Origin: a virus | Taxonomy: Duplodnaviria > Heunggongvirae > Uroviricota > Caudoviricetes | Reading direction: 5' to 3' (one strand) | DNA length: 64,000 bases | Virus record (IMG/VR): IMGVR_UViG_2541047680_000004 | Shown: positions 1 to 64,000 of the stretch, piece after piece | Position numbering within the stretch: the stretch's first letter is position 1 | Layout of the letters: every line of letters begins with the position of its first letter | Made by a program: the position numbers and the translations under genes | The notes under the pieces: model-generated | What the model saw: the letters and a program-made list of their open reading frames with translations, nothing else | Told to the model about the DNA's origin: nothing | Database searches by the model: none

Positions 1-175
1 GCGGGCGTTCATGCTCAGAAACAAGGTTGGGACAAGCACTTCCAGGCTAACACAGTCAGAAATCGAAACGTACTCTCAACAGTTCGCTTAGGCATGGAAG
101 TTTTGCGGCATTCTGGCTACACAATAACAAGGGAAGACTTACTCGTGGCTGCAACCCTACTAGCTCAAAATTTAT

Positions 176-487
176 TCACACATGGTTACGCTTTGGGGAA
201 ATTATGAGGGGATCTCTCAGCGCACTACATGCCCCCATATAAGCGCCAATTTCGCTGGCATGATTTGACAACAAAGGTTCAGCTGCGAGCTGTTCTAATG
301 AAATGCCATGAACGGCTTGAGCTTTCGGATCTATGTTTCTGCGAGGGTTAAAACGCATCTCCAGACTATCAATATGTCTCTGTGTCTCCAGTTCATAGCG
401 GGTAATTGCGATTTCAATAATTTTATGACCAGCAAGGAAATCCAGTCCCGTAGACTCGATATCGATGCCTGCAACAATCGTTGTCAT
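176..487 (-). CDS. DEDD-family 3'-5' exonuclease-like domain protein (short, possibly truncated)
   Basis: N-terminal GIDIESTGL matches the Exo I motif of DnaQ/RNase T-like exonucleases; ORF stops after 103 aa with no Exo II/III; no continuation seen in other frames toward the window start. Confidence 0.35.
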   Translation of the reverse strand: MTTIVAGIDIESTGLDFLAGHKIIEIAITRYELETQRHIDSLEMRFNPRRNIDPKAQAVHGISLEQLAAEPLLSNHASEIGAYMGACSALRDPLIISPKRNHV

Positions 488-496
488 CAGAACTCC

Positions 497-916
497 TTAC
501 AACTTCTTAGCGCCCTTAAGTAGTGCGCTACGTACAAATTGAGCCGCTTTTTTCAAAGTTTCTTCACTGGTTTCACAGACAATCGGATCTTTCCACTTAC
601 CTGACGCAGTGTTGAGAATATTGATTTGGTTGCTATCCAGACAAACAGAGATATAAAGCACCGTGCCACCAGCCAGCATCAAATGCATAGGAAACAGAGG
701 CTTTTTACTGTCTTCACTGAACTGAGACATGGCGATGTTAATGGCTTCACCTACTTGTGCGCCAACAAGCCCCTGCGCAGTTTCGAATATGGCACGAATA
801 GCCAGGCGAGCCTCTCGATCGCTCATAAGCGACCGGGAATGTTCGTCCGCTACACGAATCAAAGCCTCTGTTGTTTTCCGATCCAGTTCATCTTCAAGCA
901 ACATTTCACTAAACAT
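497..916 (-). CDS. hypothetical protein
   Basis: 139-aa ORF co-oriented and tightly spaced with neighbours; no recognisable motif. Confidence 0.4.
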   Translation of the reverse strand: MFSEMLLEDELDRKTTEALIRVADEHSRSLMSDREARLAIRAIFETAQGLVGAQVGEAINIAMSQFSEDSKKPLFPMHLMLAGGTVLYISVCLDSNQINILNTASGKWKDPIVCETSEETLKKAAQFVRSALLKGAKKL

Positions 917-977
917 TTTTTATCCTTAACCCATTTTGAGAGTTTTATTGTCGCAATGTCGAAGAGGCGAACAATTT

Positions 978-1622
978 CTAATGAACGGTCACTCGGCCAC
1001 AGAACCGGTTTTCTATCTTTTCTACAGCGTTATCTAGCATTCTCATCACTGATCTGGCTCTTGCTTCAACCGTGCGATATCGGTTGGAAACGACGAAGGT
1101 TTGCAGATCCCCCCTTTGCGGATGCAGGTGAATTTTTGTCAGTTCCCCGCACATCAACGCATCAATACGAGCGACATACAGACGGTCTAATGATGCTCGT
1201 TGTGACCGCAAGTAATCTCGCTCTGAGAGAGCGACCCCCGGGCGTAGGCCAGCAATGGCGTTAAAGTTTGAAATAGCAGTTTTGTGGCAAAACTTTTCGA
1301 TATCGAGGGCTAACTCAATACATCGATCTTCATTGGTATGGCCGACCAAATCCAACGTGTAGGCCATAACATCAGCAGGTGTGCGATCGATAACAAAGCC
1401 TTCAACACCACGCGTAAGTAGCTCTATATGCTTTGCTATTTCCATTTGAATCTGAAGCCGCTCATATAGAGGCATAGACTCACCTACTCGAACACCGAGT
1501 CGGCTCATCAAACTTCCGACACCAGCATCCACGTAAGGGATTCCGTAATGTTTGTCGATATATTTTGCCAGGGTTGTTTTCCCACTGCCCTGAGCACCAG
1601 TGATCCCAATCCGGTAATCCAT
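978..1622 (-). CDS. P-loop NTPase, putative (deoxy)nucleotide kinase
   Basis: Walker A GITGAQGSGKTT at N-terminus; stop/start coupled with DHFR gene at 1622; sits in nucleotide-metabolism operon. Confidence 0.55.
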   Translation of the reverse strand: MDYRIGITGAQGSGKTTLAKYIDKHYGIPYVDAGVGSLMSRLGVRVGESMPLYERLQIQMEIAKHIELLTRGVEGFVIDRTPADVMAYTLDLVGHTNEDRCIELALDIEKFCHKTAISNFNAIAGLRPGVALSERDYLRSQRASLDRLYVARIDALMCGELTKIHLHPQRGDLQTFVVSNRYRTVEARARSVMRMLDNAVEKIENRFCGRVTVH

Positions 1623-2098
1623 TACGACCTTCTGTATACGATCTGCGAAAAGCCAGGCTCTTCCTCGCTGGCTCGTTGGGTAAAAACTGTTTCAACAGGC
1701 ACAAAGCCTAAATTACGCATCATGCTTGCCGGGAAGAATGCATCGGCGTTTGGCACATCAACGCCGATGTGGGAGAGCCAAATCTCTTCAACATGCGGCA
1801 TGAATAGCGAGTAAATTTGTTCCCCGCCAATCACCCACACAGGCTCTGGTAATCGCAACACATCATCCACACCAGCAGGGTAGAATCCATTTGGTACAAA
1901 GCCATGAGAGCGCGTCAAAACGAGGTTATGACGCTCTGGAAGAGGGCGTTTGAGACTTTCCATCGTTTTACGCCCCATAACGACAGTGGCGTTTTTGGTG
2001 AGTCTCTTAAATAGCTTCAGATCGGTAGAACAACGCCAGGGCAGTTCGTTCGCTATGCCGATCTCATAGTTACGGCCAACAGCAGCTATCATCTTCAT
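1622..2098 (-). CDS. folA: dihydrofolate reductase
   Basis: MIAAVGRNYEIGIANELPW ... VVMGRKT pattern typical of DHFR; 158 aa; ATGA overlap with upstream ORF. Confidence 0.85.
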   Translation of the reverse strand: MKMIAAVGRNYEIGIANELPWRCSTDLKLFKRLTKNATVVMGRKTMESLKRPLPERHNLVLTRSHGFVPNGFYPAGVDDVLRLPEPVWVIGGEQIYSLFMPHVEEIWLSHIGVDVPNADAFFPASMMRNLGFVPVETVFTQRASEEEPGFSQIVYRRS

Positions 2099-2556
2099 TT
2101 GCTCACCTCATAGATGACCGGTCTATGATGAGAGTCAGCTAAAGCGGCACGGAGTCGAGGATCGTGCACCAGCGCAGCGATAAGCAGATCGCCTTTATGC
2201 TCCGCTAATGTGCGCTTAATATGCTTCTCATAACTGGTGCCATTCGGTACGAGATGAAGCCAGTCGTAATCAACGCCAAAATCTTTCAGCCATCGTTTAG
2301 TGGGCGCTTCAAGAGTTTCAGAGCGGCTACTGATAAGCACCACTTCAGCCCCTGAGCGAGCAAAACCACGCAACATACGGCTGGTGGGGAAAATGAGTTC
2401 ATCACCGGCAATGAGCTGGCCTGCATCCGCGTCAGATACAGATTTACGATGGCTGGTATTTGCCAGCACACCTTCAATTTCGCATAAGACATACATACCT
2501 CTTGCCATATCACACCGCCACTGGAACCTTGATCCACGGTAGAGGGTCATAGCCAA
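2095..2556 (-). CDS. hypothetical protein in thyA-folA operon (start uncertain, possibly 2508)
   Basis: ORF overlaps thymidylate synthase 3' end by 46 nt if first Met is used; an internal Met at about 2508 would give a coupled start; no motif recognised. Confidence 0.4.
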   Translation of the reverse strand: MAMTLYRGSRFQWRCDMARGMYVLCEIEGVLANTSHRKSVSDADAGQLIAGDELIFPTSRMLRGFARSGAEVVLISSRSETLEAPTKRWLKDFGVDYDWLHLVPNGTSYEKHIKRTLAEHKGDLLIAALVHDPRLRAALADSHHRPVIYEVSK

Positions 2557-3640
2557 GAATCAGAATATCGTCCCATTTGAAATCATCCAGCTCAGACCAT
2601 TCATGAGGGAAAATAACGACCGGATCTGAATGCTCTGGAGCCTGTCGTTTCATTAGCTCACACACACCTTCCATGTGGTTGTTGTACAAATGCACGTCAA
2701 AGCCAAAATGTACAAATGCACCGGCCATGTGACCCGTAATCTTCGCGAGAAAATGAGTGAGAATGCCATAGCCAGCAATATTGAATGGCATACCAACAAA
2801 AGTGTCTACGCTACGCTGTACGAGGCAGGAGTTGAGGATGCGTTTGGGGATTCCAAGTTCATCCAGTTCAGTTTCAGTAACACTGCCGTCCATCTCCAGA
2901 TCGTATAGCATCTTGGTGTAGATAGACTCATAACCGAGGCGACTGTGTTGAAGACCAATGTCAGTTGCCATCGTTAAACGGGTTTCAAAATCAAGCTCAC
3001 GACTCCACAAAGAGAAGACAAAGTGGCAAGGTGGCAGTTTCATATCCTCAAGCTCGCCTACGTTCCATGCGTTAAGCATGATACGACGATCGGTGGGGTT
3101 CGTGCGCAGTGTATCGACAATACGCTGTAGCTGATCGATTTCACGGGACAGCACTACGCGATCTTCACTGATACCCAGGTATCCCTCGACTTTGTACCCG
3201 CGTTCACGGAAAGTATCGATCTTGCTCAGATATTCACTATGGCTCACGATGCGGGTATCTTCCCATCGACGCCACTGCTTACCGTAAACCGGCCCCAAAT
3301 CGCCATTCTCATCGGCCCATGCATCCCAAATCTTAACGCCGTTATCCTTGAGAAATTGGATGTTGCCCGTGCCTTTCAGATACCACTCAAGTTCGACAAG
3401 CAGTGGCTTAAGATTTACCGCCTTTCCAGAAATAAGCGGCACAGTCCCACCAGTAAGCATGTAGTAAGAGGGAACGTAGCAGGTGCTTAAAGTACCAGTG
3501 CCTGTGCGATCATCAGCCTGCACGCCGCTTTTAAGCACCGTCTCAATAACTTTTGCATACGATGCGTTTGTTACCTGACCGTTCGTATGCTCACGATTCA
3601 AAAGGAGTGACACAAAAACCTCACAAAGATAAGTAACCAC
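2510..3640 (-). CDS. thyA: thymidylate synthase (long form with insertion)
   Basis: DRTGTGT, YGKQWRRW and LPPCH (catalytic Cys) motifs; GTG start; 376 aa is longer than the roughly 264-aa bacterial enzyme. Confidence 0.85.
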   Translation of the reverse strand: MVTYLCEVFVSLLLNREHTNGQVTNASYAKVIETVLKSGVQADDRTGTGTLSTCYVPSYYMLTGGTVPLISGKAVNLKPLLVELEWYLKGTGNIQFLKDNGVKIWDAWADENGDLGPVYGKQWRRWEDTRIVSHSEYLSKIDTFRERGYKVEGYLGISEDRVVLSREIDQLQRIVDTLRTNPTDRRIMLNAWNVGELEDMKLPPCHFVFSLWSRELDFETRLTMATDIGLQHSRLGYESIYTKMLYDLEMDGSVTETELDELGIPKRILNSCLVQRSVDTFVGMPFNIAGYGILTHFLAKITGHMAGAFVHFGFDVHLYNNHMEGVCELMKRQAPEHSDPVVIFPHEWSELDDFKWDDILILGYDPLPWIKVPVAV

Positions 3641-3690
3641 TTATTCCTTAAGTGAGTTTACATTTATTGAGGGAACAAGGCCAGATAGAT

Positions 3691-3720
3691 AAAAAAATGG
3701 TGGCCATAGGCCACCAAAAA
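3691..3720 (-). terminator. rho-independent terminator-like hairpin (bidirectional appearance)
   Basis: tggtggcc-ata-ggccacca stem-loop flanked by A7 and A5 runs; lies just downstream of the 3785..4654 gene on the minus strand. Confidence 0.55.
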
Positions 3721-3784
3721 CGAATAGTTGTTTCAGAAATTTAACGCGCCAACGCAATATACACAGATAGATAACTACCTACAA

Positions 3785-4654
3785 TTATTTTTTGATCATT
3801 CCGTACATTGCTGAGGCTTTAGCTTGCTCAACAAAGGAGGATAAATCGACATCACTATAGGTTGGAGACTTCAGAATCTTTCCATCGGAAATTCGAAAAC
3901 CGATCATCTTATCGGTGCCATCAGCATGGCGAAATCCCAGGTCAGAAGAGTCGTATTTGCAGTTGGCCACAGCATGGCGACGCTCTTCGGCATCTGCAGG
4001 CCATAATTTTGTCATGTTGGACCGATGAATTTCGCCAACCAGCTCGACGACATTGATACCGAGGAAATCAGCCAGTCGATAGGTCATCATGCACGCCACA
4101 TAGATTTTGTTCATTACACGGCGCAGTTCCTGAATCAGCTCAGAATCCTTAACAGTCTTGTTCTCAAGTTTATCTGCCAGCTCTTCGAGCATACATGACG
4201 CCTCACGAGCTTCCTGAAATGGCATTGCCATATCATCGAAAACAGTGTTACCAGGCACAAAAATTGTCTGCATAAAGCGATCAATGCTCTGTTCCTGCGT
4301 GTAATAGGTCATGCCGGTAGAAATACCACCTTTGATGGCGACCATCGTACCAACACCAACGTATAAAAAGTCGGCCATTGCATCCAGCAGTTGCTCAATA
4401 TCCCCATTCATTGCGGCTGGAATACCTTCCACTACAGCTTCTTCATGAATCAGGCTTGCACGGAGACGAAGCAGCTCTGGTGTCGGCATAACGCGTCTCG
4501 GATGCTGGAAGAGTTCATGAAACTGATCGACCATCTTGTAAATACTTTCAGTAGCTACACCATGACCTTCATGCAACTCATATGGTTCTGGCTTAAATCC
4601 AATGAGTCGATCGGTGGCAAGTTTCAGGTGGTCAGTCAGTTTGGTAAAGTTCAT
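3785..4654 (-). CDS. putative all-alpha NTP pyrophosphohydrolase (MazG / dimeric dUTPase-like)
   Basis: Acidic EE..E...D-type motif region (HEEAVVEGIPAA ... DIEQLLDAMADFLYV) reminiscent of the MazG/HisE superfamily; context next to nrdAB/thyA. Confidence 0.4.
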   Translation of the reverse strand: MNFTKLTDHLKLATDRLIGFKPEPYELHEGHGVATESIYKMVDQFHELFQHPRRVMPTPELLRLRASLIHEEAVVEGIPAAMNGDIEQLLDAMADFLYVGVGTMVAIKGGISTGMTYYTQEQSIDRFMQTIFVPGNTVFDDMAMPFQEAREASCMLEELADKLENKTVKDSELIQELRRVMNKIYVACMMTYRLADFLGINVVELVGEIHRSNMTKLWPADAEERRHAVANCKYDSSDLGFRHADGTDKMIGFRISDGKILKSPTYSDVDLSSFVEQAKASAMYGMIKK

Positions 4655-4731
4655 GCTAGTTTTGTTCCTTCTTAATTCTTGTGATCCATTGTGGCCCAGC
4701 GTTGCCAGGCCACATAATGCTTTGTATCGGT

Positions 4732-5874
4732 TTACAGGTCTGCAAACTGGCTTAGAGAAGCCTTATCCACGGTAGAATCGATCTGACCTACCAGATATGT
4801 GCTTTGCTCTGCCTCTTGTGGTGCAATTTGCAGTGTGTCGGTTAACAACCACTTGTTCATCCAGACCAGCGGATCTGTGGTAACTTCTGGAAATAAAGCC
4901 TTCAGGCCAAGACGATTCATAGCCAGATTGGTGCGGTATTTTACATAGGTCTTCAGAATATCCGCGTTTAAACCAATCATCGAACCGTCTTTGAAGAGAT
5001 AGTCTGCCCAGTTCATTTCTTGTTCGGCGACTGATTTCATGGTGTCGTAAATGACGTTTTCTTCATCAGCAGCAATCTCTTTCCACAATAAACCTTCGCG
5101 ACCGGTACGCATGAAGCGGATCATGCGTTCAGTTCCTTCGCAATGCAGAGCTTCATCACGGGCAATAAAGCGCATAATTTTGGTGTTGCCCTCAAGCAAC
5201 TTCCGTTCGCCAAAGGCAAACGTACATGCAAAACTTACATAGAAACGGATCGCCTCAAGCGCATTAATGGACACCAACGTGCGGAAAAGCTGACGGTGCA
5301 AAGGGTATGGCTCCCAGCCATATTCATTTACGTACAGACGTTCAAACTCTTTCTCACCTAACGACTGGCGCTCGCAGGTCATCCCATAAAGCCTGTCATA
5401 TTCAGCAGAGATACTGATCGCTCGGTTGATGATTTCTTCATCCGTAACAATACCGTTAAAAACAATGCTCGGATCGTCCACCATGCCACGAATAATGTGG
5501 GTGTAGCTGCGGCTATGGATAGTCTCAGAGAAAGACCATGTTTCAACCCACGTTTCCAGTTCAGGAATAGAGATAAGCGGCAGCAGCGTTGCATTTGGGC
5601 TACGTCCCTGAACTGAATCGAGTAACGTTTGATAACGGAGATTGCTCAGAAAAATGTGACGTTCGTGGTCCCGCAGCTTCGTGTTGAAGTCGATACGATC
5701 GCTCGAAATATCAACTTCTTCCGGCCGCCAGAAGAAAGACAATTGACGTTCAATCAACTTTTCAAAATCACGGTATTTTTGCTGATCGTAACGTGCCACG
5801 TTGACAGATTGTCCGAGGAACATAGGCTCTTTGGTTGCATCATTAGCACCCAAACGGAACGTTGAATATGACAT
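4732..5874 (-). CDS. nrdB: ribonucleotide reductase small (beta) subunit
   Basis: [14 protein letters not shown] and EALHCEG iron-ligand/tyrosyl-radical region motifs; 380 aa; adjacent to nrdA. Confidence 0.9.
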
Positions 5875-5978
5875 GTGTTTTCCTTTTGCTTATTGATGTG
5901 TTTAAACAAGTTGTTATCTTATTTGTTTAAACAAGGTTTACAAATCAAAGAGAAGGTGGGGATATCCCCCACCATATG

Positions 5979-8294
5979 TCAGATTTTGCAGGCTCCGTCG
6001 CACTCATCTTCTGGCTCGACGGCTACAGCTTGCGTCAGTGGATTCTGCGGTTCGTCGTCATCACGCTTTCCTGCCCCATCTCTGGTGTTGTGGTAGTAAA
6101 GCGTTTTAACTCCCATCTTGTAGGCGAGAAGCAAATCTGACAGTAGCGTCATCATTGGGACTTTATCGCCTTCAAAGCGAGAAGGGTCATAGTTGGTATT
6201 GGCTGAAATAGCCTGGTCAAAGAACTTCTGGATGATCGCCACCTTTGTCAGATAGCCGCGGTTGTCCGGCATATCCCACAGGTATTCATACTGTTCCTTC
6301 AGTTTTTCAAACTCAGGCACGACCATCTTAACGATGCCGTCCTTAGAAGATTTCACCGACACCGGGCCACGAGGCGGTTCGATGCCGTTGGTGGAATTAG
6401 TGATCTGGCTGGAAGTCTCGCATGGCATTTGTGCCGTCAGTGTGGAGTTGCGAAGGCCGTATTTTGCAATACGTTCACGCAGTTCTTCCCACGGCATCTT
6501 TAACTCAAAGTTGGTTTCGCCACTTTCGTCTAATGAAGAACGGTAATGGTCGATCGGCAACTGACCAATTGCGTACTTGGTCTGCTCAAACCAGTCACAC
6601 TCACCTTTTGCTTCAGCAAGTCGGCAGCTGGCATCAAGAAGGTAATACTGGATAGCTTCGAACGTTTCATGCACCAGTTTATTGCCAGCGGTATCAGAAT
6701 AACGAACGCCATTCTTTGCCAGGTAATAAGCAAAGTTGGTTACACCAATTCCCAAGCTACGACGAGCTTTGGCAGGCACTGCGGCTGCCTCCATCGGATA
6801 GTCTTGATAATCCAGTAACGAATCCAGTGCAGCAACGGCATAGAACGCCACCTCTTTAAGAGACTCCAGTGAACGGATGGCTCCGAGGTTAAAAGCGGAT
6901 AAAGTGCATAGCGCGATCTCACCGTTCGGTTCGTCGGTAAATGCCAGTGGACGAGTGGGTAGAGTGATCTCCATGCACAGGTTTGACTGGCGGACAGGTG
7001 CAAGAGCAGGAATGAAAGCGCCATGCTCATTAATATGATCGACGTTCGCAATATAAATTCGGCCCGTGGACGCTCGTTCCTGCATCAGAGATGAGAACAG
7101 CTCAATGGCAGACACTGACTTCTTGCGAATTGAATCATCGGCTTCGTATTTATGGTACAGCTTTTCAAACAGATCCTGGTCTGTGAAGAAGGCTTCGTAC
7201 ATATCAGGCACATCATGCGGGCTGAACAGAGTGATGTTCTCGCTTCTGACGAGTCGACGGTACATTAGACGGTTACTCATGACGCCGTAATCAAGATGGC
7301 GAACGCGGTTTTCATCAATACCACGGTTATTTTTCACCACCAGCAGACTTTCAACTTCAAGATGCCAGATCGGGTAAAACGCTGTTGCTGCGCCACCACG
7401 AACACCACCTTGCGAACAAGATTTAACAGCCGTCTGGAAATGCTTCAGGAATGGAATAACTCCGGTATGGGTGGCTTCACCATTGCGGATCTCGCTGCCC
7501 AGCGCACGGATACGGCCAAAACCAATACCAATTCCAGCACGACGTGAAACGTAGTCGATAATTGCGGCTGAAGCTGCACTAATCCCTTTCAGACTATCGC
7601 CAGACTCAATCAGCACACAACTGGAGAACTGACGGGTTGGAGTACGGACGCCGGCCATGATTGGTGTGGGCAGAGACAGTTTGAACGTACTTGTAACGTC
7701 ATAGAAACCTTTGACCATCTCCATACGTGTTTTGCCAGCGCAGTCGTCTTCCCAATTCTGGAACAGACACATGCCTACCAGCATATAGATATGTTGCGGC
7801 CCCTCATGAATCTCACCAGTAACACGGTTTTGAACGAGGTATTTGCTTTGCAACTGCACCGTAGCTGCATAGCCAAAAAGATCGTCACGTTTCGGCTTAA
7901 TGTAATTGCCGAGTTCTTCGATCTCTTCAAACGAATAATGTGTCAGCAAATCCTTGTCATAAACGCCCTTGTTAACGTTCTTGACAATGTGTTGGTAGAA
8001 GTTCGGATAGTCGTAACGACCGAAGGCATCTTTGCGGATTTTAAAAATGTTCAGGCGGGCAGCCACCTGTGAGTAATTTGGTGCTTCTGGTGAGATCAAA
8101 TCAGCGGCAGATTTAACCAAAGCCTCATGCAACTGGCTGGTGGTAATCCCATCAAAAATGCTGGCCGCAGCTCCCATTGCTACAGCGGATGCGCTTACAC
8201 CACGAATGCCTTCTACGCCATACATTACGACGCGGTTGTATTTTTCTTCGGATAACGGCTCTGTTTGGCCGTTACGTTTTACGATGCTTATCAT
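5979..8294 (-). CDS. nrdA: ribonucleotide reductase large (alpha) subunit
   Basis: N-terminal ATP-cone (VKRNGQTEPL), SNLCMEI active-site motif, 771 aa. Confidence 0.92.
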   Translation of the reverse strand: MISIVKRNGQTEPLSEEKYNRVVMYGVEGIRGVSASAVAMGAAASIFDGITTSQLHEALVKSAADLISPEAPNYSQVAARLNIFKIRKDAFGRYDYPNFYQHIVKNVNKGVYDKDLLTHYSFEEIEELGNYIKPKRDDLFGYAATVQLQSKYLVQNRVTGEIHEGPQHIYMLVGMCLFQNWEDDCAGKTRMEMVKGFYDVTSTFKLSLPTPIMAGVRTPTRQFSSCVLIESGDSLKGISAASAAIIDYVSRRAGIGIGFGRIRALGSEIRNGEATHTGVIPFLKHFQTAVKSCSQGGVRGGAATAFYPIWHLEVESLLVVKNNRGIDENRVRHLDYGVMSNRLMYRRLVRSENITLFSPHDVPDMYEAFFTDQDLFEKLYHKYEADDSIRKKSVSAIELFSSLMQERASTGRIYIANVDHINEHGAFIPALAPVRQSNLCMEITLPTRPLAFTDEPNGEIALCTLSAFNLGAIRSLESLKEVAFYAVAALDSLLDYQDYPMEAAAVPAKARRSLGIGVTNFAYYLAKNGVRYSDTAGNKLVHETFEAIQYYLLDASCRLAEAKGECDWFEQTKYAIGQLPIDHYRSSLDESGETNFELKMPWEELRERIAKYGLRNSTLTAQMPCETSSQITNSTNGIEPPRGPVSVKSSKDGIVKMVVPEFEKLKEQYEYLWDMPDNRGYLTKVAIIQKFFDQAISANTNYDPSRFEGDKVPMMTLLSDLLLAYKMGVKTLYYHNTRDGAGKRDDDEPQNPLTQAVAVEPEDECDGACKI

Positions 8295-8311
8295 GTATCA
8301 CCAAATAAAGA

Positions 8312-8333
8312 GGGCCACTAAATATAGTGGCCC
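8312..8333 (-). terminator. terminator-like hairpin between resolvase gene and nrdA
   Basis: gggccacta-aata-tagtggccc 9-bp stem; downstream of the 8368..8937 gene on the minus strand. Confidence 0.45.
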
Positions 8334-8367
8334 ATGTTAATAGATAAGCACTTACCTATCAACGAGA

Positions 8368-8937
8368 TCAAATGAGAGACTTGAGAACATCGCGCACCTG
8401 GCGAAACTGATCTGTTTGCATACCGGTATGGATGGCAGCCACCGCATCAGCCAAATGTTCGTTTTTGTTCACGAGAACATCCTGTCCAGATTGCTTACGA
8501 CGCAGCCACGGTGCTTTAGGGTATTTTTTCGTAGCCCACTGGATAATCTCTTCTTTCGATGTAGTAAGTTTATTGCCGACAAAATGCTTGATTTCGTTTG
8601 GAGTAACCTGGATCAATGGCTTATCCACACACGCAAGTACACCGATACAAATACCGTAAGACGTCTGCGAACGAGAGTTTTGGCTCCCAACCGGTAGCTC
8701 ACAAAAAACCATATTTGCCTTATCAATGATTGGCTTCGCAACACGCCATATTTCACTGGCTCGGCGCAGATCGTCACTGTTCACACGAACGGTCTTTTTG
8801 TTACTCCCCGCTTTAGTCTCAACAAGAGTAAGGCCGTGAATCTCAAGTTCGTCCGTCTCAAGGTCTAAAGTGCCCACAGCAAGCCCAAAGTTGCTCATTG
8901 AGGGATCAACACCAACTACGCTGATTTTTTTACTCAT
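8368..8937 (-). CDS. RuvC-like Holliday junction resolvase
   Basis: N-terminal VVGVDPSMSNFGLAV and C-terminal EHLADAVAAIHTG resemble the RuvC/YqgF catalytic fold; follows sbcCD-like genes. Confidence 0.6.
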   Translation of the reverse strand: MSKKISVVGVDPSMSNFGLAVGTLDLETDELEIHGLTLVETKAGSNKKTVRVNSDDLRRASEIWRVAKPIIDKANMVFCELPVGSQNSRSQTSYGICIGVLACVDKPLIQVTPNEIKHFVGNKLTTSKEEIIQWATKKYPKAPWLRRKQSGQDVLVNKNEHLADAVAAIHTGMQTDQFRQVRDVLKSLI

Positions 8938-8946
8938 ATAGTCTCC

Positions 8947-9690
8947 TTACCATGTTCCCCATATAGGGTTTTCCAATAATCTCGCCTCCAACGAATTGGC
9001 TACTATTGCCGTTTGCAACGTTGGTTGGGGATAGTTTGCAAAGTCTGAATACTCATTTTCCTGCGTGACACGTTTATCTGCGGCATGTTTAACACCACTT
9101 GCTATGAAATGACGCATGATGCCCAACAGCCTCCGACTGTCTGCACTATCGTTTGCTAAAACATGAGGGAGCTGAAGTTCGATTTCTACCATTTCTCCAT
9201 ACTTACCAACAAACTGTAGTTTGTCCGCACTGTACTTTTTATCCCTCCTTTGGATAAGGAAACCAGTAAAAGCATCACCTGGCGATGCCAAACTATCCGC
9301 CCGCTTATTGGCAAGTCGAATAAGGTTCGTGAAAGCCATACAGAGATGCGCATCCATTGCCCCAAAGAACCCTTCGCTATTAATGTTAAGATCTTCAGTT
9401 TCATGGGTTGCGATAAACCCAGGTCCGACGTTGGGAAGATATCCCCCCTCAACAAAAGGATTAATCAAGATCGGCGCAATACATCCAGACGGCAGTGATT
9501 CCAAACTTTGCATCAATGGTGTCTCGGATATTAGACCAAGCAACGGGGCGAATTGTGCTTTGTCAATATTATTGCTGCCCCACAGAATACGTGGAGCCGC
9601 ACTATTGGAAGTATGCCCATTGATCAGTTTTATCGACTGCATCACTGCAAACACCTGCAAAAACTGCGAGCGGCTTAATTTAAACGACAT
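8947..9690 (-). CDS. hypothetical protein
   Basis: 247-aa ORF, start overlaps SbcC-like stop by 11 nt; no motif recognised. Confidence 0.4.
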   Translation of the reverse strand: MSFKLSRSQFLQVFAVMQSIKLINGHTSNSAAPRILWGSNNIDKAQFAPLLGLISETPLMQSLESLPSGCIAPILINPFVEGGYLPNVGPGFIATHETEDLNINSEGFFGAMDAHLCMAFTNLIRLANKRADSLASPGDAFTGFLIQRRDKKYSADKLQFVGKYGEMVEIELQLPHVLANDSADSRRLLGIMRHFIASGVKHAADKRVTQENEYSDFANYPQPTLQTAIVANSLEARLLENPIWGTW

Positions 9691-11596
9691 AGCTGCGCCC
9701 CTCTTTAACTTCCAGCGTAATAGTTTCGCGGAACCATGACTTCATCTCTTTATGGGAGATAATCAGCACAGTGCCCCGTTCGCGAGCTTTGGACTCCAGA
9801 ATACCCATGAGGCGTTCAAGACCGGCTGTATCGAGTGCATCGTCAATTTCGTCGCCGATAAACAAATCGATGTTTTTACTCGCCCGGTTACTAACCAGAT
9901 CCTGCAATGCCAAAGAACACGCAATGCGAACCTTCCGCTTCTCACCACCAGAGAGGGTCTGGAACGACTTACTTGAACCTTTCTTCTGCACACTAATGTT
10001 GAATTTGTCGCGATACTCACCTTTTTTAGTGACATCCATCGTCGACCACTCAGCAGTAATATTCCCGTCAGACAACGTATTGAGATACTCGGCTGTGCGT
10101 GTATTCAGGAAAGGCGTAACAGACGTCAAAATATGAGAACGCACCCCGGCAGGAGAGTAGACCTGACGAGCTTTTTCCAATAGCAACGTTTGTTCCTGAA
10201 TAGCCTTCAACTCATCTTTTAAGGACTTGAAGGTAGACTTACTGGATACCAGGTTATCTTCGTGTCTGGCGATAAGAGCAATAAACGGATTAATCTCTTT
10301 TGATATACGATCGACCTCAGTACGAGCACGAGTAACAAGAGACTCAATAGCAACAACCTCCTTCTCACGATGACGCAAAGATGAGAGTTGTTTAGTAAGT
10401 TCTTCAATCCGGGCAATGATAGCCGTTACATCAGGTGTCGTTTTAACAAGGGCAGACTCAATGCTTAACGCCTTCTCAAGATTCGTTTTGTGTTTAGCCA
10501 TTGCCTCTGCAAGTGTCTTCGCCTGACCAATTTCCTGACGTGCTTGTTCAATGAAATTCTCCTTCACCGTTGATAGATCTTTTTCGCAGTAGGCTTTGCC
10601 ACAAGTAGGGCATGGTGATCCTACTTTAGTACCAACCTCTTCTGCTTTGGTCTTAAAATTGCGCGCGCGGCTCATTGCATCAGCCTGACTATTTTCTGTA
10701 GCTTTGATGCTTGCCCGAATATCAGTTATCGCTCCACGCACTTTGAGCAACTTGGCGTCATGTTCTTCTTTTGAGGCTAACTTTTTGCGCTCACTTTCGA
10801 TTGCCTTCTCGGTATCACAGATCTGTTCGGGAAGAGTGCGGATCTCAAGTTCAACTTCTGTTAACTCAACTTCGGCACTTGCCAGCCCAGCCAGGGCATC
10901 GTCATAACGTTTAGAACGCTCTTGTTCCCATGATTCAGAGGAGGCTTTCGCGGACTCAATTTCTGACTGTGTTGCCTCAATGGTCGAGATTGTCGACTCC
11001 AATTTGGTTTTAACCACGTCCATACGTGCGGCAGCTGCGTTAGCTCGTTCACGAGCAATAGCGTAGGCGCGTGTCAGTCTGTCAACGCCAGCGGCTTCTT
11101 CTACGATGGTTTTGAGGTTTTTGTCGGACATTCCAGGTAGATCTGGCATAGCTTCTTGGCTTGCATAGATGGAAGCCATGAAAACCTCTTTAGATGCACC
11201 GATCAGACGTTCGACGAACTCTTGCGTCAGCGCATCTTTGCCTTTCGTCATATCGCCGTCTTCACCACGAACGATAAGCCGATTTTTGAACTCTTTGTGT
11301 TTACGGTGACGAATGATCGCATATCTCTTGCCTTCATCCTCGATGGTTACTGCAACACGACAGTTCTTTTCATGGTCGGTAGACAACACATCGTCCCCCT
11401 TCACACCATGAGCTGTTTCACCATAAAGACACCACATCAGGCTATTCATTAGAGTTGACTTTCCAGAGCCATTACTTGATGCGGAACTATCATCACTATT
11501 AACGCCCTGAATTAACACTAAACCACGCTGATCTAACTCGACCTCCGCGCTGGCGATAGCCATAAAATTCTCAACCTGGAGTTTTAAAAACTTCAT
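9680..11596 (-). CDS. SbcC/Rad50-like recombination ATPase
   Basis: N-terminal FMAIASAEVELD ... GVNSDDSSASSNGSGKST (Walker A), long central coiled coil with CPTCG zinc hook, C-terminal LSGGEKRKV signature and DE Walker B. Confidence 0.8.
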   Translation of the reverse strand: MKFLKLQVENFMAIASAEVELDQRGLVLIQGVNSDDSSASSNGSGKSTLMNSLMWCLYGETAHGVKGDDVLSTDHEKNCRVAVTIEDEGKRYAIIRHRKHKEFKNRLIVRGEDGDMTKGKDALTQEFVERLIGASKEVFMASIYASQEAMPDLPGMSDKNLKTIVEEAAGVDRLTRAYAIARERANAAAARMDVVKTKLESTISTIEATQSEIESAKASSESWEQERSKRYDDALAGLASAEVELTEVELEIRTLPEQICDTEKAIESERKKLASKEEHDAKLLKVRGAITDIRASIKATENSQADAMSRARNFKTKAEEVGTKVGSPCPTCGKAYCEKDLSTVKENFIEQARQEIGQAKTLAEAMAKHKTNLEKALSIESALVKTTPDVTAIIARIEELTKQLSSLRHREKEVVAIESLVTRARTEVDRISKEINPFIALIARHEDNLVSSKSTFKSLKDELKAIQEQTLLLEKARQVYSPAGVRSHILTSVTPFLNTRTAEYLNTLSDGNITAEWSTMDVTKKGEYRDKFNISVQKKGSSKSFQTLSGGEKRKVRIACSLALQDLVSNRASKNIDLFIGDEIDDALDTAGLERLMGILESKARERGTVLIISHKEMKSWFRETITLEVKEGRSYVV

Positions 11597-11825
11597 ATAA
11601 CACCTTTGATACCGTGTGTTAGCTTTTGACCTTCTTTCAATCTGAACTCCGTATGCGCCGGGAAGGATCTGCGCCTCAATACGCCTTTTCTGGTTAACCT
11701 TCCAAGATAAAACGCTACGGGATTTCCTTGTGGCGGGTAGGGCTTGTGAAACATCACCGTCTGGCCTCGTTCAAGTCTTTTCATCGTGATGGCAAAGTCT
11801 CGAAAGCTCCCATAACGACTTTGCC

Positions 11826-12941
11826 TCACACAGCCTCCGAACTCTCCGCTTCGGTGAGGATTTCCTGACACAAAATATCCAACTTGCTCAGATCAAATCC
11901 GCCGTCAGTATCGTGGACAATCTTGCAATAAGCAGATACCGACTCTCCCAGGCTATCGATTTTGCTGGTTTCCGTTGTGCTTGCTGTCCCTTCCATCATT
12001 GATGACTTACGGATGAAGTTGCACACAACACCTTTTGCACCCATTGTTTTGAGGATGTTCTGGTACTTAATGCCTTCTTCGTCGTTCTCGATTACGGCGC
12101 GGAAACGCACGTAGTTGCCGCGAATTTGGTCATCAGCAACATAATCTTCCAGGTTAATGAATTTAGGCGCACTGGTTTCGTAGTGACTGAAACTGCCGTC
12201 CGGGTTTACGATCATGTAACCAGCCAGAGATCCAACATCTCCCCAATTTTGATGGGTCAGTGCACCGACACTGATAACTCCAGGAATGACCTCTTTGTGG
12301 TTGTGGTAATGCCCACTAAGCACGAGACGAAAGCCGATATCCTTTAACTCCTGCGCATCGATACCGACGTCAGGCATTGTTGGAATGGCTTTGTTAATGG
12401 ATGTATGGATAACAACATCATGATTATCACCTTCTACGCTCTTACGTAATGCTTTCAGATCGCTGATAAGCTCTGCATGATTGTTACGCCAGCTAATCAG
12501 GTGGACAGTCACATCACCAATTTTTATTGAGTGTGGGCGCTTGCCACATACGATTACCACGCCGATAGAACTCAGCGATGCTGCTGCGTTGGCGCTATAT
12601 ACTGAATCGTTGGTTTCAAGATCGTGATTACCGGCCAGCATTACTACTGTCAGATCAAGCTCGTTGATAATCCACTTGTACGTTTCAGTTACGTAATGCA
12701 AAACAGAAGGGGACACAGTTCCTCGGACGTGAAATGTATCACCGGCAACCAACATGTACTTACAACCGGCCTTCTTCATGGCGATGGCTGCTTCTTTCGT
12801 TGCTTCCAACTGTATTTCAAGTCTGGAGTTAAGCCCCTCAGCGTTCGTCGTGGAGAACGCATCCCATTTGTGGTAGTGGCAGTCAGAAATGACGCCGTAT
12901 GGCAAAGTCATGTGTTTTTCCTTTGTGGTTATTTGATACAA
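11826..12941 (-). CDS. SbcD/Mre11-like nuclease (calcineurin-like phosphoesterase)
   Basis: Metallophosphatase motifs ISDCHYH, AGDTFH, GNHD and GHYH; upstream partner of the SbcC-like gene. Confidence 0.8.
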   Translation of the reverse strand: MYQITTKEKHMTLPYGVISDCHYHKWDAFSTTNAEGLNSRLEIQLEATKEAAIAMKKAGCKYMLVAGDTFHVRGTVSPSVLHYVTETYKWIINELDLTVVMLAGNHDLETNDSVYSANAAASLSSIGVVIVCGKRPHSIKIGDVTVHLISWRNNHAELISDLKALRKSVEGDNHDVVIHTSINKAIPTMPDVGIDAQELKDIGFRLVLSGHYHNHKEVIPGVISVGALTHQNWGDVGSLAGYMIVNPDGSFSHYETSAPKFINLEDYVADDQIRGNYVRFRAVIENDEEGIKYQNILKTMGAKGVVCNFIRKSSMMEGTASTTETSKIDSLGESVSAYCKIVHDTDGGFDLSKLDILCQEILTEAESSEAV

Positions 12942-13232
12942 ATCTTAAGCTTGCTCGAGAGGTGAGCAACCAAGACAGCACGGCACAGAAGAACATCAAC
13001 AGGCATAGTATTACAAAATAAATAGGTAAGTGAATACCTACCAAAATTGTTGAATGGATTGCTTACAAGGCGGCTAGAGTTTCATTGAAGTGCTTAGATG
13101 TATATGGTAGGCAAAAGTCTCATCGTTACATATGAATGAACTATCTCATGGGTCATGTATCATTTGATATTTTTATTATCAACAATTACTGTATAAGAGG
13201 AATTTTCCAAATTGAAAAAGGATTGATTATCA

Positions 13233-13490
13233 ATGGCTATTGATGAAAGAAATATTGTTGTTGGTGGATTGTACAAGACCCATACGAATCAAGAACGGGT
13301 CGTTCTAGAAATAAAAGATGATGAAGTGAAATACGCTCCTCGAGGTGGAAATGTAGAAAATAAATTTGACCATATGCAAAAAGCCAAATTGATCACATTT
13401 GCAGGAGCATGTTCAGAAAAAATTAAAGATTTACCCTCCGATGAATTTAATAAAATTCGACAACTATTTGTGGATAGAAAACTTATTTAA
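13233..13490 (+). CDS. hypothetical small protein (plus-strand moron-like)
   Basis: 85-aa ORF in AT-rich region, opposite strand to neighbours, followed by a terminator. Confidence 0.35.
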   Translation: MAIDERNIVVGGLYKTHTNQERVVLEIKDDEVKYAPRGGNVENKFDHMQKAKLITFAGACSEKIKDLPSDEFNKIRQLFVDRKLI

Positions 13491-13581
13491 ATAGTTGTAT
13501 TAGTTTTGAGGGTTTGTCTCTTAAAGGATTACCATTACTTGGATGAGTAAATTTTAAACAGGAAAAGTTCTAAAAGCCAAT

Positions 13582-13611
13582 GAGCGCCTATGTAACGAGC
13601 GCTCTTTTTTT
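13582..13611 (+). terminator. rho-independent terminator
   Basis: gagcgc ... gcgctc stem followed by T8 run. Confidence 0.5.
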
Positions 13612-13637
13612 GTTTGTGGATGGGCCTACTAAACCAT

Positions 13638-14291
13638 TTAAATCGTGTCGGAGGGCTTTTTACGCGCGTTACGCGCTGCGTTTATGCTTATGACGCCAGC
13701 TTTTGGACGTGGGTCAACAAGGTTAAGCTCTTCTTCACTGTGGTATTCGAGGTCGAACTCACGTTTTACATGTCTGATGTAGATTGCGGTGAGCAGGCTA
13801 TCTTTGGTTAGGAAGTGTCCGTAGGATTTGCGGATCACTTCTTCTACCTTCTCGATTTTCTCACCCCCCATACAGAGATGATTAAACCGGCTGTGTTTTC
13901 GCAACATTTCGTCTACTGGACCTGAGTAAACCTTGTCTACTTTCCCAAAACGGATGATTTTCCCTGTGTCTGCGGATACAAGGCAAATCAGCTTGTCTGG
14001 TGATAAACGATCTCGCCACGTCACACCTGAACGGAGTGTGTTGAAGTAGGGGGCATCCAATCCGATGATCGGTTTACGAAATGCGAGCAATGGAACGTAC
14101 CTGATGCAACTGTTTAAATGAAAATTCACACCAGCCTTATCAAGTTTAATTCTGGTTTCGTAGATCGGGCACTTCGCCGCTATACCGCAGATGTCACAAA
14201 GCAACTTCTGCTTATTCAGGTTGGAATTTGATTCGATAGTGTAGGAGCCGTCTTCAAGACGACGAACCCAGCGCGTGCGTTTTAGATCCAT
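13638..14291 (-). CDS. hypothetical protein
   Basis: 217-aa ORF with several Cys/His residues; no confident family assignment. Confidence 0.4.
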   Translation of the reverse strand: MDLKRTRWVRRLEDGSYTIESNSNLNKQKLLCDICGIAAKCPIYETRIKLDKAGVNFHLNSCIRYVPLLAFRKPIIGLDAPYFNTLRSGVTWRDRLSPDKLICLVSADTGKIIRFGKVDKVYSGPVDEMLRKHSRFNHLCMGGEKIEKVEEVIRKSYGHFLTKDSLLTAIYIRHVKREFDLEYHSEEELNLVDPRPKAGVISINAARNARKKPSDTI

Positions 14292-14490
14292 ATGTCATTT
14301 TTCTGTGATTGTTAGCCGAGGCAACGATAACCCACCAGGTGCGCCGAAGGTAGTAAATGCCTGTTTTAATTATTCACATATCCACAGGATAGATCCTAAT
14401 AAAGAGATCCATAGATAGATCCTTGTATAGATCAAATAAGATCCCCGATCGCTGTAAGCCGCGCCACGACTGGTCTGAAGCCATGTTCAT

Positions 14491-14593
14491 GTATGCTACC
14501 AGCGGTAATTGATAGTCTGTCAACGGTTCGCCGTATGCTGCCAACTGTTTTTGGTATGCTGCCAGCGGCAAATCAAGTATGCTGTCAGCGGTT
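14491..14593 (+). repeat. iteron cluster I (4 direct copies of a 16-bp repeat, consensus RTATGCTRYCAGCGGT)
   Basis: Copies at about 14491, 14533 (degenerate), 14554 and 14578; core GCTGNCAGC is itself palindromic. Confidence 0.8.
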
Positions 14594-14612
14594 GAATGAC
14601 AAAGGTGTCCAC

Positions 14613-15707
14613 ATGTCCACAAAAAATAAAAAAGGTAAAAATAACAAAGAAGTAGAAGATAATCTCGACAACTTTGAAGAAGGTTCCCTTGAATTGTACA
14701 CAGGGGAACTTGTCCCTAATAGCAACAATACAGTCCAACCAATTGCGTTGATGCGGCTGGGGTTGTTCGTGCCCACGCTCAAGGGGACAAAATACAGCAA
14801 GCGTAACAAGCCAAATGAGATCGATGCTTCAAAGGAGCTTGTTCAGCTCGAAGTAGCCCGTTCTGAAGGTTATTCCGATATCAAGATAACCGGTCCTCGT
14901 CTCGACATGGATCATGATTTCAAAACGTGGGTGGGCGTTGTGCGTTCGCTGGCAGAATACGGCGAACCTAACGGTCGTGTCGAGTTAAGCATCACGAAAT
15001 TTGCGAAGTTTTGTGGCTATCCATCGTCACAGATCCGCAAAACACTCCGCGACCGGCTTACAAACAGTCTTTTGAAGATCATGCGTACAACTCTGTCTTT
15101 TCAGAGAACGTATGAAGAAAAGAACGTCGACGGCTCTAACAAGATCTCGCTTCTGATGGTGCACCTCATCAATAGCGTGGACTACAACGAGCAGAAAGAT
15201 ACGGTGGTGTTCTATGCAGAACCGAAGCTGGCCGAACTATATCGCTTTGACCATAAGGTTCTTTTGCAGTTAAAGGTTATCAATAAGCTACCACGCAAAG
15301 AAACAGCACAGGCTCTGTACACCTTCATCGAAAGTCTTCCAACCAAGCCTGCGCCGGTATCGCTTGCTCGATTACGTGCGCGACTCAATTTGAGTAGCAG
15401 GAATGTCAGCTCGCAGAATCAGACTATACGTAACGGCTTAAAAGCTCTCCAAGATTTGGGCTATCTCGAATACAGCGAGATTAAGCGAGGGCGGTCGATC
15501 TATATCCAGATTCACAGCCGCAATCCAAAACTCAAAGTCGCACCGCCAAAACCTGAAGACATCGAACCCAAAAAACCAGATGAGAAAGCTGGGGAAATTG
15601 ATGCCAAACAGAACATTATCAACAAGATAACCGAACTTTCGCAGAATTTGACGCCTGAAAATATCAAGATGATTGAGATCCTTTCCAATAGTCTCAAACT
15701 GCTTTGA
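14613..15707 (+). CDS. putative iteron-associated DNA-binding / replication-initiator-like protein
   Basis: Plus-strand ORF (ATG at 14613; the ORF-track start 14493 lies inside the iterons) flanked on both sides by the 16-bp direct repeats; basic N-terminus; family not confirmed. Confidence 0.4.
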   Translation: MSTKNKKGKNNKEVEDNLDNFEEGSLELYTGELVPNSNNTVQPIALMRLGLFVPTLKGTKYSKRNKPNEIDASKELVQLEVARSEGYSDIKITGPRLDMDHDFKTWVGVVRSLAEYGEPNGRVELSITKFAKFCGYPSSQIRKTLRDRLTNSLLKIMRTTLSFQRTYEEKNVDGSNKISLLMVHLINSVDYNEQKDTVVFYAEPKLAELYRFDHKVLLQLKVINKLPRKETAQALYTFIESLPTKPAPVSLARLRARLNLSSRNVSSQNQTIRNGLKALQDLGYLEYSEIKRGRSIYIQIHSRNPKLKVAPPKPEDIEPKKPDEKAGEIDAKQNIINKITELSQNLTPENIKMIEILSNSLKLL

Positions 15708-15824
15708 TATGCTGTCAGCGGTGAAATGTATGCTATCAGCGGCTATTTTTCTGAAAAGTATGCTGTGAACGGTTAAAGATATGCTACCAGCGGTATAGTG
15801 AGATAAACGTATGCTGTGAGCGGT
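15708..15824 (+). repeat. iteron cluster II (5 direct copies, 21/30-bp spacing)
   Basis: Copies at about 15708, 15728, 15758, 15779 and 15809, same orientation as cluster I. Confidence 0.8.
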
Positions 15825-15984
15825 AAATCATCTATCACCACTCAATGCTCTGGCATACCTCCCCAGTGGTTACTAACCTCGAAGAGTGCATTCCATATAG
15901 GTTTGCGCTCACTAACATTCTATTGCCGTTGCGCTGATTGCTTGTAGTGAAAGGCATTTATTGCCTGCTGCTCCCTGATAGAAC

Positions 15985-16239
15985 GTATGCTGTCAGCGGT
16001 GTTTTATTGAGGAATTTTTGTTTGGATATGCTATCAGCGGTAATTAATGGTATATGTCAGACCTTCGTATGCTGCCAGCGGTAATTTTGTTCTGGTTATA
16101 ACCATACCGGTACACATTATTCATGCAATGTCTTAAGTATGCTGTCAGCGGTAAAAAATCGAGTAAAGTATGCTGTGAGCGGTGAGATAAACTCTCGATA
16201 TGCTATCAGCGGTAATTGATTGTGTATGCTGTCAGCGGT
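15985..16239 (+). repeat. iteron cluster III (7 direct copies)
   Basis: Copies at about 15985, 16026, 16067, 16137, 16168, 16198 and 16224, spaced 26 to 70 bp. Confidence 0.8.
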
Positions 16240-16255
16240 GACGACTATGAAATAT

Positions 16256-16277
16256 GACTGCGGCACGTGCCGCAGTC
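16256..16277 (-). terminator. perfect 22-bp palindrome, terminator-like
   Basis: gactgcggcac/gtgccgcagtc; directly downstream of the minus-strand gene ending at 16287. Confidence 0.45.
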
Positions 16278-16286
16278 AGTTTGCAT

Positions 16287-16499
16287 TTAGTGTATTTTCT
16301 TTAACAGACCCCAAAGTGTTCCGGCTTTTGTAGTCAGTTTTCCTGTTTCTGGATCGTACATACGCCATTCACGCCGCTGGTGGACGATATACCCATCTTC
16401 ACGTTCCAGACGCTCAAGAATGCCAGGCTGCTTGAAACCCTTAGCACGCCAGTAGCCGCTTGTTTTCTCGATTTCCAGACCTGCCAGTGTTAATGCCAT
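16287..16499 (-). CDS. hypothetical protein
   Basis: 70-aa ORF, start coupled to the stop of the upstream gene. Confidence 0.35.
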   Translation of the reverse strand: MALTLAGLEIEKTSGYWRAKGFKQPGILERLEREDGYIVHQRREWRMYDPETGKLTTKAGTLWGLLKKIH

Positions 16500-16834
16500 T
16501 ATCCAACCTCCTTGCAGTCATCGAAAAGGTAGCTTTGCTGAGAAGCGTGAACGCCATAGAAGCCCTTGTATTTGTTGTATACGAAGTGGTCTTCTCCGAC
16601 GCCGGTTAATTTGCCATTACGGTTTGTGAGATATGGGGATGACAATACTCGATCGTCACGCACTACATAGAACTGGTCGCCGCTGTCTACGACCATCGCG
16701 CCATATGGTGCTTTTATGACGTCGGTAAAAGCGCCATTCTTAATGTCGGCTACAGACATTTCACACTGATAAACAGTGGTGTCGGCCACAACGATCGAAG
16801 AAAGGAACAACAAAGCGAATGGGATGGCCTTCAT
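16499..16834 (-). CDS. secreted hypothetical protein (signal peptide)
   Basis: N-terminal MKAIPFALLFLSSIVVA looks like a Sec signal peptide. Confidence 0.45.
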   Translation of the reverse strand: MKAIPFALLFLSSIVVADTTVYQCEMSVADIKNGAFTDVIKAPYGAMVVDSGDQFYVVRDDRVLSSPYLTNRNGKLTGVGEDHFVYNKYKGFYGVHASQQSYLFDDCKEVG

Positions 16835-17010
16835 GCTGCCACCTCTTTGATTACATCAAATGCTGAATTAAATACGAGCACGATAGCCAAAGCGTTTATG
16901 ACTACTTCGTTCACCGGGGAAAATACTTTACGAATGACACCAGTGAAAATGCAGTCGATGACAAAAGCTATTGACACGATGAGTAACAAGTATTCAATAA
17001 AAATCTTCAT
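16831..17010 (-). CDS. small hydrophobic membrane protein (below ORF-track size cutoff)
   Basis: Manual translation gives a 57-aa hydrophobic peptide (MKIFIEYLLLIVSIAFVIDCIF ...); its TGA overlaps the ATG of the 16499..16834 gene. Confidence 0.3.
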   Translation of the reverse strand: MKIFIEYLLLIVSIAFVIDCIFTGVIRKVFSPVNEVVINALAIVLVFNSAFDVIKEVAA

Positions 17011-17049
17011 GATAGGTAGATACTAACTTATATAAATTTTACTGTAAAC

Positions 17050-17325
17050 TCACTCAAAAGTGCTGATGCTTAAAATACGCTCAAGATGTGCGGCATCTTC
17101 ATCACTGATTTGTTGAGTCTCTTCTACGTACCAACAGTTGCCGTTATGCCAACAAACACCATCATCATCAACCATCACTGAATCAGCGTCATGACCTGTA
17201 TATTCAACGAGAATGTGCTGGATCAGCGCGTCAGTTTCTTCGTCGTTAAGGCCATCGGCTTTGACCATAAAAAGCGGAAACACGTCATAGACAGTGCTGG
17301 TAACGATTCGAACTAAAACTCTCAT
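17050..17325 (-). CDS. hypothetical acidic protein
   Basis: 91-aa ORF preceded by the conserved translation-initiation sequence (finding at 12942-12975). Confidence 0.4.
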   Translation of the reverse strand: MRVLVRIVTSTVYDVFPLFMVKADGLNDEETDALIQHILVEYTGHDADSVMVDDDGVCWHNGNCWYVEETQQISDEDAAHLERILSISTFE

Positions 17326-17380
17326 GTGTTTTTCCTTTTGTGGTTAGTGTTTACTTATTTTGTTAGTTATGAATAGGCGA

Positions 17381-17806
17381 TCAATCTTCTTGTTTAGGGA
17401 AAAACTGTTCAATAACTCTGTCAACGGCTGTGTCTATATGGAGTAGATGCCACACAACCATATCTTTGCTTCCCATGCCTTGTGTGAATATCACGTCATA
17501 CTTACGCCATGCGCAGTGGAACCAATATGCTGAGTCATCAATTGGTAAATCCTCTCCCGCCTCTTTGAAGTATTTCAGCAGCATTGCCTGCTCTGCCGTT
17601 GGCGTTGGACCTATTTCCTGAGCGTACATACGGATGAATCGCTGCCAGTCTGTCTCGTCGGGGGTTGGATCTGGTGGGGTCATTTCTGCGATAGCGTTTC
17701 GTAGCTGATGCGCCCAATCAGGTTCAGGAAAGCCTTTTGCTACTTCATCATCAATAACATCCAGAGCCACGTTTGCGGCATCGTAGAGTTTCTTAATAGC
17801 TGCCAT
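17381..17806 (-). CDS. hypothetical protein
   Basis: 141-aa ORF; palindromic motif B immediately upstream. Confidence 0.4.
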   Translation of the reverse strand: MAAIKKLYDAANVALDVIDDEVAKGFPEPDWAHQLRNAIAEMTPPDPTPDETDWQRFIRMYAQEIGPTPTAEQAMLLKYFKEAGEDLPIDDSAYWFHCAWRKYDVIFTQGMGSKDMVVWHLLHIDTAVDRVIEQFFPKQED

Positions 17807-17856
17807 GTTTTCTTATCCTTTTAAACAAATTGTTTTCTTAATAAGATAATTGCGAT

Positions 17857-17890
17857 AAAAAAGGCGTCCAACTGGACGCCTGAACTTTTT
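17857..17890 (-). terminator. rho-independent terminator (bidirectional hairpin)
   Basis: ggcgtcc-aact-ggacgcc stem-loop with A6 upstream and T5 downstream on the plus strand. Confidence 0.6.
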
Positions 17891-17897
17891 AGGGGAG

Positions 17898-18728
17898 TTA
17901 TTTCACTGTAATGAAAGGAGTGTTAGCCCCTTGAGTCATGTACTGCGGTAACTGGCCATTCCATTTATTGATGGCTTCCAGTTCCATAACGTTCGGGTTT
18001 TGACGCAGAGCTTCACCGCGCAGACGAATGGCGTCTGCTTCTGCTTGCGCACGAGCACGGATAGCATCAGCTTCACCATTAGCCTGTTCACGTAGCATAT
18101 TCGCCTCAGCTTTACGTTGTTCAACTTCCTGCTGACGTTGCAGAGTACGCTGGTTAGCCGTTACTTTGGCGTTAATAGATTCAATGACAGTTTTTGGGTA
18201 ATCAGGCTTTCCAACCCATGACAGGCTCAGTACCTCAATACCAACCGGAGACATCTCTTTCTGAATATCTTTCAGTGCGTTGTCCAGCAATTGTGCCTTA
18301 CCACCGTCGATAAATGAGTCAGTGGTCATACGGCTGGCCAAACGGTTTAGAGAGTCGGCAATTTTCTGACGCAGATCTGATTCGGTGATATCGTCTACGC
18401 CTTTGCGATAGGTCTGGAACACCGTCGTTACCTTGTCACGATTAACCAGATACGCAACGCCAATTTTGTGACCAATAGCAGTACCGTCACTCATCTGGAA
18501 TGTGAACGGCTCGTCGTAGGTCTTCATTTGTTTGAAGGTCGGGAATACGTAAAGTTCGGTGTTAAGACCTGTCCATTGGCGACCAACGCCAACCACTTCA
18601 CCAATCCCTTTGTCTTCACCTAATTTGTTTACTTTGATGCCAACGTATCCAGGCTCCACGCGATCGCAGCCAGTAAGACCCATTGTGCAAATAGCCGCCA
18701 GAGCAACTGCAAGTAAACCTTTCTTCAT
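17898..18728 (-). CDS. SPFH/band-7 (stomatin/prohibitin-like) lipoprotein
   Basis: Lipobox LTGC after signal peptide; central band-7-like region; C-terminal Ala/Glu/Arg/Gln-rich coiled coil typical of HflK/C-like proteins. Confidence 0.65.
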   Translation of the reverse strand: MKKGLLAVALAAICTMGLTGCDRVEPGYVGIKVNKLGEDKGIGEVVGVGRQWTGLNTELYVFPTFKQMKTYDEPFTFQMSDGTAIGHKIGVAYLVNRDKVTTVFQTYRKGVDDITESDLRQKIADSLNRLASRMTTDSFIDGGKAQLLDNALKDIQKEMSPVGIEVLSLSWVGKPDYPKTVIESINAKVTANQRTLQRQQEVEQRKAEANMLREQANGEADAIRARAQAEADAIRLRGEALRQNPNVMELEAINKWNGQLPQYMTQGANTPFITVK

Positions 18729-18731
18729 TAC

Positions 18732-18932
18732 TTATTTCCCCTTTGCTTTGATTAATGAGTTGATAAACTTACGACCAGCAATAAGACCGATTACAGGAGC
18801 ACCAAAACCAACGATAACTCCAAACATGACGGCTAAATCACTCTTGGTAGAAATCAGCGACGGAACCAGTAAACCGTAGATGAGAGCCACTGAAAGGCCT
18901 GTGGCTACTGCCAATAGATAGATTTTGAGCAT
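18732..18932 (-). CDS. small membrane protein (possible NfeD-like partner of the SPFH protein)
   Basis: 66-aa ORF with two hydrophobic helices, ends 4 nt before the SPFH gene start. Confidence 0.45.
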   Translation of the reverse strand: MLKIYLLAVATGLSVALIYGLLVPSLISTKSDLAVMFGVIVGFGAPVIGLIAGRKFINSLIKAKGK

Positions 18933-18994
18933 GTGTTTTCCTATGTGGTTGTTATGCGAAAATAATAAGTAAGCACTTATATATTTTCAAGAGA

Positions 18995-19020
18995 TAAAAA
19001 AGGCGTCCTGTGGACGCCTT
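18995..19020 (-). terminator. rho-independent terminator
   Basis: ggcgtcc-tgt-ggacgcc hairpin followed on the minus strand by a T-run; downstream of the recA-like gene. Confidence 0.6.
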
Positions 19021-19024
19021 GTGT

Positions 19025-20098
19025 TTACTCTTCTACTGACTCGGTGGGGTTGTCTTTTGCTCTTCGGTCGTCGATTGCCTGCAAAGCCGCAATGATTTCA
19101 GCCAGTGGCTTCTCCCGATACATCTCGACGATCTGCGATTTGGTGTATTTCTTGTCACCAATTTCAACTCGCCCGCTGGCGTTCTTTGGCAGGTATCCTT
19201 CTTCCAGCATGTACTCGACGAGCGATTCGATAACGTCGAGGCCACGAGTAGGATCGAAGTAGAATTTCCAGGTGCATTTGCCATACGGTGGTGCAACTTT
19301 GTTTTTGATGCATTCTGCGCCTACGTCCTGGCCGATCTTCTCTTTACCATCCTTCATCACCGATGCACCAAGACGGATACGTACAGAAGCGTAGAACTTC
19401 GGTGAATCTCCACCTGGCGACGTAGTAGGGTCGCCAAACATTACACCGATTTTTGTGCGAACCTGATTCAAGAAGATGATGCAGGCGTTGTATTTGCGTG
19501 CCCACAAAGCCAGAGTAGGGAAGTTCGCACTTGTCGCACGAGCCAGTGCCGTATTGTCGTTCATGTTTAGCTGATCTTTGTCTTTGGCAGTGCCTTCAGC
19601 CATCTTTTCGAACTTCTCGGCTTTGGTGTTCGGAACCATAGACGCAAGTGAGTCAGCCACGATACAGATAGGTGCTGATTCAGGGATAAGCTCTTCATCA
19701 CGTACCAATTTAAGTATTGTGCCGATCAACTCTACAGAGTCTTCGAAGGTGTCAGGCTGCTTGTATACCCACTGACCGTCATCCTCATCTGCGTTCAGGC
19801 CATTGGCTACAGCCAGGCCAACGTCAAAACTGTTTTCATGATCGAGGAATACCGCCAGACCATCTTGTTTTTGAGCGGAGATCATCGCTGCTGTCGCAAG
19901 GAACGTTTTCCCTGCACTTGGAGGACCGAATACTTCGACGATACGACCACATGGGAAGCCGCCATCGTAACGACCGGAAATAGCTTTGTTTAACGGTGGA
20001 AAGCCTGTATCAATCCAATGAGTTACTTTCTGAATTTCGTCGTTGCTACCGATTTTCTTTTTCAGAGCAAGTGCCAGTGCGGATTTTCCTTTTGCCAT
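19025..20098 (-). CDS. RecA-like recombinase
   Basis: GRIVEVFGPPSAGKTFLA (Walker A), ICIVADSLASM (Walker B region) and FLNQVRTKIGVMFGDPTTSPGG match the RecA core closely; 357 aa. Confidence 0.8.
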   Translation of the reverse strand: MAKGKSALALALKKKIGSNDEIQKVTHWIDTGFPPLNKAISGRYDGGFPCGRIVEVFGPPSAGKTFLATAAMISAQKQDGLAVFLDHENSFDVGLAVANGLNADEDDGQWVYKQPDTFEDSVELIGTILKLVRDEELIPESAPICIVADSLASMVPNTKAEKFEKMAEGTAKDKDQLNMNDNTALARATSANFPTLALWARKYNACIIFLNQVRTKIGVMFGDPTTSPGGDSPKFYASVRIRLGASVMKDGKEKIGQDVGAECIKNKVAPPYGKCTWKFYFDPTRGLDVIESLVEYMLEEGYLPKNASGRVEIGDKKYTKSQIVEMYREKPLAEIIAALQAIDDRRAKDNPTESVEE

Positions 20099-20100
20099 GA

Positions 20101-20373
20101 TCAGGCTCCTTTTGTTTCGTTGATTCGTTTTAAAGCGGCGGATTCGTCGAATACAATCGCATCGTGATTAAGGAGTCTGGATACACGAGCGAGGATTTTT
20201 ACGACCTGCTCGCTGACTAATCCAAACTCGCGATCTGTCGCTTTCATTCCGGCAGCGCCCAGAATTGACGGCAGTGCGATGACAGCGTACTCACCGTGAT
20301 AAAAGACAATCTCTTTTGCCAGTTGGGTGGGGGTGGTTGTAGCGCCATTAATAATCGATTTAAGCATTAGCAA
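20101..20373 (-). CDS. hypothetical protein
   Basis: 90-aa ORF between recombinase and flap endonuclease genes. Confidence 0.35.
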   Translation of the reverse strand: MLMLKSIINGATTTPTQLAKEIVFYHGEYAVIALPSILGAAGMKATDREFGLVSEQVVKILARVSRLLNHDAIVFDESAALKRINETKGA

Positions 20374-21362
20374 TACCTTTCGAATGGAAGAACAAACACT
20401 TCAAGGTCTTCAAGGAACGAACGGAAATTCAGCTCGTAGCACAGTTGCTCGAATGCTTTCACGTCACGATTGCCTTTGATTGTTTCGATTTCGGTAGGCG
20501 GAAACTTCGTCTCAATCAGGTTCATTAGCGTGATGTTTCTCTTGAACGCTTCGAGCATTCGACAGCCTGTTTTCTCGTTGAAGGCATTCTTCGCTAGTTT
20601 GTTGAAGGCGGTCTTATGGCGTCCTTTGTCAACCACGATTGAGCCGTCGTTGATGCCGCGTACCATCGTTGCGACACTTCCCCATTCATGCAGCAGCTCT
20701 TTCGCACCGCCAGCACCAATGCCACCAACACCGCTAATGTTGTCCGATTTATCGCCTTGTAATGCTTTTGCTTCCAAAAATGCGCGAGGAGTAGCGAATC
20801 CTGTCAGCTCCGCAAATTGCTCAAAATTAACCTGCTTGTTTTTGGCGTCTTCGCGCAGGCTTACCCAGCTTACGTTTTCGCGAACTAACTGAAGCCAGTC
20901 GCTATCGCCTGTTAACAGATAGATGTGTTCAACGGTTGGCTGCGCTGCCATGCGGGATACCAGCAGCCCGGCCAGATCATCCGCTTCTGCATCTTTTGCA
21001 ATGAGTTGGGTAACTCCAAGCGCGGTCATCATTTTGAGGATGTATGGCTTCTGGATAGCAAAGCCTTCCTTCATCTTTTTCATATCAGGATCGTCGTCGC
21101 GATTTGCTTTGTAGTCCGGGTAAAAGTCGCGACGCTTGTCACTAAATCCATCCCAAAGAATCATAGGTCGGGCATGGAGGATGGAGGCATAACGACGGAC
21201 GTTCTTAACAAAGCCGAAAGCAGCCTGTACTTCCATTTCGCCGTTGTGCAATTTGTCAGATTGTTGGTGGTAATAACCCAGGCTATTGCCATCTACGAAG
21301 AGATAATTCACCGGTACATTCCTTCCAAAAAGTAAGGCGTCCGTAGACGCCTTACTGGTCAC
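20367..21362 (-). CDS. flap endonuclease / 5'-3' exonuclease
   Basis: VDGNSLGYY N-terminus, GDKSDNISGVGGIGAGGA helix-hairpin-helix region; 331 aa. Confidence 0.85.
   Translation of the reverse strand: MTSKASTDALLFGRNVPVNYLFVDGNSLGYYHQQSDKLHNGEMEVQAAFGFVKNVRRYASILHARPMILWDGFSDKRRDFYPDYKANRDDDPDMKKMKEGFAIQKPYILKMMTALGVTQLIAKDAEADDLAGLLVSRMAAQPTVEHIYLLTGDSDWLQLVRENVSWVSLREDAKNKQVNFEQFAELTGFATPRAFLEAKALQGDKSDNISGVGGIGAGGAKELLHEWGSVATMVRGINDGSIVVDKGRHKTAFNKLAKNAFNEKTGCRMLEAFKRNITLMNLIETKFPPTEIETIKGNRDVKAFEQLCYELNFRSFLEDLEVFVLPFERYC
21331..21356 (-). terminator. terminator-like hairpin
   Basis: 11-bp stem agtaaggcgtc/gacgccttact with cgta loop, T-run on the minus strand; overlaps the annotated 5' end of the flap endonuclease ORF. 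Confidence 0.45.
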
Positions 21363-21371
21363 GTAATGGGA

Positions 21372-22400
21372 TTACAGAGAGTCCAGCTCTCTCAGTAGGT
21401 CATCCAGACCTTCATCTTCCGTCGCAGATGCGGTTGCTACAGATGTCGCTGCGACTGCTTCAGACTCTTTGACTGATACGGCAACGGCAGCGGAACTTGC
21501 CTCTGGTTTAAATTCAGTTTCAACGGCACGGAGGATTTCTTCATCAACCAGACTGGTTGGTTCAGAAGCCGGTGTGTGCGCGGTTGCTACAGCCGTCGCT
21601 CCTTCTGTATGACCAGTGACAGAGCCAAATCCAGGTAGTGCCGCAGCCGATGTTTTCGCGGTTGAGGAAATTGCTGGTGCAGATGCTGCGGCAGTTGGTG
21701 CAGCGATGCCAATCAGACGACCCATAGTGCGAACTGTCGACAGAAGACGAGTTTCATCAGCCTGATTTGCGTATGCGATCAGATCATGCTGGGTGTTCCA
21801 GAATTTATCTTCGATATCGCCTTTGTAGACTTTACGCTTAGGCGAGACGTCATATTTGGTATCGCGACCAGAGCCAGTACGTTTAATCAGGAATGCGTAG
21901 CCTTCCTCTTTGCTCAGTGGATTGCCGATATCATCAGCGATGTCTTCGGTGATTGCTTTGCAGATATCATCGAATACAGTAGACGGCAGCTCGATTAACT
22001 GGCATTTCTCAGCATCTGCGAAATCCTCACGAGCAGAAAGAATGCCGTTGACCAGGTAGCGAGGAGTGGCACGCATTTGACCGATGCGTTCTTCCATTGC
22101 TTTGTTACCCTTGTGACGAGCGCGACCTTCCATCACCATTTCGCATAGCTGACAAGCGCGACCGTGAGTATGTTGCTCACAAATATAAGCGTTGGTTGCT
22201 TCTTTACCTTCCTCGTTCTGATACTTAACGTAGTGCATACCGAAAGTCTGGAAGAACTTACCGTTTGGGTCGTCTTTATTCGGGAAGATGCGGATATAGT
22301 TGACGCCGTCTTTTAAGCGAGTCAGATCAACGTTGTTACCACGTTTGGCGGCAATGTCTTCACGAGTTTTGTTAAGCAAATCAAGTAATGTCTTAGACAT
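21372..22400 (-). CDS. single-stranded DNA-binding protein (T4 gp32-like)
   Basis: IRIFPNKDDPNGKFF ... CEQHTHGRACQLC resembles the gp32 Zn-binding OB-fold region; Ala/Ser-rich linker and acidic C-terminal tail DEGLDDLLRELDSL. Confidence 0.55.
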   Translation of the reverse strand: MSKTLLDLLNKTREDIAAKRGNNVDLTRLKDGVNYIRIFPNKDDPNGKFFQTFGMHYVKYQNEEGKEATNAYICEQHTHGRACQLCEMVMEGRARHKGNKAMEERIGQMRATPRYLVNGILSAREDFADAEKCQLIELPSTVFDDICKAITEDIADDIGNPLSKEEGYAFLIKRTGSGRDTKYDVSPKRKVYKGDIEDKFWNTQHDLIAYANQADETRLLSTVRTMGRLIGIAAPTAAASAPAISSTAKTSAAALPGFGSVTGHTEGATAVATAHTPASEPTSLVDEEILRAVETEFKPEASSAAVAVSVKESEAVAATSVATASATEDEGLDDLLRELDSL

Positions 22401-22517
22401 GTGTTTCTCCTTGTTGTGATTTGGCCGATGGCGCTATGCGCGTTGGGCTTTCGTTCATTCGTGGCTCTTTCGAGCTGTTAAATGATAGATCAGTACTTAC
22501 TTATTATCTATCAAAAA

Positions 22518-22973
22518 TCAACGGGGAGTAATAAAGCGTTCAGAGCCTAATCGCTCTAATTCAACGATGGCCATCTTTGACGCCTGAACGATCATGTCTC
22601 GGCGATGCGAAAAGGCGGCGACAGCATGTTTGTATATGTCTGCGATGTGCCGTGCTTCATCCAACTTCTGCCGTTTAGACAGATACTGTGGGTTTGTTTT
22701 AACCTTAGCGTCCAGTACAGATTCGTTGAACTTAATGCCGTTCATACTCAAGTTCTTACGCTCTGTGTCGTATAGCTTTGCTTCAACAGCTTCAAGGTTA
22801 AGTTTTGCTTCTGCGACACTTCTTTCTGCATGGGCGAGTTTTGAGCCATATTCCATCAACAGGCGGGGTTGTCTACGCCAGACTTCTTCCAGATTGTCTC
22901 GGTCAAACTCGAGATCAGACATTATTTTCTCGTAAATATCGGCGATCATGCACATTTCCTTATCACTTATCAT
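22518..22973 (-). CDS. hypothetical protein
   Basis: 151-aa ORF, predicted helical; no motif recognised. Confidence 0.4.
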   Translation of the reverse strand: MISDKEMCMIADIYEKIMSDLEFDRDNLEEVWRRQPRLLMEYGSKLAHAERSVAEAKLNLEAVEAKLYDTERKNLSMNGIKFNESVLDAKVKTNPQYLSKRQKLDEARHIADIYKHAVAAFSHRRDMIVQASKMAIVELERLGSERFITPR

Positions 22974-23044
22974 TTTGTATTGATTATATCATTGTAATGA
23001 TGAGGCAATGAGCTTGAAGATAGGGGGGGGTGAGGGGATAAGGG

Positions 23045-23069
23045 AAAACATGGCCTTTATGGCCATGTT
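23045..23069 (-). terminator. rho-independent terminator
   Basis: aaacatggcc-ttta-tggccatgttt hairpin immediately downstream of the polymerase gene. Confidence 0.55.
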
Positions 23070-23076
23070 TATTGGA

Positions 23077-26000
23077 TCACGTCTTAATAGTTTCTGCTAC
23101 GTCGGCTAATATCGCTTCTAGTCGTTCTCCCTCTTCAGGTCTGAAGTAAAGAATGTTGGGGTTAAACCCGTAAAAGACAGTAACGTCAAGGTCTGGAAGA
23201 TACTCCTTCCTGCCGACCAAATCGGATGGCTTGTTTTTGTTGTTAAACAATGCCGTTGCCCGGCTGCCACACGTCAGCACATAGGTCGGACGCACCAGAT
23301 TGATCTCTTCACGTATAAAGTCGGTGAACTGGCCGATCTCGTCTTTGGTGTAGTCTTTTTCTTTGTCTTTAACCTTCTTGCAAACGCCTGTGACATAGAG
23401 ATCGCCCATGCGTAAATCTCCAGCCGTCAATAGCTTGGCCTTAAAGTCGTCGTATCCGTTCTCCATAAAGTAACCGGTTCGAGCATCATTGCCGTTCGCA
23501 TTGTCCAGAATGATCATGATTTTCGGCTTAATACCAATGCTGGGGCGGATTAGTTCATCACCTAAGCCCATTTCAGCCGCCATCCGCGTCATGAGTACGT
23601 TAATTTCAGCCGAACGTTTGGGGTTCATCTCAAACGGACGTGAGGCTTTAACTGCGTCTATGACAAGATTTCCCATCAATTCAGCCTGGTCGCGTAGGCG
23701 CTCTGGAGCAGTTGCTGGCAGACTACCTGGCTCGATGGATGCAAACGCCCCTACTTTTTGCAGCGATTCGCGCACTCGACTATTACAGGCACGTTTCTCG
23801 ACAGCTTCTTCGAATTGCGCCAGTGACTCGAATTTGCCGCCAACTTTTTCTCGCGCTCTCATGATGGCTTGGCAGCCATTCTCAGAACACCCCTTCACAG
23901 CAGAGAATGGCGCATACAGCACCTGGCTGCCATCTTCAAGCGTGCGGATCTCGATTCGGTTAGATGACACGTTAACGTCTGGTGGCAATACGCGAATGCC
24001 ATAGGTCAGCGCATCTTTAACCAGCCCCTGGTGTTTATCTTCGCCAAGAATAGTGAGAGCAGCAGCGAAAAACTCTGCGGGATAATGAGTTTTCAACCAC
24101 ATAGATTGATAACTGATTAAGGAGTAAGCAACAGAGTGTGATTTGTTGAACTGGTAGGCACCATTTTTTTCGAATGCGGTCCAGATCTCCTTCGCTTTCA
24201 TCTCTGATAGCCCTGGATGTGACGCTGTAACGCGTACTGCGTTTATAGGTAGTTTTGCGCCGTGCTCAAGTGCCTCTTCGACAGTTTTCAGAGTTCCGTC
24301 TTCGCATTTAAAATGTTCCGCACGGTGAATGCGCTGTGTAGTGCCATCTTCCAGCTCAACGTCTATCCAGCCAGCTTGAGCCTGAACGATGAACTTCTCG
24401 CCCATGCTCTTCATTTTTTCCATGTTCTTCTTACCGATTGCGGAACGCACAGCGTCAGCTTCAGCCATTGTGAAGCCGGCAAGCAATCGAGTCGCGTTCA
24501 TCGTCTGTTCCTGATAGAGAATCACGCCATTTGTTTCCGCGGTAAGTTCATCAAGAACGGGGTGTAATGATTCCGGCGTCATAAAGCCTTTGGCGACAGA
24601 AACATAGTCATCCAACATGCCTGATTGAATTGGCCCTGGCCGGAAGAGCGCAGTCGTAGCGACGACCGTTTTAAAGCTCATTGGCTCAATTCCACCACCT
24701 AAATCTTTAAGCAGCTTGCGCATTGGGCCTGATTCAAGCTGGAAAACACCTTGAGTATACCCAGCAGCAAAACCATCCAGCACCTTGCGATCTTCAAGAG
24801 AAATGGCATCAAGATTGATATCTTCACCTGTGTTCTCTTTTATGTAGCGTTTTGCACTATCGAGCAAATCGAGAGTTGCCAGGCCAAGCACGTCCAGCTT
24901 AATTAGGCCCATAGCCTCGCAGTAACGCTTGTCAAATGCGATACAACGCGCGTCACCACGGCGCTCAACCGGTGTACGTTCTGTCAGAGGAACACCTGCT
25001 ACGATCATCCCTGCCGCATGTCTACCAAAGCCACGCATAAGGCTTTGTAACTTGCAGGCTGCATTGAATGCATCAGGATATTTTGTTGCGTATTTGTCGA
25101 GACTTGCCAGTTGTTCGCGCAGCTCTTCCAATGGAAGGCTATCATCCTCGACGTTCTTCAGTTCTTTTGATACCGCCATATCTGCGGACTCCACACCATA
25201 AATACGAGCGGTATCACGTAGTGCAGAGGCTGCGCCCAGGTAGGTGAAGTTCGGAATGCCTGCAACGTAATCTTCGCCGTAGCGTTCATTCAGATACTCG
25301 ATCACTTCATGGCGACGTGCCTGGCTGAAGTCCAAATCCGCATCCGGCAAGTCGAGACGCTCAGGGTTGATGAAACGTTCAAACAGAAGACCGTGACGGA
25401 TTGGGTCGACGTTGGTTATGCCTATGCACCATGCCACCAGAGATCCAGCGGAGGAACCACGACCAGGCCCGACAGGAATGCCAGTTTCACGGCTGTGATT
25501 CATCAGATCGCGTACCATCAGGAAGTAACCACAAAATCCCAGGCGAGTCAGCGTGTCCATTTCGTACTTTAGCCGCTCAACATAAACCCTGTTCTCAGAA
25601 GCAGGTGGTGTGTAGCCAAACTCTTTTGTGGTAAGACGTTTACGCAGCCCTGCAACAGCCAGTTTCATAAGCGTTGCAGGCTCGTCGTCTGCCATCTTTG
25701 GCAGTGCTGGCGGCAATTCATGCCAGCGCCATGTGCAGGCATCGATAATGGTATCCTGCGTTGTTGAGGCCATTGCAGCTGTTACCGGCACATCCATGCG
25801 AACGGAGAAGGCTTTAAGCGCCTCAAGGAGATGGCGGCGACCATTGACGGCGTTATCTCGCTGGTGGGGGATACGCAGACGATGCGGCTGGTCGATTTTG
25901 ATGTTGTTCGTAACCATGTGCGCAATGTCTTTAATGTCTGCATCGTCGATCGATTCGTAATAAGCGGGATAGAACGCCACTGGCTCTATTTTCAATGCGC

Positions 26001-26595
26001 TGGCGACTTTCATCGCCCGGACGTTAATCTGGTCGTAGAATGGGGTAGGGTGCGGATAAACCACACTATAGAAGTTGTCTTTTCCACCCGCTGTAATCAG
26101 TGTGCTTATGATTTTTGCAAAATCGTTGCGTTGGAACACGCTACCGATGTCGGAAGTAAGCAGGATGATGTTGCCTTTGGCATATGTAGAAACCAACTGT
26201 TCGAGCGAGAGACGCGGTACAAAGTAGAACTGTTCTCGTGTGTTGGCCGCCGTCATTAGTTCGCAGATGTCGCGATATCCTTTCTCATTTTTAATTAGAG
26301 CGGTAAACGAGTAGTTACGTCCTCGCTCTAATGATTCCATACATCCCTTAGATTCTTTAGCAAGTTTAGCCCGGTGCTCGTATGTGGGATCATCAACGAT
26401 ATTTAGTTTCACACCACAAATAACCGCCATGTCGTCACCAGCGGCACGTTGTAGTGGAATAACACTCGCAATATTCATGCTATCTGCTGAAATTACAGCG
26501 GTGTAGCCAGCTTCTCTGGCAATCTTCACCGCGTTTTCTGCTTTTAAAGCCGACTCCCCAAGTGAGAAGTCAGTTCGAACCATCAGTGCCTTCAT
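23077..26595 (-). CDS. dnaE: DNA polymerase III alpha-like replicative polymerase (DnaE family)
   Basis: N-terminal PHP-like region and the GPGRGSSAGSLVAWCIGITNVDP ... LLFERFINPER signature of DnaE-family polymerases; 1172 aa. Confidence 0.85.
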   Translation of the reverse strand: MKALMVRTDFSLGESALKAENAVKIAREAGYTAVISADSMNIASVIPLQRAAGDDMAVICGVKLNIVDDPTYEHRAKLAKESKGCMESLERGRNYSFTALIKNEKGYRDICELMTAANTREQFYFVPRLSLEQLVSTYAKGNIILLTSDIGSVFQRNDFAKIISTLITAGGKDNFYSVVYPHPTPFYDQINVRAMKVASALKIEPVAFYPAYYESIDDADIKDIAHMVTNNIKIDQPHRLRIPHQRDNAVNGRRHLLEALKAFSVRMDVPVTAAMASTTQDTIIDACTWRWHELPPALPKMADDEPATLMKLAVAGLRKRLTTKEFGYTPPASENRVYVERLKYEMDTLTRLGFCGYFLMVRDLMNHSRETGIPVGPGRGSSAGSLVAWCIGITNVDPIRHGLLFERFINPERLDLPDADLDFSQARRHEVIEYLNERYGEDYVAGIPNFTYLGAASALRDTARIYGVESADMAVSKELKNVEDDSLPLEELREQLASLDKYATKYPDAFNAACKLQSLMRGFGRHAAGMIVAGVPLTERTPVERRGDARCIAFDKRYCEAMGLIKLDVLGLATLDLLDSAKRYIKENTGEDINLDAISLEDRKVLDGFAAGYTQGVFQLESGPMRKLLKDLGGGIEPMSFKTVVATTALFRPGPIQSGMLDDYVSVAKGFMTPESLHPVLDELTAETNGVILYQEQTMNATRLLAGFTMAEADAVRSAIGKKNMEKMKSMGEKFIVQAQAGWIDVELEDGTTQRIHRAEHFKCEDGTLKTVEEALEHGAKLPINAVRVTASHPGLSEMKAKEIWTAFEKNGAYQFNKSHSVAYSLISYQSMWLKTHYPAEFFAAALTILGEDKHQGLVKDALTYGIRVLPPDVNVSSNRIEIRTLEDGSQVLYAPFSAVKGCSENGCQAIMRAREKVGGKFESLAQFEEAVEKRACNSRVRESLQKVGAFASIEPGSLPATAPERLRDQAELMGNLVIDAVKASRPFEMNPKRSAEINVLMTRMAAEMGLGDELIRPSIGIKPKIMIILDNANGNDARTGYFMENGYDDFKAKLLTAGDLRMGDLYVTGVCKKVKDKEKDYTKDEIGQFTDFIREEINLVRPTYVLTCGSRATALFNNKNKPSDLVGRKEYLPDLDVTVFYGFNPNILYFRPEEGERLEAILADVAETIKT

Positions 26596-26776
26596 GTGTT
26601 TTTACCTTTCTGGTTTTTTTTGATTTTGTCATTTGGGAAGCCTACGAACTTCCCATGCATCGAAATCGCAACTTCTTTTGCTGATTGGTGACAATCAGGC
26701 TTGTCTGGACACACCAGACAAGCCTGACCAGTTTCAGAAGCAGCGATAAGAGAGCCGAAACATCCTTTACGCACGA

Positions 26777-28012
26777 TCAACCAAATATTTTTTGAACAAC
26801 TTCACGAGCCGCTTGTGCAGAAGCTGAAGGGAGTTTGTTAATGAAAGAACGCTCAATACCTGTCACAAAGTCGCCTCGCATCATTCCAATCTTGGCCGAC
26901 AACAAAAGTTCACGAGGGCCAATTGGCTGACTGATAAGGTGTTCTTCGTATCCATCGCGAACGATACCGGCAAACTTAACCATCTTTTCTGCGTATTCAT
27001 CCACGATACCGGCATTTATCAACATGTTGATCTCTGCCTCTTTGCTCATGTATTTCACATTCGAAACGATGCCAAAACGCGAAAAGTTCGCGGCGTTCTG
27101 GATGTTTGTACCCTGGTACAAGCCGGTTTCATCACCAGATCCGTTCGTGTTGCCAGTGCCAATGAAAGCAAACCGTTCATGCGGAGTAATGCGACGCCAT
27201 TCTGGAGTTGCCTCTTTGATGACCAACGCTTCACCTTCCAGCACTGGCTGATACACGCCAAGAATTTGTGGAAACGCAAAGTCGTATTCATCCGCGAGGT
27301 AAACCCAGCCATGCTTCATTGCGAGCGCAAGCAAGCCAGGTTCGAAATACGTAGAGCCATCACGCGCCAGAATTTGCCCCGTAACATGTGCCTCTTCCAT
27401 TGATGCTGTATGTTGGGCACGGATCAACGGACGATTGAGCAAAGCACATAGCTGTGTAGGCAATGACGATTTGCCTGTTCCTGCATGACCCCACAAATAG
27501 CCAGGTATGCCAAGTTCAAGCATCATGAAAATATCTTTGATCAGTTCGAAGTCGCCATATACGTAGCCTTTCTTCACTTCGGGAACGAACTCTGGATACG
27601 GCGTATTGACGTTGACGCTAACCATGAGCGGCGTCCCACGTTTTGTTCCGAGTTCTTCCACCGTTACGTTTAGCAGTTCGTGAGCTGCGACCAGATCTGT
27701 CTTGTACTCAACTGTGCCTGTGTAGCCAGGGCTACTGGTCAAGCCAGAAGATTTGGCCATTTCGCTTTTTTGCTCGGCACGTTTAGCTTGAATTGCATCA
27801 AGTGCCTTTTTCGATAGCGTTGGTTCATCTGGAAACTGCGTTGTGTACATTTTCAGTACGGTGTCAGGATCGGCATCTTTTACTGACTCAGGAATGCCCT
27901 CGCAATTACCATTGGCTACATGGGACTTAAAATAGTGAAATGATTTGCCGCACCACTTGCAAACAAGGTAATCAGAAGGATTTTTTTCATTTTGCAGTGC
28001 AGTAGTCGTCAT
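26777..28012 (-). CDS. CobS/MoxR-like AAA+ ATPase
   Basis: Walker A GHAGTGKSS, Walker B VYLADEYD; N-terminal Cys/His cluster; followed upstream by a vWA-domain partner. Confidence 0.65.
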   Translation of the reverse strand: MTTTALQNEKNPSDYLVCKWCGKSFHYFKSHVANGNCEGIPESVKDADPDTVLKMYTTQFPDEPTLSKKALDAIQAKRAEQKSEMAKSSGLTSSPGYTGTVEYKTDLVAAHELLNVTVEELGTKRGTPLMVSVNVNTPYPEFVPEVKKGYVYGDFELIKDIFMMLELGIPGYLWGHAGTGKSSLPTQLCALLNRPLIRAQHTASMEEAHVTGQILARDGSTYFEPGLLALAMKHGWVYLADEYDFAFPQILGVYQPVLEGEALVIKEATPEWRRITPHERFAFIGTGNTNGSGDETGLYQGTNIQNAANFSRFGIVSNVKYMSKEAEINMLINAGIVDEYAEKMVKFAGIVRDGYEEHLISQPIGPRELLLSAKIGMMRGDFVTGIERSFINKLPSASAQAAREVVQKIFG

Positions 28013-28107
28013 GCGTTTTTCCTTTGTTCTCTAATGAGCGTTCAACTTCTTATATAAATATATCATTATCTATCGTAAGTGGTTACTTATCGTTGAGGCT
28101 GTTTTGT

Positions 28108-30216
28108 TCACTTTAAAATGATACGAGATAGTTCAGTAACTACAGATGAACCAAGACTATCAACGCTCGTTACCAGGGCATGATTTGAGTAAAATCTTTC
28201 CGGTGCGTCAGTCATGATGCCAATTGCCATCAAATCAATATCAGTCTGCGTTTCAATTTGCTTCGCAACTGAACGCAAATGAGCGTCAAAACCTCTCCCA
28301 ACAGCCCACGGCGCGCCATCACTCAGAACAAGCATGATCTTCCTGTCCTCCAAGCGACCGGAAAATAACGATGCAAGGCTGGCTATGCTTTCACCATCCA
28401 CGTTATTAAGAAGTGGGAATGTGTAGCCTACGCACCCCATACGTGAGCGAACTTCGCGAGAATTTACCTTTTCATTCCAATTTTTGATGATAGGTAGCAT
28501 TAAAGATTCAAAGCGAGAGAACTCATACTTGACAGCCTTAAGTTCTCCTGCCGCCATATGACTACCAAATGTAGTGAAGCCGGTGATAATGTTGGGAACA
28601 TTTATTCGATCAAGGGCATCTGCGATGGTATATGCACTTGCAAGAGCCAATTGTATCGTTATACCACTCATTGAACCTGATAAATCAATCACTTGTTGAA
28701 CACAGGCGTTAACGGCTTTAGATTCTTCTTTTTTACGAAACACGCGATCATCATTCATTGCTAATCTGTAGATACTAGAACCATGAATGCGCCCCCGACG
28801 CTGGCCCGGTATAAACTGAACTCTGTTTCTGCTTGCTATTGCTCGCTCCAGGTCTTTTGCCAGCGTCGACGAAACACCTGACGAAAGATGCTTTTCAATA
28901 TATTTGTCGAAGAGCTGGTTGCCTTCAGGAACGATGCGATAGCGGCTGATTGGATATCCTCCTAAATCAATATCGGAGAATGTTTTAATAAGCCGTTTGA
29001 TATGGGCTTCTGCCTGATCAATCGAGCCGATGAAGTCGTATGAGCGATTGTATGGCCTGTATTCGCTTTTCGAGCTTTCTGTTAACTCGCTTTTAATCGT
29101 TTCGGATAGAGCATCTTCTGTCATGCCTCCGACTTCATCTTCTATGCTATCCAGCTCCTCTAAAGCCTCTTCCAGACTCATTTTTGACGGAGTTGGAATA
29201 TCTGAAGAGCCGTCTTCTGTCGTTTTTCTTTTTTCGTGGTCAGCGATAAATGATTCTGACACCGCGTTATCAGAAGCATCAGAATCTGATACCTCTTTAT
29301 CATTTTCTGTATCATCGAATATTGTTTCTGATGATTCAGAATTATCTGAATCATCACTGTCGTTATTATCATGTTTGTGCTTACTGTGTGATTCTGATTT
29401 GATAGATTTGTGATTATCTAACGCTGAGGGTGTCTCATGATCTTCGTTGTCTTCATTGTTTTCTCCAGAGGCATCCGTCTGGTCAGCGTCTGAAGGATCG
29501 GAAGTTTTTCCCGGAGCTGACTCCTTACCTTTGCTTTCACTTTCAGTGTCTTTGAGGATCTTAGCTATGGTCGCAGCCACCTTTACACAATCCTCGGTGC
29601 AAGACATGTTACGCACGGCCACATCGATACCATGTTCTTTTAATAATGAAATTGGTTTCTCAATGACAGGCCAATATTCATCCATGAAATCTACGAACGG
29701 TGCTTGGCCATCCCAGGCTCTTACAACCGGACAGAGAAAGAAGTTTAGAAAAAGCGCGCGCTGATCTTTGCCACAATAAGCAATAGCCTCTGAAGCCTTT
29801 GGTTTAAAGACTTTTTCGATTATAAGGCGCTGAGTTGCCATCAGATTACGTCTTGTTCCGTTAAAGACCTGACCCATTTTTCGCTCGATGAACACGTCTT
29901 CTAAGGCATTCCATAGCGACCAGGAAGGAACGCGTCCTTTTTCTCTCATTTTGTTGGACACACGAATATCGGTAAACAAAATGTGAGCAACCTCATGATC
30001 GAGAAATCCGCGCACAGCATTCATCAATGCCGGTGTTGCGTTATCCGGGATTGATGGGATGTTTACGAGAATTGGCTCTCCATCATCGTTATAGCGTACA
30101 TAAGCGTCGTCCCCTCGTTCTGCAACAGGGATGTTTTTACCTGAAAGGAGAGCGACTACTCGTTTTACACTGTCACGGAAGTCCTGAACCTCTTTGATAG
30201 AACGTTTTTTAGACAT
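28108..30216 (-). CDS. CobT-like von Willebrand factor A domain protein
   Basis: Central highly acidic Ser/Asp/Glu-rich low-complexity region and C-terminal vWA domain with MIDAS motif DLSGSMSG. Confidence 0.65.
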   Translation of the reverse strand: MSKKRSIKEVQDFRDSVKRVVALLSGKNIPVAERGDDAYVRYNDDGEPILVNIPSIPDNATPALMNAVRGFLDHEVAHILFTDIRVSNKMREKGRVPSWSLWNALEDVFIERKMGQVFNGTRRNLMATQRLIIEKVFKPKASEAIAYCGKDQRALFLNFFLCPVVRAWDGQAPFVDFMDEYWPVIEKPISLLKEHGIDVAVRNMSCTEDCVKVAATIAKILKDTESESKGKESAPGKTSDPSDADQTDASGENNEDNEDHETPSALDNHKSIKSESHSKHKHDNNDSDDSDNSESSETIFDDTENDKEVSDSDASDNAVSESFIADHEKRKTTEDGSSDIPTPSKMSLEEALEELDSIEDEVGGMTEDALSETIKSELTESSKSEYRPYNRSYDFIGSIDQAEAHIKRLIKTFSDIDLGGYPISRYRIVPEGNQLFDKYIEKHLSSGVSSTLAKDLERAIASRNRVQFIPGQRRGRIHGSSIYRLAMNDDRVFRKKEESKAVNACVQQVIDLSGSMSGITIQLALASAYTIADALDRINVPNIITGFTTFGSHMAAGELKAVKYEFSRFESLMLPIIKNWNEKVNSREVRSRMGCVGYTFPLLNNVDGESIASLASLFSGRLEDRKIMLVLSDGAPWAVGRGFDAHLRSVAKQIETQTDIDLMAIGIMTDAPERFYSNHALVTSVDSLGSSVVTELSRIILK

Positions 30217-30314
30217 GGCTAATCCTTTGTTATGAAAACAAATTATTTACTAGTGTGTTTAATGTAGCACTGCGCGAACAGGGAACTAAGCCATTCGCGC
30301 AGGGAGAAGAGGGG

Positions 30315-30527
30315 TTAACAGATTCTGACGGCTAAAGACCCGGAGCCGGTATTGAGAAGCGTGAAGCGTTTGTTGTTAAGTTCGAATATAAAGCCAGTTG
30401 TGTCATTCACACCAACCTGAATCTGCTCATTCGGTAGATCGGTGAGGATGTCAGCTACACACTCATCAGCTAATTTCTGTACGTGTCCGATCTCAAGAGC
30501 GATTAGGCTGGAAATAGTGGTGTTCAT
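30315..30527 (-). CDS. hypothetical protein
   Basis: 70-aa ORF upstream of the CobT-like gene. Confidence 0.3.
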   Translation of the reverse strand: MNTTISSLIALEIGHVQKLADECVADILTDLPNEQIQVGVNDTTGFIFELNNKRFTLLNTGSGSLAVRIC

Positions 30528-30778
30528 TCAATCAATCCATTCTAACTTATACTATGGTAAGGAATACTACTAAAATTTGTATCAATACTGAATACATTCA
30601 TATCATATGCAAGTTAATTTTCTTACCTATTTTGGGCTAGTTTTTCTCCGTGCAATGGCCTTTAACCGGTCTTTTAAGTGCCTATCGAAAAAAATGATAA
30701 TAGCTTTACAACCCTAACCTTTGATGTAATATCGGTAAGCACTTACCAGAGAGAATTGAACGCGCAAAGGTTGTAACC

Positions 30779-31165
30779 ATGTCTGATAACAAGATTGAAT
30801 TTATAGAAAGTCGCTACGCTGCTTTTATCGCAGGGTTGATTGAATCCTCACCTATGAGCCAGTCCCAGATAGCCAAAACAATTGGGTATAAAAACGCCAA
30901 CAACCTTTCTTTAATTAAAAGCGGCAAAATTCCTTTGCCTATCGATAAGGTTCGTCCGCTGGCGCTGGCACTGGGTATTGAGCCAAGTCGTCTTATGATG
31001 ATGGTGCTGGAAGAACGCCAACCCGAACTCGCAGCATTTTTATACAAAGAAGGCACTGCTCCTCTTAACGAGGACGAAAAACAGGTTCTTGCTGCATATA
31101 ACGAGCGATTCGGTAAAGAGAAAGGCGCATCACAAAAGGTTGTTGAGGCCATAAAGTCTCTATGA
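30779..31165 (+). CDS. helix-turn-helix transcriptional regulator (XRE/Cro-CI-like)
   Basis: SQSQIAKTIGYKNANNLSLIKSGK HTH motif; plus-strand gene with palindromic motif A (ggtaagcacttacc) about 40 nt upstream. Confidence 0.6.
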   Translation: MSDNKIEFIESRYAAFIAGLIESSPMSQSQIAKTIGYKNANNLSLIKSGKIPLPIDKVRPLALALGIEPSRLMMMVLEERQPELAAFLYKEGTAPLNEDEKQVLAAYNERFGKEKGASQKVVEAIKSL

Positions 31166-32263
31166 AAAATTTACACGAATAAGCTCTGTTGATAGACGAT
31201 CTCCCTTAAATTTGTGGTCAATTTCGTCTAAATCCGGTTGCTCTACGATTGATGCGATGTACGTCGAGAAACTTTCTAAGGCGTCTCGCATCTCGTCCAT
31301 ATAATCGTGCCGGTCGTAGACCCGATCTATCCCCTCAAGACTGTGGTTCATGATTTTACGTGATACCTCCTGGCTTATGCCTAATGCTGGGAAGTAACTA
31401 CGCGCAGTACGGCGCAAATCTCGGGGTGTAAATGGCTCAAGCTCCATCAGTTCTGGTCGTTCCAGAATACGACGTAATGCCTGGGCTATTGCCACTTTAG
31501 ACATAGGAAGGTCTTTCCCGATTTTTTTATTCGAAGGCACGAGCCACTGGCTGTCTTTACCGTATTCGAACAACTCTTCAATGCATGTGCGCATTAATGT
31601 GCTTAAAGGCAGCGAATGCTCACGTGCTGACTTGTTTCTCTTGCCTTGATTCCAAACCCCACGCTTAAGATTGAACTCACTTTTTTTAGCCCGCAGTACT
31701 TCGTCAGGTCGTCTTGCTGATACAAGACACAGTCTGGCCGCCCATTTTGTACCAGCGCACACATTGAAGTAGTCCCATATATTCCAGAACACCCATACCT
31801 CTGCGTCAGTCAGCTTCCGCTCGCGGGGCGTGGGCTTTGCGCCACCGGCAACTTTGTTAAGTGACATATCGTTTAACGGTGACACGTCTATCATCCCCTG
31901 GAAGGCGCACCAGCTAAGGAACTGCTTCATCAGAGAGAAAACGCGGCGGCCCATAACAATTTTGCCATCCAGTATTAGTGGGTTGACCAGTTGGTTCACC
32001 ATGAACCTATTAATGTCACTTACTTTTACATCGGCAATGTGCGGCAAAACATGTATCAAAATACAATGAACAGCGATCTCTGGCCGACGTCTGGTTATCA
32101 GCAGAGATAAGCGAGTGAATAACAGGAATGCGTCCGAGAATCTCATGTCATTGCTGACCTGGGAGATCATAACGGCCTGCATTTGAGATGCTCTTTCGAG
32201 ATACTCTATCGCCTCTTTTGAGGTGTTCTCCGCAGCGCGTGCTCTGTCAAAGCTATTTTTCAT
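31160..32263 (-). CDS. tyrosine site-specific recombinase (integrase/Cre/Xer family)
   Basis: C-terminal catalytic signature: R..PDEVLR, HSLP, PRDLRRTARSY (box II), IMNHS, VYDRHDY (nucleophile Tyr). Confidence 0.75.
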   Translation of the reverse strand: MKNSFDRARAAENTSKEAIEYLERASQMQAVMISQVSNDMRFSDAFLLFTRLSLLITRRRPEIAVHCILIHVLPHIADVKVSDINRFMVNQLVNPLILDGKIVMGRRVFSLMKQFLSWCAFQGMIDVSPLNDMSLNKVAGGAKPTPRERKLTDAEVWVFWNIWDYFNVCAGTKWAARLCLVSARRPDEVLRAKKSEFNLKRGVWNQGKRNKSAREHSLPLSTLMRTCIEELFEYGKDSQWLVPSNKKIGKDLPMSKVAIAQALRRILERPELMELEPFTPRDLRRTARSYFPALGISQEVSRKIMNHSLEGIDRVYDRHDYMDEMRDALESFSTYIASIVEQPDLDEIDHKFKGDRLSTELIRVNFS

Positions 32264-32361
32264 ATGACAATCACCGAGTTACGCCGATGCACTGTATAAG
32301 TAAACAGTATATTAGGCATAGATTCTTATAGGATCAAGAGTAAAAGTAACTCATTTTCAGC

Positions 32362-32396
32362 AATGATTCCATACATAGTAGGTATGGAATCATTTT
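32362..32396. promoter_or_regulatory. lox/dif-like candidate recombination site: 13-bp inverted arms with 7-bp spacer
   Basis: aatgattccatac-atagtag-gtatggaatcatt, perfect inverted repeat about 100 bp upstream of the tyrosine recombinase gene. Confidence 0.5.
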
Positions 32397-32473
32397 GACG
32401 TTGTTTTTTGAATTTTAAGGGAAATGGGAGTGAGTTTGGTGGGAATAAAAACGGCTCCTGTGAGCCGTTAAAA

Positions 32474-32719
32474 TCAGAGGGTGCTGACGTATGCAGCCAG
32501 TTCTGTGTATCCGCCAATCGGCTGGCCTTCGATCAGCACCTGGGGGATAGTCTCTACCGGTTTACCAACAATTTCACTTAGTTTTTCCTTGTCGATACCG
32601 GCAGTGGTGATGTCGATGTACTCATAATCACCGTAGCCATGTCCCTTTAGTTGCTTCGCTAGCTCGACCGCACGTTTGCAGTATGAGCAGTTATCTCGTC
32701 CGTAGATAGTGATCGTCAT
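32474..32719 (-). CDS. glutaredoxin / NrdH-like redoxin
   Basis: MTITIYGRDNCSYCKRA with CxxC active site near the N-terminus and thioredoxin-fold length; start taken at the internal Met with GAGG RBS. Confidence 0.7.
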   Translation of the reverse strand: MTITIYGRDNCSYCKRAVELAKQLKGHGYGDYEYIDITTAGIDKEKLSEIVGKPVETIPQVLIEGQPIGGYTELAAYVSTL

Positions 32720-32893
32720 TGTTACCTCATAGAATTGATATGCAACTTTACTCACAAAGAAGATAGGTATGTGCATACTTATCTTTGCAGTCTGCATTAT
32801 AAAGCTATTAAAGCCTCGATCAATCTATTAATTAAGGCATTGTTTGGTTAACATTACCCTAATATTTTATAGTTAGTAGAGTGAAATACATAC

Positions 32894-34156
32894 ATGCCTT
32901 TTTTAATTTTCATTATTATACTACTGCTCACCGTGATTTTTTGGGATTGGGTTGTTTTAAATGGTCAAATTGTTGGAACATTGGCTACAGCATTTGCTTT
33001 TATAGCAACAGCATGGAATGCCTACGAAGCGAGAAAAAGTGCAAAAGCAGCTTTTTCAGCCCTTCAATTAACAACAGAATCATTGTTCGAAATGCGAAAG
33101 AGTGCATTTAAACAATGGTTTGATTCCTTATTAAATCAACATGATGAGCTATGTCTTCTTGCAAAACAAATTATCGATAAACGCAAAATTAATTTAAACA
33201 GCGATGAGTTACATAGACTATATTACCCATTGGTAAAACAGCATGAGGTAATACAGTATGTGAAGCATATTATTAATATTTTTGAGTATGTGGATAGTTC
33301 ATTTTATATTGATGGGGAATGTCTAAAGGAAAAAAGAGCGTATGTGTCACAATTAATTTTCAAAATCCCACCTCAGATGAAGTTGATCATTGCTATCTTT
33401 GGATTAAAGATCGATTATTGTGAACATATTAATTCGGGAAAACTGTGTTGTTTATTAAATAAATATGATTTTTTCAATGATGAAATATTTTTTGATGATG
33501 CTTATTCAGATATGCCTTATCTGGATGCATTCATAAACCTTAGATTCAACAAAATATTCAAATCTCGAATGATAAATTATTTTGATAATATCATTAAAAG
33601 TTATTATGTTCCATCGGACGTTAAAAGGGACTGGATGTTTCGAGACCCAAAGCTCGTACCGTCGGTTCTTATGAATTATAAAACTCCTTGTTCTCCTATA
33701 ATTAATGATTACTTTGAGAAGTTGCCTTTACATGTAAGAAACTACTTTGAGGAACTACTTAAAACCGCGAATGATAGAGTTACTCATTTTGACGTTTACA
33801 TCCCACGCCTTATTGGTTGTTCAATCGTGCAACATTACGAAGATGTGCCTTCCGAAAAAAACAGGTTAAATGACAGGAATGATGTAATAGCTATGGCTGA
33901 AGATTACATCGAGAAAAGAAAATCTAATCAACTAGATTACATACTTGAAGATATATACTTCAAGAGTGACGAAGATATAATCCCAGGCCACCATTTGATT
34001 GTGGCATTTGATGACTATGAATTTAAATTATCACTCATTAAGATAAATGAGAATAAAGATAGCGATAATCTTTTAAATCGAATTTATACTGAATCCAGTA
34101 GCATGGTTAAAGAATATAAGCGCGAAATATTAAAACTGGGCGACTATGTAAAGTAA
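32894..34156 (+). CDS. AT-rich membrane-anchored hypothetical protein (candidate accessory/defence-type gene)
   Basis: 420-aa ORF on the opposite strand to its neighbours; two N-terminal hydrophobic helices; sequence visibly more AT-rich than flanking genes; own terminator downstream. Confidence 0.5.
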   Translation: MPFLIFIIILLLTVIFWDWVVLNGQIVGTLATAFAFIATAWNAYEARKSAKAAFSALQLTTESLFEMRKSAFKQWFDSLLNQHDELCLLAKQIIDKRKINLNSDELHRLYYPLVKQHEVIQYVKHIINIFEYVDSSFYIDGECLKEKRAYVSQLIFKIPPQMKLIIAIFGLKIDYCEHINSGKLCCLLNKYDFFNDEIFFDDAYSDMPYLDAFINLRFNKIFKSRMINYFDNIIKSYYVPSDVKRDWMFRDPKLVPSVLMNYKTPCSPIINDYFEKLPLHVRNYFEELLKTANDRVTHFDVYIPRLIGCSIVQHYEDVPSEKNRLNDRNDVIAMAEDYIEKRKSNQLDYILEDIYFKSDEDIIPGHHLIVAFDDYEFKLSLIKINENKDSDNLLNRIYTESSSMVKEYKREILKLGDYVK

Positions 34157-34174
34157 ATTGCACTGTTCAACAAA

Positions 34175-34200
34175 AAAGGGGCCGAAGCCCCTTTGAATTT
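34175..34200 (+). terminator. rho-independent terminator
   Basis: aaggggc-cgaa-gcccctt hairpin followed by tgaatttt. Confidence 0.55.
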
Positions 34201-34348
34201 TGCGCTGAAAAAAGTGTTGCTAGGATGTTAGCAAGCTATGGTTAAGAACGTCTGCCGTAATTATCTATCACAGCGTTGAGCGGTCTGGTTTATGTTAGCG
34301 GAGTCTTAATCGAGTTGATTAAAAGGCCAAACCGCTCAACGCTGTGTC

Positions 34349-34435
34349 TGGCGGAGAGTAATGGAATCGAACCATCATCGTTTGCACAATGGGACGGTTT
34401 TCAAGACCGCTTGAGCACCATGCTCCCTACTCTCC
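34349..34435 (-). tRNA. tRNA-Ser (anticodon UGA), long variable arm
   Basis: Manual fold of the reverse complement: acceptor ggagagt/actctcc, anticodon loop cuUGAaa, T-arm ggttcgattcc, encoded CCA; about 87 nt. Confidence 0.6.
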
Positions 34436-34755
34436 AGCTATTGTGATGGTCGGTGCTGAACTCCGACACAGGGTTGTAGCAAGCCCCGCAAAGCGCGCAC
34501 TACTGTAGTTGCGGCACATCAGCCTGTGCATTCATCACAATGGTAAGATCACTACCTTTCGACCAGTCATTGTGCACATGAACGACGATTAACCGTAATG
34601 ATATTATCGTTGTGTTGTGAAGCCAGATGCTTATCTTCTGGTTGCTTCAAAGAGCTGCACTTCCTCACAACGGTAAGAGCACTGGTCTGACTCTATCGAT
34701 TTACGGCCTTGTGGGTCAGTATCGCCGATTCGCCCAATGCTCTTACCTGTTGTGT

Positions 34756-34831
34756 TGGTGCCGGTTAACGGACTTGAACCGCTGGCCATTCGCTTACAAA
34801 ACGACTGCTCTACCAACTGAGCTAAACCGGC
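34756..34831 (-). tRNA. tRNA-Thr (anticodon UGU)
   Basis: Reverse complement gccggtttagctcagttggtagagc ... ttUGUaa ... ggttcaagtcc ... aaccggcacca; one mismatch at the top of the anticodon stem. Confidence 0.55.
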
Positions 34832-34835
34832 AATT

Positions 34836-34922
34836 TGGTGGGGAGTGATGGAGTCGAACCACCCGAGTCGCCATGACAGTAGATTTACAGTCTACACCGC
34901 TACCTCTACGGACTAACTCCCC
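34836..34922 (-). tRNA. tRNA-Tyr (anticodon GUA), long variable arm
   Basis: Reverse complement ggggagt ... actGUAaatc ... ggttcgactcc ... actccccacca. Confidence 0.6.
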
Positions 34923-34927
34923 TAAAT

Positions 34928-35002
34928 TGGCGATGGTGGGTGGATTCGAACCACCGACCAGTTGGTTAACAGCCAACTGCTCTACCGCTGAGCTACACCA
35001 TC
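34928..35002 (-). tRNA. tRNA-Asn (anticodon GUU)
   Basis: Reverse complement gatggtgtagctcagcggtagagc ... ctGUUaa ... ggttcgaatcc ... caccatcgcca. Confidence 0.65.
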
Positions 35003-35780
35003 AATTCAGCACTGCCAGTATTTATTACTCAACAGTGCCAATCGCGACGGTTTAGTTTCTGCCAGGAAACGCACCGCTACTTGCACTTTTCGTTAGTGCC
35101 AGACGCTTTCGACTTCGCTCAATAGTAGAAGGCAAAATCTTTAAGTAGATGATGTTTCTGAGGACAGCACCTACTTTGTAATTTATACAATGTGATGTAT
35201 GGAATCATTTGTTGTGAAAACAGGCACCAATGGCAACAGTGGTTAAACCTACACAACAATCCCGTCTTCACAACGTTGAGGCCACTACTCCGATTGAATG
35301 TTTGCCCAACATGTTACATATCAACGCTCGCCGGTATCTCTGTGAATAGAACCTTAGAATTGATAAAAATGTAATGGCCTCAACGTTGTGTGCTGGCTAA
35401 CCATACCAGCCGGGCTACGTCGCCGCTTTTTAACCCAGTATAAACGACATAATTGAACAAAATGACGTAACAGGATGGGCGGTCAGTGGCTAAGAATCCG
35501 GGAGTCATATGGAGTTGAAAATATACCAACCGCCCATTCTGTTACTTCATCGGAGGGAACATGAATGTTCCCTCCTGCGTTCTGCAATCACACTCGCTCA
35601 GTGTGTCCCATTTCGGTAACGAGGCTGGAAACTGACCTCGCTGGTGTTTGGCTTATTAGGCTACTGCCAGATAGACTTCTTCGTTTGCACTTGTATTTAA
35701 GTTCAAACAGTCGCGTCTCAACGAAAACAAAGTCATCTTATACACAAAAGATAAGTAAGTAAATACTTATCATTGTATTT

Positions 35781-36071
35781 TTATTCGGTTGTGACTTTTT
35801 TGATCAAGGCCACTCTACGACTAGGTGTTCTTGTGATGGTGGCAGTGAATCGTTTCGCCTGGATAGTAATGGTTTCGTTCTCCTTAAGTTGCCCGTAGCG
35901 AGTTTCCACCAGGGTGCCAAGACGCCACAGACCATCATCGATACGTTTATGACTAGCAAATTTAATCAGCAACAGTTTTACGACTAACTGACCTACGTAA
36001 AAGGCGAATGCGACTCCGGCCGCTAAGAAATAGGTGGCCAACCACCAGTCCCAAGAAGTTAAATTGCTCAT
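35781..36071 (-). CDS. small membrane-anchored hypothetical protein
   Basis: 96-aa ORF with N-terminal hydrophobic helix. Confidence 0.35.
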   Translation of the reverse strand: MSNLTSWDWWLATYFLAAGVAFAFYVGQLVVKLLLIKFASHKRIDDGLWRLGTLVETRYGQLKENETITIQAKRFTATITRTPSRRVALIKKVTTE

Positions 36072-36591
36072 TTTCTAACCTTTGTTTCATGAACTACCCG
36101 ATACACACGCTTTCCGATACACAGTGTTTTGGTTTTAAGTTCCTGCTTAATTAAATCACGACAGATGCCGAAGCCGATAAGGAAGCCACCCATAAAAGCT
36201 AATGAGATGTATGGAATCATTTTAACACTCCTGATTCTACTAATTGCTGTAGCAATACTTTCCCTTTATCAGTTAACTGGTAGTTGGCCGAACACTTCGT
36301 TTCAGAAACGTTTGCAACCAACCCTAACCGCTCTAACTTAGCTCGCGTTTTAGGCTTCCAGTACTCAGGGAACTCCGGCCACTTACTGATTTCATGAAGC
36401 GTTTCCTTCTCCCGTTTACTTAATACGATCATCCTTAATCTCCTTCACGGTGTTGGTTATTTCTACAATGCGATAAATGCGACCTCGTCTTTCTATAACA
36501 CCGTTTTTAATGTAGTCATTAATGCAACTGGACATCACCACAATACCGATGAAAAAACCAACTGCTAAAAATGCAATCATCCAGCCGAGCA

Positions 36592-37914
36592 TCATTCTTT
36601 ATCTCCGATTCGATCTTCTGTATCGCGTAAGCAACGCGGCCATTTCAGTCGTGGGTGGCGTAAGCTGCCATCCGGCGTTTTCTCGTGACAATGAACCTCG
36701 ACAATACGACCACGGTACTTCTCTTTGTTGTTCCAGATCTCGTCCAGATATTTATGCTTAATGCCGCTCGCACGAACAATCACACCGTTTTCAAGGCGAA
36801 TAACAATTTTTCCAAGCGTGTTGGCAAAACCAGAGTCCGGGTCGCCCGGCTCAAAGTCGATAATTTCACCATCTTCTGAATCTTCGTCTTTTAACTTCCA
36901 CCAGCTGCGGGTACGTTTAAACTCGTAAACAGAGTTCGGATCTTTGCCCATCTCCCCTTCTTCGTTATCGTCCAGGCGTTTCATGAAGCGTTCGATGAAA
37001 TCTTCGTGGCTATGGATGATATAGAACGGATGCAGGTGAATGTCTTGTGCGTAGCCTTCACTGCGATCGTTTTTAAACAACGCCACCAGCATAGCCAGGC
37101 GCTCTTTCAGCTTCATACCTGTCTTTGCATACTCTTTGGATTTAGCCTGTGCCCGCCATTCCGGTAGGAAGAAGTCGAAAACATGATAAATAGCGCCAAT
37201 TGCCTGCACGTTCTTTTTGCGCAATGCAGATACGGACTGGTTAAATGAACCGGCTGTTCCTTCACCATCGAAGAAGATGTGTTTGTGGCCTGAAAGTTTG
37301 CCTAATTCGAGCATTGCTGGCTTTAGGTGATCGAGAGACGTGATTGGATTACCAGTACGAGAAAGGAAGTTAACCTCTTCCTCGTCAACAATAACCTCGC
37401 AAATTACTCGCAAACCATCGAGCTTAAGACTGCCAATCATCGGCCATTTTGCTTTAGGATTTGGCTTGAAGGGGTATTTGTCGCCTTTTTCTTTATACGG
37501 TGACGCCAGCTGCACCTCGAATTTCGGAATGGGATTTTCAAAAACCTTGTTGCATAGGCTAATCCCAACACCTGCTTTCGGGTCTTTTAAGAGGAAACGA
37601 CGGAACACGTCCTGCCCATCGGCGCACATTGACGCCACGATAGACTCAACAGCTGCTATTGCTGCGTTCCCCGTTAGCTCGCGAGAGGCCAGCTTATTCA
37701 GTATATCAATGGCTTTTTCGTCACTTGGGACGGACTCACTAAGCGGCTCTGCCACTTTGTATTTCTTTACCCCAAAACGGATGAAAGGGTTGAGCATCAA
37801 TGAAACCATGCTTTGTTCAAAGTCATCCATGTTGGCCAATGCCTCTTTTTTTGCATTGGTTCCCATAGCTTTCATTTCGTCCAGCTTATGCTTAAGTGCG
37901 ATCAACTTTTTCAT
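36592..37914 (-). CDS. ATP-dependent DNA ligase
   Basis: Adenylation motif I KLDGLR, motif III FFDGEG, motif V WWKLK; 440 aa. Confidence 0.8.
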   Translation of the reverse strand: MKKLIALKHKLDEMKAMGTNAKKEALANMDDFEQSMVSLMLNPFIRFGVKKYKVAEPLSESVPSDEKAIDILNKLASRELTGNAAIAAVESIVASMCADGQDVFRRFLLKDPKAGVGISLCNKVFENPIPKFEVQLASPYKEKGDKYPFKPNPKAKWPMIGSLKLDGLRVICEVIVDEEEVNFLSRTGNPITSLDHLKPAMLELGKLSGHKHIFFDGEGTAGSFNQSVSALRKKNVQAIGAIYHVFDFFLPEWRAQAKSKEYAKTGMKLKERLAMLVALFKNDRSEGYAQDIHLHPFYIIHSHEDFIERFMKRLDDNEEGEMGKDPNSVYEFKRTRSWWKLKDEDSEDGEIIDFEPGDPDSGFANTLGKIVIRLENGVIVRASGIKHKYLDEIWNNKEKYRGRIVEVHCHEKTPDGSLRHPRLKWPRCLRDTEDRIGDKE

Positions 37915-38381
37915 TGTTGTTTTGCCTCCATATGTTGATCGATTTGCTCATGTGTTTCTTTTGTTGTTTCTTCAAGCAACGCCGCATACACGTCAGTGAT
38001 CGCTGTTTGTGATGTGGCGCTCTTCTTAACCATGCTATTAATCGTTACACTGTCACGTTTTCGTTTTATAGTTCTGGCTTGTTTATTCCGTTCTTCAACC
38101 TCCTTAATGAGTGCGGTCATATCTTCAAAATACAGAGATTCTCCTTTACGAATCTCTTCAACCATCATTTTTAACGCCTTGCATTTGCCTGCTTTAATAG
38201 CGGTTGCGCACGACTGGAAAGAAGTTCGAGGAAGACGGTTTTCTTTGAAGGCAAGAATGGTGTGCTGGCAAACGGAATAGCTGCAATATGCCGACTCACC
38301 GTTTATCTTTACTTCCTCACAACGAAGTGAATAACTGTTATTTCCTGAAATAGAAGGGATTTTTGACAAATCAGCTTTCAC
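37911..38381 (-). CDS. hypothetical protein
   Basis: 156-aa ORF with GTG start; palindromic motif A about 20 nt upstream. Confidence 0.4.
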   Translation of the reverse strand: MKADLSKIPSISGNNSYSLRCEEVKINGESAYCSYSVCQHTILAFKENRLPRTSFQSCATAIKAGKCKALKMMVEEIRKGESLYFEDMTALIKEVEERNKQARTIKRKRDSVTINSMVKKSATSQTAITDVYAALLEETTKETHEQIDQHMEAKQQ

Positions 38382-38448
38382 AATTACCGCCAGAAATAAT
38401 CTTGTGCTTACCTATCATTATTTGCGTAAAAAACGACACACAGAGAGC

Positions 38449-39225
38449 TTACCAACTTCCCCAGCTAATCATCTTGCGCTGATCGCTTTCTAAGCGATAA
38501 GGGGCAAGAAGCTCTGTGACATGATTGGTGGCGTATGATTTAGCCTCTTGCTTAATCATCGGTAATTCGTTAGCAATCCTGACCATCTTCCCAGCAAATT
38601 CCGCCATTACGCCATCACAAGCCTTCCCCGCATCAACAACGATATGCACAAGATCCAACTGGCTTTTGCACATATCCCAAAGAGACGCGTATTCACTCTC
38701 TCTGATTACATTTACGGCACTATTAGCCCCTTTATTAATCAAAACTTCCAACAGATTTTTCGGGGTAACGAAATCTGCTTTCAGAGATAATGTCTTTTCA
38801 CCACTTATCGAACGCAAGTACTCTTCGTAGTTATTCTTCATCAAACCGCTGCTGCGCATTGCTAGAACTGCTTCTTGAATGGCCGCTTCAATAGTTTCGT
38901 CGTTTGAAAGACAAAAAACGGTATTTGTGTAGATCACTCTGCCATCAAGCCATGCTCCAACCTGCACTTTAAGACTGAGCGGGTTTTCTTTGCTAATAAA
39001 AACAACTAATGCAGAACGCCGTGCACAAGAAGGTTCGCCCCATACGTGTAACTCAACTTTCAGATAAGGCAACCCTGGTAGCGGGATCTCGTCCATACGA
39101 GCAGCGATATGATTCATTGCTGTATTGACGACCTTTCCAATGATGTCTAGTCGACTGCCCTCGCTGATTTCTAAACCTGTTTTATCAATGATGTCACAGG
39201 CCAATTTCTGAATTTCGTCTTTCAT
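38449..39225 (-). CDS. hypothetical protein
   Basis: 258-aa ORF; no motif recognised. Confidence 0.4.
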   Translation of the reverse strand: MKDEIQKLACDIIDKTGLEISEGSRLDIIGKVVNTAMNHIAARMDEIPLPGLPYLKVELHVWGEPSCARRSALVVFISKENPLSLKVQVGAWLDGRVIYTNTVFCLSNDETIEAAIQEAVLAMRSSGLMKNNYEEYLRSISGEKTLSLKADFVTPKNLLEVLINKGANSAVNVIRESEYASLWDMCKSQLDLVHIVVDAGKACDGVMAEFAGKMVRIANELPMIKQEAKSYATNHVTELLAPYRLESDQRKMISWGSW

Positions 39226-39350
39226 ACCAACTCCTAGCTAACAGATGAAAGTATTCTTACAAAAAACTAAGTATGTATCTACTTATCATTTTAGGCGCAA
39301 TAGTTCCCTATACGAAGATGCCGGGCTTATAGTCTGCCCGGCATTCACCA

Positions 39351-39764
39351 TTAATGAGCTACAGCCTCACTGTTGCACATCTTTCTGTAGACCTGCTTAT
39401 AACGCTGTAAGTCATGAGGATCATTAGGTGCCAACGACTTCGATAGGATTTTGTATACCACCCCTTTCGAAAACATGCCCTTTGGCTTCATTTCGAGTTC
39501 AACAACATATGAGTGATAGCCCACGTATGCACCAAAGCCATTTTTGGCGTTCAATTCTCCGCACACAAAGCCTGTCACACTCCCATCGTCATGATCAGTC
39601 CTGACAAACTTATCTTTCCTAAACATCACCGACGTGGGATCTTTCATATCATCCGCAATTGCTTGTTGGCCCAGAGCAATAGCCTTCTCGTCTGTAGGCT
39701 TACACCCCACTAAAGCAAACAAAGACAATAAAGCTCCTGTTAAAATCAGCTTATTTTTGCTCAT
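39351..39764 (-). CDS. putative lipoprotein
   Basis: Signal peptide with lipobox LVGC (MSKNKLILTGALLSLFALVGC). Confidence 0.5.
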   Translation of the reverse strand: MSKNKLILTGALLSLFALVGCKPTDEKAIALGQQAIADDMKDPTSVMFRKDKFVRTDHDDGSVTGFVCGELNAKNGFGAYVGYHSYVVELEMKPKGMFSKGVVYKILSKSLAPNDPHDLQRYKQVYRKMCNSEAVAH

Positions 39765-39996
39765 GTTGGCTTCCCTTTATTTATATTTATCGCAGGTATT
39801 AGTTAATCAAAACACGAGCAGTGCCACAATAATTAAATGGCGTACTATTTCTTATGGTTATTAGTTTCCCAGTAACTTTACCGACCATAAACTAAATCAA
39901 CAAAGCTGACATATTAACTAAATTTAAGTACCCTTTTTCGCACACTTGACGCTTGCCGCGTCTAAACTGTTCATCCTATATCAACAGAAAAAAAAC

Positions 39997-41142
39997 ATGA
40001 AATACATAAAATCTTCATCGTTGCTGGCATTAACTTTGCTTTTTAACTCTGGATTCGTTAACGCAGACAATAAACAAACGCTGATAGAAGCCGCTACCGC
40101 AGGGGATACCGCAGCACAAAGTGAGTTAGGTACAAATTATTTTGATGGTGTCAATGGTTTTGATAAGGATGTAGTTGAGGCCAAGAAGTGGATTGATCTA
40201 GCTGCAGAAAAGGGAGATAAAGTAGCATATTATGCACTTGGAGTTATGTACACATTTGGCGAGGGTGTAGATAAAGACCTAAATAAAGCTGTTGAGTACT
40301 ACAAACTTGCGGGGGATGCTCGTGAAGGTAGAGCCTACAACAATCTTGGTGCTATTTATCAAAAGGGGATGCTTGGTAAAGTAGATCATGCACTCGCCAT
40401 TAAATACTTCAAACTAGCCTCTGATGCCGGGTATGTTAAAGCAACTTCAGTTCTTGGGGCGTATTACCAATATGGTAAAGGCGTTAAAAAGAATTATAAA
40501 AAGGCTTTTACTTATTACAAAAAGGCGGCAGACCAAGGCAGTTCAGAAGCTATGATAGGATTAGGAATACTATACGATGATGGGTTAGGCGTTAAACGCA
40601 ATGATGCAGAAGCAGTTAAGTGGTATAAAAAGGCAGCGGAACTTGGAAACGCCGACGCCATAACCAATCTTGGCATTATGTATGAGAATGGGGAAGGTGT
40701 AAAAAAGGACTATAAAAAAGCAGCCGACCTTTATCAGACTGCTTGCGATAAAGGAGAAAAAAGAGGCTGCGATTACATTGCAGAACTGAAAGAAAGCGGC
40801 AAATATCGAGCGCCGGCTTCCAAAGCCAAAACAAAATCCGCCACCCAGCGACTTATTGCTAAATCCATTGATAAGGGCGTTAACGCTACATTTACCTGGC
40901 AGGGTGATGATGCTACCTTCACCGCTAATGATGGCAAAGTTGACTGCACCTTCCTGAAGGATTTTTCAGAGAAAGGAGGCAATCTGGCTACCTCGTTTGT
41001 TTGCACCGATAACGTTCAAATCATCCTGAAGCAATTCAGAGATACCAAGAATGCCTACCTCGCGGTAATGACTGACAACTTCAATACAGAAGTTAAATCA
41101 TTTTCGGTCAATGTGTATGTGACTAATACTGGTTCAAACTAG
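39997..41142 (+). CDS. secreted Sel1-like repeat (TPR-like) protein
   Basis: Signal peptide MKYIKSSSLLALTLLFNSGFVNA followed by at least 7 Sel1-type repeats (A..YY.LG.MY..G.GV.KD...A..WY.KAA pattern); plus strand, opposite to neighbours. Confidence 0.7.
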   Translation: MKYIKSSSLLALTLLFNSGFVNADNKQTLIEAATAGDTAAQSELGTNYFDGVNGFDKDVVEAKKWIDLAAEKGDKVAYYALGVMYTFGEGVDKDLNKAVEYYKLAGDAREGRAYNNLGAIYQKGMLGKVDHALAIKYFKLASDAGYVKATSVLGAYYQYGKGVKKNYKKAFTYYKKAADQGSSEAMIGLGILYDDGLGVKRNDAEAVKWYKKAAELGNADAITNLGIMYENGEGVKKDYKKAADLYQTACDKGEKRGCDYIAELKESGKYRAPASKAKTKSATQRLIAKSIDKGVNATFTWQGDDATFTANDGKVDCTFLKDFSEKGGNLATSFVCTDNVQIILKQFRDTKNAYLAVMTDNFNTEVKSFSVNVYVTNTGSN

Positions 41143-42315
41143 TGCTGCAATGCCTTTCACCTTGCTTAAGAGTTCAAGCTGTCGTGAATAAGGTTTTGCG
41201 CAATAGTAGGCTTTGATAATCTGCCCCGGTGTCGCATCGCCGGGGTCGAGTCCTTCCTCGCCCAAACACGCAACTTTGACATTAAGACCAATACTTGTGA
41301 GTCGCCTGGCTGCGGCCATAGTGTTGCGTATAGCTTGCTTTTCACTATCCCACATCATGATCACATTACGTAATCCACGCGCCTTGAGCGTCAGGAACGC
41401 GCCCAGCTGATCTTCTGCATCCTGAGTGGTGTTGCCAGATAGATGCATCCCGAACGTTCCTATTGGTTCCACGTAATCACGTAATGTTTCTTCGTCAAAA
41501 ATAGCTCGTTTAACTCCCATAACATCGAACGCCCCCTCACAGACAACTACAGTCTGTTTGCCAACTGCATTATGGCCGTTGTAGAGAAACTTACCTGAAG
41601 CTGGAAGCTGCATAGGAAAGAGGTAGCGGCGGTCTGCTGTACCGGTAATGTCTCGTCCCTGAAATGTCTTCATTACCCCATCCAGATCGTAAACCGGTAT
41701 CAGTACTCGCATATCGAATATCTGTCCTTTTACCTGATCTGTATACGGATCTACATAAGCGTGCTTGCCTTCGACGCAGTATCGTAGGTCAAAATACTTT
41801 GCCATTTCAGGCGATATGTTTCGTTCAACCAGATAGTCTGGAAGACGGCCATCTATAGGAAGTTCGTAATGACGAGGGAGTGCAAGTGGTCCCTCTAACT
41901 CGACTGTGCTTGTAAGCACTATCTCTTCTTTCTTTGGTGCCCACCCCTGGGAAAGAAGAGCGTTCTGCACATATTCCTCGAACTGTCGTCGTGATTTACC
42001 GCTGTAGTACTTGAGGAAGACCAGCTTATTGAACTGAATCTCTTCGGGATGATCACCAGCGAAGCATTTGCCGACGCCACTGGTCAGATTGAAATATACC
42101 TTCCAGTTGGAGCTGCCGCATACCGGACACTCCTTGATATTCACTTCACGACCGCGAGCACTCACGCCTCCACGTCGATAAACGATACCTTCAGTGTCCA
42201 ACCATTGTTCAAAATCTAATTCGGTAATTAGCTCTTTCAGCTCGCTCACGATAATTCCACTTTTAACAGGCAATATTGTGACCAACCTAAATGTTGATAT
42301 AACATAAAGGCTCAT
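41134..42315 (-). CDS. DNA primase (zinc-ribbon + TOPRIM)
   Basis: CPVCGSSNW ... C zinc ribbon and TOPRIM VVVCEGAFDVMG; start placed at the Met preceded by the conserved RBS (ORF track extends to 42387). Confidence 0.7.
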   Translation of the reverse strand: MSLYVISTFRLVTILPVKSGIIVSELKELITELDFEQWLDTEGIVYRRGGVSARGREVNIKECPVCGSSNWKVYFNLTSGVGKCFAGDHPEEIQFNKLVFLKYYSGKSRRQFEEYVQNALLSQGWAPKKEEIVLTSTVELEGPLALPRHYELPIDGRLPDYLVERNISPEMAKYFDLRYCVEGKHAYVDPYTDQVKGQIFDMRVLIPVYDLDGVMKTFQGRDITGTADRRYLFPMQLPASGKFLYNGHNAVGKQTVVVCEGAFDVMGVKRAIFDEETLRDYVEPIGTFGMHLSGNTTQDAEDQLGAFLTLKARGLRNVIMMWDSEKQAIRNTMAAARRLTSIGLNVKVACLGEEGLDPGDATPGQIIKAYYCAKPYSRQLELLSKVKGIAALV

Positions 42316-42396
42316 GTGTTTTTCTTTTGTGGTTTGGCAAAAGAAAAGTTGTTTCACCAATGAATCAAGCGTGGAGGTGTTCTCCACGCTTATTTT

Positions 42397-43737
42397 TTAG
42401 GTAACGTCTAAGATCCGCTCAATGAAGCGCATTTGTTCGAGGTTTTGTTTAACACGAATGCTGATCCCTCCCTGCTGGTTACGTGAACCAGCAAAGTAGA
42501 GACGAGCCTCTCCTTTCGCTTCTTCTTCTTCGGTTTTGTTGATCGTTATTACCAGGTCAGCAATACGTACTTTTTCGATGTTGTCGGCGGCGTGCATCAT
42601 TGTGGCAACTTCTGACGCGCCACCTTCACGGTTTGTCTGCGATGCCGTGATTCCAGCAACGTTATGTTTGTCATAAAGAGCACGTAAATCGGTGTAGATA
42701 CTACGAATGTTGGCGCGATCATCACGAAGGTCATAACTGGCACGCATCAAATCTGCGTAGTCGACAACAAGCATGTCAGGCACCATGCCATTGGCTTTCA
42801 TACTGTTAAGCATACGGTCCAGATCTGCCGGTGACATACTTCCTGACGGACGCTCAACCACCCACAAACTACCAATCCCCTTCGTGGCTCCCAACTCTGC
42901 CAACTTACGATGAACCTCATCGCGCCGTTCCACCAGCTTGGACATTTCTGTCTCCGACAATCTTGCATCAAAACGGTCGGATAAAATGGTGGTGTGAACC
43001 TCCAGCGAAAGATACAGAACATTGTAGCCAGCAAGCGTTGCATTTATGGAAAATTCACCCATTGCGGTCGATTTACCGGATTTAGCGAACCCCATGAAGA
43101 GCACCATTTCACGCTTCGCCCAGCCTTTTTGGTACAGCAACCTATCGAGCAGAGGGAGTCCAGTTGTAATGCTGTTTGGCACATACTCCTCTGAAGCCTC
43201 ATATTCACGCGCTTTCAATCGCTCACTTGCGGAGGTGTAGTAGTCATAGATTCCGGTCGCTTCGTTCGATCCAATCTGCTGAACCTTGGCCATGATTGCC
43301 ATCGCCCCCTGAAAGTCGCCTTTCTCTTTCAGTTCAGCAGCCTTAATCAGAGCATCATCAAACGCTACACTTTTTGCGAAGGTTGATACCTGGTCAACCA
43401 TGTACGAGGTATCGGACAATTTTTCTGCAAGAATGCGCTTAAACGCAGCAACAACATCGGCGAATAGTTCCTCACGGATAGTCTTATCGCGTTTCGCACG
43501 CTTAAGCATATCCAGAATTGCAGATGAAGAGGGCGCGCTCTTGTACATACGGTAATAGCCCGAAACCATATTAACCAATATGGCATTGGCCGCATTGGCA
43601 AATTGGCTAGGCACAACCAGATCTCCCGCACGAGTAAGAAACTCGTGATCACGACAAAAATATGCCGTCAGTCTGTTCTGGAAATCTTCATCAAACTCTT
43701 CGGACAGCCCGCGTCCTGTATGGCAAAGTTCTGTCAT
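42397..43737 (-). CDS. DnaB-like replicative helicase
   Basis: RecA-like C-terminal domain with Walker A LFMGFAKSGKST and Walker B MLVVDYADLM; 446 aa. Confidence 0.8.
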   Translation of the reverse strand: MTELCHTGRGLSEEFDEDFQNRLTAYFCRDHEFLTRAGDLVVPSQFANAANAILVNMVSGYYRMYKSAPSSSAILDMLKRAKRDKTIREELFADVVAAFKRILAEKLSDTSYMVDQVSTFAKSVAFDDALIKAAELKEKGDFQGAMAIMAKVQQIGSNEATGIYDYYTSASERLKAREYEASEEYVPNSITTGLPLLDRLLYQKGWAKREMVLFMGFAKSGKSTAMGEFSINATLAGYNVLYLSLEVHTTILSDRFDARLSETEMSKLVERRDEVHRKLAELGATKGIGSLWVVERPSGSMSPADLDRMLNSMKANGMVPDMLVVDYADLMRASYDLRDDRANIRSIYTDLRALYDKHNVAGITASQTNREGGASEVATMMHAADNIEKVRIADLVITINKTEEEEAKGEARLYFAGSRNQQGGISIRVKQNLEQMRFIERILDVT

Positions 43738-43780
43738 GTGCTTTCCTTTGTTTTTTAAACAAATTGTTTTCTAGTATTAG

Positions 43781-44530
43781 TTAATTAGATAGGGGATCAA
43801 TAAACCGCCGTGCTTCTTCCAGTTCTTCTGGAAAGTGGGCGGAAATAAGGCGCTCTGGAACGATTTCCATTAGCCAGATAGCGGAGAAAATTGCGCGTAT
43901 GCGCTTGCTGCGAGGGATGGTGCGCAAACGCTCCAGAATCCACTCAAAATAGCTTTCCTGAATCGGGTTGAACTGCATGTCTCCCATATGCTTAAAGCTA
44001 ACAAGAGAGTCATCCAGACGGGTTGTTGCGCGTCTGGCTAATTTCTCTTCGAATATCTCAACCAGCTCTGGCTGCCACAAATGCTGTGGGCGCGGCAGCT
44101 TGTCCCACAGCCGTCGTGCAGCTGCGGAAAGAACGGTGGAGATAAAGTAGTCGTATGAGCAGCAATAGCGGTCAGCAAACTGGCGTGCTTTCCATAGAGA
44201 CGTTTTATTGGCAGTCGACAACTCCTGATAAGGCAGGCGTTTTAACCCGGTGGTGAACGGAGCTGTTTCAAAGTGTTCGCGACCGTGCGTCAGCATGATA
44301 TTTGAGTACTGACGTTTGTATGCCTCCGTAAACAGACAGGTGGCCATAAGAGGATGCATGTCTCGGTAATCAAACCACTTCGTCTCGAAGAGTTCAGCCT
44401 CGTCTTTACAGCGCGACAAACCAATGTTTTCAGCGACCCACTTGTCCATAACAGCGGTATTCCACTCTGTCATGAAGTCGTACTGGTCGTTGTCGATGGT
44501 ATCGAAAAAGATTTGGCTCATGTGGCTCAC
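43781..44530 (-). CDS. hypothetical protein
   Basis: 249-aa ORF; motif A immediately upstream. Confidence 0.4.
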   Translation of the reverse strand: MSHMSQIFFDTIDNDQYDFMTEWNTAVMDKWVAENIGLSRCKDEAELFETKWFDYRDMHPLMATCLFTEAYKRQYSNIMLTHGREHFETAPFTTGLKRLPYQELSTANKTSLWKARQFADRYCCSYDYFISTVLSAAARRLWDKLPRPQHLWQPELVEIFEEKLARRATTRLDDSLVSFKHMGDMQFNPIQESYFEWILERLRTIPRSKRIRAIFSAIWLMEIVPERLISAHFPEELEEARRFIDPLSN

Positions 44531-44795
44531 CTGGTAGGTAGTTACTTACTTATCACGATGGACGGATGATAGCGACTGGTGTCAGTTTTTGGAAGTGAAA
44601 ACGGAAGGGAGTTGTTCTGGTGGTGTCTTTTAAAAGACCTGCTTCCGTATATATTTAATAAGTTACTTATTATTTATATACAGAAACAGGCTCCTAATGG
44701 ATACCAAGAACAACATAATTTGACTCCAACTCCAGATGCTATGTCATTGACAGATTTATCAAGGGAGATCATGTTAGAATTAGTGTTTTAGCCTC

Positions 44796-45869
44796 GTGGA
44801 TATTGTCACCATGCGCATGAATAGACTTCCAGGATATGGCCTTCCCGAACTGGCTTTTTGGCCTCAGCCTAAATATGAACGGAATAAATGGTCGATGTTC
44901 TGTCTGAAACTCCGTAATGATGGAACCCTTGCTTGGTATCGGCGATATGTTGATCGTGGTATGCCAAACCACGCTGTTGATGACGACTACGATAACTATC
45001 CTGAAGCAAGAAAAGCGGCATTAGAGCTGAATAAAAACGTGAGCTTTGACATTGAAAAACTTCCTCTATCTATGTTTCAAAAGAAGTCATTGCGTTTGAA
45101 AGTTGACAAAGCACTCAAAGCCAAATCACGTCTCATGGATGAAGAGTATATAATGCTCAACGAAGCAATTAAGGCACACGCCAACGATCCGCGAGTGACA
45201 TTAAATGAGTTAATAATTAACCCAGATTACGAAACTTTGCGTCAACCCCTTTTTGACGTGCTAAGCGAGATGCCTTACTTACATTTTGTTTTTCTTCCCA
45301 AATTCCAAGTTTCACTTCAACTCGTTGCTCCTAACACTTGGGAATGTTCATATAACAACAAAGCTAAGACAGCGAAGATCTGCTACCAAGAACGCATAGC
45401 CAGAGGTTTTGGTTTATCAGGTGCTGCACATTGGGGAAAAACAAAAGCGACTATTCGCTCAATGCTTCTGCCGCGTGCTAACCGGTTACTGCAACTCGCC
45501 AGCGTAAAAAGAATGCTGGATGAAGCTCTCAGGAATGGGCAAAAGGTACTGGTTGTTGGCAACTTTGTTTTCTGGTTTGAGGACAAAAATCAGGTAGGTT
45601 GGAGTGTTAAAGTTGCTAGCGAAAGCGAAACCACCTCAAGAGGCAATACGCTCTGGAAAGAAGGAACTATCATTTCAAAAAATCACGGTCGAATTGTCGT
45701 GCTGCCGTATACAAAAGAAAACGGTAAACATGTAAAAGGTTATACCAAGAATGCCCCTAACGACGGCAATGCAATTCCTAGACATAAGGATGAGTATGTT
45801 GAGTTGCCCTTTGAAATTTTGGATGGTGACTTGATGTTCAGTCTGTTCGGTGAGCTTAACTACGAATAG
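44796..45869 (+). CDS. hypothetical protein (plus-strand insert)
   Basis: 357-aa ORF on the opposite strand to the surrounding replication and partition genes. Confidence 0.45.
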   Translation: MDIVTMRMNRLPGYGLPELAFWPQPKYERNKWSMFCLKLRNDGTLAWYRRYVDRGMPNHAVDDDYDNYPEARKAALELNKNVSFDIEKLPLSMFQKKSLRLKVDKALKAKSRLMDEEYIMLNEAIKAHANDPRVTLNELIINPDYETLRQPLFDVLSEMPYLHFVFLPKFQVSLQLVAPNTWECSYNNKAKTAKICYQERIARGFGLSGAAHWGKTKATIRSMLLPRANRLLQLASVKRMLDEALRNGQKVLVVGNFVFWFEDKNQVGWSVKVASESETTSRGNTLWKEGTIISKNHGRIVVLPYTKENGKHVKGYTKNAPNDGNAIPRHKDEYVELPFEILDGDLMFSLFGELNYE

Positions 45870-45929
45870 CTTTCATAGAACGAAATATTTCTAAGGCTGT
45901 CCAATGCAGACCAGCCTTAGAGATTTATA

Positions 45930-46289
45930 TCAACCTTTCTTCATTAACTCGCGTTTAATTTCATCGGTACGCATCGTGACATCGGCAGCAGTGATCGCCT
46001 CGTTCAGCTTCACGATGTCCTCGATTTCCTGCGGTGTCTTCTCCGCAAGATGGAAAATAGCAGCACGAATCACATCAGAGCGGGTGAATTTCTCGAAGCG
46101 AGGGATGAACTTCATCATCTCCAGCAGTTCGAAGTATTCGTCTTCCAGTGACATTGTGCGGCTTTTAATTTTCTCTTTGCCACGAGTCGGGCGTCCCTGT
46201 GGTCTGACTGGTTGGCGCAAAGGAGTTGTGTTCTTAGCCGGTGCATCAGGCTCTTTGCGCTTTGCTAGGTCACCCATTTTCATGGACAT
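45930..46289 (-). CDS. small partition-associated DNA-binding protein (ParB/ParG-like candidate)
   Basis: 119-aa basic protein translationally coupled (ATGA-type overlap at 46289) to the ParA-like gene; arrangement typical of type Ib partition loci. Confidence 0.45.
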   Translation of the reverse strand: MSMKMGDLAKRKEPDAPAKNTTPLRQPVRPQGRPTRGKEKIKSRTMSLEDEYFELLEMMKFIPRFEKFTRSDVIRAAIFHLAEKTPQEIEDIVKLNEAITAADVTMRTDEIKRELMKKG

Positions 46290-46957
46290 TATTCTTCTTC
46301 CTCCAGACTCAACAGATAATCTACAAATTCTTCAAACTCGGCTTCCGCCTTTTTGTCGCGCTCGCTACCGGTCATTTCAAAGATAGAACGACCAGACTCT
46401 TCCGCATCATCATAGACGTTGCGGTTATATAGATTGACTGGCGCAGACTCGATGCCAAACGTCTCAACAATCTCTTTAGCCGCCAGAATGCGAGACACTT
46501 GTGATGGCAAAGCCGGGCACTGGTTCATGACCGCGCGGACCTTCACTTTATCGTTTACATTACGAACATTGTCGATAATAGGATCGATGTCACGCAGAGA
46601 TTTCAAATCACGACGCTTAGGACGAAGCGGGATAATGATAACGTCGGCCATCAGCATCGCTTGTCGCTGAATTTCGGAGTCAAAGCCACCAGCATCTACC
46701 ACTACATACTCAGCTCTACCCTGAAGCGATTTTAGGTGCTTAATGATGTCATCCTGAACGTATGCAAAAGGAATCAGCTCAAGGTCTTCGTTCTGTCGAC
46801 GGTCTTCACACCAGCTCGTTGTCGTGCGCTGAATATCTATATCGGTGATATAAACCTTCTTCTTCTTTTTGACTTTCAGGCAAACGGCAATTTGCTGGGC
46901 TACGGTGGATTTGCCTGGCCCGCCCTTTGTGCCGCCAACCACAAAGATCTTGGTCAT
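46289..46957 (-). CDS. parA: ParA/Soj-family partition ATPase
   Basis: Deviant Walker A KIFVVGGTKGGPGKST at N-terminus; 222 aa (small ParA class). Confidence 0.8.
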   Translation of the reverse strand: MTKIFVVGGTKGGPGKSTVAQQIAVCLKVKKKKKVYITDIDIQRTTTSWCEDRRQNEDLELIPFAYVQDDIIKHLKSLQGRAEYVVVDAGGFDSEIQRQAMLMADVIIIPLRPKRRDLKSLRDIDPIIDNVRNVNDKVKVRAVMNQCPALPSQVSRILAAKEIVETFGIESAPVNLYNRNVYDDAEESGRSIFEMTGSERDKKAEAEFEEFVDYLLSLEEEE

Positions 46958-47087
46958 TGGAGAGTTCCCTTTGCGTATATAATTATCGTCTGAAACAACT
47001 TGTTTTCTTATATGTGATATAGCCTAAATGCCTACGGCTGTGGTGTAAAGGTTTAATGATAGGTACATAGGTGGGCTTAATAACAAA

Positions 47088-47107
47088 AAACCCGCCGTAG
47101 CGGGTTT
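47088..47107 (-). terminator. rho-independent terminator (bidirectional hairpin)
   Basis: aaacccgc-cgta-gcgggttt with A6 upstream and T-rich downstream. Confidence 0.6.
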
Positions 47108-47879
47108 ATTGATTCATAGATCGTTTACTCAGAATGTTCACTATATGAGTACAAGCACCTGGGGTGAGATTGATTTTATTAGTCCCCCACTCTTCACGTC
47201 TTCGCATCTGGCCTCCGTCAGACTTACCGATATCCCACGGAATAAAACCACTTACGCCACAGGCATCCTCACCCAATTCCTCTATAAAATTTTCGTTCTT
47301 CGTATCGTAAATTTCGACCAGTCCATGTTTGCGCATACTCACAGCCCAAAGAGTTGCGCCTTTTATCGTCTGTAACGTATCGCAAACCAAGTACTGATAC
47401 TTATCTACGAGATAAAGGTAAGCAAAACTTGCGATGCCTAATCCCATATAATCAGCATGAGTAAAAACCCCTCTAATCTGCTTGGCGCTGACTTTTACTC
47501 CAGATTTATCCTTGATTGGAAACTCGCAGTAGGCCACGCGGAAGACTGTTTGGACTGGCTGCCCCACATGCAACTTGTAGGATTCAATTTCTGCTCCTAT
47601 CTCAAGAGGTGTGTAACCAGCACGTTTGAGTCGCTTAACTTCCTGCTCTTGGTAATCAGGATCACATGACTCAAGACACTCGCCAACAATACAGCGTTCA
47701 TAGGCCGAATCAACAAGCTCGTATTCGGTAAATCGAATTAGATCGAAACCTCGGGAGATAAAATAGAACTCACCGAGAGCGATAATTCTCGTCGCTCTCG
47801 GCATTTCAGACAAGACCTTGCTGTAGTCTTCTATTTCAGGGATTAATCTGTTCGCCTGACCAATTAGAGATGGTGCCAT
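47106..47879 (-). CDS. hypothetical protein
   Basis: 257-aa ORF; no motif recognised. Confidence 0.4.
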   Translation of the reverse strand: MAPSLIGQANRLIPEIEDYSKVLSEMPRATRIIALGEFYFISRGFDLIRFTEYELVDSAYERCIVGECLESCDPDYQEQEVKRLKRAGYTPLEIGAEIESYKLHVGQPVQTVFRVAYCEFPIKDKSGVKVSAKQIRGVFTHADYMGLGIASFAYLYLVDKYQYLVCDTLQTIKGATLWAVSMRKHGLVEIYDTKNENFIEELGEDACGVSGFIPWDIGKSDGGQMRRREEWGTNKINLTPGACTHIVNILSKRSMNQ

Positions 47880-48283
47880 GAAGTATTCTGTGCCGTTGAT
47901 GGTTCCATATCATCGATTTTACAGAATTTCTTCATAAAAGACTCTACAACTTGTTTGATTCGTGAAGAAATATCACGATCTAAACACTTCAAGTCAGGAT
48001 ATTGTTCAGCAACATCTAAAACAAAAGAGGTTCGTTTACCGTTAGCGACAACCTCGGCCAACGGTTTAACCAGTGACGTAGAATTAGAGACCTTTTCGGC
48101 ACGCGCCACATCGCTCTTAAAAGTGACGATGAAGTGCTGGCGGTTAGCTGATTCACGGCACAACATACGTCGCACTTCTACTGCGTCTTCACTGTTGTGA
48201 ATACGCATAGGAAAGCTGTCGATAACCGCAGTATTGGTGCGGATCGTCTGCATAGAACGCGTATTGTCATGATAATTTAGCAT
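47864..48283 (-). CDS. hypothetical protein
   Basis: 139-aa ORF overlapping the downstream gene start. Confidence 0.35.
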   Translation of the reverse strand: MLNYHDNTRSMQTIRTNTAVIDSFPMRIHNSEDAVEVRRMLCRESANRQHFIVTFKSDVARAEKVSNSTSLVKPLAEVVANGKRTSFVLDVAEQYPDLKCLDRDISSRIKQVVESFMKKFCKIDDMEPSTAQNTSWHHL

Positions 48284-48492
48284 ATATCCACCTTAGCCGT
48301 TAACACAAGTGTCATTGCGGCACCCCTCTCGGGGTTGAAGGCTACGAGAATGCGTAGCCTGTATGTGCCCACTTACGTGGATGCCTAATAAATCTACATC
48401 AAATTACTAAATGATTCAACATGAGCTTGAGTGAACAGGCGTGTATATGAGTGAAGATGCCATCTTTAGGATAAAAGGTAAACTGAGATCAA

Positions 48493-48729
48493 TCATCGAC
48501 TCAGTTCAGGTGCCCCCCACTCACACAGCCTTTCACCTATCGTATTGTGGATAAGCAACTGTCGCTCCGTTTCCTCAGTCATAAAATCCTCTCTACTCAC
48601 ATAGATAGGATTTGCAGCATCGCAGAATAGCACGCCTGGAGCCTGCGTCTTAATCACGCACCCATTTATCAAACAGCTCGCGATGAACACCAGAGGCATC
48701 TTTTTGCCGCACTTCATTAACCGTTTCAT
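48493..48729 (-). CDS. o-spanin-like outer-membrane lipoprotein (Rz1-like), overlapping the i-spanin gene
   Basis: Internal start gives MKRLMKCGKKMPLVFIASCLINGC with lipobox; begins inside the 3' end of the upstream Rz-like ORF in another frame. Confidence 0.45.
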   Translation of the reverse strand: MKRLMKCGKKMPLVFIASCLINGCVIKTQAPGVLFCDAANPIYVSREDFMTEETERQLLIHNTIGERLCEWGAPELSR

Positions 48730-48901
48730 TTTTGACATCCACTGTGCTTTGAAGTCGTTTTCTGTCTTCCTGTTTTGCCTTCTCTTCCATTGCTCGTCGC
48801 GCCGCATTCCCGCCCATCGTGTAAGCGCCGACCAGAACGAAAAGAACGGCAGCCAGCGTAATCAAAGCAACTTTTAGCTTTGTCATCAGGCTGCCTAGCA
48901 T
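48650..48901 (-). CDS. i-spanin-like protein (Rz-like)
   Basis: N-terminal TM helix then charged helical periplasmic region; directly downstream of the putative endolysin. Confidence 0.4.
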   Translation of the reverse strand: MLGSLMTKLKVALITLAAVLFVLVGAYTMGGNAARRAMEEKAKQEDRKRLQSTVDVKNETVNEVRQKDASGVHRELFDKWVRD

Positions 48902-48902
48902 A

Positions 48903-49622
48903 TTAGACCATCCCTTTCTGGTGTTTTCTTACCTGCGACCAGGCAATGAATCCTGCCACAACAATAGTGGCAATACCGAAGATGATGCGTACTGTATCCC
49001 CGCTAGAGATATGACCTTGTGCTTTATCCATAGCAGCGGAAACCTGTGGCATAACATCGGCCAGCTGTGCCAGACCAATACCTGCTGTAACAGTTGCGCC
49101 TGCGGTTTCTTTAGTTACAGGAACAGCCTTCACGGTTTTCACCGGCTTAACGACGCCAGCTCGACGCAGACCTTCCTCAATAACTTCTGCCGCATACCAG
49201 GTGTTCAGCGTTTTTAGCGGACCTCGCCCATTCTCATGGCGAATGATTGCCTCAACCAAAGGTCGAAGGATGTCGTAATCATGCAGATCGATGATCATGT
49301 CTGCGGTTACACCAACGGCTTTAGACACCTCATTAATGTAGGCGTCAGTGTTGTTTTCATTCGGCGGTGCCCAACGTTCAATAACTTCACGAATGGTATC
49401 GATACTTGAGCCGTCTTTTGCGCGACGTTTGTCGTGGTAGGTAATTAGAGTCACCGCCAGCGCACGAATCCCCCAAACAGGGTCTTTAAACGTGCAAAAG
49501 CGCGGTTCGTCTGGATTCGCAACCAGACCTTGCCACGGTGATCCTTTATCAAGATTACCGGGGTTATTATTACGAATGCCTCTCGGAGTCTTCATCCTTG
49601 ATCTCCTGTTATTGCAGTCCAT
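48903..49622 (-). CDS. putative lysis protein / peptidoglycan hydrolase with C-terminal membrane anchor
   Basis: Position between holin-like and spanin-like genes; conserved N-terminal GIRNNNPGNL motif; C-terminal hydrophobic helix; catalytic class not established. Confidence 0.3.
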   Translation of the reverse strand: MDCNNRRSRMKTPRGIRNNNPGNLDKGSPWQGLVANPDEPRFCTFKDPVWGIRALAVTLITYHDKRRAKDGSSIDTIREVIERWAPPNENNTDAYINEVSKAVGVTADMIIDLHDYDILRPLVEAIIRHENGRGPLKTLNTWYAAEVIEEGLRRAGVVKPVKTVKAVPVTKETAGATVTAGIGLAQLADVMPQVSAAMDKAQGHISSGDTVRIIFGIATIVVAGFIAWSQVRKHQKGMV

Positions 49623-49944
49623 TTTTTACGCCATACGCGGCTAACCCCAAAAGCAGTGCAGTAATAATGAACGACGTTATTTTAGAAACAATGCCGCCAA
49701 AGAACCCACTGGAGATGGAATCTAACCGGTTAAGGAGTTTGTCCAGATTGGAGTGTTGAATACTATGTTGCGCCGGGGTCATATCACCAAAGTAGGTTTT
49801 CAGCTGATCATTGACCTCTTGGCCAATTTCTTCACGTAGCTCTTTACCTAATTTACCAACAACCTCCCGAGCAACGATCGCGGCAATACGCTCAACTTGC
49901 TCTGTTGTAACGCCCGCCATCTCGTTCGACATATTTTCCTCCAT
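49609..49944 (-). CDS. holin-like small membrane protein
   Basis: 111-aa protein with C-terminal TM segment, first gene of the putative lysis cassette. Confidence 0.35.
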   Translation of the reverse strand: MEENMSNEMAGVTTEQVERIAAIVAREVVGKLGKELREEIGQEVNDQLKTYFGDMTPAQHSIQHSNLDKLLNRLDSISSGFFGGIVSKITSFIITALLLGLAAYGVKNGLQ

Positions 49945-50013
49945 GAAAAGTCAAATCGGGATGGCGGATTTATATCACATTTCACCCTTTTGTTGTAGGT
50001 GTGTGCTTACCTA

Positions 50014-50244
50014 TCATTCAGCATTGCAACGGACTGATGAGAAAGCACCTACTCCAACCCATCGCCAGTTATAGATGCTACCCGCTTTGTATAAGGTATA
50101 GTCGTTCACTTTTTTAACAGCATATATGGGTATGACTGTCTCCTGTCCACCAATGATAGCCTCACCATAACATATAGGTGTCGGCAATTTCTGGCAGCCA
50201 GTAAGAGAGAGAACAACAGCTATTGTTAGAAATAATCTTTTCAT
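50014..50244 (-). CDS. small lipoprotein (Llp-like superinfection-exclusion candidate)
   Basis: 76-aa precursor with lipobox LTGC; sits immediately downstream of the tail-fibre genes, as phage T5 llp sits beside its receptor-binding gene. Confidence 0.45.
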   Translation of the reverse strand: MKRLFLTIAVVLSLTGCQKLPTPICYGEAIIGGQETVIPIYAVKKVNDYTLYKAGSIYNWRWVGVGAFSSVRCNAE

Positions 50245-50254
50245 CGTTTACTCA

Positions 50255-50863
50255 TCAGTTATACAGATTTCTATTTATTACCGGTACTCTGCCATTTACA
50301 CTAAAACTATGGCCGCCATTAAGTTGGTTTACGAATATAGAGCTAACAGTATTTCCATATGCCGCATATCCATAAACCATTGTCATGGCCCCGCCCGGTA
50401 CTGGAACCGCGAACACATTTGCATATGTTGGGATTATCGCTGGCGGGTAATCAAAAACATGCCCTCCAGAACTGTTCCACTCCGTATTATTAAGAAAGGT
50501 AAATGAAAGTGGGATATTTGCCGTATTATAGATCTCCTCTCCTCGCGCATTGAAAAAACTCATGCCCCAAGTTTCTTTTTTGGCTATACCTTTCGAAAAT
50601 ACGTATATCGTGGCACTAGAGTCGCTACCCTGACCTCCGAAACTGTAAATCACCTGGTTGTTACGCACTATTCTGTTGGCTATTAATGAAACAGCTTTCG
50701 AATAGGCAACAAAAATCATCGGTGAACGATCTGGAGATATTTGGGTGTTAAACTCTGTCCCGCCGGACAAAGAAACAACCTGCTTTCTCTGAAAAACGAT
50801 AGGAGACAAAGAAGGAGACATCCAGACCTTCCCGTCAGATCGATATATCTTGCTTCCGTACAT
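50255..50863 (-). CDS. tail-fibre-associated hypothetical protein
   Basis: 202-aa Gly/Ser/Asn-rich ORF coupled (TAATG) to the upstream 84-aa ORF, downstream of the L-shaped fibre gene. Confidence 0.4.
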   Translation of the reverse strand: MYGSKIYRSDGKVWMSPSLSPIVFQRKQVVSLSGGTEFNTQISPDRSPMIFVAYSKAVSLIANRIVRNNQVIYSFGGQGSDSSATIYVFSKGIAKKETWGMSFFNARGEEIYNTANIPLSFTFLNNTEWNSSGGHVFDYPPAIIPTYANVFAVPVPGGAMTMVYGYAAYGNTVSSIFVNQLNGGHSFSVNGRVPVINRNLYN

Positions 50864-51117
50864 TATTTTTGAAAAACCAATATGTTTAAATTACCACTAG
50901 CTCCAGACCACGAAATGGTATTTCCAGAAACCGTAAGACTTGTGTATTTTCCATTGGTTACGTCCATTATGTAATAGTCGATTCCCAATCCCGCCTCAAC
51001 CTCATATGTTCTACTTCCTGAACCAGAGGGAGTAAAATAATCGAGGTAATAAACAGGGGCCAACGCATCGACCATCTCCTGTCTTGATGGCGACCAAACC
51101 TGTGCACCATAGCTCAT
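50863..51117 (-). CDS. hypothetical protein
   Basis: 84-aa ORF between the fibre gene and the 50255..50863 gene. Confidence 0.35.
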   Translation of the reverse strand: MSYGAQVWSPSRQEMVDALAPVYYLDYFTPSGSGSRTYEVEAGLGIDYYIMDVTNGKYTSLTVSGNTISWSGASGNLNILVFQK

Positions 51118-51177
51118 AAATATATCCTTATACTTTTAAGCAGGGGCTGGTTTAGTTCCAGCCCCGATTGAAGTTGT

Positions 51178-54100
51178 TTATTCTTTAGGTGAATTTAACT
51201 TCGTTTCAAGCTCCTCAACCCTTTTGGTCAATTGCTGAATATGATGAATGAGTGGTACAACCAAACGCTCATACATCACTCCTTCAGCGACCATACCATT
51301 TGAGGAAATATCTCCTGGAGAATCATTATTTGTTGGTTCACGCCAATGGACATATTGCGGGGCAATCTCACCAACCTCTTCAGCAATAAGGCCGTAATAC
51401 CCCCAATCCTTTCGGTCACCTCGACAAATTGAACGATACCAAACAGGTCTTAATGACAAAAGTTCATCAGCATATCGATCTTGTAATGTTTCAATATCCT
51501 TTTTATAGCGCCTTGAAGATGTTGAACGCCAAACTGTATTGATACCTGGGTTTGGATCAATGTACATATTGGCACCGCTAGTAGTTGTGCCAATATCCCA
51601 TATAGCAAACCCTCCACTACCGCCTGATTTGACAACCAGTGTTTCAGCAATAATATCCAGGTTGCCACTATAGCCTGTCAGTGATGATCTGCTTGCATAG
51701 GAACTTAGAAGGTTTGTTACCTCTGTTTTCGTATAAGCATTAAGGTTAGCCGCAGTCAAAGTAATATCGGCAGAGCCATCAAACGCCACACCAGCAATTT
51801 TCCTTGCTGTCTGCAATTTTGTGGCTGTTGCGGCATTACCAGTAGTATTCTGATTACCGGTTGTATTCACACCAGGGATTGAATCCTTAGCGGTATATAC
51901 CTGCGCCCACGCTGACCATGCCGCATCAGTGGTATCTCTTCTGGAGCGAATGAAAACCGGCGCATGTGCACCGCTCGTACCACTCCAGCCAATAAGCAAC
52001 TCGCCCTCACCAGCAGCACTCGCACCTTTCATGTGCAATACGTTGCCATACGTGGTCGGGTAGCTATTGTTGTACGCCTCGTACATTTGAATGCCAGCAG
52101 TACCTTGAGTAGAACCGCTTAAAGCCGTAACTCGACCACGAGAAACCAATGTATTAATATTGATATCACCTGAACCATCAAACTTAACACCATTGATGTT
52201 TCTCGCTGTTTGCAACTTCGTAGCTGTTGAAGCATTGCCATTCAAGCTACCATTTACGCCACCAGTAACATTTAGTCCATTACCAATAGACACAACACCG
52301 CTGCTATTATTAATTATAATCGGTCGCAAACTGTTCCATGAACCTAACGTATCTCCTGATGCTGTTAGCATGAAATATGTGCTGCCGCCGTCATTACGGA
52401 TAAAGAACCCGTAGTTACCGTAAGCAATGCGGAAACCATTTGCATATTTTGAAACGATCTCACCAGAAGACGTCAACCCTCCAGATAATGTGCCACCTGA
52501 AAGCGGTAATGCTCCTACATCAGAAGCTGTTGGTTTGTTTCTAGTGTTATAAGAACGACGCCAGCCTGGCGCATAATCACTCCCATTGTACACATAAATA
52601 AATTCCGCATTATTAACACCACCATGACCTGATGTTGTTGCCGTTGTAACACGAATAGTGTAGTGGCTTGTTGCCTTATTACTAAACACCTCAATCACGG
52701 AACCAGATAGATCGATCCTACCGCAACCAGTGTCGTCTATATAATTATTGTTGGCGTAAGTCCATGAGCACCGTGCGATCCAATGTTTGTTTGTAAATGC
52801 CCCCTGATTGTTTAGCCAAGTTATAAATTGAGCAGTCGTAAATGCCGTTCCGTTACCACTATTTAACCATCCAGCGGCAGCGGTTGGTGCGTTTATATCA
52901 GCCGGCTGAGGCATAAATCCAGTCGTGTAAACCTGCTCCCAACCACTTTCAAAACCATAGCCATCTCTTGAGGAACGGTAGAACAGACCACCATTTTTAT
53001 AGTGAGCTTTAATTTGAAGCGTACGGCAACTACCTACACCGGTATAAAAGTTGGCAAGAATATAACTGGCGCCTGTTCTAGTTACATTGTAAGCACCAGA
53101 TTCAGCATTCCACGGCACGCCACCATCAGCATCCGCATATGACCCTGTTGCCCTTCTTGCGAAAGCGGCAACATGCGCAGCGGTTAAAGTGATATCAGTA
53201 GAACCATCAAATGGAACACCGGATATTTTTCTTGCAGTCTGAAGTTTTGTAGCAGTTGCAGCATTACCAGTGGTGTTCTGATTACCCGTAGTGTTTACAC
53301 CTGGAAGGTTGATATTTGCAGAACCGTCGAAACCAACTCCACCGATAGATCTTGCCGTCTGCAATTTCGTTGCTGTACTTGCATTACCATTTAATGTTCC
53401 GGTGATCCCACCAGTAACAGACAACGGACCTGAAACTGTTCCTCCGGTTGTTGGCAGTGCTCCAATATCTAACGGCGTCGGTTTCTGATGTGTGCTATAC
53501 ATCGTATAAACAACACCATCGGTAACGCTGGAAGGCTTACTCGCTGAATATGTTGGCGATGTATAAACAGAAACTGACGCATTTGCAGTACAATCCCAAT
53601 GGATATTTACACTCGTCGCATAATTGCCAATTTCAACGTAAATATCATATGTATCGCCGGATGTGTTGATCCAGGCGAAATTCGTTAATCCGACAGCTGT
53701 ACGCTTCCACAAAGCACCTGTAATCCCTTTGGGGTTTCCATTGCCTGCTCGTAGAACCAGTTCTGAAATGCCTGCCTGATGTGGGGAGCCGACGTTGTAA
53801 CCAGCGCCACCAATCAATGCGATGTAAACGATGGAACTCGCTTGTGGCATTGTAACAGTAGCCAGTTTGAACCACCCGGCCCCGCCAGAGAAAGACATCG
53901 TTATTGAATTTAAAGTACCAATATCTTTCGGCGTTAATGTGATATCCGCAGTCAGTGCTTTCCCGTTAATTTTTCGGTTAGATGGCACCCTGCTGTTCGC
54001 ATTGTCATTGACTACTTTAACTGCTTTTGGCGTTGCGGCCAGCGATTCACTGGTGCTGTCGACAGCACTGCTAAGTTTCACAACACCTTTAGTTGTAAGG

Positions 54101-55476
54101 CTTGCGTCTTCCATCGCAACTGCACCGGCAATCTCTTCAGCACGATCAGCAGCAGCTTCCGCACGGGTCGCAGCGGATTCAGCAGCAGTTTTGCTCTGAG
54201 ATGCTGCCGTCGCACTGCCTGCCGCCTCTGTTGCTTTCGTGGATGCCGTCGTGGCGCTGCCCTTCGCTGCTGACGCCTGTCTGGTCGCCTCATCTTTTGA
54301 AGCAGACGCAGATGATGCCGATGACGCTGCCGAACTGGCGGACGATGCGGCTGCCGTTTTTGAGGATTCTGCACGGGTTTCCGACGCTTTCGCGTTCGTT
54401 TCGGATGTCTTCGCTGCGGAAGCAGACCTCGCTGCTGCGCTGGCCTGTTCAGTGGCTTCGCCAGCCTTCGTTGTGGCTGTTGAAGCAGATGATGCGGCAC
54501 TTTCTGCCGATTTTCCGGCGGCGGTGGCACTGGCTGAGGCCTGCCCGGCACTTGTTGACGCGGCACTGGCAGACGACGCAGCCGCTGTTTTTGAGCCTGC
54601 CGCAGCCGAGGCGCTCTGTCCCGCTGCCGTTTCAGAAGACCTGGCGTTCGTCTCGGACGTTTTTGCCGCCTTCGCGGAATTTCCTGCCGCCGTTGCCGAG
54701 GAAGCGGCATTACTGGCGCTCGAGGCTGCGCTCGTTTCTGATGATTTCGCTGCCTCTTTTGAGGCCGCCGCATCCCGGGCTGAGGTGGCAGCTTCTGACG
54801 CCTTCGTGGTCGCGGTGGATGCAGAAGTGGCTGCAGATTTTTGTGACGCTGCAGCATTCGTTTCAGACGTTTTCGCGGCACCGGCACTGGTGGCCGCCGC
54901 GCTTTTTGAGGACTCTGCAGCGGATGCACTTTGAGACGCTTGAGAGGCTTTTTCTCCAGCGGTATTGGCGCTTTCTGCTGCTGCGGCAGCACTGGCCGCC
55001 GCCTCACGAGCTTTGTCGCCAGCAGCATCAATCGCGTCAGTGTTATTTTTATACCACTCAACGTTTTCGTTGTGCTCGTTGACGATCTGCATTAGCGGCT
55101 TAACGGTCACTTCTGTACCGTCTTCACGCTCGATTGTCACCTCATCCAGAGCAGTCAACCAACTGCGCATGGACTTGGAATCAGCCGACATACGCGACAT
55201 TAGTGCTGTAAAGCGCGCGCTAAACTGTGTTAAGTCGCCTTCATAGGTCGTAATGATTCGGCACGGAACTTCAGACTGAGTTTCGCCGGTATAGGGTTCT
55301 GAGAGAACAATGTTCGTATCACTGGTTACGCGCTTGATCTCATACAGCTTATTGTCGGGGCCAATGACGATCATCCCCGGCAACACACCATTAGCTGTTA
55401 CGTTCCAGGCTGTCCCTGCCCCAACCAGAGTATTGCTGCCCTGTGTAAATGTGATAGTACCTTCCCTGTACCACAT
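51178..55476 (-). CDS. long tail fibre with C-terminal intramolecular-chaperone (peptidase S74-like) domain
   Basis: 1432 aa; Ala/Ser/Thr-rich stalk; triplicated GNASTATKLQTAR ... FDGS modules; C-terminal SRRYKKDIETL ... chaperone/autoproteolysis-like domain as in T5 pb1-type fibres. Confidence 0.75.
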   Translation of the reverse strand: MWYREGTITFTQGSNTLVGAGTAWNVTANGVLPGMIVIGPDNKLYEIKRVTSDTNIVLSEPYTGETQSEVPCRIITTYEGDLTQFSARFTALMSRMSADSKSMRSWLTALDEVTIEREDGTEVTVKPLMQIVNEHNENVEWYKNNTDAIDAAGDKAREAAASAAAAAESANTAGEKASQASQSASAAESSKSAAATSAGAAKTSETNAAASQKSAATSASTATTKASEAATSARDAAASKEAAKSSETSAASSASNAASSATAAGNSAKAAKTSETNARSSETAAGQSASAAAGSKTAAASSASAASTSAGQASASATAAGKSAESAASSASTATTKAGEATEQASAAARSASAAKTSETNAKASETRAESSKTAAASSASSAASSASSASASKDEATRQASAAKGSATTASTKATEAAGSATAASQSKTAAESAATRAEAAADRAEEIAGAVAMEDASLTTKGVVKLSSAVDSTSESLAATPKAVKVVNDNANSRVPSNRKINGKALTADITLTPKDIGTLNSITMSFSGGAGWFKLATVTMPQASSIVYIALIGGAGYNVGSPHQAGISELVLRAGNGNPKGITGALWKRTAVGLTNFAWINTSGDTYDIYVEIGNYATSVNIHWDCTANASVSVYTSPTYSASKPSSVTDGVVYTMYSTHQKPTPLDIGALPTTGGTVSGPLSVTGGITGTLNGNASTATKLQTARSIGGVGFDGSANINLPGVNTTGNQNTTGNAATATKLQTARKISGVPFDGSTDITLTAAHVAAFARRATGSYADADGGVPWNAESGAYNVTRTGASYILANFYTGVGSCRTLQIKAHYKNGGLFYRSSRDGYGFESGWEQVYTTGFMPQPADINAPTAAAGWLNSGNGTAFTTAQFITWLNNQGAFTNKHWIARCSWTYANNNYIDDTGCGRIDLSGSVIEVFSNKATSHYTIRVTTATTSGHGGVNNAEFIYVYNGSDYAPGWRRSYNTRNKPTASDVGALPLSGGTLSGGLTSSGEIVSKYANGFRIAYGNYGFFIRNDGGSTYFMLTASGDTLGSWNSLRPIIINNSSGVVSIGNGLNVTGGVNGSLNGNASTATKLQTARNINGVKFDGSGDININTLVSRGRVTALSGSTQGTAGIQMYEAYNNSYPTTYGNVLHMKGASAAGEGELLIGWSGTSGAHAPVFIRSRRDTTDAAWSAWAQVYTAKDSIPGVNTTGNQNTTGNAATATKLQTARKIAGVAFDGSADITLTAANLNAYTKTEVTNLLSSYASRSSLTGYSGNLDIIAETLVVKSGGSGGFAIWDIGTTTSGANMYIDPNPGINTVWRSTSSRRYKKDIETLQDRYADELLSLRPVWYRSICRGDRKDWGYYGLIAEEVGEIAPQYVHWREPTNNDSPGDISSNGMVAEGVMYERLVVPLIHHIQQLTKRVEELETKLNSPKE

Positions 55477-55567
55477 GTTGAATATGCTCCTTGATTTGGT
55501 GGGCTATCCTTGCCCCCATTAAGTGTGTACCTACTTATTTTTACCGATATAAATATTTTTTTCTACA

Positions 55568-58500
55568 TTACAGAAGGCCAATTCTTACTCGTAGGACGTT
55601 GTTATCGTCATAAACGTCAATCCGCTGACCATTTATGACCAGTCGCCCATTACCCCCGCTATTACCGTTGATCTCAAGCGTTCCATTTTTGCCGAACCGC
55701 CATCCAGATCTACCGCTAACAAAATTGGTAGATTGCAGATCGCCTACTTTTGCATTGGTGATTGTGCCATCCTTGATATACGCACCATTCATATAGGCGA
55801 TACTGTTTTCGATAACAAATGGCGTGGTGATCTTCCCGTTAACAGAGTTGACCAAACCAAACCTGTCAGCCTGCACCAAAAACTGAGAAAGGCCAGTGGT
55901 GTCGATACCAAGCGCAATACCAGCAACATACTTCTGCCCTCCGCTCGTTGAAGTTTCCATTTTCAACGTCCACGCGGTTGACACTTTTTTGTTGGTATCA
56001 GCAATAGCTGTTGCCTGCTGTTGAATTGTCGCGGTATTTCCATCCACCTCTGCTTTCAGAGTATCGATTCGCCCACTCAGAGCATTATCTGCCTGCGTTC
56101 TCGCTGTCGTTTCAGTTGTTACCGCCGCGGAAATGTTGGCTGCCGTTTGAGACTCTAAGTTTGTGATTTGAGTCGCCAATGCAGCATCTTGCTCTGTACG
56201 CGTTTTCGTTTCGGTTGCTACAGCCGCTTTAATATCCTCTTTGTATTGAGAGGTCAGCTTGGTGATCTGAGACGACAACGCCGAGTCAGCATCAGTTCGA
56301 GCCTGCGTTTCAACTGCAACGGCCGCACTAATATCTTTCGCTGTCTGTGCTTTTAAACTTGAAACCTCTTTTGTTAAAGCGGTATCACCATCAGCACGAG
56401 CCGTTGTTTCTCTGGCAAGAGATGCCTCGAGATCATTAGCTTTTGCTGTAAGAGACGAAATCTGAGTGGACAATGCACTATCGGCATCAGTCCTTGCCTT
56501 TGTCTCTACAGCAACCGCTGCGGCAATATCAGTTCCGGTTTGTGCTCGCAGGCTGTTAATTTCTCGTGAGAGCGCCTGGTCAGCACTTGCTCTGGCCTCC
56601 TGCTCCTGAGTGATGGCAGCGGATATATCACCGTCAACCTTTGACTGAAGCTGGTTTATTAGTTTGGCTAACGCAGAGTCCCCGCTTGCTCGGGCCTCCT
56701 GCTCACTACGTATTGCAGCAGAAATATCATCATCAACCTTTGCCTGAAGTTGGGTGATCTGGCTTGCCAGAGCCGAATCTTCCGTTGCTCGGGCTTCTTG
56801 CTCTTCCTTAATAGCTGCGACGATATCGTTGCTTACTTTCGACTCAAGCTGAGTGATCTGTGTCGTCAGAGCTTCATCGGCAGATGTGCGAGCCTCCTGC
56901 TCTGTACTAATCGCCGCGCTGATATCTCCTTCAAACTTAGATTGCAGCTGAGTGACACGCTTTGCCAACGCTTCATCGCCATCGGCACGAGCGGTGGACT
57001 CTTCCAGAATACTGGCCTTAATGTCTTCGCCAATTTCTACGCGAATTTCCTCAACCTTCGTGGCCATTGCAGACATATCATCAGCAAAGGTTTTCTGTGT
57101 TGTTGCGATCTTCGCGTTATTGACCATCTGCTTGTGCTGGTCTTCATCTTGACGAAGAGCCAGGTCAATATTTGTTTTGGCTAACGCCTCAATGTTCGTA
57201 GTCAGTTCTGCACTGGCACGATCGACCTCTGCAACCGTCTTTTTCATTTCTTCAACGGCAGCGGAGCTTTCCTCTACCGTTGACTGCAACACTTCCAGTT
57301 GTTTAGCGTTTGCAGCATCGCCTTCAACACGAGCCTCGCTTTCCTTAGCAATAAGAGCCGCCGCTTCATCTCTTGCAGCCTTTATTGCCTCGACTGTATT
57401 AGCGAGAGCTTTATCGTGTTCAGATACGGTGTTTTCGATTTCAACAATTGCAGCATCAGTGGCATCAATTTTTTCAAACGCTTCATTGACCTTGTCGATC
57501 GTTGCCGAAACCTCACCTTTAAGCTCGGTTTGTGCGTTCTCCAAAGCATCGCTACGCTCGTTGAATTTTATTTCAAAACCCGCGAGGTTATCGCTGAACT
57601 GCTTATCTAATTCAGCTATATCTTCCTTAACGTCGTTTACCGACCCCTCCAAAGATTCGACGCTCTGGTTGATATGCTCATTTAACTCGTCAACTGCTTC
57701 TTGAGAGGCTTTGCTGTTGATGTCCTCAAGCAGAGCCTGACCAAGCTCGGAAGATGTAATTTTGCCAGCCAGGAACGACAGTACATCGCGAGTTGTCGCC
57801 TCTGTACCCAAGTTTGAGTTCGGAGGGCTTAACATACCTCGCTTGTTCGATGCTCGAACCCAGTAATACCACGTTTCGCTATCCCCAAGACCAGCATGTG
57901 TAAAGGTGGTGCTTGCAGACTCTGCGATCAGTTTCGCCGTATCCAGATTGTTGGTCTGGGATGCGTAAACATTAATGTGATCAAGGTCTACCGAATCTGG
58001 ATTAACCCAATTCAGTATCACATTACGATAGTCTCCAACGGCCGTTAATGACGTTGGGGCATCCGGCGGTGTCATTGTGCCCAACACCTGATAAACGGTA
58101 CTGATAATCTCTGTTTTTTTACCGTTGAATGAAACCGCATACAGTTGGAAGTCGTAGCGTCCATTCTCCGCGACATTAACGATTTCGTATTGCTCTTCGG
58201 TTACACGCGCCGATTGCCAGTTCGATACATTGTTTTCATCAGAACGTCGCCAACTGATCCAATACTCTGGAGATTTTCCTTCCCATGTTGCAGTCAGTTT
58301 TACTGACAGGTTGCCCGGGCTTGAGAGATAAGTCCCTTCAGTGATTTGCAGATTAGATGGCTTGGAGTAAGTTGGGTCCAATACCGTCGTATTCTGCGGG
58401 ATCAGCGTTGCACCATTGTCGATTGCCTCATATTTAGACGGATTGTTCTCAACAGCGGTGATGTCAAAGCTACCCGGCGTTTCCCCCTGCGCGATGTTAA

Positions 58501-60298
58501 CGATGCGAACGCGCATAGGTTCGAGATCTGGTTCTGTAATTGTCCAGACACCGTTCAAAACAGGCGTTTCCGCTGACGACAGGGCTTTTGAAAACGTAAC
58601 CTTTGTTATGTTTTCGCCAGTTTCAAGAACATCGCGTTCAACGATTTTGCCTTCCTGATTCAATATCCGAATAAAGCTGCCGCTTTTAGCTAACGACACA
58701 GGCGCATCGAGAGTGATGCTGTTTTTGGTAAACTCCACAATTCGACCGGAGTTACGTTTACCTGCACGATATTTGTTCTGAATCAGAACGGTTTCACCGG
58801 GCATCAGAAATGAGGCGTCTAAGCCGGCAGTAAATGTAATTACATCCGACTCCATTCTGGCGGTATACAAAAGCCACAAACCAACTCGGTGAGCCTGGCC
58901 TCGGCTTGTACATCCAAATGCTACGACTTCTGTTTTACGCTCACCATAACGGCGCATTGCGTCCTGATCTTCAACGTACTCGATGTTTTGCTTATAACCG
59001 TCCTCCTTGTTGTTGTAGGTTACGAGCGCAACGGATGGGCGATCTTTACGCGCAGAACCTTTATAGGTAAACAGTCCATCTTTGACGTTGGAGTTGGTAA
59101 ACATCATTACCGGATCTGATGGGCTATCCTGCATGATGTTAACCATGCCACCAGCCCAAAACACCATGCCGCGGAATGCACCGGCAATATCCTGAATTAA
59201 TCGGTATGCGTCTTGTCGACTGGTGATCTGCGTATTGATTGCAAAGCGTTTCTCTTTACCCCCAAAGCCATCATCGACCTCTTCGTCACAATATCGACCA
59301 ATCTGGTAGAGCTGGCCGAGGTCAATCATGGATTCCGACACAAATTGCCCAAGACCATACCGAGTATTGGTAAGCAAATCGTAGAGAATCCACGCAGGGT
59401 TTGAAGAAGACAACAGCTTAAAAGTACCGTCCCATACGCCGACATAAGTATTGGTGTATTCGTTGTAGTTTGACGGTACTCGGATTTTGATACCGCGCAC
59501 CAAATACGAACGGGAAGGCATTGTGCTACCAAACTGCTCTGAATTGACCTTCAAGCCAACAAGAGCAGAGTTAGGGTAGTTCATTGGCGTGTCGACAATC
59601 TCACCGATGGAATCAACCCATGTGTCGTTGTAGAGGTACTGGCTACTATTATCATCTGTAAGACGAATCACCCTAACCTTGTATGCACGACCAGGCTTAG
59701 GCAGTTTCAGCTCATAGCTACGGTAATACACGCCGGTTTTCTTTGCCGTTAGCGTGATATCAACGCTTTTCTCACCTTCTGCCACTACATCAGAAAATGT
59801 TGCGTCTGCGTTGGCGATCTGGAATTTGTACTTCACCGTAGTGCCATTTGTATCGCCAGAGCTTTTATCAACGCTACGTAAAGAGGGGAATTTCATGATG
59901 ACACGAACGCGATCAGCTTCATCGTTATCGATTGAAACCGTAACGTCGTGTGTTTTTTTAAGCTGAATATTTACGGACTTAGGCGTTTCGACAAAATCAA
60001 AACCAGCCATTGGCGTCTGATCTTGTGAGCCGTCACGAAAATCCCATGTAATACCGCTGAAGTTGGAAGAGCCATCTTCATTCAAGATCGGTAAATCGTC
60101 GATGAAGATCGACTTTGCGCCATTTACCAGGCCACCGATAACCCCCTCGCCAAGAAGGTCGAGGATGGCTGCCATAGCACGAGAATTGACAGTATCATCA
60201 GCTTCAACCGGGGTACGGCTGGAGCTTTTACTTTTCTTGCCACCAGCACCGGCAATAAGAAGCGGTAATTTTTTCTTCTTGAACTGTTCCATGTCCAA
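55568..60298 (-). CDS. lambda J-like central tail fibre / tail tip protein with C-terminal coiled-coil repeat array
   Basis: N-terminal and central regions align in motif order with lambda gpJ (SRSYLVRGIKIRVPSNYN, WDGTF, FGCTSRGQAHRVGLWLL, fibronectin-like segment); about 12 tandem 29-aa repeats in the C-terminal third. Confidence 0.8.
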   Translation of the reverse strand: MDMEQFKKKKLPLLIAGAGGKKSKSSSRTPVEADDTVNSRAMAAILDLLGEGVIGGLVNGAKSIFIDDLPILNEDGSSNFSGITWDFRDGSQDQTPMAGFDFVETPKSVNIQLKKTHDVTVSIDNDEADRVRVIMKFPSLRSVDKSSGDTNGTTVKYKFQIANADATFSDVVAEGEKSVDITLTAKKTGVYYRSYELKLPKPGRAYKVRVIRLTDDNSSQYLYNDTWVDSIGEIVDTPMNYPNSALVGLKVNSEQFGSTMPSRSYLVRGIKIRVPSNYNEYTNTYVGVWDGTFKLLSSSNPAWILYDLLTNTRYGLGQFVSESMIDLGQLYQIGRYCDEEVDDGFGGKEKRFAINTQITSRQDAYRLIQDIAGAFRGMVFWAGGMVNIMQDSPSDPVMMFTNSNVKDGLFTYKGSARKDRPSVALVTYNNKEDGYKQNIEYVEDQDAMRRYGERKTEVVAFGCTSRGQAHRVGLWLLYTARMESDVITFTAGLDASFLMPGETVLIQNKYRAGKRNSGRIVEFTKNSITLDAPVSLAKSGSFIRILNQEGKIVERDVLETGENITKVTFSKALSSAETPVLNGVWTITEPDLEPMRVRIVNIAQGETPGSFDITAVENNPSKYEAIDNGATLIPQNTTVLDPTYSKPSNLQITEGTYLSSPGNLSVKLTATWEGKSPEYWISWRRSDENNVSNWQSARVTEEQYEIVNVAENGRYDFQLYAVSFNGKKTEIISTVYQVLGTMTPPDAPTSLTAVGDYRNVILNWVNPDSVDLDHINVYASQTNNLDTAKLIAESASTTFTHAGLGDSETWYYWVRASNKRGMLSPPNSNLGTEATTRDVLSFLAGKITSSELGQALLEDINSKASQEAVDELNEHINQSVESLEGSVNDVKEDIAELDKQFSDNLAGFEIKFNERSDALENAQTELKGEVSATIDKVNEAFEKIDATDAAIVEIENTVSEHDKALANTVEAIKAARDEAAALIAKESEARVEGDAANAKQLEVLQSTVEESSAAVEEMKKTVAEVDRASAELTTNIEALAKTNIDLALRQDEDQHKQMVNNAKIATTQKTFADDMSAMATKVEEIRVEIGEDIKASILEESTARADGDEALAKRVTQLQSKFEGDISAAISTEQEARTSADEALTTQITQLESKVSNDIVAAIKEEQEARATEDSALASQITQLQAKVDDDISAAIRSEQEARASGDSALAKLINQLQSKVDGDISAAITQEQEARASADQALSREINSLRAQTGTDIAAAVAVETKARTDADSALSTQISSLTAKANDLEASLARETTARADGDTALTKEVSSLKAQTAKDISAAVAVETQARTDADSALSSQITKLTSQYKEDIKAAVATETKTRTEQDAALATQITNLESQTAANISAAVTTETTARTQADNALSGRIDTLKAEVDGNTATIQQQATAIADTNKKVSTAWTLKMETSTSGGQKYVAGIALGIDTTGLSQFLVQADRFGLVNSVNGKITTPFVIENSIAYMNGAYIKDGTITNAKVGDLQSTNFVSGRSGWRFGKNGTLEINGNSGGNGRLVINGQRIDVYDDNNVLRVRIGLL
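56000..57300 (-). repeat. tandem repeat array of roughly 87 bp inside the J-like gene
   Basis: Repeating DNA units encoding ...DISAAI.(E/T)EQEARA(S/T)(A/G)D.AL...I..L..K... ; boundaries approximate. Confidence 0.6.
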
Positions 60299-60309
60299 AA
60301 AATCCTTGA

Positions 60310-60900
60310 TTACATAAGCTGGTCGATGGTGATAGAAGAACTCACGACCTGTGAGCCAACTAAAATTTCCTCGCCATAGATAAGCTGTACAGGGTTCCCC
60401 TGGTTTGTTGTGTTTTGAGGTCCATCAAAGTAATAAGAGTTCGAGTTATCCGCCTGCCTCACACTTTCGTTAGTGGCTTGCGGAGATATGATTTGCGCTA
60501 TACCGCCCATCATCAGTGACAAACCGAGAGGCGCAAGAGCGGGCACCCATATCGAGGCAACCATTAATACTGCTCCAACAACCGTCTGAAACCATCCAAA
60601 AGCAGATCCACCACTTCCTCGCGGAACAGGGGTAATGCGGATTTTTGCAATATTGTCAGACTGCCCCATCATCTGATATTCACTCTCGTCCACAGACCAC
60701 TTGTGGCCCTGTTTATTGGTGATCTGGATGTGGTATCTGTCATAGGTTTTGATATTGCGCTTCATCCATGCTTTAAACCCAGGCTTGTTGGCCTCAATTA
60801 AATCCAGAGCCTGTTTTGTATTACGCACCTTTAGATGCCAGTGGCGGCCAAAATGTTTGGCCATAGGGCCGCCAAGCTGCACATGAACTAACTCAGACAC
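60310..60900 (-). CDS. tail assembly protein (lambda gpI-like)
   Basis: 196-aa protein with hydrophobic stretch, positioned between K-like and J-like genes as in lambda. Confidence 0.55.
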   Translation of the reverse strand: MSELVHVQLGGPMAKHFGRHWHLKVRNTKQALDLIEANKPGFKAWMKRNIKTYDRYHIQITNKQGHKWSVDESEYQMMGQSDNIAKIRITPVPRGSGGSAFGWFQTVVGAVLMVASIWVPALAPLGLSLMMGGIAQIISPQATNESVRQADNSNSYYFDGPQNTTNQGNPVQLIYGEEILVGSQVVSSSITIDQLM

Positions 60901-61712
60901 GTCTCATCTCCCTTGAGCAAGTCTCTGTGACGCAAGTGATGCGTCGTATGTTTCTGATACATCCCGCCGTAATAAGCACGACAACTAAGGCGGTCGATCT
61001 GGTGATGAAGAATCATTCCATCGCCGATATAAACCGCACAGTGGTCAGGCATTTTTCCGTATTGGATAAAGAAGACGTCCCCACGTTGAGGTTCTGTTCC
61101 GGGCGCAAGCCGTACCAATCCTTCGTTTCGGTAGTTCTGATCGAGAATGTCGTTATCGCCGGTGTACCACGATGGAATATGCAGGTGTGCGTTCGGGTTT
61201 AGTTCGACGTTAAACTCACGCTTCAAATAGTCCCGACACAACATCCAGCAATCAAATACGCCAAATACATACGGTCTGCCCAGGTATGGCATTTCGAAAC
61301 CATCAGGTGTGATCACATTCATCTCGCTAAAATGGAAAGGGGCATCTCCCTCAACATTCTTGCGAATAGCCAGAATCATCCACGGAACTTCCGTCGCTTC
61401 GCAGCCTGCACGATCGGCATAAGATGCTTCTGCTGATTCATCAGTATGTGAATGCCAGATTGCGATAACATCACCCGCATCCTCTGCCGCCATAATGTCG
61501 TCAACGTGCATTACAAAAGTGTTCTGCGGGTTCTCCGAAACATTCCGCGCTTCCATAAAGCGATATTTGTCGCCATTAGTTCTAACCAGAAAGCCACACG
61601 CTTCATTAGGGTAGCGATTTATGGCGCAGAGATAGATTTGCTGCATAACGTCAGAGCCAAGCTCAGGGATTGCTTTATTACCCATACCGCGTAGCTCCAA
61701 TAAATCCGCCAA
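60888..61712 (-). CDS. tail assembly protein (lambda gpK-like; MPN/JAMM + NlpC/P60)
   Basis: JAMM-like HSHTD motif and C-terminal NlpC/P60-like Cys/His region; 274 aa. Confidence 0.7.
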   Translation of the reverse strand: MADLLELRGMGNKAIPELGSDVMQQIYLCAINRYPNEACGFLVRTNGDKYRFMEARNVSENPQNTFVMHVDDIMAAEDAGDVIAIWHSHTDESAEASYADRAGCEATEVPWMILAIRKNVEGDAPFHFSEMNVITPDGFEMPYLGRPYVFGVFDCWMLCRDYLKREFNVELNPNAHLHIPSWYTGDNDILDQNYRNEGLVRLAPGTEPQRGDVFFIQYGKMPDHCAVYIGDGMILHHQIDRLSCRAYYGGMYQKHTTHHLRHRDLLKGDETCLS

Positions 61713-62409
61713 AATGGATCACACCGTCGGCAAAATAATTCCGACGCGCATTACAGGCGTCATAACGTTTTGTGCAGTAATCCGCACCAGACATAGACGT
61801 CTGCTGGTTATTTTTGTCGAAATATGGACCGGTATAGCCGCATTCTGGCCCTCGGTATTTCCACGGGCAGGTGTTTTTAATGATCTGACGATACGGCAGT
61901 TGCACCCCCATCAAATCGAACACACTGGACAATTCAAACTCGACAACCTGATGAGTTTCGAGAGTTTTCTGTTCGATAAACCACATTTCATCCGGGAAAT
62001 GTTGGTTTGGATCTGCTGTTGGGTTGCCGTCTTTAAAATTAACGGCATCGAGGAAGCGAGCCAGCGTCATCTTGCGAATAATGCGGCAGCCAACAAGATC
62101 GTCGTTCGCCTGAACTTCCGCAGAGACGGTTCCGGCAAAGTTCGATACCTGAATTTTTGGACGTGGCAACGTTCCCTGGCCAGTTTTGTCAAAGCCTGAT
62201 GCTTTGATTGGCCACGGCTCGTATGTCACTCCTTGCCAGACGACCGGTTGCATCAGTTCGTTTGTTCCGGCGTGGAAGAATAGCTTCCCCCCTGAAGTTG
62301 TGTTCGACATATCCAGTACGAACAACTCAATGAGTGCAGAGGGAGATAAGCTCTGAATATCAGCTTTAATTCCCATTGTTTCATCCTTGAAATAAGTAGG
62401 CGCTAACAT
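61678..62409 (-). CDS. minor tail protein (lambda gpL-like)
   Basis: 243 aa with C-terminal Cys cluster (CPWKYRGPECGY ... C ... C) like the gpL iron-sulfur region; synteny M-L-K-I-J. Confidence 0.65.
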   Translation of the reverse strand: MLAPTYFKDETMGIKADIQSLSPSALIELFVLDMSNTTSGGKLFFHAGTNELMQPVVWQGVTYEPWPIKASGFDKTGQGTLPRPKIQVSNFAGTVSAEVQANDDLVGCRIIRKMTLARFLDAVNFKDGNPTADPNQHFPDEMWFIEQKTLETHQVVEFELSSVFDLMGVQLPYRQIIKNTCPWKYRGPECGYTGPYFDKNNQQTSMSGADYCTKRYDACNARRNYFADGVIHFGGFIGATRYG

Positions 62410-62458
62410 CCTGTCAGCGCCACAATGATAGTAAATTAGTACTTACTTATCCAGATAC

Positions 62459-62794
62459 TTAAGCCTCAAATACTTGTCTGAATGTAGCAGTTAAGACACA
62501 GTACCCCTGATATCGCTTGACCGTATGACTGTCACATACAACTACAATCTGCTTGCCTCTTGGATTAACCCAATAGAACGATTCAACACCTGATCGCTCA
62601 GTCAGGAAGTCATCGATTGCATTAATTTCGTTGTATGATCTGGTAAAGGTTAACGACCATTCTTCTTTAATACGATTAAGACCTTGAGCCTGTCGCTGCT
62701 CGTAGTCATCACCAAAATTAAGTACCGTTACATTCGGTTTTACGCTCTTTTCAGATTCGTAATCTGGATACCAATTAAACGTTTGTCTTTCCAT
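62459..62794 (-). CDS. minor tail protein (lambda gpM-like)
   Basis: 111 aa; FGDDYEQR and SFYW segments parallel lambda gpM (FGDGYSQR ... SFLW); immediately downstream of tape-measure gene. Confidence 0.65.
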   Translation of the reverse strand: MERQTFNWYPDYESEKSVKPNVTVLNFGDDYEQRQAQGLNRIKEEWSLTFTRSYNEINAIDDFLTERSGVESFYWVNPRGKQIVVVCDSHTVKRYQGYCVLTATFRQVFEA

Positions 62795-62836
62795 CTCACA
62801 TCCTTGTGAGACTGCCCCGGTCGGGGCAGTCGATAG

Positions 62837-64000
62837 TTAGTTACGTTGAGTGTTTGGGTTGAGTGATCCGCCAGGGCGTTTCTCTTGAGCGATAGTCTCA
62901 AGCGCGATTGCTTTCATCCGTTGAGCGGCATTGTTCCATATGCTTTCTGTATCGCCGGATTCTGTCGTGCTACCGTCACTATGGACGTTGATCTCAATTG
63001 ATACAGGAGAAAGAACATTTCCGCCTCCACTCATACCATCGGTACTGAGCGTTACAGGGATTGTTCGGCCATCAGGCAATGGAACATACGCCTCATTCAT
63101 AGAACCTTCCCCAAACAACGCTAATTGAGGCGAGTTAGCAATACCGCCTTTCTGGTATGCCCCGAGCGGGATCACGCCGTCTTTTCCGAATATTCCTCCA
63201 TTTGCAAACTTCGGGATTGCAGGAATGCCTTTAGTTCCGTCAGCCACACTGCTGGTTGCGGTTTTAGCAGAGCTTGATGTCACGCTGTCGAAACCACCGC
63301 CAGCCCAAGCTGAAACAAGACCAGATGCAACCGTTGCTCCAAAACTCAACCACTTATTACCAGAGCCGGAAGCATTAGCTCCAAGCATTGCAAACGCGGC
63401 AGACAGCGCGCCGGTAACAGAGCTGAGGTTCTGCATCGAGAAGATGGAGTCCTTCACGGCTTTTGTCTCGGCATCTTTGGCTTCAGTGCTATCAAATAGC
63501 CCTGATACCCAGCTACCAATCGCATTTGTTGCAGTGCCAATTGCGCTGGTGGTCTGCTGTGTTGTTTGCCCCAATCCAGTTACCGAACTGGACGTCTCCT
63601 TCGTGGCTTCTCCTACCGACTTGTCGCCGTTAACAGTGTTGCCCATTCGTACCCCTTGATTGGCAACGGCGGAAGCAACCCCGGTCAGCAAATTACCACT
63701 CTGTGAACTACCAGCTGCGGTGGTTCCCATCCCCAACATGTTCATTAGAGGCAGCGTGATTTGCGACTTCACGACCATATTGGTGATATCTTTCAAAATG
63801 GACTGAGATAGGCTGGAGAAGCTCATCTTCCCGTTAATAACGAAATCAGTCAGGACATCAGTTAAGCCACTAAACAAATCAGTCCAGGTGCTTTCGATCT
63901 GCTCTGCCAAGTTTTCGTATTCCAGTGCCAACTTCTGCGTCGCAGTCCCCGTCTCTTTAATAAGCGCGGTATTGCCAGCAGCAATCAGTTGATTGATTTT
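62837..64000 (-). CDS. tail tape-measure protein, C-terminal part (gene continues beyond window end)
   Basis: Open frame runs to the window edge; Gly/Ser/Ala/Thr-rich sequence typical of tape-measure C-terminal regions; upstream of M/L/K/I/J-like genes. Confidence 0.6.
   Translation of the reverse strand, partial: KINQLIAAGNTALIKETGTATQKLALEYENLAEQIESTWTDLFSGLTDVLTDFVINGKMSFSSLSQSILKDITNMVVKSQITLPLMNMLGMGTTAAGSSQSGNLLTGVASAVANQGVRMGNTVNGDKSVGEATKETSSSVTGLGQTTQQTTSAIGTATNAIGSWVSGLFDSTEAKDAETKAVKDSIFSMQNLSSVTGALSAAFAMLGANASGSGNKWLSFGATVASGLVSAWAGGGFDSVTSSSAKTATSSVADGTKGIPAIPKFANGGIFGKDGVIPLGAYQKGGIANSPQLALFGEGSMNEAYVPLPDGRTIPVTLSTDGMSGGGNVLSPVSIEINVHSDGSTTESGDTESIWNNAAQRMKAIALETIAQEKRPGGSLNPNTQRN

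What the first reader, a model, noticed from the sequence alone, without database searches (positions are those of the whole stretch)
51178..55476. Fibre gene: triplicated receptor-binding-type module, Ala/Ser-rich low-complexity stalk and spurious antisense ORFs
The fibre contains three copies of a GNASTATKLQTAR ... FDGS module (DNA about 51.8, 53.25 and 53.4 kb) and a 350-aa Ala/Ser/Thr/Lys low-complexity stalk (about 54.1-55.0 kb). That stalk also generates long artefactual ORFs on both strands (54078..55061, 54102..55082, 54239..54934). The C-terminus ends in an S74-like intramolecular chaperone domain expected to be cleaved off after trimerisation. Module duplication suggests a recently reshuffled receptor-binding region.
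Basis: partly seen in the sequence, partly recalled or inferred. Interest (0 to 1): 0.45.

Follow-up and report, generated by a model that had tools for sequence, protein, structure and literature searches.

The report
Mosaic phage-plasmid side tail fibre
This is an ordinary, already-sequenced side tail fibre gene of an SSU5-like E. coli phage-plasmid, assembled from exchangeable cassettes; the "repeated receptor module" is really a common shaft repeat, and the stalk is a strict coiled-coil whose DNA almost lacks the dinucleotide TA, which explains the phantom reading frames.

Summary
The 1432-aa ORF (51178..55476, minus strand) is real and intact. It has a strong ribosome-binding site and is 99.6-99.7% identical to the fibre gene of pECOH89-type E. 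coli phage-plasmids.

- The GNAxTATKLQTAR...FDGS unit occurs four times, not three; the copy at 52.2 kb was missed.
- The "low-complexity" stalk is an unbroken run of 45 heptads (aa 146-460), so a coiled-coil rod.
- The three alternative-frame ORFs exist, two antisense and one on the sense strand.
- The S74 chaperone domain is confirmed: Pfam above cut-off, with Ser1320 and Lys1325 invariant in 127 diverse relatives.

The repeat is not a receptor-binding module and not a recent duplication, since copies are only 62-77% identical in DNA. It is the roughly 40-aa shaft repeat also found at the N-terminus of T4-type gp37, in P2-like, P1-like and lambdoid fibres, and in the trimeric spike of phage L Dec. 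Its copies mark the borders of exchanged cassettes (12 of 18 breakpoint clusters, P = 4e-7).

One thing remains unexplained. The stalk DNA has 2 TA dinucleotides in 945 bp, well below what synonymous shuffling gives. This leaves one antisense frame fully open. That frame is interrupted in most relatives, so it is not a gene.

The parts
51178..55476 (-). Side tail fibre gene, 1432 aa, intact from Met1
   Evidence: ORF list. 99.6-99.7% identical over the full length to pECOH89-type plasmids. PHROG tail-fibre families.
55487..55492 (-). Shine-Dalgarno AAGGAG, 8 nt upstream of the ATG at 55476
   Evidence: Sequence read directly. It supports Met1 as the start, although RefSeq records start the gene at aa 129 or Met455.
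55042..55476 (-). N-terminal domain (aa 1-145), the part shared across the SSU5 group; inferred tail-attachment domain
   Evidence: The N-terminal stretches nt 1-361 to 1-625 (most 1-479 to 1-625) are 73-78% identical in SSU5, Yersinia pestis, Enterobacter, Citrobacter and Salmonella phage-plasmids, while the rest of the gene differs. The attachment role is inferred.
54097..55041 (-). Heptad-repeat stalk (aa 146-460, 45 heptads, consensus x-x-S-A-x-A-A); inferred trimeric coiled-coil rod about 46 nm long
   Evidence: Autocorrelation peaks at every multiple of 7; Fourier peaks at 3.5 and 7.0 residues; Ala at one heptad position in 43 of 45 heptads. 88-95% DNA identity to lambdoid side tail fibre genes from nt 522 onward.
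54096..54963 (.). TA-dinucleotide desert: TA-free runs of 615 and 252 bp
   Evidence: 2 TA in 945 bp, observed/expected 0.06 against 0.75 for the window; the next longest TA-free run in 64 kb is 131 bp. Codon-junction T|A: 2 observed against 14.5 +/- 2.9 under synonymous permutation, 0 of 5000 shuffles.
53980..54102 (-). Phage_fiber_2 motif (aa 459-499, ASLTTKGVVKLSSAVDSTSESLAATPKAVK)
   Evidence: Pfam PF03406, E = 5e-19. Aligns to Mu fibre S residues 105-156 in 8ju3 and 5yvq. Recurrent breakpoint at nt 1478-1485.
53425..53970 (-). Unassigned beta-rich cassette (aa 503-684), ending in KPTPLDIGALP
   Evidence: No Pfam or PDB match. A 73-74% DNA-identical copy sits at a different, distal position in the CMS-2020a and pAMPD01 fibres.
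53305..53424 (-). 40-aa shaft repeat, copy 1 (aa 685-724)
53176..53304 (-). 40-aa shaft repeat, copy 2 (aa 725-767), in tandem with copy 1
   Evidence: Breakpoints at nt 2209-2291.
52873..53166 (-). Domain homologous to Mu S' residues 324-421 (aa 771-868); also Pfam gp37_C
   Evidence: phmmer against 8ju3, E = 3e-21. PF12604 at 24.9 bits against a cut-off of 22.5.
52519..52899 (-). Domain homologous to Mu S' residues 201-326 (aa 860-986); its order relative to the previous domain is swapped compared with Mu S'
   Evidence: phmmer against 8ju3, E = 7.5e-35.
52276..52509 (-). Gp34_trimer-type domain (aa 990-1067), as in T4 gp34 and Mu S
   Evidence: PF21446, E = 1.5e-29. PDB 5yvq, 4uxe, 5nxf and 9x3r.
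52156..52275 (-).
   Evidence: The CMS-2020a and AH04 homology ends inside it, at nt 3272.
51877..52155 (-). Knob cassette (aa 1108-1200) between repeats 3 and 4
   Evidence: 84-86% DNA-identical block from nt 3238 to 3701-3735 in P1-like phage-plasmid fibres. A related plasmid gene is annotated as a pyocin knob domain protein (H150).
51739..51876 (-). 40-aa shaft repeat, copy 4 (aa 1201-1246)
   Evidence: Breakpoints at nt 3588-3781.
51520..51738 (-). Distal tip (aa 1247-1319), the inferred mature C-terminus and candidate receptor-binding tip
   Evidence: Lies immediately upstream of the conserved cleavage motif. The part from about aa 1290 is conserved together with the chaperone domain in 4625 cluster representatives. 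The receptor role is inferred.
51181..51519 (-). S74-type intramolecular chaperone domain (aa 1320-1432), with Ser1320 and Lys1325
   Evidence: PF13884 above cut-off. RSTSSxxYK is invariant in 127 representatives. Profile hit to 8hqz, E = 1e-8, and alignment of S1320 and K1325 to the S and K of SDERLK in 8jov.
54078..55061 (-). Alternative-frame ORF (sense strand, +1 frame, 327 aa): artefact
   Evidence: An open frame is expected from composition: 74% of codon shuffles reach it.
54239..54934 (+). Antisense ORF (231 aa, Ala/Asp-rich): artefact
   Evidence: Expected from composition: 34% of shuffles reach it.
54102..55082 (+). Antisense ORF (326 aa, Leu/Pro/Gln/Arg-rich): not expected from composition, but not conserved
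   Evidence: 0 of 2000 and 0 of 5000 shuffles reach it. It has 7 stops in pEC881_2, 11 in SSU5, 2 in 2H10, and at least 1 stop in 56 of 72 IMG/VR stalks.

Best explanation
This is the side tail fibre of an SSU5-like E. coli phage-plasmid of the pECOH89 type. It is a bead-on-a-string protein, inferred to be a homotrimer, assembled from cassettes that are exchanged horizontally.

**Order of parts**
1. An SSU5-lineage N-terminal domain (aa 1-145), inferred to anchor the fibre to the tail tip.
2. A 45-heptad Ala/Ser coiled-coil rod (aa 146-460) shared with lambdoid Stf genes.
3. The Phage_fiber_2 collar motif.
4. A chain of beta-rich knobs: an unassigned domain, two Mu S'-type domains in swapped order, a gp34/Mu S-type trimerisation domain, and a knob shared with P1-like fibres.
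5. Four copies of a roughly 40-aa shaft repeat (GNAxTATKLQTARxIxGVxFDGSxxI) separating the knobs.
6. A short distal tip.
7. A C-terminal S74 intramolecular chaperone.

**Shown here**
- The domain homologies.
- The heptad register.
- The four repeat copies and their coincidence with borders of homology blocks in relatives.
- The conserved Ser1320/Lys1325 motif.

**Inferred from the families**
- The chaperone domain templates trimer folding of the distal part and then cuts itself off at Ser1320, so no separate tail fibre assembly gene is needed (none is present).
- The mature tip (about aa 1108-1319) binds a surface glycan reversibly, while the J protein provides the irreversible receptor step.
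- The conserved repeats, and the register-tolerant heptad stalk, act as homology patches that let distal cassettes be swapped between phage-plasmids, lambdoid prophages and P1-like elements.

**Alternative-frame ORFs**
They are by-products of stalk DNA that almost lacks TA, so only TGA can act as a stop codon in any frame.
For: **Identity and context**
- SSU5-like phage-plasmids, with the tail genes J, K, L, M upstream and lysis genes downstream.

**Domains**
- Pfam and PDB matches.

**Heptads**
-.

**Repeat**
- Four copies.
- 1-7 copies in relatives, often at exact 40-aa spacing.
- Found in 206 phage records, including P2-like, lambdoid and T4-like gp37.
- RB3 gp37 aa 60-103 carries it. This is where the review PMC3004832 places the single gp37 copy of the gp34/gp12 shaft quasi-repeat.
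- The repeat profile hits PhiM1 fibre gp47 (8vbx) and the C-terminal trimeric spike of phage L Dec (6e3c) at E about 1e-5.

**Cassette borders**
- 12 of 18 breakpoint clusters lie in repeats that cover 13.9% of the gene, P = 4e-7.
- At least four different C-terminal ends occur among E. coli relatives.

**S74 domain**
-.
- Auto-cleavable pfam13884 domains in DT57C LtfA and T5 Ltf are described in PMC4728585.

**No assembly gene**
- No Tfa gene follows the fibre here, whereas the AH04 variant with a different C-terminus has one.

**Alternative-frame ORFs**
-.
Against: - No structure could be obtained: both AlphaFold monomer models were unusable (pLDDT 31 and 33). Trimer state, coiled-coil geometry and the fold of the repeat therefore rest on homology and periodicity.
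- Cleavage, receptor and attachment partner are untested.
- An Ala/Ser core is unusual for a stable parallel trimeric coiled coil.
- The breakpoint statistic uses 16 hand-picked relatives, and alignments naturally extend into conserved motifs.
- The equivalence of this repeat with the gp34 and gp12 quasi-repeats was shown only for the gp37 copy. phmmer and the profile did not hit gp34 or gp12 chains.
Confidence: 0.85

Rival explanations
1. One reading: the repeated unit is a receptor-binding module that was recently triplicated, marking a freshly reshuffled receptor-binding region.
For: The unit is repeated, and the distal half of the gene is mosaic among close relatives.
Against: - There are four copies.
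- Paralogues are 62-77% identical in DNA, with about half of the identical-residue codons differing.
- The same unit occurs 1-7 times in other fibres, sits at the N-terminal (non-receptor) end of gp37, and occurs in a capsid decoration protein spike.
- The whole 4.3-kb gene is 97-99.7% identical in about 20 listed plasmids of different origin (at least 95.7% in 21), so this arrangement is established and circulating.
Confidence: 0.05
2. Polyvalent fibre: the internal Mu S'-type and Mu S/gp34-type knobs are additional lateral receptor-binding sites, so the fibre recognises several glycans along its length and not only at the tip.
For: aa 771-986 are clearly homologous to the variable, host-range-determining part of Mu S' (8ju3; E = 3e-21 and 7.5e-35). 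Pfam gp37_C also hits there.
Against: - The domains are internal and in swapped order relative to Mu S'.
- The gp34_trimer domain is a structural element in the non-adhesive proximal half-fibre of T4.
- No binding data exist.
- This reading is compatible with the main explanation rather than exclusive of it.
Confidence: 0.2
3. The antisense ORF 54102..55082 (+) is a real overlapping gene, and TA avoidance is selection to keep it open.
For: - The frame is stop-free over all 314 stalk codons, against 10.1 +/- 2.5 stops expected under synonymous permutation (0 of 5000).
- The phi458 record annotates an antisense hypothetical protein in the same place.
Against: - The frame has 7 stops in the orthologous pEC881_2 fibre, 11 in SSU5, 18 in 9g and 2 in 2H10. 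It is interrupted in 56 of 72 related stalks that still show TA depletion.
- Every sense-synonymous change alters the antisense residue, yet four-fold sites in the stalk diverge about as fast as in the flanks.
- The product is Leu/Pro/Gln/Arg/Trp-rich nonsense-like sequence.
Confidence: 0.03
4. The gene is a decaying remnant in a cryptic, non-inducible plasmid, and its architecture has no present function.
For: - RefSeq records annotate truncated starts.
- Several relatives carry IS2 or IS66 insertions in the gene.
- A 2022 study reported no lysogenic conversion by the four resistance-carrying SSU5-like phage-plasmids it tested, on 18 Enterobacter cloacae strains.
Against: - The ORF here is intact over 1432 codons with a strong ribosome-binding site.
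- First and second codon positions are far more conserved than four-fold sites outside the stalk.
- The catalytic motif is intact.
- The truncated starts are annotation choices, not mutations.
Confidence: 0.08

Closest known systems
Side tail fibres of temperate enterobacterial phages (lambda Stf, Mu S/S', P1 S, P2 H)
   Same: - The Ala/Ser-rich stalk is 88-95% DNA-identical to lambdoid stf genes.
- It carries the Phage_fiber_2 motif.
- Knobs are homologous to Mu S' and Mu S.
- Repeats and a knob are shared with P1-like S fibres.
- The architecture is mosaic.
   Different: - The N-terminal domain is SSU5-type, not the prophage tail fibre N-terminal domain.
- The two Mu S' domains are in swapped order.
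- There is no invertible segment and no separate Tfa/U chaperone gene. The C-terminus carries an S74 chaperone instead.
Fibres and spikes with a C-terminal S74 intramolecular chaperone (K1F endosialidase, T5 Ltf/pb1, DT57C LtfA/LtfB, lateral fibres of T1-like phages)
   Same: - PF13884 at the extreme C-terminus.
- A Ser...Lys motif, with S1320 and K1325 aligned to SDERLK.
- A C-terminal helical segment.
- The specificity region lies directly upstream.
   Different: - The local motif is TSSxxYK rather than SDxRxK.
- The closest phage homologues of the tip plus chaperone unit are mostly 47-56% identical (one partial match 62%), in lambdoid and T1-like phages.
- The upstream body of the protein is unrelated to T5 or K1F.
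- Cleavage is not demonstrated.
T4 long tail fibre proteins gp34 and gp37 (shaft quasi-repeats and bead-like domains)
   Same: - A Gp34_trimer domain.
- A 40-aa repeat matching the repeat at aa 60-103 of T4-type gp37.
- Beads-on-a-stick organisation.
   Different: - A single polypeptide on a siphovirus-type tail rather than a four-protein hinged fibre.
- It has a long coiled-coil rod that T4 fibres lack.
- The repeat profile did not detect gp34 or gp12 chains directly.
Phage L decoration protein Dec and PhiM1 fibre gp47 (solved structures containing the repeat)
   Same: The repeat profile matches Dec aa 93-133 and gp47 aa 314-353 at E about 1e-5. In Dec this segment forms the C-terminal three-stranded trimeric spike.
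   Different: Each has a single copy with a 7-residue insertion. The Dec spike is modelled at low resolution. The proteins are otherwise unrelated.

Membership tests
Peptidase S74 / intramolecular chaperone of endosialidase (PF13884) | Profile match above the curated cut-off | tested here: met
   27 bits (whole protein) and 29.4 bits (fragment) against a cut-off of 22, at aa 1320-1376.
Peptidase S74 / intramolecular chaperone of endosialidase (PF13884) | Located at the extreme C-terminus of a fibre or spike protein | tested here: met
   aa 1320-1432 of 1432. In 127 representatives a median of 2 residues follow the domain.
Peptidase S74 / intramolecular chaperone of endosialidase (PF13884) | Conserved Ser and Lys (Ser-x4-Lys) at the start of the domain | tested here: met
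   S1320, S1321 and K1325 are 100% conserved in 127 cluster representatives. S1320 and K1325 align to the S and K of SDERLK in 8jov and to TS....YKKD in 8hqz.
Peptidase S74 / intramolecular chaperone of endosialidase (PF13884) | Autoproteolytic release after trimerisation | not testable with these tools
   Needs protein chemistry. Inferred from the family (PMC4728585).
Lambda Stf / Mu S-type side tail fibre | Phage_fiber_2 motif (PF03406) | tested here: met
   E = 5e-19 at aa 459-499. Aligns to Mu S residues 105-156.
Lambda Stf / Mu S-type side tail fibre | Prophage tail fibre N-terminal domain (PF08400), as in lambdoid Stf | tested here: not met
   No Pfam hit in aa 1-450. The N-terminus matches SSU5-group fibres instead. 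Some chromosomal relatives of the distal part do carry PF08400 (P0057).
Lambda Stf / Mu S-type side tail fibre | Separate tail fibre assembly chaperone (Tfa/U) encoded immediately downstream | tested here: not met
   The downstream ORFs of 84 and 202 aa match only PHROG 557 and 425, not Tfa families. The AH04 variant with another C-terminus does have a Tfa gene.
T4-type shaft quasi-repeat (gp34/gp12/gp37) | Sequence match to the gp37 N-terminal repeat | tested here: met
   RB3 gp37 has GNLTGNAATATKLKTARKINGISFDGSKDITL at aa 71-102, within the aa 60-103 segment. tblastn hits gp37 in many Tequatrovirus records. The repeat position is as described in PMC3004832.
T4-type shaft quasi-repeat (gp34/gp12/gp37) | Detectable similarity to the gp34 and gp12 repeats themselves | tested here: not met
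   Neither phmmer nor the repeat profile hit gp34 (9x3r, 5nxf) or gp12 chains at E up to 10.
Alpha-helical coiled coil | Uninterrupted heptad periodicity with small or hydrophobic residues at two core positions | tested here: met
   Identity autocorrelation peaks at 7, 14 ... 77 residues; Fourier peaks at 3.5 and 7.0; Ala 43 of 45 and Ala 30 of 45 at two positions spaced 3 and 4 apart.
Alpha-helical coiled coil | Helical, trimeric structure | not tested
The stalk itself was not modelled.

The most novel reading that the evidence does not exclude
The near-absence of TA in the Stf-type heptad stalk is an actively maintained feature of this widely exchanged DNA segment, not a passive by-product.

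**The numbers**
- 2 TA in 945 bp here.
- Codon-junction T|A at 0.26 of expectation, summed over 72 related stalks.
- No such depletion in phage 9g.

**Possible causes**
- Selection against UA-specific RNA cleavage.
- Selection against TA-targeting insertion or nuclease attack.
- Selection against internal promoter -10 elements.
- Least likely, a lineage-restricted antisense product.

If real, it would be a nucleotide-level constraint superimposed on one of the most frequently recombined gene segments of E. coli phages.
Probability: 0.15. Interest if true: 0.5.

Novelty: new member of a known kind. Interest (0 to 1): 0.2.

Why it matters
**Annotation**
- The full gene starts at Met1, whereas RefSeq records start it at aa 129 or at Met455.
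- The antisense and +1-frame ORFs should not be called as genes.
- The roughly 40-aa repeat is a shaft element, not an adhesin.

**Host-range engineering**
The map of cassette borders shows where distal modules of SSU5-like phage-plasmids, lambdoid prophages and P1-like elements are naturally swapped. The borders are the four repeats, the end of the Phage_fiber_2 motif, the KPTxxDIGALP linker, and a junction inside the heptad stalk. This is of interest for host-range engineering, and some members of this plasmid group carry CTX-M-15 resistance (PMC3999498, PMC5427194).

**Beyond the routine**
The TA-free stalk is the only element that goes beyond routine. It is a small sequence-statistics puzzle, not a new system.

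Tried and rejected
- **AlphaFold2 monomer models.** aa 1093-1432 and aa 655-1110 were modelled with shallow alignments, because all available homologues are 75-100% identical. Mean pLDDT was 30.6 and 32.8. The models are unusable, so no fold search was run.
- **phmmer of the tandem repeat against PDB.** Only chance hits. A profile of 21 repeat copies was needed.
- **NCBIfam scan.** No family for the fibre or the two downstream ORFs.
- **Literature.** The search for the FDGS motif found nothing relevant. The mBio phage-plasmid paper says nothing specific about this fibre.
- **Chi sites as an explanation for exchange in the stalk.** None lies inside the gene.
- **Composition-only explanation of all three alternative-frame ORFs.** Rejected for 54102..55082.
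- **Overlapping-gene explanation for that ORF.** Rejected on comparative grounds.
- **Recent-duplication explanation for the repeats.** Rejected on DNA divergence.

Full report
**What is there**

The window holds a 1432-codon ORF on the minus strand, 51178..55476. AAGGAG lies 8 nt upstream of its ATG. Upstream is a 1576-aa lambda-J-type tip protein. Downstream are two small ORFs, a cor-like lipoprotein ORF, a holin-like ORF and an endolysin.

The gene is 99.6-99.7% identical over its whole length to genes on E. coli plasmids of about 112 kb, including pECOH89. It is 95.7-97.4% identical to a dozen or so more such plasmids. Partial matches tie it to phage Cyrano, CMS-2020a and SSU5. pECOH89 is described as an SSU5-like, CTX-M-15-bearing phage-like plasmid (PMC3999498). 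So this is the side tail fibre of an SSU5-like phage-plasmid. The sequence is already public and already named "tail fiber protein" or "chaperone of endosialidase".

**Checking the observation**

*The repeat.*
- The GN(A)xTATKLQTAR...FDGS unit is real: self-BLASTP gives E = 2e-26 and 5e-18.
- It occurs four times, at aa 697, 737, 1080 and 1213.
- There are two subtypes. Copies 1 and 3 are preceded by (L/N)xVTGGxxGxLN. Copies 2 and 4 are preceded by PGVNTTGNQNTT.
- Copies 1 and 2 are in tandem at exactly 40-residue spacing.

*The stalk.*
- It spans aa 146-460 (54097-55041), is 70-78% Ala/Ser/Thr and has GC 0.61.
- It is not random low complexity. Residue identity autocorrelates at every multiple of 7 up to 77. 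Fourier peaks lie at 3.5 and 7.0 residues.
- Written in sevens, it reads as 45 uninterrupted heptads with consensus x-x-S-A-x-A-A. Ala occupies one position in 43 of 45 heptads.
- This is the signature of a long alpha-helical coiled coil. At the canonical 0.148 nm per residue it would be about 46 nm long. That length is an inference, and the stalk was not modelled.

*The alternative-frame ORFs.* All three exist as listed. 54078..55061 is on the sense strand in the +1 frame, and the other two are antisense.

*The S74 domain.*
- PF13884 scores above its curated cut-off at aa 1320-1376.
- Against 1.84 billion cluster representatives, the last 187 residues have 4625 relatives, nearly always at protein C-termini.
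- In 127 representatives with near-full coverage, R-S-T-S1320-S1321-x-x-Y-K1325 is essentially invariant.
- A profile of 18 of these hits the C-terminal domain of a solved L-shaped tail fibre (8hqz; E = 1e-8). It also aligns S1320 and K1325 to the S and K of the canonical SDERLK motif in 8jov.
- Auto-cleavable pfam13884 domains at the ends of DT57C LtfA/LtfB and T5 Ltf are described in PMC4728585. Cleavage here is inferred, not shown.

**What the repeat is**

It is not a receptor-binding module.
- tblastn with one copy finds it in 206 phage records: P2-like, lambdoid, 9g, SSU5 and many T4-like phages, where it lies in gp37.
- In RB3 gp37 it is at aa 60-103, the N-terminal end that joins gp36.
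- The review by Leiman et al. (PMC3004832) places there the single gp37 copy of the quasi-repeats that build the gp34 rod and also occur in gp12.
- A profile of 21 copies hits two solved chains at E about 1e-5: PhiM1 tail fibre gp47 aa 314-353 (8vbx) and phage L Dec aa 93-133 (6e3c).
- In Dec that segment forms the C-terminal three-stranded trimeric spike (PMC6449081).
- Relatives carry 1 to 7 copies, often in tandem at exact 40-residue spacing.
- No Pfam family covers it.
- I could not show direct similarity to the gp34 or gp12 repeats themselves.

It is also not a recent duplication. Paralogous copies are 62-77% identical in DNA, and about half of the codons for identical residues differ. 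By contrast, individual copies have 77-97% identical counterparts in other elements.

**Domain map**

From Pfam and PDB sequence searches:

| Residues | Assignment |
|---|---|
| 459-499 | Phage_fiber_2, equivalent to Mu S 105-156 |
| 503-684 | Unassigned cassette |
| 685-767 | Repeats 1 and 2 |
| 771-868 | Homologous to Mu S' 324-421; also gp37_C |
| 860-986 | Homologous to Mu S' 201-326 |
| 990-1080 | Gp34_trimer type (T4 gp34, Mu S) |
| 1068-1107 | Repeat 3 |
| 1108-1200 | Knob shared with P1-like fibres |
| 1201-1246 | Repeat 4 |
| 1247-1319 | Tip |
| 1320-1432 | S74 domain |

The two Mu S'-type domains are in the opposite order from Mu S'. The aa 503-684 cassette recurs, 73-74% DNA-identical, at a distal position in the CMS-2020a and pAMPD01 fibres. 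Domain order is therefore itself variable.

**Comparison among relatives**

I fetched 16 relatives and ran local blastn. The gene resolves into blocks with different histories.

| Block (nt) | Identity | Shared with |
|---|---|---|
| 1 to about 480-740 | 73-78% | SSU5, Yersinia pestis, Enterobacter, Citrobacter and Salmonella phage-plasmids |
| 522-1478 | 88% | Lambdoid phage 2H10 |
| 525-2273 | 95% | Lambdoid phage phi458 |
| 2209-2529 and 3238-3735 | 84-86% | P1-like phage-plasmids |
| 3272 or 3781 onward | replaced | Close SSU5-like relatives |

At least four different C-terminal ends occur among the E. coli relatives.

Ends of blocks at least 150 nt long and at least 80% identical form 18 clusters. 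Twelve lie within the four repeats plus or minus 15 nt, which cover 13.9% of the gene (binomial P = 4e-7). Others fall at the end of the Phage_fiber_2 motif (nt 1478-1485), at KPTPLDIGALP (nt 1993) and inside the heptad stalk (nt 522-525).

Two caveats apply. The relatives were hand-picked. Alignments also tend to run into conserved motifs and stop there.

The picture fits the long-known mosaicism of tail fibre genes, cited from the literature as Sandmeier et al. 1992. "Recently" and "module duplication" are not.

**The alternative-frame ORFs and the TA desert**

*What composition explains.* Codon-order shuffles and synonymous resampling show that the sense +1 frame and one antisense frame (54239..54934) are expected to stay open, given the amino-acid composition. 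74% and 34% of shuffles reach the observed length.

*What composition does not explain.* The other antisense frame (54102..55082) is stop-free over all 314 stalk codons. Shuffles give a longest open run of 79 +/- 26 codons (0 of 2000). Under the strictest null, permuting synonymous codons within the stalk, 10.1 +/- 2.5 stops are expected (0 of 5000).

*The cause.*
- Codons ending in T almost never precede codons starting with A: 2 observed against 14.5-17.7 expected, Fisher P = 4e-8. Elsewhere in the gene, in J and in 29 long ORFs of the window, the observed/expected ratio is 0.83-0.88.
- The stalk also has no Tyr and almost no Ile, Leu or Val. Together this leaves 2 TA dinucleotides in 945 bp (observed/expected 0.06).
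- TA-free runs of 615 and 252 bp result. The next longest in the 64-kb window is 131 bp.
- Without TA, only TGA can stop any frame.

*Is the open antisense frame a gene?* No.
- It has 7 stops in the orthologous pEC881_2 fibre, 11 in SSU5, 18 in 9g and 2 in 2H10.
- It is interrupted in 56 of 72 distinct related stalks from IMG/VR, although these keep T|A at 0.26 of expectation overall.
- Four-fold degenerate sites in the stalk diverge about as fast as in the flanks. Each such change would alter the antisense protein.

The artefact nevertheless rests on a family-wide depletion of TA that amino-acid composition does not explain. That depletion is absent from the 9g stalk and weaker in SSU5. I have no tested explanation for it.

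**How it most likely works**

*Shown:* the architecture, the homologies, the heptad register, the conserved Ser/Lys motif, and the absence of a Tfa gene.

*Inferred from the families:*
- Three chains associate.
- The C-terminal S74 domain nucleates folding of the distal beta-structure and then removes itself at Ser1320.
- The N-terminal SSU5-type domain fixes the fibre to the tail tip.
- The coiled-coil rod and the knob-and-repeat shaft project the tip (about aa 1108-1319) towards a surface glycan for reversible binding.
- The J protein makes the irreversible contact. The downstream cor-like gene hints at FhuA, from general knowledge of Cor, but this was not tested.

*Inferred from the breakpoint map:* the conserved repeats act as homology patches for cassette exchange. 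So does the heptad stalk, where any in-register crossover preserves the coiled coil.

**What failed**

Both structure predictions were unusable, because all retrievable homologues of these segments are 75-100% identical. No fold search was therefore run.

**Verdict**

This is a well-formed but ordinary mosaic tail fibre, already in the databases. The finding's observation is partly confirmed and its interpretation partly supported. Interest is low. The TA-free heptad stalk is the one point I could not explain.

Noticed in passing
window 54096-54963 (stalk DNA); loci L021-L099: The stalk DNA is almost free of TA: 2 in 945 bp, with TA-free runs of 615 and 252 bp against at most 131 bp elsewhere in the window. 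T-ending codons almost never precede A-starting codons (2 against 14.5 +/- 2.9 under synonymous permutation). The depletion is shared by 72 related stalks (0.26 of expectation) but not by the phage 9g stalk. The cause is unknown.
   Followed up: partly
window 50014-50244 (-): A 76-aa ORF with a lipoprotein signal (LSLTGC). The same position is annotated "phage exclusion lipoprotein Cor" in the 99.7%-identical plasmid pEc2-51408. This hints that the phage uses FhuA through its J protein.
   Followed up: partly
window 50863-51117 (-) and 50255-50863 (-): Two ORFs of 84 and 202 aa lie directly after the fibre. They match only PHROG 557 ("outer membrane protein") and PHROG 425 ("membrane associated protein"), with no Pfam or NCBIfam family. 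They are present after some fibre variants (S74-type, AH04, pEC881_2) and absent in Cyrano, pPK8276 and pAMPD01.
   Followed up: partly
window 55568-60298 (-), repeats around 56586-56803 and beyond: The J-type tip protein is 1576 aa long and carries a long run of roughly 33-aa repeats (99-nt period by Tandem Repeats Finder), of the form DISAAI..EQEAR.SAD.AL..QI.QLQSKV. They look like an inserted coiled-coil segment before the C-terminal tip domain.
   Followed up: no
whole window; none within 51178-55476: The Chi sequence GCTGGTGG occurs 13 times in the 64-kb window, against 1.6 expected from shuffles. None lies inside the fibre gene and two lie in J.
   Followed up: no
window 54112-54114 (Met455 codon) and 55476 (Met1); loci L017, L018: RefSeq records of near-identical plasmids start the fibre at Met455 (978 aa) or at aa 129, although Met1 has a strong ribosome-binding site and the ORF is continuous. 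Many database entries are "partial" proteins that begin inside the stalk, probably because short-read assemblies break in the stalk sequence shared with chromosomal prophages.
   Followed up: partly
protein P0088 (885 aa; cluster of 546 member sequences): A common variant matches aa 455-1328 at 95% identity and then ends about 6 residues later. It therefore lacks the S74 chaperone domain just after the predicted cleavage site.
   Followed up: no
loci L005 (CMS-2020a), L006 (pYLMB30c), L016 (SSU5): Other SSU5-group fibres end in a different helical C-terminus (...VKELREEVRELKAKM). At least in pYLMB30c and SSU5 this is followed by a separate "receptor-recognizing" or adhesin gene, so the group uses several distinct distal-end solutions.
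   Followed up: no

What the first reader, a model, noticed from the sequence alone, without database searches (positions are those of the whole stretch)
56000..57300. Tandem 29-aa (about 87-bp) repeat array in the J-like tail-tip gene
The C-terminal third of the 1576-aa J-like protein is built from about 12 imperfect tandem repeats (...V(D/S)(G/D)DISAAI.(T/S)EQEARA(S/T)ADSAL...I..L.AK...), visible at DNA level as repeating units. This predicts an extended coiled-coil or beta-helical rod whose length can change by recombination between repeats, a likely source of host-range or adsorption-distance variation between isolates.
Basis: seen in the sequence. Interest (0 to 1): 0.5.

Follow-up and report, generated by a model that had tools for sequence, protein, structure and literature searches.

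The report
Repeat-built shaft of phage tail fibre
The tail-tip protein of this E. coli phage-plasmid has a rod made of ten 33-amino-acid repeats, a known kind of helical tail-fibre shaft that probably works as a spring and differs between relatives by whole repeats.

Summary
It has 10 canonical units of 33 aa (99 bp), one of them 32 aa. It spans aa 1091-1419 of the TipJ-like gene, window 56042-57028 on the minus strand. It is not about 12 units of 29 aa. Autocorrelation gives z = 21.6 at lag 33 and 1.2 at lag 29.

The window is an SSU5-like E. coli phage-plasmid (pECOH89, 99.9% identical). The array aligns with the alpha-helical shaft of solved F-type pyocin central fibres and with phage T1 gp33. 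AlphaFold2 models it as continuous helix.

Every unit carries two inverted copies of the SxSxxMxxLxS motif. That motif was shown in 2026 to let the F7 pyocin shaft switch from a coiled coil to a beta-prism. The pyocin residues whose mutation abolishes killing map onto the unit's small-residue positions.

Copy number does change in whole units. About 4% of 167 close E. coli alleles have 9 units, from two independent junctions. SSU5-like relatives have 10, 9, 6, 5, 3 or 1.

The units are ancient: 52% nucleotide identity, and synonymous sites are saturated. This is not a hypervariable locus. The fibre tip is 92-96% conserved, so a host-range role is unsupported.

Verdict: a new member of a known kind, of moderate interest.

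The parts
55568..60298 (-). TipJ / lambda-J-like central tail fibre gene. It is 1576 aa from TTG at 60298; RefSeq homologues start at the ATG at 60292, giving 1574 aa.
   Evidence: ORF list. Pfam matches: FNIII-A_GpJ at aa 103-237, Phage-tail_3 at 359-522, fn3 at 746-825, Phage_Tail_Tip at 1424-1558. The gene order TMP-M-L-K-I-J is the one annotated in pECOH89.
56042..57028 (-). Array of 10 canonical 33-aa (99-bp) units, r1-r10, covering aa 1091-1419. Unit r7 is 32 aa. Unit borders on the minus strand: r1 56930-57028, r2 56831-56929, r3 56732-56830, r4 56633-56731, r5 56534-56632, r6 56435-56533, r7 56339-56434, r8 56240-56338, r9 56141-56239, r10 56042-56140.
   Evidence: Autocorrelation, unit table and column logo, repeat-HMM hits with E-values of 1e-16 to 1e-20 each, helix in AlphaFold2 models, and two inverted fold-switch motifs per unit.
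56534..56830 (-). Units r3-r5, the hotspot of natural one-unit length changes and the only part that Tandem Repeats Finder detects at DNA level.
   Evidence: TRF reports 56586-56803. The 9-unit alleles L003 and L004 lack r4; L005 has an r4/r5 hybrid.
57029..57751 (-). Upstream helical region of the shaft, aa ~850-1090. It has heptad-like periodicity and degenerate units, the clearest at aa 981-1008. It is a possible 'spine' or side-fibre docking region.
   Evidence: Hydrophobicity peak at 3.55 residues and a weak HMM hit. Motif hits at 949/981/1013 and 964/996, spaced 32 aa apart. A docking role is inference only.
55571..56041 (-). Distal tip domain (Pfam Phage_Tail_Tip, formerly DUF1983), aa 1420-1576. 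It ends the protein.
   Evidence: Pfam E-value 1.5e-41. It aligns with T1 gp33, the F2 pyocin fibre and lambda gpJ residues 839-971. It is 92-96% identical to PhiR41_1 and SSU5.
51178..55476 (-). Downstream 1432-aa side tail fibre gene. It gives context and is a possible partner of the shaft.
   Evidence: Pfam Gp34_trimer and Peptidase_S74. PDB sequence matches to Mu fibre protein S and T4 gp34. No sequence match to the pyocin side fibre.

Best explanation
The array is the shaft of the phage's central tail fibre. Three copies of the TipJ-like protein form the tail tip. [quoted passage not shown]

The last 329 residues of that shaft are ten 33-residue units. Each unit has 9 core positions (3, 7, 10, 14, 17, 21, 25, 28, 32). 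That is 3.67 residues per core position, which is hendecad-like and implies an almost straight bundle. Each unit also has an invariant buried E10-R14-D18 charge triad.

Each unit also contains two inverted copies of the motif S-x-S-x-x-M-x-x-L-x-S (S small, L Leu/Ile/Val, M hydrophobic or charged), at positions 5-15 reversed and 20-30 forward. The copies are separated by Gly/Asp/Asn-rich linkers. In F7 pyocin this motif is what lets the shaft refold from a coiled coil into a triangular beta-prism on receptor contact, which opens the tip and expels the tape-measure protein.

I therefore propose that each unit is one quantum of a metastable spring. As helix, one unit is about 4.9 nm; as a beta-hairpin it is about 1 nm (two strands). 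Ten units would give about 49 nm of reach that collapses to about 10 nm.

Copy number changes rarely, by in-register loss or gain of whole units through very short homologies. Selection would remove out-of-register products.

Shown:
- the repeat anatomy;
- homology to solved shafts;
- the helical prediction;
- motif content, and its mapping onto residues tested experimentally in the pyocin;
- natural whole-unit polymorphism.

Inferred:
- the trimeric state;
- the core register;
- the fold switch in this phage;
- one unit equals one hairpin;
- the lengths.
For: 1. Family and context. Pfam finds TipJ domains and the gene sits in a lambda-like tail-tip gene order.

2. Homology of the array plus tip to solved central fibres: T1 gp33 (9l9p_S, E 8e-29), the F2 pyocin fibre (25vf_A, E 3e-25, aligned across the last units and the tip), and DEV gp56 (9ze4_N). 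A profile of the unit alone finds the same three chains and not lambda gpJ.

3. Published structures. The pyocin region is a three-stranded coiled coil (PMC13455828, PMC12874032).

4. AlphaFold2. The whole array is helix, at pLDDT 70-77 from a single sequence and up to 91 with 49 sequences.

5. Motif content. All 10 units have the reversed motif at position 5 and the forward motif at position 20, i.e. 20 of 20. There are 27 hits against 5.8 +/- 2.2 in shuffles, with a maximum of 14 in 500 shuffles.

6. Mapping onto pyocin experiments, via the F2 sequence. The pyocin units start at 966, 998 and 1030. Glu1039 and Arg1043 are unit positions 10 and 14. The four corner residues whose Gln substitution kills activity (A987, A995, V1010, A1017; PMC12874032) are positions 22, 30, 13 and 20, which are all S positions. 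The harmless controls A998 and A1011 are positions 33 and 14.

7. Conservation. In 1230 units from 136 proteins that are under 50% identical to each other: A5 96%, [IVL]7 100%, E10 99%, R14 98%, D18 90%, and small residues at positions 13/15/20/22/30 in 94-100%. Averaged residue frequencies at the S and L positions come out close to the percentages the paper reports (my arithmetic from the columns).

8. Dual periodicity. The array has hydrophobic periodicity at both 3.65 residues (helix) and 2.07 residues (strand). The upstream helix shows only 3.55.

9. Linker lengths. Inter-unit spacings across the family are 32 (569 cases), 33 (90), 36 (84) and 39 (35). Relative to 32 these are +1, +4 and +7, the insertions that a coiled coil tolerates.

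10. Whole-unit variation.
Against: - No beta-prism conformer was obtained. Only monomer AlphaFold2 was available, and it gave helix both with and without an alignment. Foldseek was uninformative.
- The fold switch has been shown experimentally only for a pyocin, in a preprint. Its authors note that lambda and T5 do not use it.
- Small exposed residues and buried salt bridges could equally serve a static coiled coil, or the docking of side-fibre stems in the grooves of the shaft, as seen in F2 pyocin.
- The residues just after the array do not match the motif, and the 'seed' strands there are predicted only at low confidence.
- An 84-nm helical fibre has not been checked against electron micrographs of SSU5-like virions.
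- The downstream fibre shows no sequence similarity to the pyocin side fibre.
Confidence: 0.55

Rival explanations
1. Static spacer. The array is a permanent trimeric coiled-coil stalk that only sets the distance between the tail tip and the distal tip domain, for example to span O-antigen or capsule. It does not refold during infection. The conserved small residues and the E-R-D triad serve coiled-coil stability or the docking of other fibre proteins.
For: - AlphaFold2 gives helix only, under both alignment depths.
- Linker lengths are quantised as +1, +4 and +7 relative to 32, as a coiled coil requires.
- In F2 pyocin the side-fibre stems pack into grooves of the shaft (PMC13455828).
- Lambda and T5 infect without such a switch (PMC12874032, discussion).
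Against: - The conservation is very strong: 94-100% small residues at six exposed positions per unit, across proteins under 50% identical.
- Those positions coincide exactly with the beta-prism corner residues whose mutation kills F7 pyocin without affecting assembly (PMC12874032).
- The array has a strong 2.07-residue hydrophobic periodicity that the upstream plain helix lacks.
Confidence: 0.33
2. Native beta rod. In the virion the repeats already form a beta-helix or beta-prism fibre, like many phage spikes, and not a coiled coil.
For: - The array has a strong 2.07-residue hydrophobic alternation.
- The pyocin paper reports that AlphaFold3 predicts a beta-prism for about 30% of homologous phage fibres (PMC12874032).
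Against: - Helix is predicted here at pLDDT up to 91.
- The array contains no Pro and only 7 Gly in 329 residues.
- The pre-ejection pyocin structures are coiled coils (PMC12874032, PMC13455828).
- Linker insertions follow heptad arithmetic.
Confidence: 0.05
3. Hypervariable contingency repeat. The array exists mainly to generate frequent length variants by recombination or slippage, as a fast source of host-range diversity between isolates.
For: - 9-unit alleles exist among near-identical plasmids, from two independent junctions.
- Unit number differs between SSU5-like lineages.
Against: - Units share only 52% nucleotide identity, with no exact repeat of 14 nt or more.
- Synonymous sites between units are saturated.
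- About 96% of 167 close E. coli alleles keep 10 units.
- The junctions used 3-17 nt of homology.
- The tip domain is the conserved part of the protein.
Confidence: 0.05
4. No real feature. The apparent repeats come from Ala/Ser/Thr/Glu-rich composition or from an assembly artefact.
For: The region is compositionally biased, at 20% Ala.
Against: - z = 21.6 against composition-preserving shuffles.
- HMM E-values of 1e-16 to 1e-20 for each unit.
- The same array is present in 160+ complete plasmid assemblies and in phage Cyrano.
Confidence: 0.01

Closest known systems
Central fibre protein of F-type pyocins (F7, PMC12874032; F2, PDB 25vf/25vj/26ci, PMC13455828)
   Same: - TipJ-like hub, followed by a trimeric alpha-helical shaft, followed by a Phage_Tail_Tip-type distal domain.
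- Direct sequence alignment across the last units and the tip (E 3e-25).
- The same 32/33-residue unit with the E-R(-D) charge pair and the SxSxxMxxLxS motif in both orientations.
- The experimentally critical corner residues fall on the same unit positions.
   Different: - The pyocin shaft is 163 residues, which I count from the F2 sequence as about 4-5 partly degenerate units spaced 32 aa apart.
- Here there are 10 near-perfect 33-aa units, plus about 240 more helical residues upstream.
- This is a DNA-carrying temperate phage-plasmid, not a bacteriocin.
- The downstream fibre is Mu-S / T4-gp34-like with an S74 chaperone domain, and shows no sequence match to the PyoF13 side fibre.
- No PyoF11/F12-like small receptor-binding proteins were identified.
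- Fold switching is not demonstrated here.
Phage T1 central fibre protein gp33 (PDB 9l9p_S; PMC11945409)
   Same: - It is the best solved-structure sequence match (E 8e-29).
- It contains units of the same repeat family immediately before a homologous tip domain.
   Different: - T1 has only about 3-4 units.
- Its C-terminal residues 821-1172 were not resolved. They were only predicted by AF3, as a ~37-nm alpha/beta fibre, so no experimental structure of the repeats comes from T1.
Lambda gpJ (PDB 8iyk and others; PMC11101478)
   Same: - The hub, FNIII-A, Phage-tail_3 and fn3 domains, and the Phage_Tail_Tip domain (lambda residues 839-971 align with aa 1419-1548 here).
- The same gene neighbourhood.
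   Different: - Lambda has no repeat unit at all: the unit profile finds nothing in it.
- Lambda continues after the tip domain into a LamB-binding C-terminal domain, whereas this protein ends with the tip domain.
- The NCBIfam lambda_TipJ score is 530 bits, against a cut-off of 1950.
Pseudomonas phage DEV gp56 short fibre (PDB 9ze4_N; PMC12892993)
   Same: - A J-like 'central straight fibre' with three units of the same repeat, spaced 32 aa apart.
- A homologous C-terminal end.
   Different: - It belongs to a podovirus (N4-like).
- It has only 3 weak units.
- It recruits separate receptor-binding proteins, gp55 and gp54.
J proteins of SSU5-like phage-plasmids (SSU5, PhiR41_1, Cyrano/pLF82, pHCM2- and pMT1-type plasmids)
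   Same: - They are orthologues. The hub is 91-95% identical and the tip 92-96% identical.
- They share the same unit and the same conserved 114-residue offset of an upstream degenerate unit.
   Different: Canonical unit number differs: 10 here and in Cyrano; 9 in PhiR41_1; 6 in the Salmonella and Yersinia types; 5 in SSU5 and in one E. coli type; 3 and 1 in others.

Membership tests
TipJ / lambda-J-like central tail fibre (tail-tip) protein | N-terminal hub architecture: the FNIII-A_GpJ, Phage-tail_3 and fibronectin III domains. | tested here: met
   Pfam PF24801 (E 1e-29), PF13550 (E 7.5e-34) and PF00041 (25.4 bits, just above the 25-bit cut-off). PHROG 31 'central tail fiber J' covers aa 2-1394.
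TipJ / lambda-J-like central tail fibre (tail-tip) protein | Position in a lambda-like tail-tip operon, after the tape measure and the M-, L-, K- and I-like genes. | tested here: met
   The annotated neighbourhood of the 99.9% identical pECOH89 reads: tape measure, tail protein, minor tail protein L, C40 peptidase, tail assembly protein, then this gene.
TipJ / lambda-J-like central tail fibre (tail-tip) protein | Equivalog of lambda gpJ itself (NCBIfam lambda_TipJ). | tested here: not met
   530 bits against a cut-off of 1950, and the match covers aa 22-956 only. It is a family member but not a lambda J equivalog.
Phage_Tail_Tip (PF09327, formerly DUF1983) distal domain | Full-length match to the Pfam profile. 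| tested here: met
   E 1.5e-41, profile positions 1-138 of 139, at aa 1424-1558.
F-pyocin-type fold-switching central-fibre shaft (He et al. 2026, PMC12874032) | Sequence homology of the shaft and tip to the F-pyocin central fibre C-terminus. | tested here: met
   phmmer E 3e-25 to 25vf_A, aligning query 446-719 with chain residues 926-1193. The unit profile hits 25vf_A at 1033-1062.
F-pyocin-type fold-switching central-fibre shaft (He et al. 2026, PMC12874032) | Long region with high helical or coiled-coil propensity, directly upstream of the distal beta domain. | tested here: met
   AlphaFold2 gives helix over aa 1082-1408 in both runs. Hydrophobic period is 3.65 residues. The trimeric state itself is not testable with these tools.
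F-pyocin-type fold-switching central-fibre shaft (He et al. 2026, PMC12874032) | SxSxxMxxLxS motif recurring in alternating orientation, with Arg at +/-4 from an acidic M position. | tested here: met
   Reversed copy at unit position 5 and forward copy at position 20 in 10 of 10 units. E10-R14 and R14-D18 are invariant. Enrichment is 27 hits against 5.8 +/- 2.2. The pyocin mutant positions map onto the S sites.
F-pyocin-type fold-switching central-fibre shaft (He et al. 2026, PMC12874032) | A non-switching region that begins with about three beta-prism 'seed' strands right after the coiled coil. | tested here: inconclusive
   The alignment-based AlphaFold2 model shows two short strands at model residues 335-344 (aa 1415-1424), but at pLDDT ~40. 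There is no motif hit after aa 1406 until 1475.
F-pyocin-type fold-switching central-fibre shaft (He et al. 2026, PMC12874032) | An alternative beta-prism conformer, either predicted (trimer, deep alignment) or observed. | not testable with these tools
   Only monomer AlphaFold2 was available, and both runs gave helix. This needs AF3, AF2-multimer or CF-random on the trimer, or cryo-EM.
F-pyocin-type fold-switching central-fibre shaft (He et al. 2026, PMC12874032) | Side fibres dock on an acidic kink of the shaft through an OB-type N-terminal domain. | tested here: inconclusive
   The downstream 1432-aa fibre has no sequence match to any chain of the pyocin entries. Its N-terminus (aa 5-78) gives only a chance-level hit (E 0.13) to a distal tail protein. 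No structural comparison was done.
Hypervariable (contingency-type) tandem repeat locus | Near-identical DNA units that allow frequent slippage or recombination. | tested here: not met
   Mean unit nucleotide identity is 52% (maximum 64%), with no exact repeat of 14 nt or more. Synonymous codon identity is 0.34 against 0.35 expected.
Hypervariable (contingency-type) tandem repeat locus | Copy number differs commonly among closely related isolates. | tested here: not met
   3 of 60 sampled records are 99 bp shorter. Six records out of 167 match one of the two deletion junctions exactly. All other records checked keep 10 units.

The most novel reading that the evidence does not exclude
The 32/33-residue unit is the quantal building block of a fold-switching 'spring' used by many non-contractile tails. 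One unit would be about nine helical turns in the loaded state and one beta-hairpin in the fired state. Its two inverted motif copies would explain how identical tandem units can build an antiparallel sheet. Copy number would then tune reach, stroke length and stored energy. It runs from 0 to 25 in the best 150 family representatives, is 10 here, and natural 9/10 alleles exist. The SSU5-like phage-plasmids would then offer a ready-made allelic series (10, 9, 6, 5, 3, 1 units on a nearly constant hub and tip) for testing how a non-contractile tail powers envelope penetration.
Probability: 0.4. Interest if true: 0.65.

Novelty: new member of a known kind. Interest (0 to 1): 0.4.

Why it matters
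How long non-contractile tails find the energy to open their tip and breach the envelope is an open question. The pyocin fold switch reported in 2026 is the first concrete answer, and so far it rests on one bacteriocin.

This locus shows the same sequence signature in an unusually regular, ten-fold repeated form, in a common family of E. coli, Salmonella and Yersinia phage-plasmids. About 3% of complete E. coli genomes carry this allele family, always on plasmids.

Two things follow:
- The fold-switch region has a modular repeat grammar. The word 'repeat' does not occur in the main text of the pyocin preprint.
- Nature provides an allelic series of unit numbers on an otherwise conserved protein, which makes questions about reach and stroke directly testable.

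It also matters practically. The shaft, not the tip, is the variable part of J in this group, so differences in J length between these plasmids should not be read as changes of receptor. Because the repeat is diverged at DNA level, the array has the same length in 160+ complete plasmid assemblies.

Tried and rejected
1. A 29-aa / 87-bp period is rejected by protein and DNA autocorrelation.

2. Structure prediction as a test of fold switching. I ran a single-sequence job and a 49-sequence AlphaFold2 monomer job. Both gave helix. The helix breaks fall at different places (aa 1301-1304 versus 1215-1227), which I read as monomer fold-back artefacts and not as real kinks. No beta conformer appeared, so the test is inconclusive and not negative.

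3. A Foldseek search of the model against the PDB gave only the phage SU10 tail-tip fibre (E 2e-5) plus noise. A monomer model of an intertwined trimer is a poor query.

4. A profile search to deepen the alignment returned only 35 proteins, most of them short fragments.

5. I looked for similarity between the downstream fibre and the pyocin side fibre and found none.

6. I looked for a super-repeat of six units, because r1 resembles r7. Lag-6 identities are no higher than lag-1 identities, so I rejected it.

7. My first attempts to place the published 11-residue motif as three strands per unit failed. The consistent solution is two inverted copies per unit, confirmed by mapping the pyocin mutants.

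8. A literature search for earlier descriptions of this repeat found nothing specific. The supplementary tables of the pyocin preprint are not held, so I could not check whether SSU5-like phages were among its 24 analysed fibres.

9. The unit counts include one degenerate unit 114 aa upstream. The counts were corrected.
Full report
**1. What is in the sequence**

The finding lies in a 4731-nt ORF on the minus strand, window 55568-60298. It is 1576 aa from a TTG. RefSeq annotation of the 99.9% identical plasmid pECOH89 starts two codons later, at the ATG, giving 1574 aa.

Pfam places four domains:
- FNIII-A_GpJ at aa 103-237
- Phage-tail_3 at aa 359-522
- fn3 at aa 746-825
- Phage_Tail_Tip (formerly DUF1983) at aa 1424-1558

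Nothing in Pfam covers aa 830-1420.

**2. Checking the observation**

BLOSUM62 autocorrelation of aa 1091-1419 was tested against 200 composition-preserving shuffles. It gives z = 21.6 at lag 33, with 49% identical residues. It gives 15.4 at lag 66, 10.8 at lag 99 and 1.2 at lag 29.

At DNA level, identity is 0.53 at lag 99. At lag 87 it is 0.29, against a background of 0.28.

So the period is 33 aa / 99 bp, not 29 aa / 87 bp. There are ten canonical units, r1-r10. Unit r7 has 32 residues. They span window 56042-57028. Each unit scores E 1e-16 to 1e-20 against a profile of the ten.

Seven columns are invariant (A5, E10, R14, D18, A20, L21, L28) and three more are 90% conserved (D2, I3, A13).

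Upstream there is one clear degenerate unit, at aa 981-1008. Motif traces spaced 32 aa apart lie at about aa 945-1040, with another at about aa 1058-1090.

Tandem Repeats Finder sees only 2.2 copies of a 99-bp unit, at 56586-56803, which is r3-r5.

At DNA level the units are old:
- Mean nucleotide identity between units is 52% (maximum 64%).
- No exact direct repeat of 14 nt or more exists.
- Where two units share an amino acid, they share the codon in 34% of cases. Codon usage alone predicts 35%.

The DNA periodicity is therefore a by-product of protein conservation.

**3. Where the window comes from**

The gene is 95% identical over its full length to Escherichia phages CMS-2020a and Cyrano. 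Its last 2243 nt are 99.9% identical to pECOH89 and many other ~110-kb non-mobilizable E. coli plasmids.

In complete E. coli genomes the allele family is present in 167-180 of 5426 genomes. It is always on plasmids and never on chromosomes.

Salmonella phage SSU5 and phage PhiR41_1 are more distant relatives. This is therefore an SSU5-like phage-plasmid. The neighbourhood is a lambda-like tail-tip operon, with the genes in this order:
1. tape measure
2. M-like gene
3. L
4. K (C40 peptidase)
5. I
6. this gene
7. a long side fibre

**4. What the array is**

A sequence search of the C-terminal 747 aa against all PDB chains finds:
- phage T1 central fibre gp33 (9l9p_S, E 8e-29)
- the F2 pyocin tail fibre (25vf_A, E 3e-25)
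- the 'central straight fiber' gp56 of Pseudomonas phage DEV (9ze4_N)
- a J-like gp24 (23gd_D)
- lambda gpJ, through the tip domain only (residues 839-971)

A profile of the 33-aa unit alone finds 9l9p_S, 25vf_A and 9ze4_N, and no lambda chain.

In T1 this part was too flexible to resolve (PMC11945409). In the two F-type pyocin studies it is resolved as a three-stranded alpha-helical coiled coil, the 'alpha-helical shaft'. The shaft projects from the tail tip and carries the side fibres (PMC13455828; PMC12874032).

AlphaFold2 models of aa 1081-1576 make the whole array helical. pLDDT is 70-77 from a single sequence and up to 91 with a 49-sequence alignment. The array has no proline and only 7 glycines in 329 residues.

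The conserved hydrophobic and charged positions (3, 7, 10, 14, 17, 21, 25, 28, 32) give nine core positions per 33 residues, or 3.67 residues per position. This matches the 3.65-residue peak of the hydrophobicity spectrum. The register assignment is my inference.

**5. The link to the pyocin fold switch**

He et al. [quoted passage not shown] This opens the tip and expels the tape-measure protein.

According to that paper:
- Each prism strand carries the pattern SxSxxMxxLxS, in the orientation of the strand.
- S positions are small residues, packed in the prism corners and exposed in the coiled coil.
[quoted passage not shown] - Acidic M residues pair with an Arg four residues away.
- Gln at corner residues A987, A995, V1010 and A1017 abolishes killing without affecting assembly.
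- Gln at the controls A998 and A1011 is harmless.

In the present array every unit contains the reversed pattern at positions 5-15 (A-x-[IVL]-x-x-E-x-x-A-R-[AT]). Every unit also contains the forward pattern at positions 20-30 (A-L-[AST]-x-x-[IV]-x-x-L-x-[SA]). That is 20 of 20. The array has 27 motif hits in all, against 5.8 +/- 2.2 in shuffles.

print the F2 pyocin sequence, which carries the residues named for F7. On it the pyocin units start at 966, 998 and 1030. The mapping is:

| F7 residue | Role in the paper | Unit position here |
|---|---|---|
| Glu1039 | acidic M position | 10 |
| Arg1043 | pairs with Glu1039 | 14 |
| A987 | corner, Gln abolishes killing | 22 (S) |
| A995 | corner, Gln abolishes killing | 30 (S) |
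| V1010 | corner, Gln abolishes killing | 13 (S) |
| A1017 | corner, Gln abolishes killing | 20 (S) |
| A998 | control, harmless | 33 (not S) |
| A1011 | control, harmless | 14 (not S) |

The two motif copies are separated by Gly/Asp/Asn/Ser-rich stretches (positions 16-19, and 31 to 4 of the next unit). I infer that one unit corresponds to one beta-hairpin of the prism.

The hydrophobicity spectrum of the array has a 2.07-residue peak as strong as the helical one. The plain helical region upstream has only the 3.55-residue peak.

The preprint does not use the words repeat, heptad or hendecad. The tandem-unit grammar therefore seems not to have been described there.

**6. How widespread the unit is**

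An exhaustive HMMER search with aa 1058-1576 finds 3263 cluster representatives (50% identity level) at E <= 1e-3. Of these, 1471 score at E <= 1e-10.

In the best 150, unit numbers run from 0 to 25 per protein. The spacing between units is 32 aa (569 cases), 33 (90), 36 (84) or 39 (35). Relative to 32 these are +1, +4 and +7, which are the insertions a coiled coil tolerates.

A logo of 1230 units from 136 of these proteins shows:
- A5 96%, [IVL]7 100%, E10 99%, R14 98%, D18 90%, A20 91%
- [IVL]25 94%, [LVI]28 98%
- small residues at positions 13, 15, 22 and 30 in 94-100%

Ten units of 33 aa is thus an ordinary member of a very large family. It is unusually regular compared with the solved examples.

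**7. Does the length change?**

Among 60 records sampled evenly from 167 E. coli plasmids that are at least 96% identical, three are exactly 99 bp shorter.

Alignment shows two different in-register events:
- L003 and L004 lack r4 entirely. The crossover lies inside the 10-nt CAAAGGTTGA shared by the ends of r3 and r4.
- L005 has a hybrid of the first half of r4 and the second half of r5, joined at a 3-nt GAC.

Searches with the two junctions find three exact records each among the 167. The three type-B plasmids look clonal. About 4% of close alleles therefore have nine units, and all other records checked have ten.

PhiR41_1 also has nine units, with an r4/r5-type hybrid. SSU5 has five.

Counting canonical units only (one search corrects, which included one degenerate unit 114 aa upstream):

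| Lineage | Canonical units |
|---|---|
| this window, Cyrano | 10 |
| PhiR41_1, P0011 | 9 |
| Salmonella and Yersinia pMT1-type | 6 |
| SSU5 and one E. coli type | 5 |
| P0034 | 3 |
| E. coli 1229-aa type | 1 |

It happens rarely and through very short homologies, not through DNA-level repeat identity.

**8. Host range**

Regional identity of this protein to PhiR41_1 and to SSU5:

| Region | vs PhiR41_1 | vs SSU5 |
|---|---|---|
| hub and fibronectin part | 0.95 | 0.91 |
| tip domain | 0.92 | 0.96 |
| upstream helix | 0.61 | 0.63 |
| array | 0.62 | 0.33 |

The distal tip is nearly the same in an E. coli element and a Salmonella phage. The shaft is what diverges. This argues against reading the array as a receptor-specificity determinant.

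An effect on reach, for example across O-antigen, remains possible but untested.

The downstream 1432-aa fibre resembles the Mu S and T4 gp34 fibres. It carries a C-terminal S74 chaperone domain. It is a more likely specificity determinant.

**9. Mechanism proposed, and its status**

The anatomy, the homology, the helix prediction, the motif mapping and the whole-unit polymorphism are shown.

The following steps are inferred:
- The shaft is a trimer.
- Ten units give about 49 nm of coiled coil (329 x 0.148 nm), plus about 36 nm from aa 850-1090.
- On receptor engagement the array refolds into a prism of about 20 strands per chain, roughly 10 nm high.
- This pulls the tip to the surface and releases energy, as in F7 pyocin.

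I give the shaft identity about 0.85 and the fold switch in this phage about 0.45-0.5. The combined statement gets 0.55. The main rival is a static coiled-coil spacer, at 0.33.

**10. Comparison with what is known, and novelty**

The protein is a TipJ-family central fibre protein. It is not a lambda J equivalog. Its shaft is of the F-pyocin / T1 type.

The kind is known since 2025-2026, and NCBI already annotates the gene as 'phage tail tip fiber protein'. Three points are new here:
- The fold-switch region has a regular tandem-unit grammar, with two inverted motifs per 32/33-aa unit.
- This is a very clean ten-unit example, in a common phage-plasmid family.
- Natural whole-unit polymorphism is documented, with its junctions.

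I rate it a new member of a known kind, with interest 0.4.

Noticed in passing
window 51178-55476 (-): The downstream 1432-aa fibre has a long Ala/Ser/Thr-rich low-complexity stretch at aa ~150-450, with small tandem repeats at 54135-54184 and nearby. It also has Mu-S-like and T4 gp34-like domains, a duplicated 'GVNTTGNQNTTGNAATATKLQTARK' segment, and a C-terminal S74 intramolecular chaperone domain. In the gene table held for pECOH89 (PLSDB's, stated to be incomplete) only the last ~979 aa are listed, leaving about 1.45 kb after J with no listed gene.
   Followed up: partly
NZ_CP020118.1 (H34/H75/H100) and NZ_CP029421.1 (H44/H150), homologous to window ~55900-57200: In some E. coli plasmids the J gene is interrupted within or next to the repeat region. 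One has an IS1 insertion: the match is split in two pieces with about 776 extra bp, and an IS1 transposase is annotated there. A second has an insertion of about 1.25 kb. These elements probably cannot make infectious particles.
   Followed up: no
window 57029-58000 (-), aa ~770-1090; L001 and L002: In every SSU5-like J protein examined, one degenerate unit lies exactly 114 residues before the first canonical unit, whatever the number of canonical units. The conserved offset suggests a fixed structural element between them, possibly the side-fibre docking site or 'spine'.
   Followed up: no
window 55568-60298 (-) compared with L001 and L002: Within J, the hub and the distal tip are 91-96% identical across E. 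coli and Salmonella members of the group. The shaft is only 33-63% identical. This is the reverse of the usual expectation that the distal end of a tail fibre is its most variable part.
   Followed up: partly
proteins P0079-P0119: Dozens of database proteins 97-99% identical to the N-terminal part of this J protein end at aa ~900-1090, just before or at the start of the array. Many are labelled partial. This may reflect contig breaks in short-read assemblies, or real truncations. It was not resolved.
   Followed up: no
window 56750-57184 (+), 57177-57704 (+), 57299-57610 (+): Long open frames of 103-175 aa with TTG starts lie antisense to the shaft-coding region. They are most likely a by-product of the biased codon content of the Ala/Glu-rich repeats and not genes.
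   Followed up: no
L003, L004, L005 (9-unit alleles), 5035-5600 of each locus: In the three 9-unit plasmids the gap between J and the next fibre gene is about 480-560 bp, and the fibre gene differs; in one it is annotated as a pseudogene. In the window the gap is 91 bp. The shaft allele and the side-fibre allele may be exchanged together.
   Followed up: no
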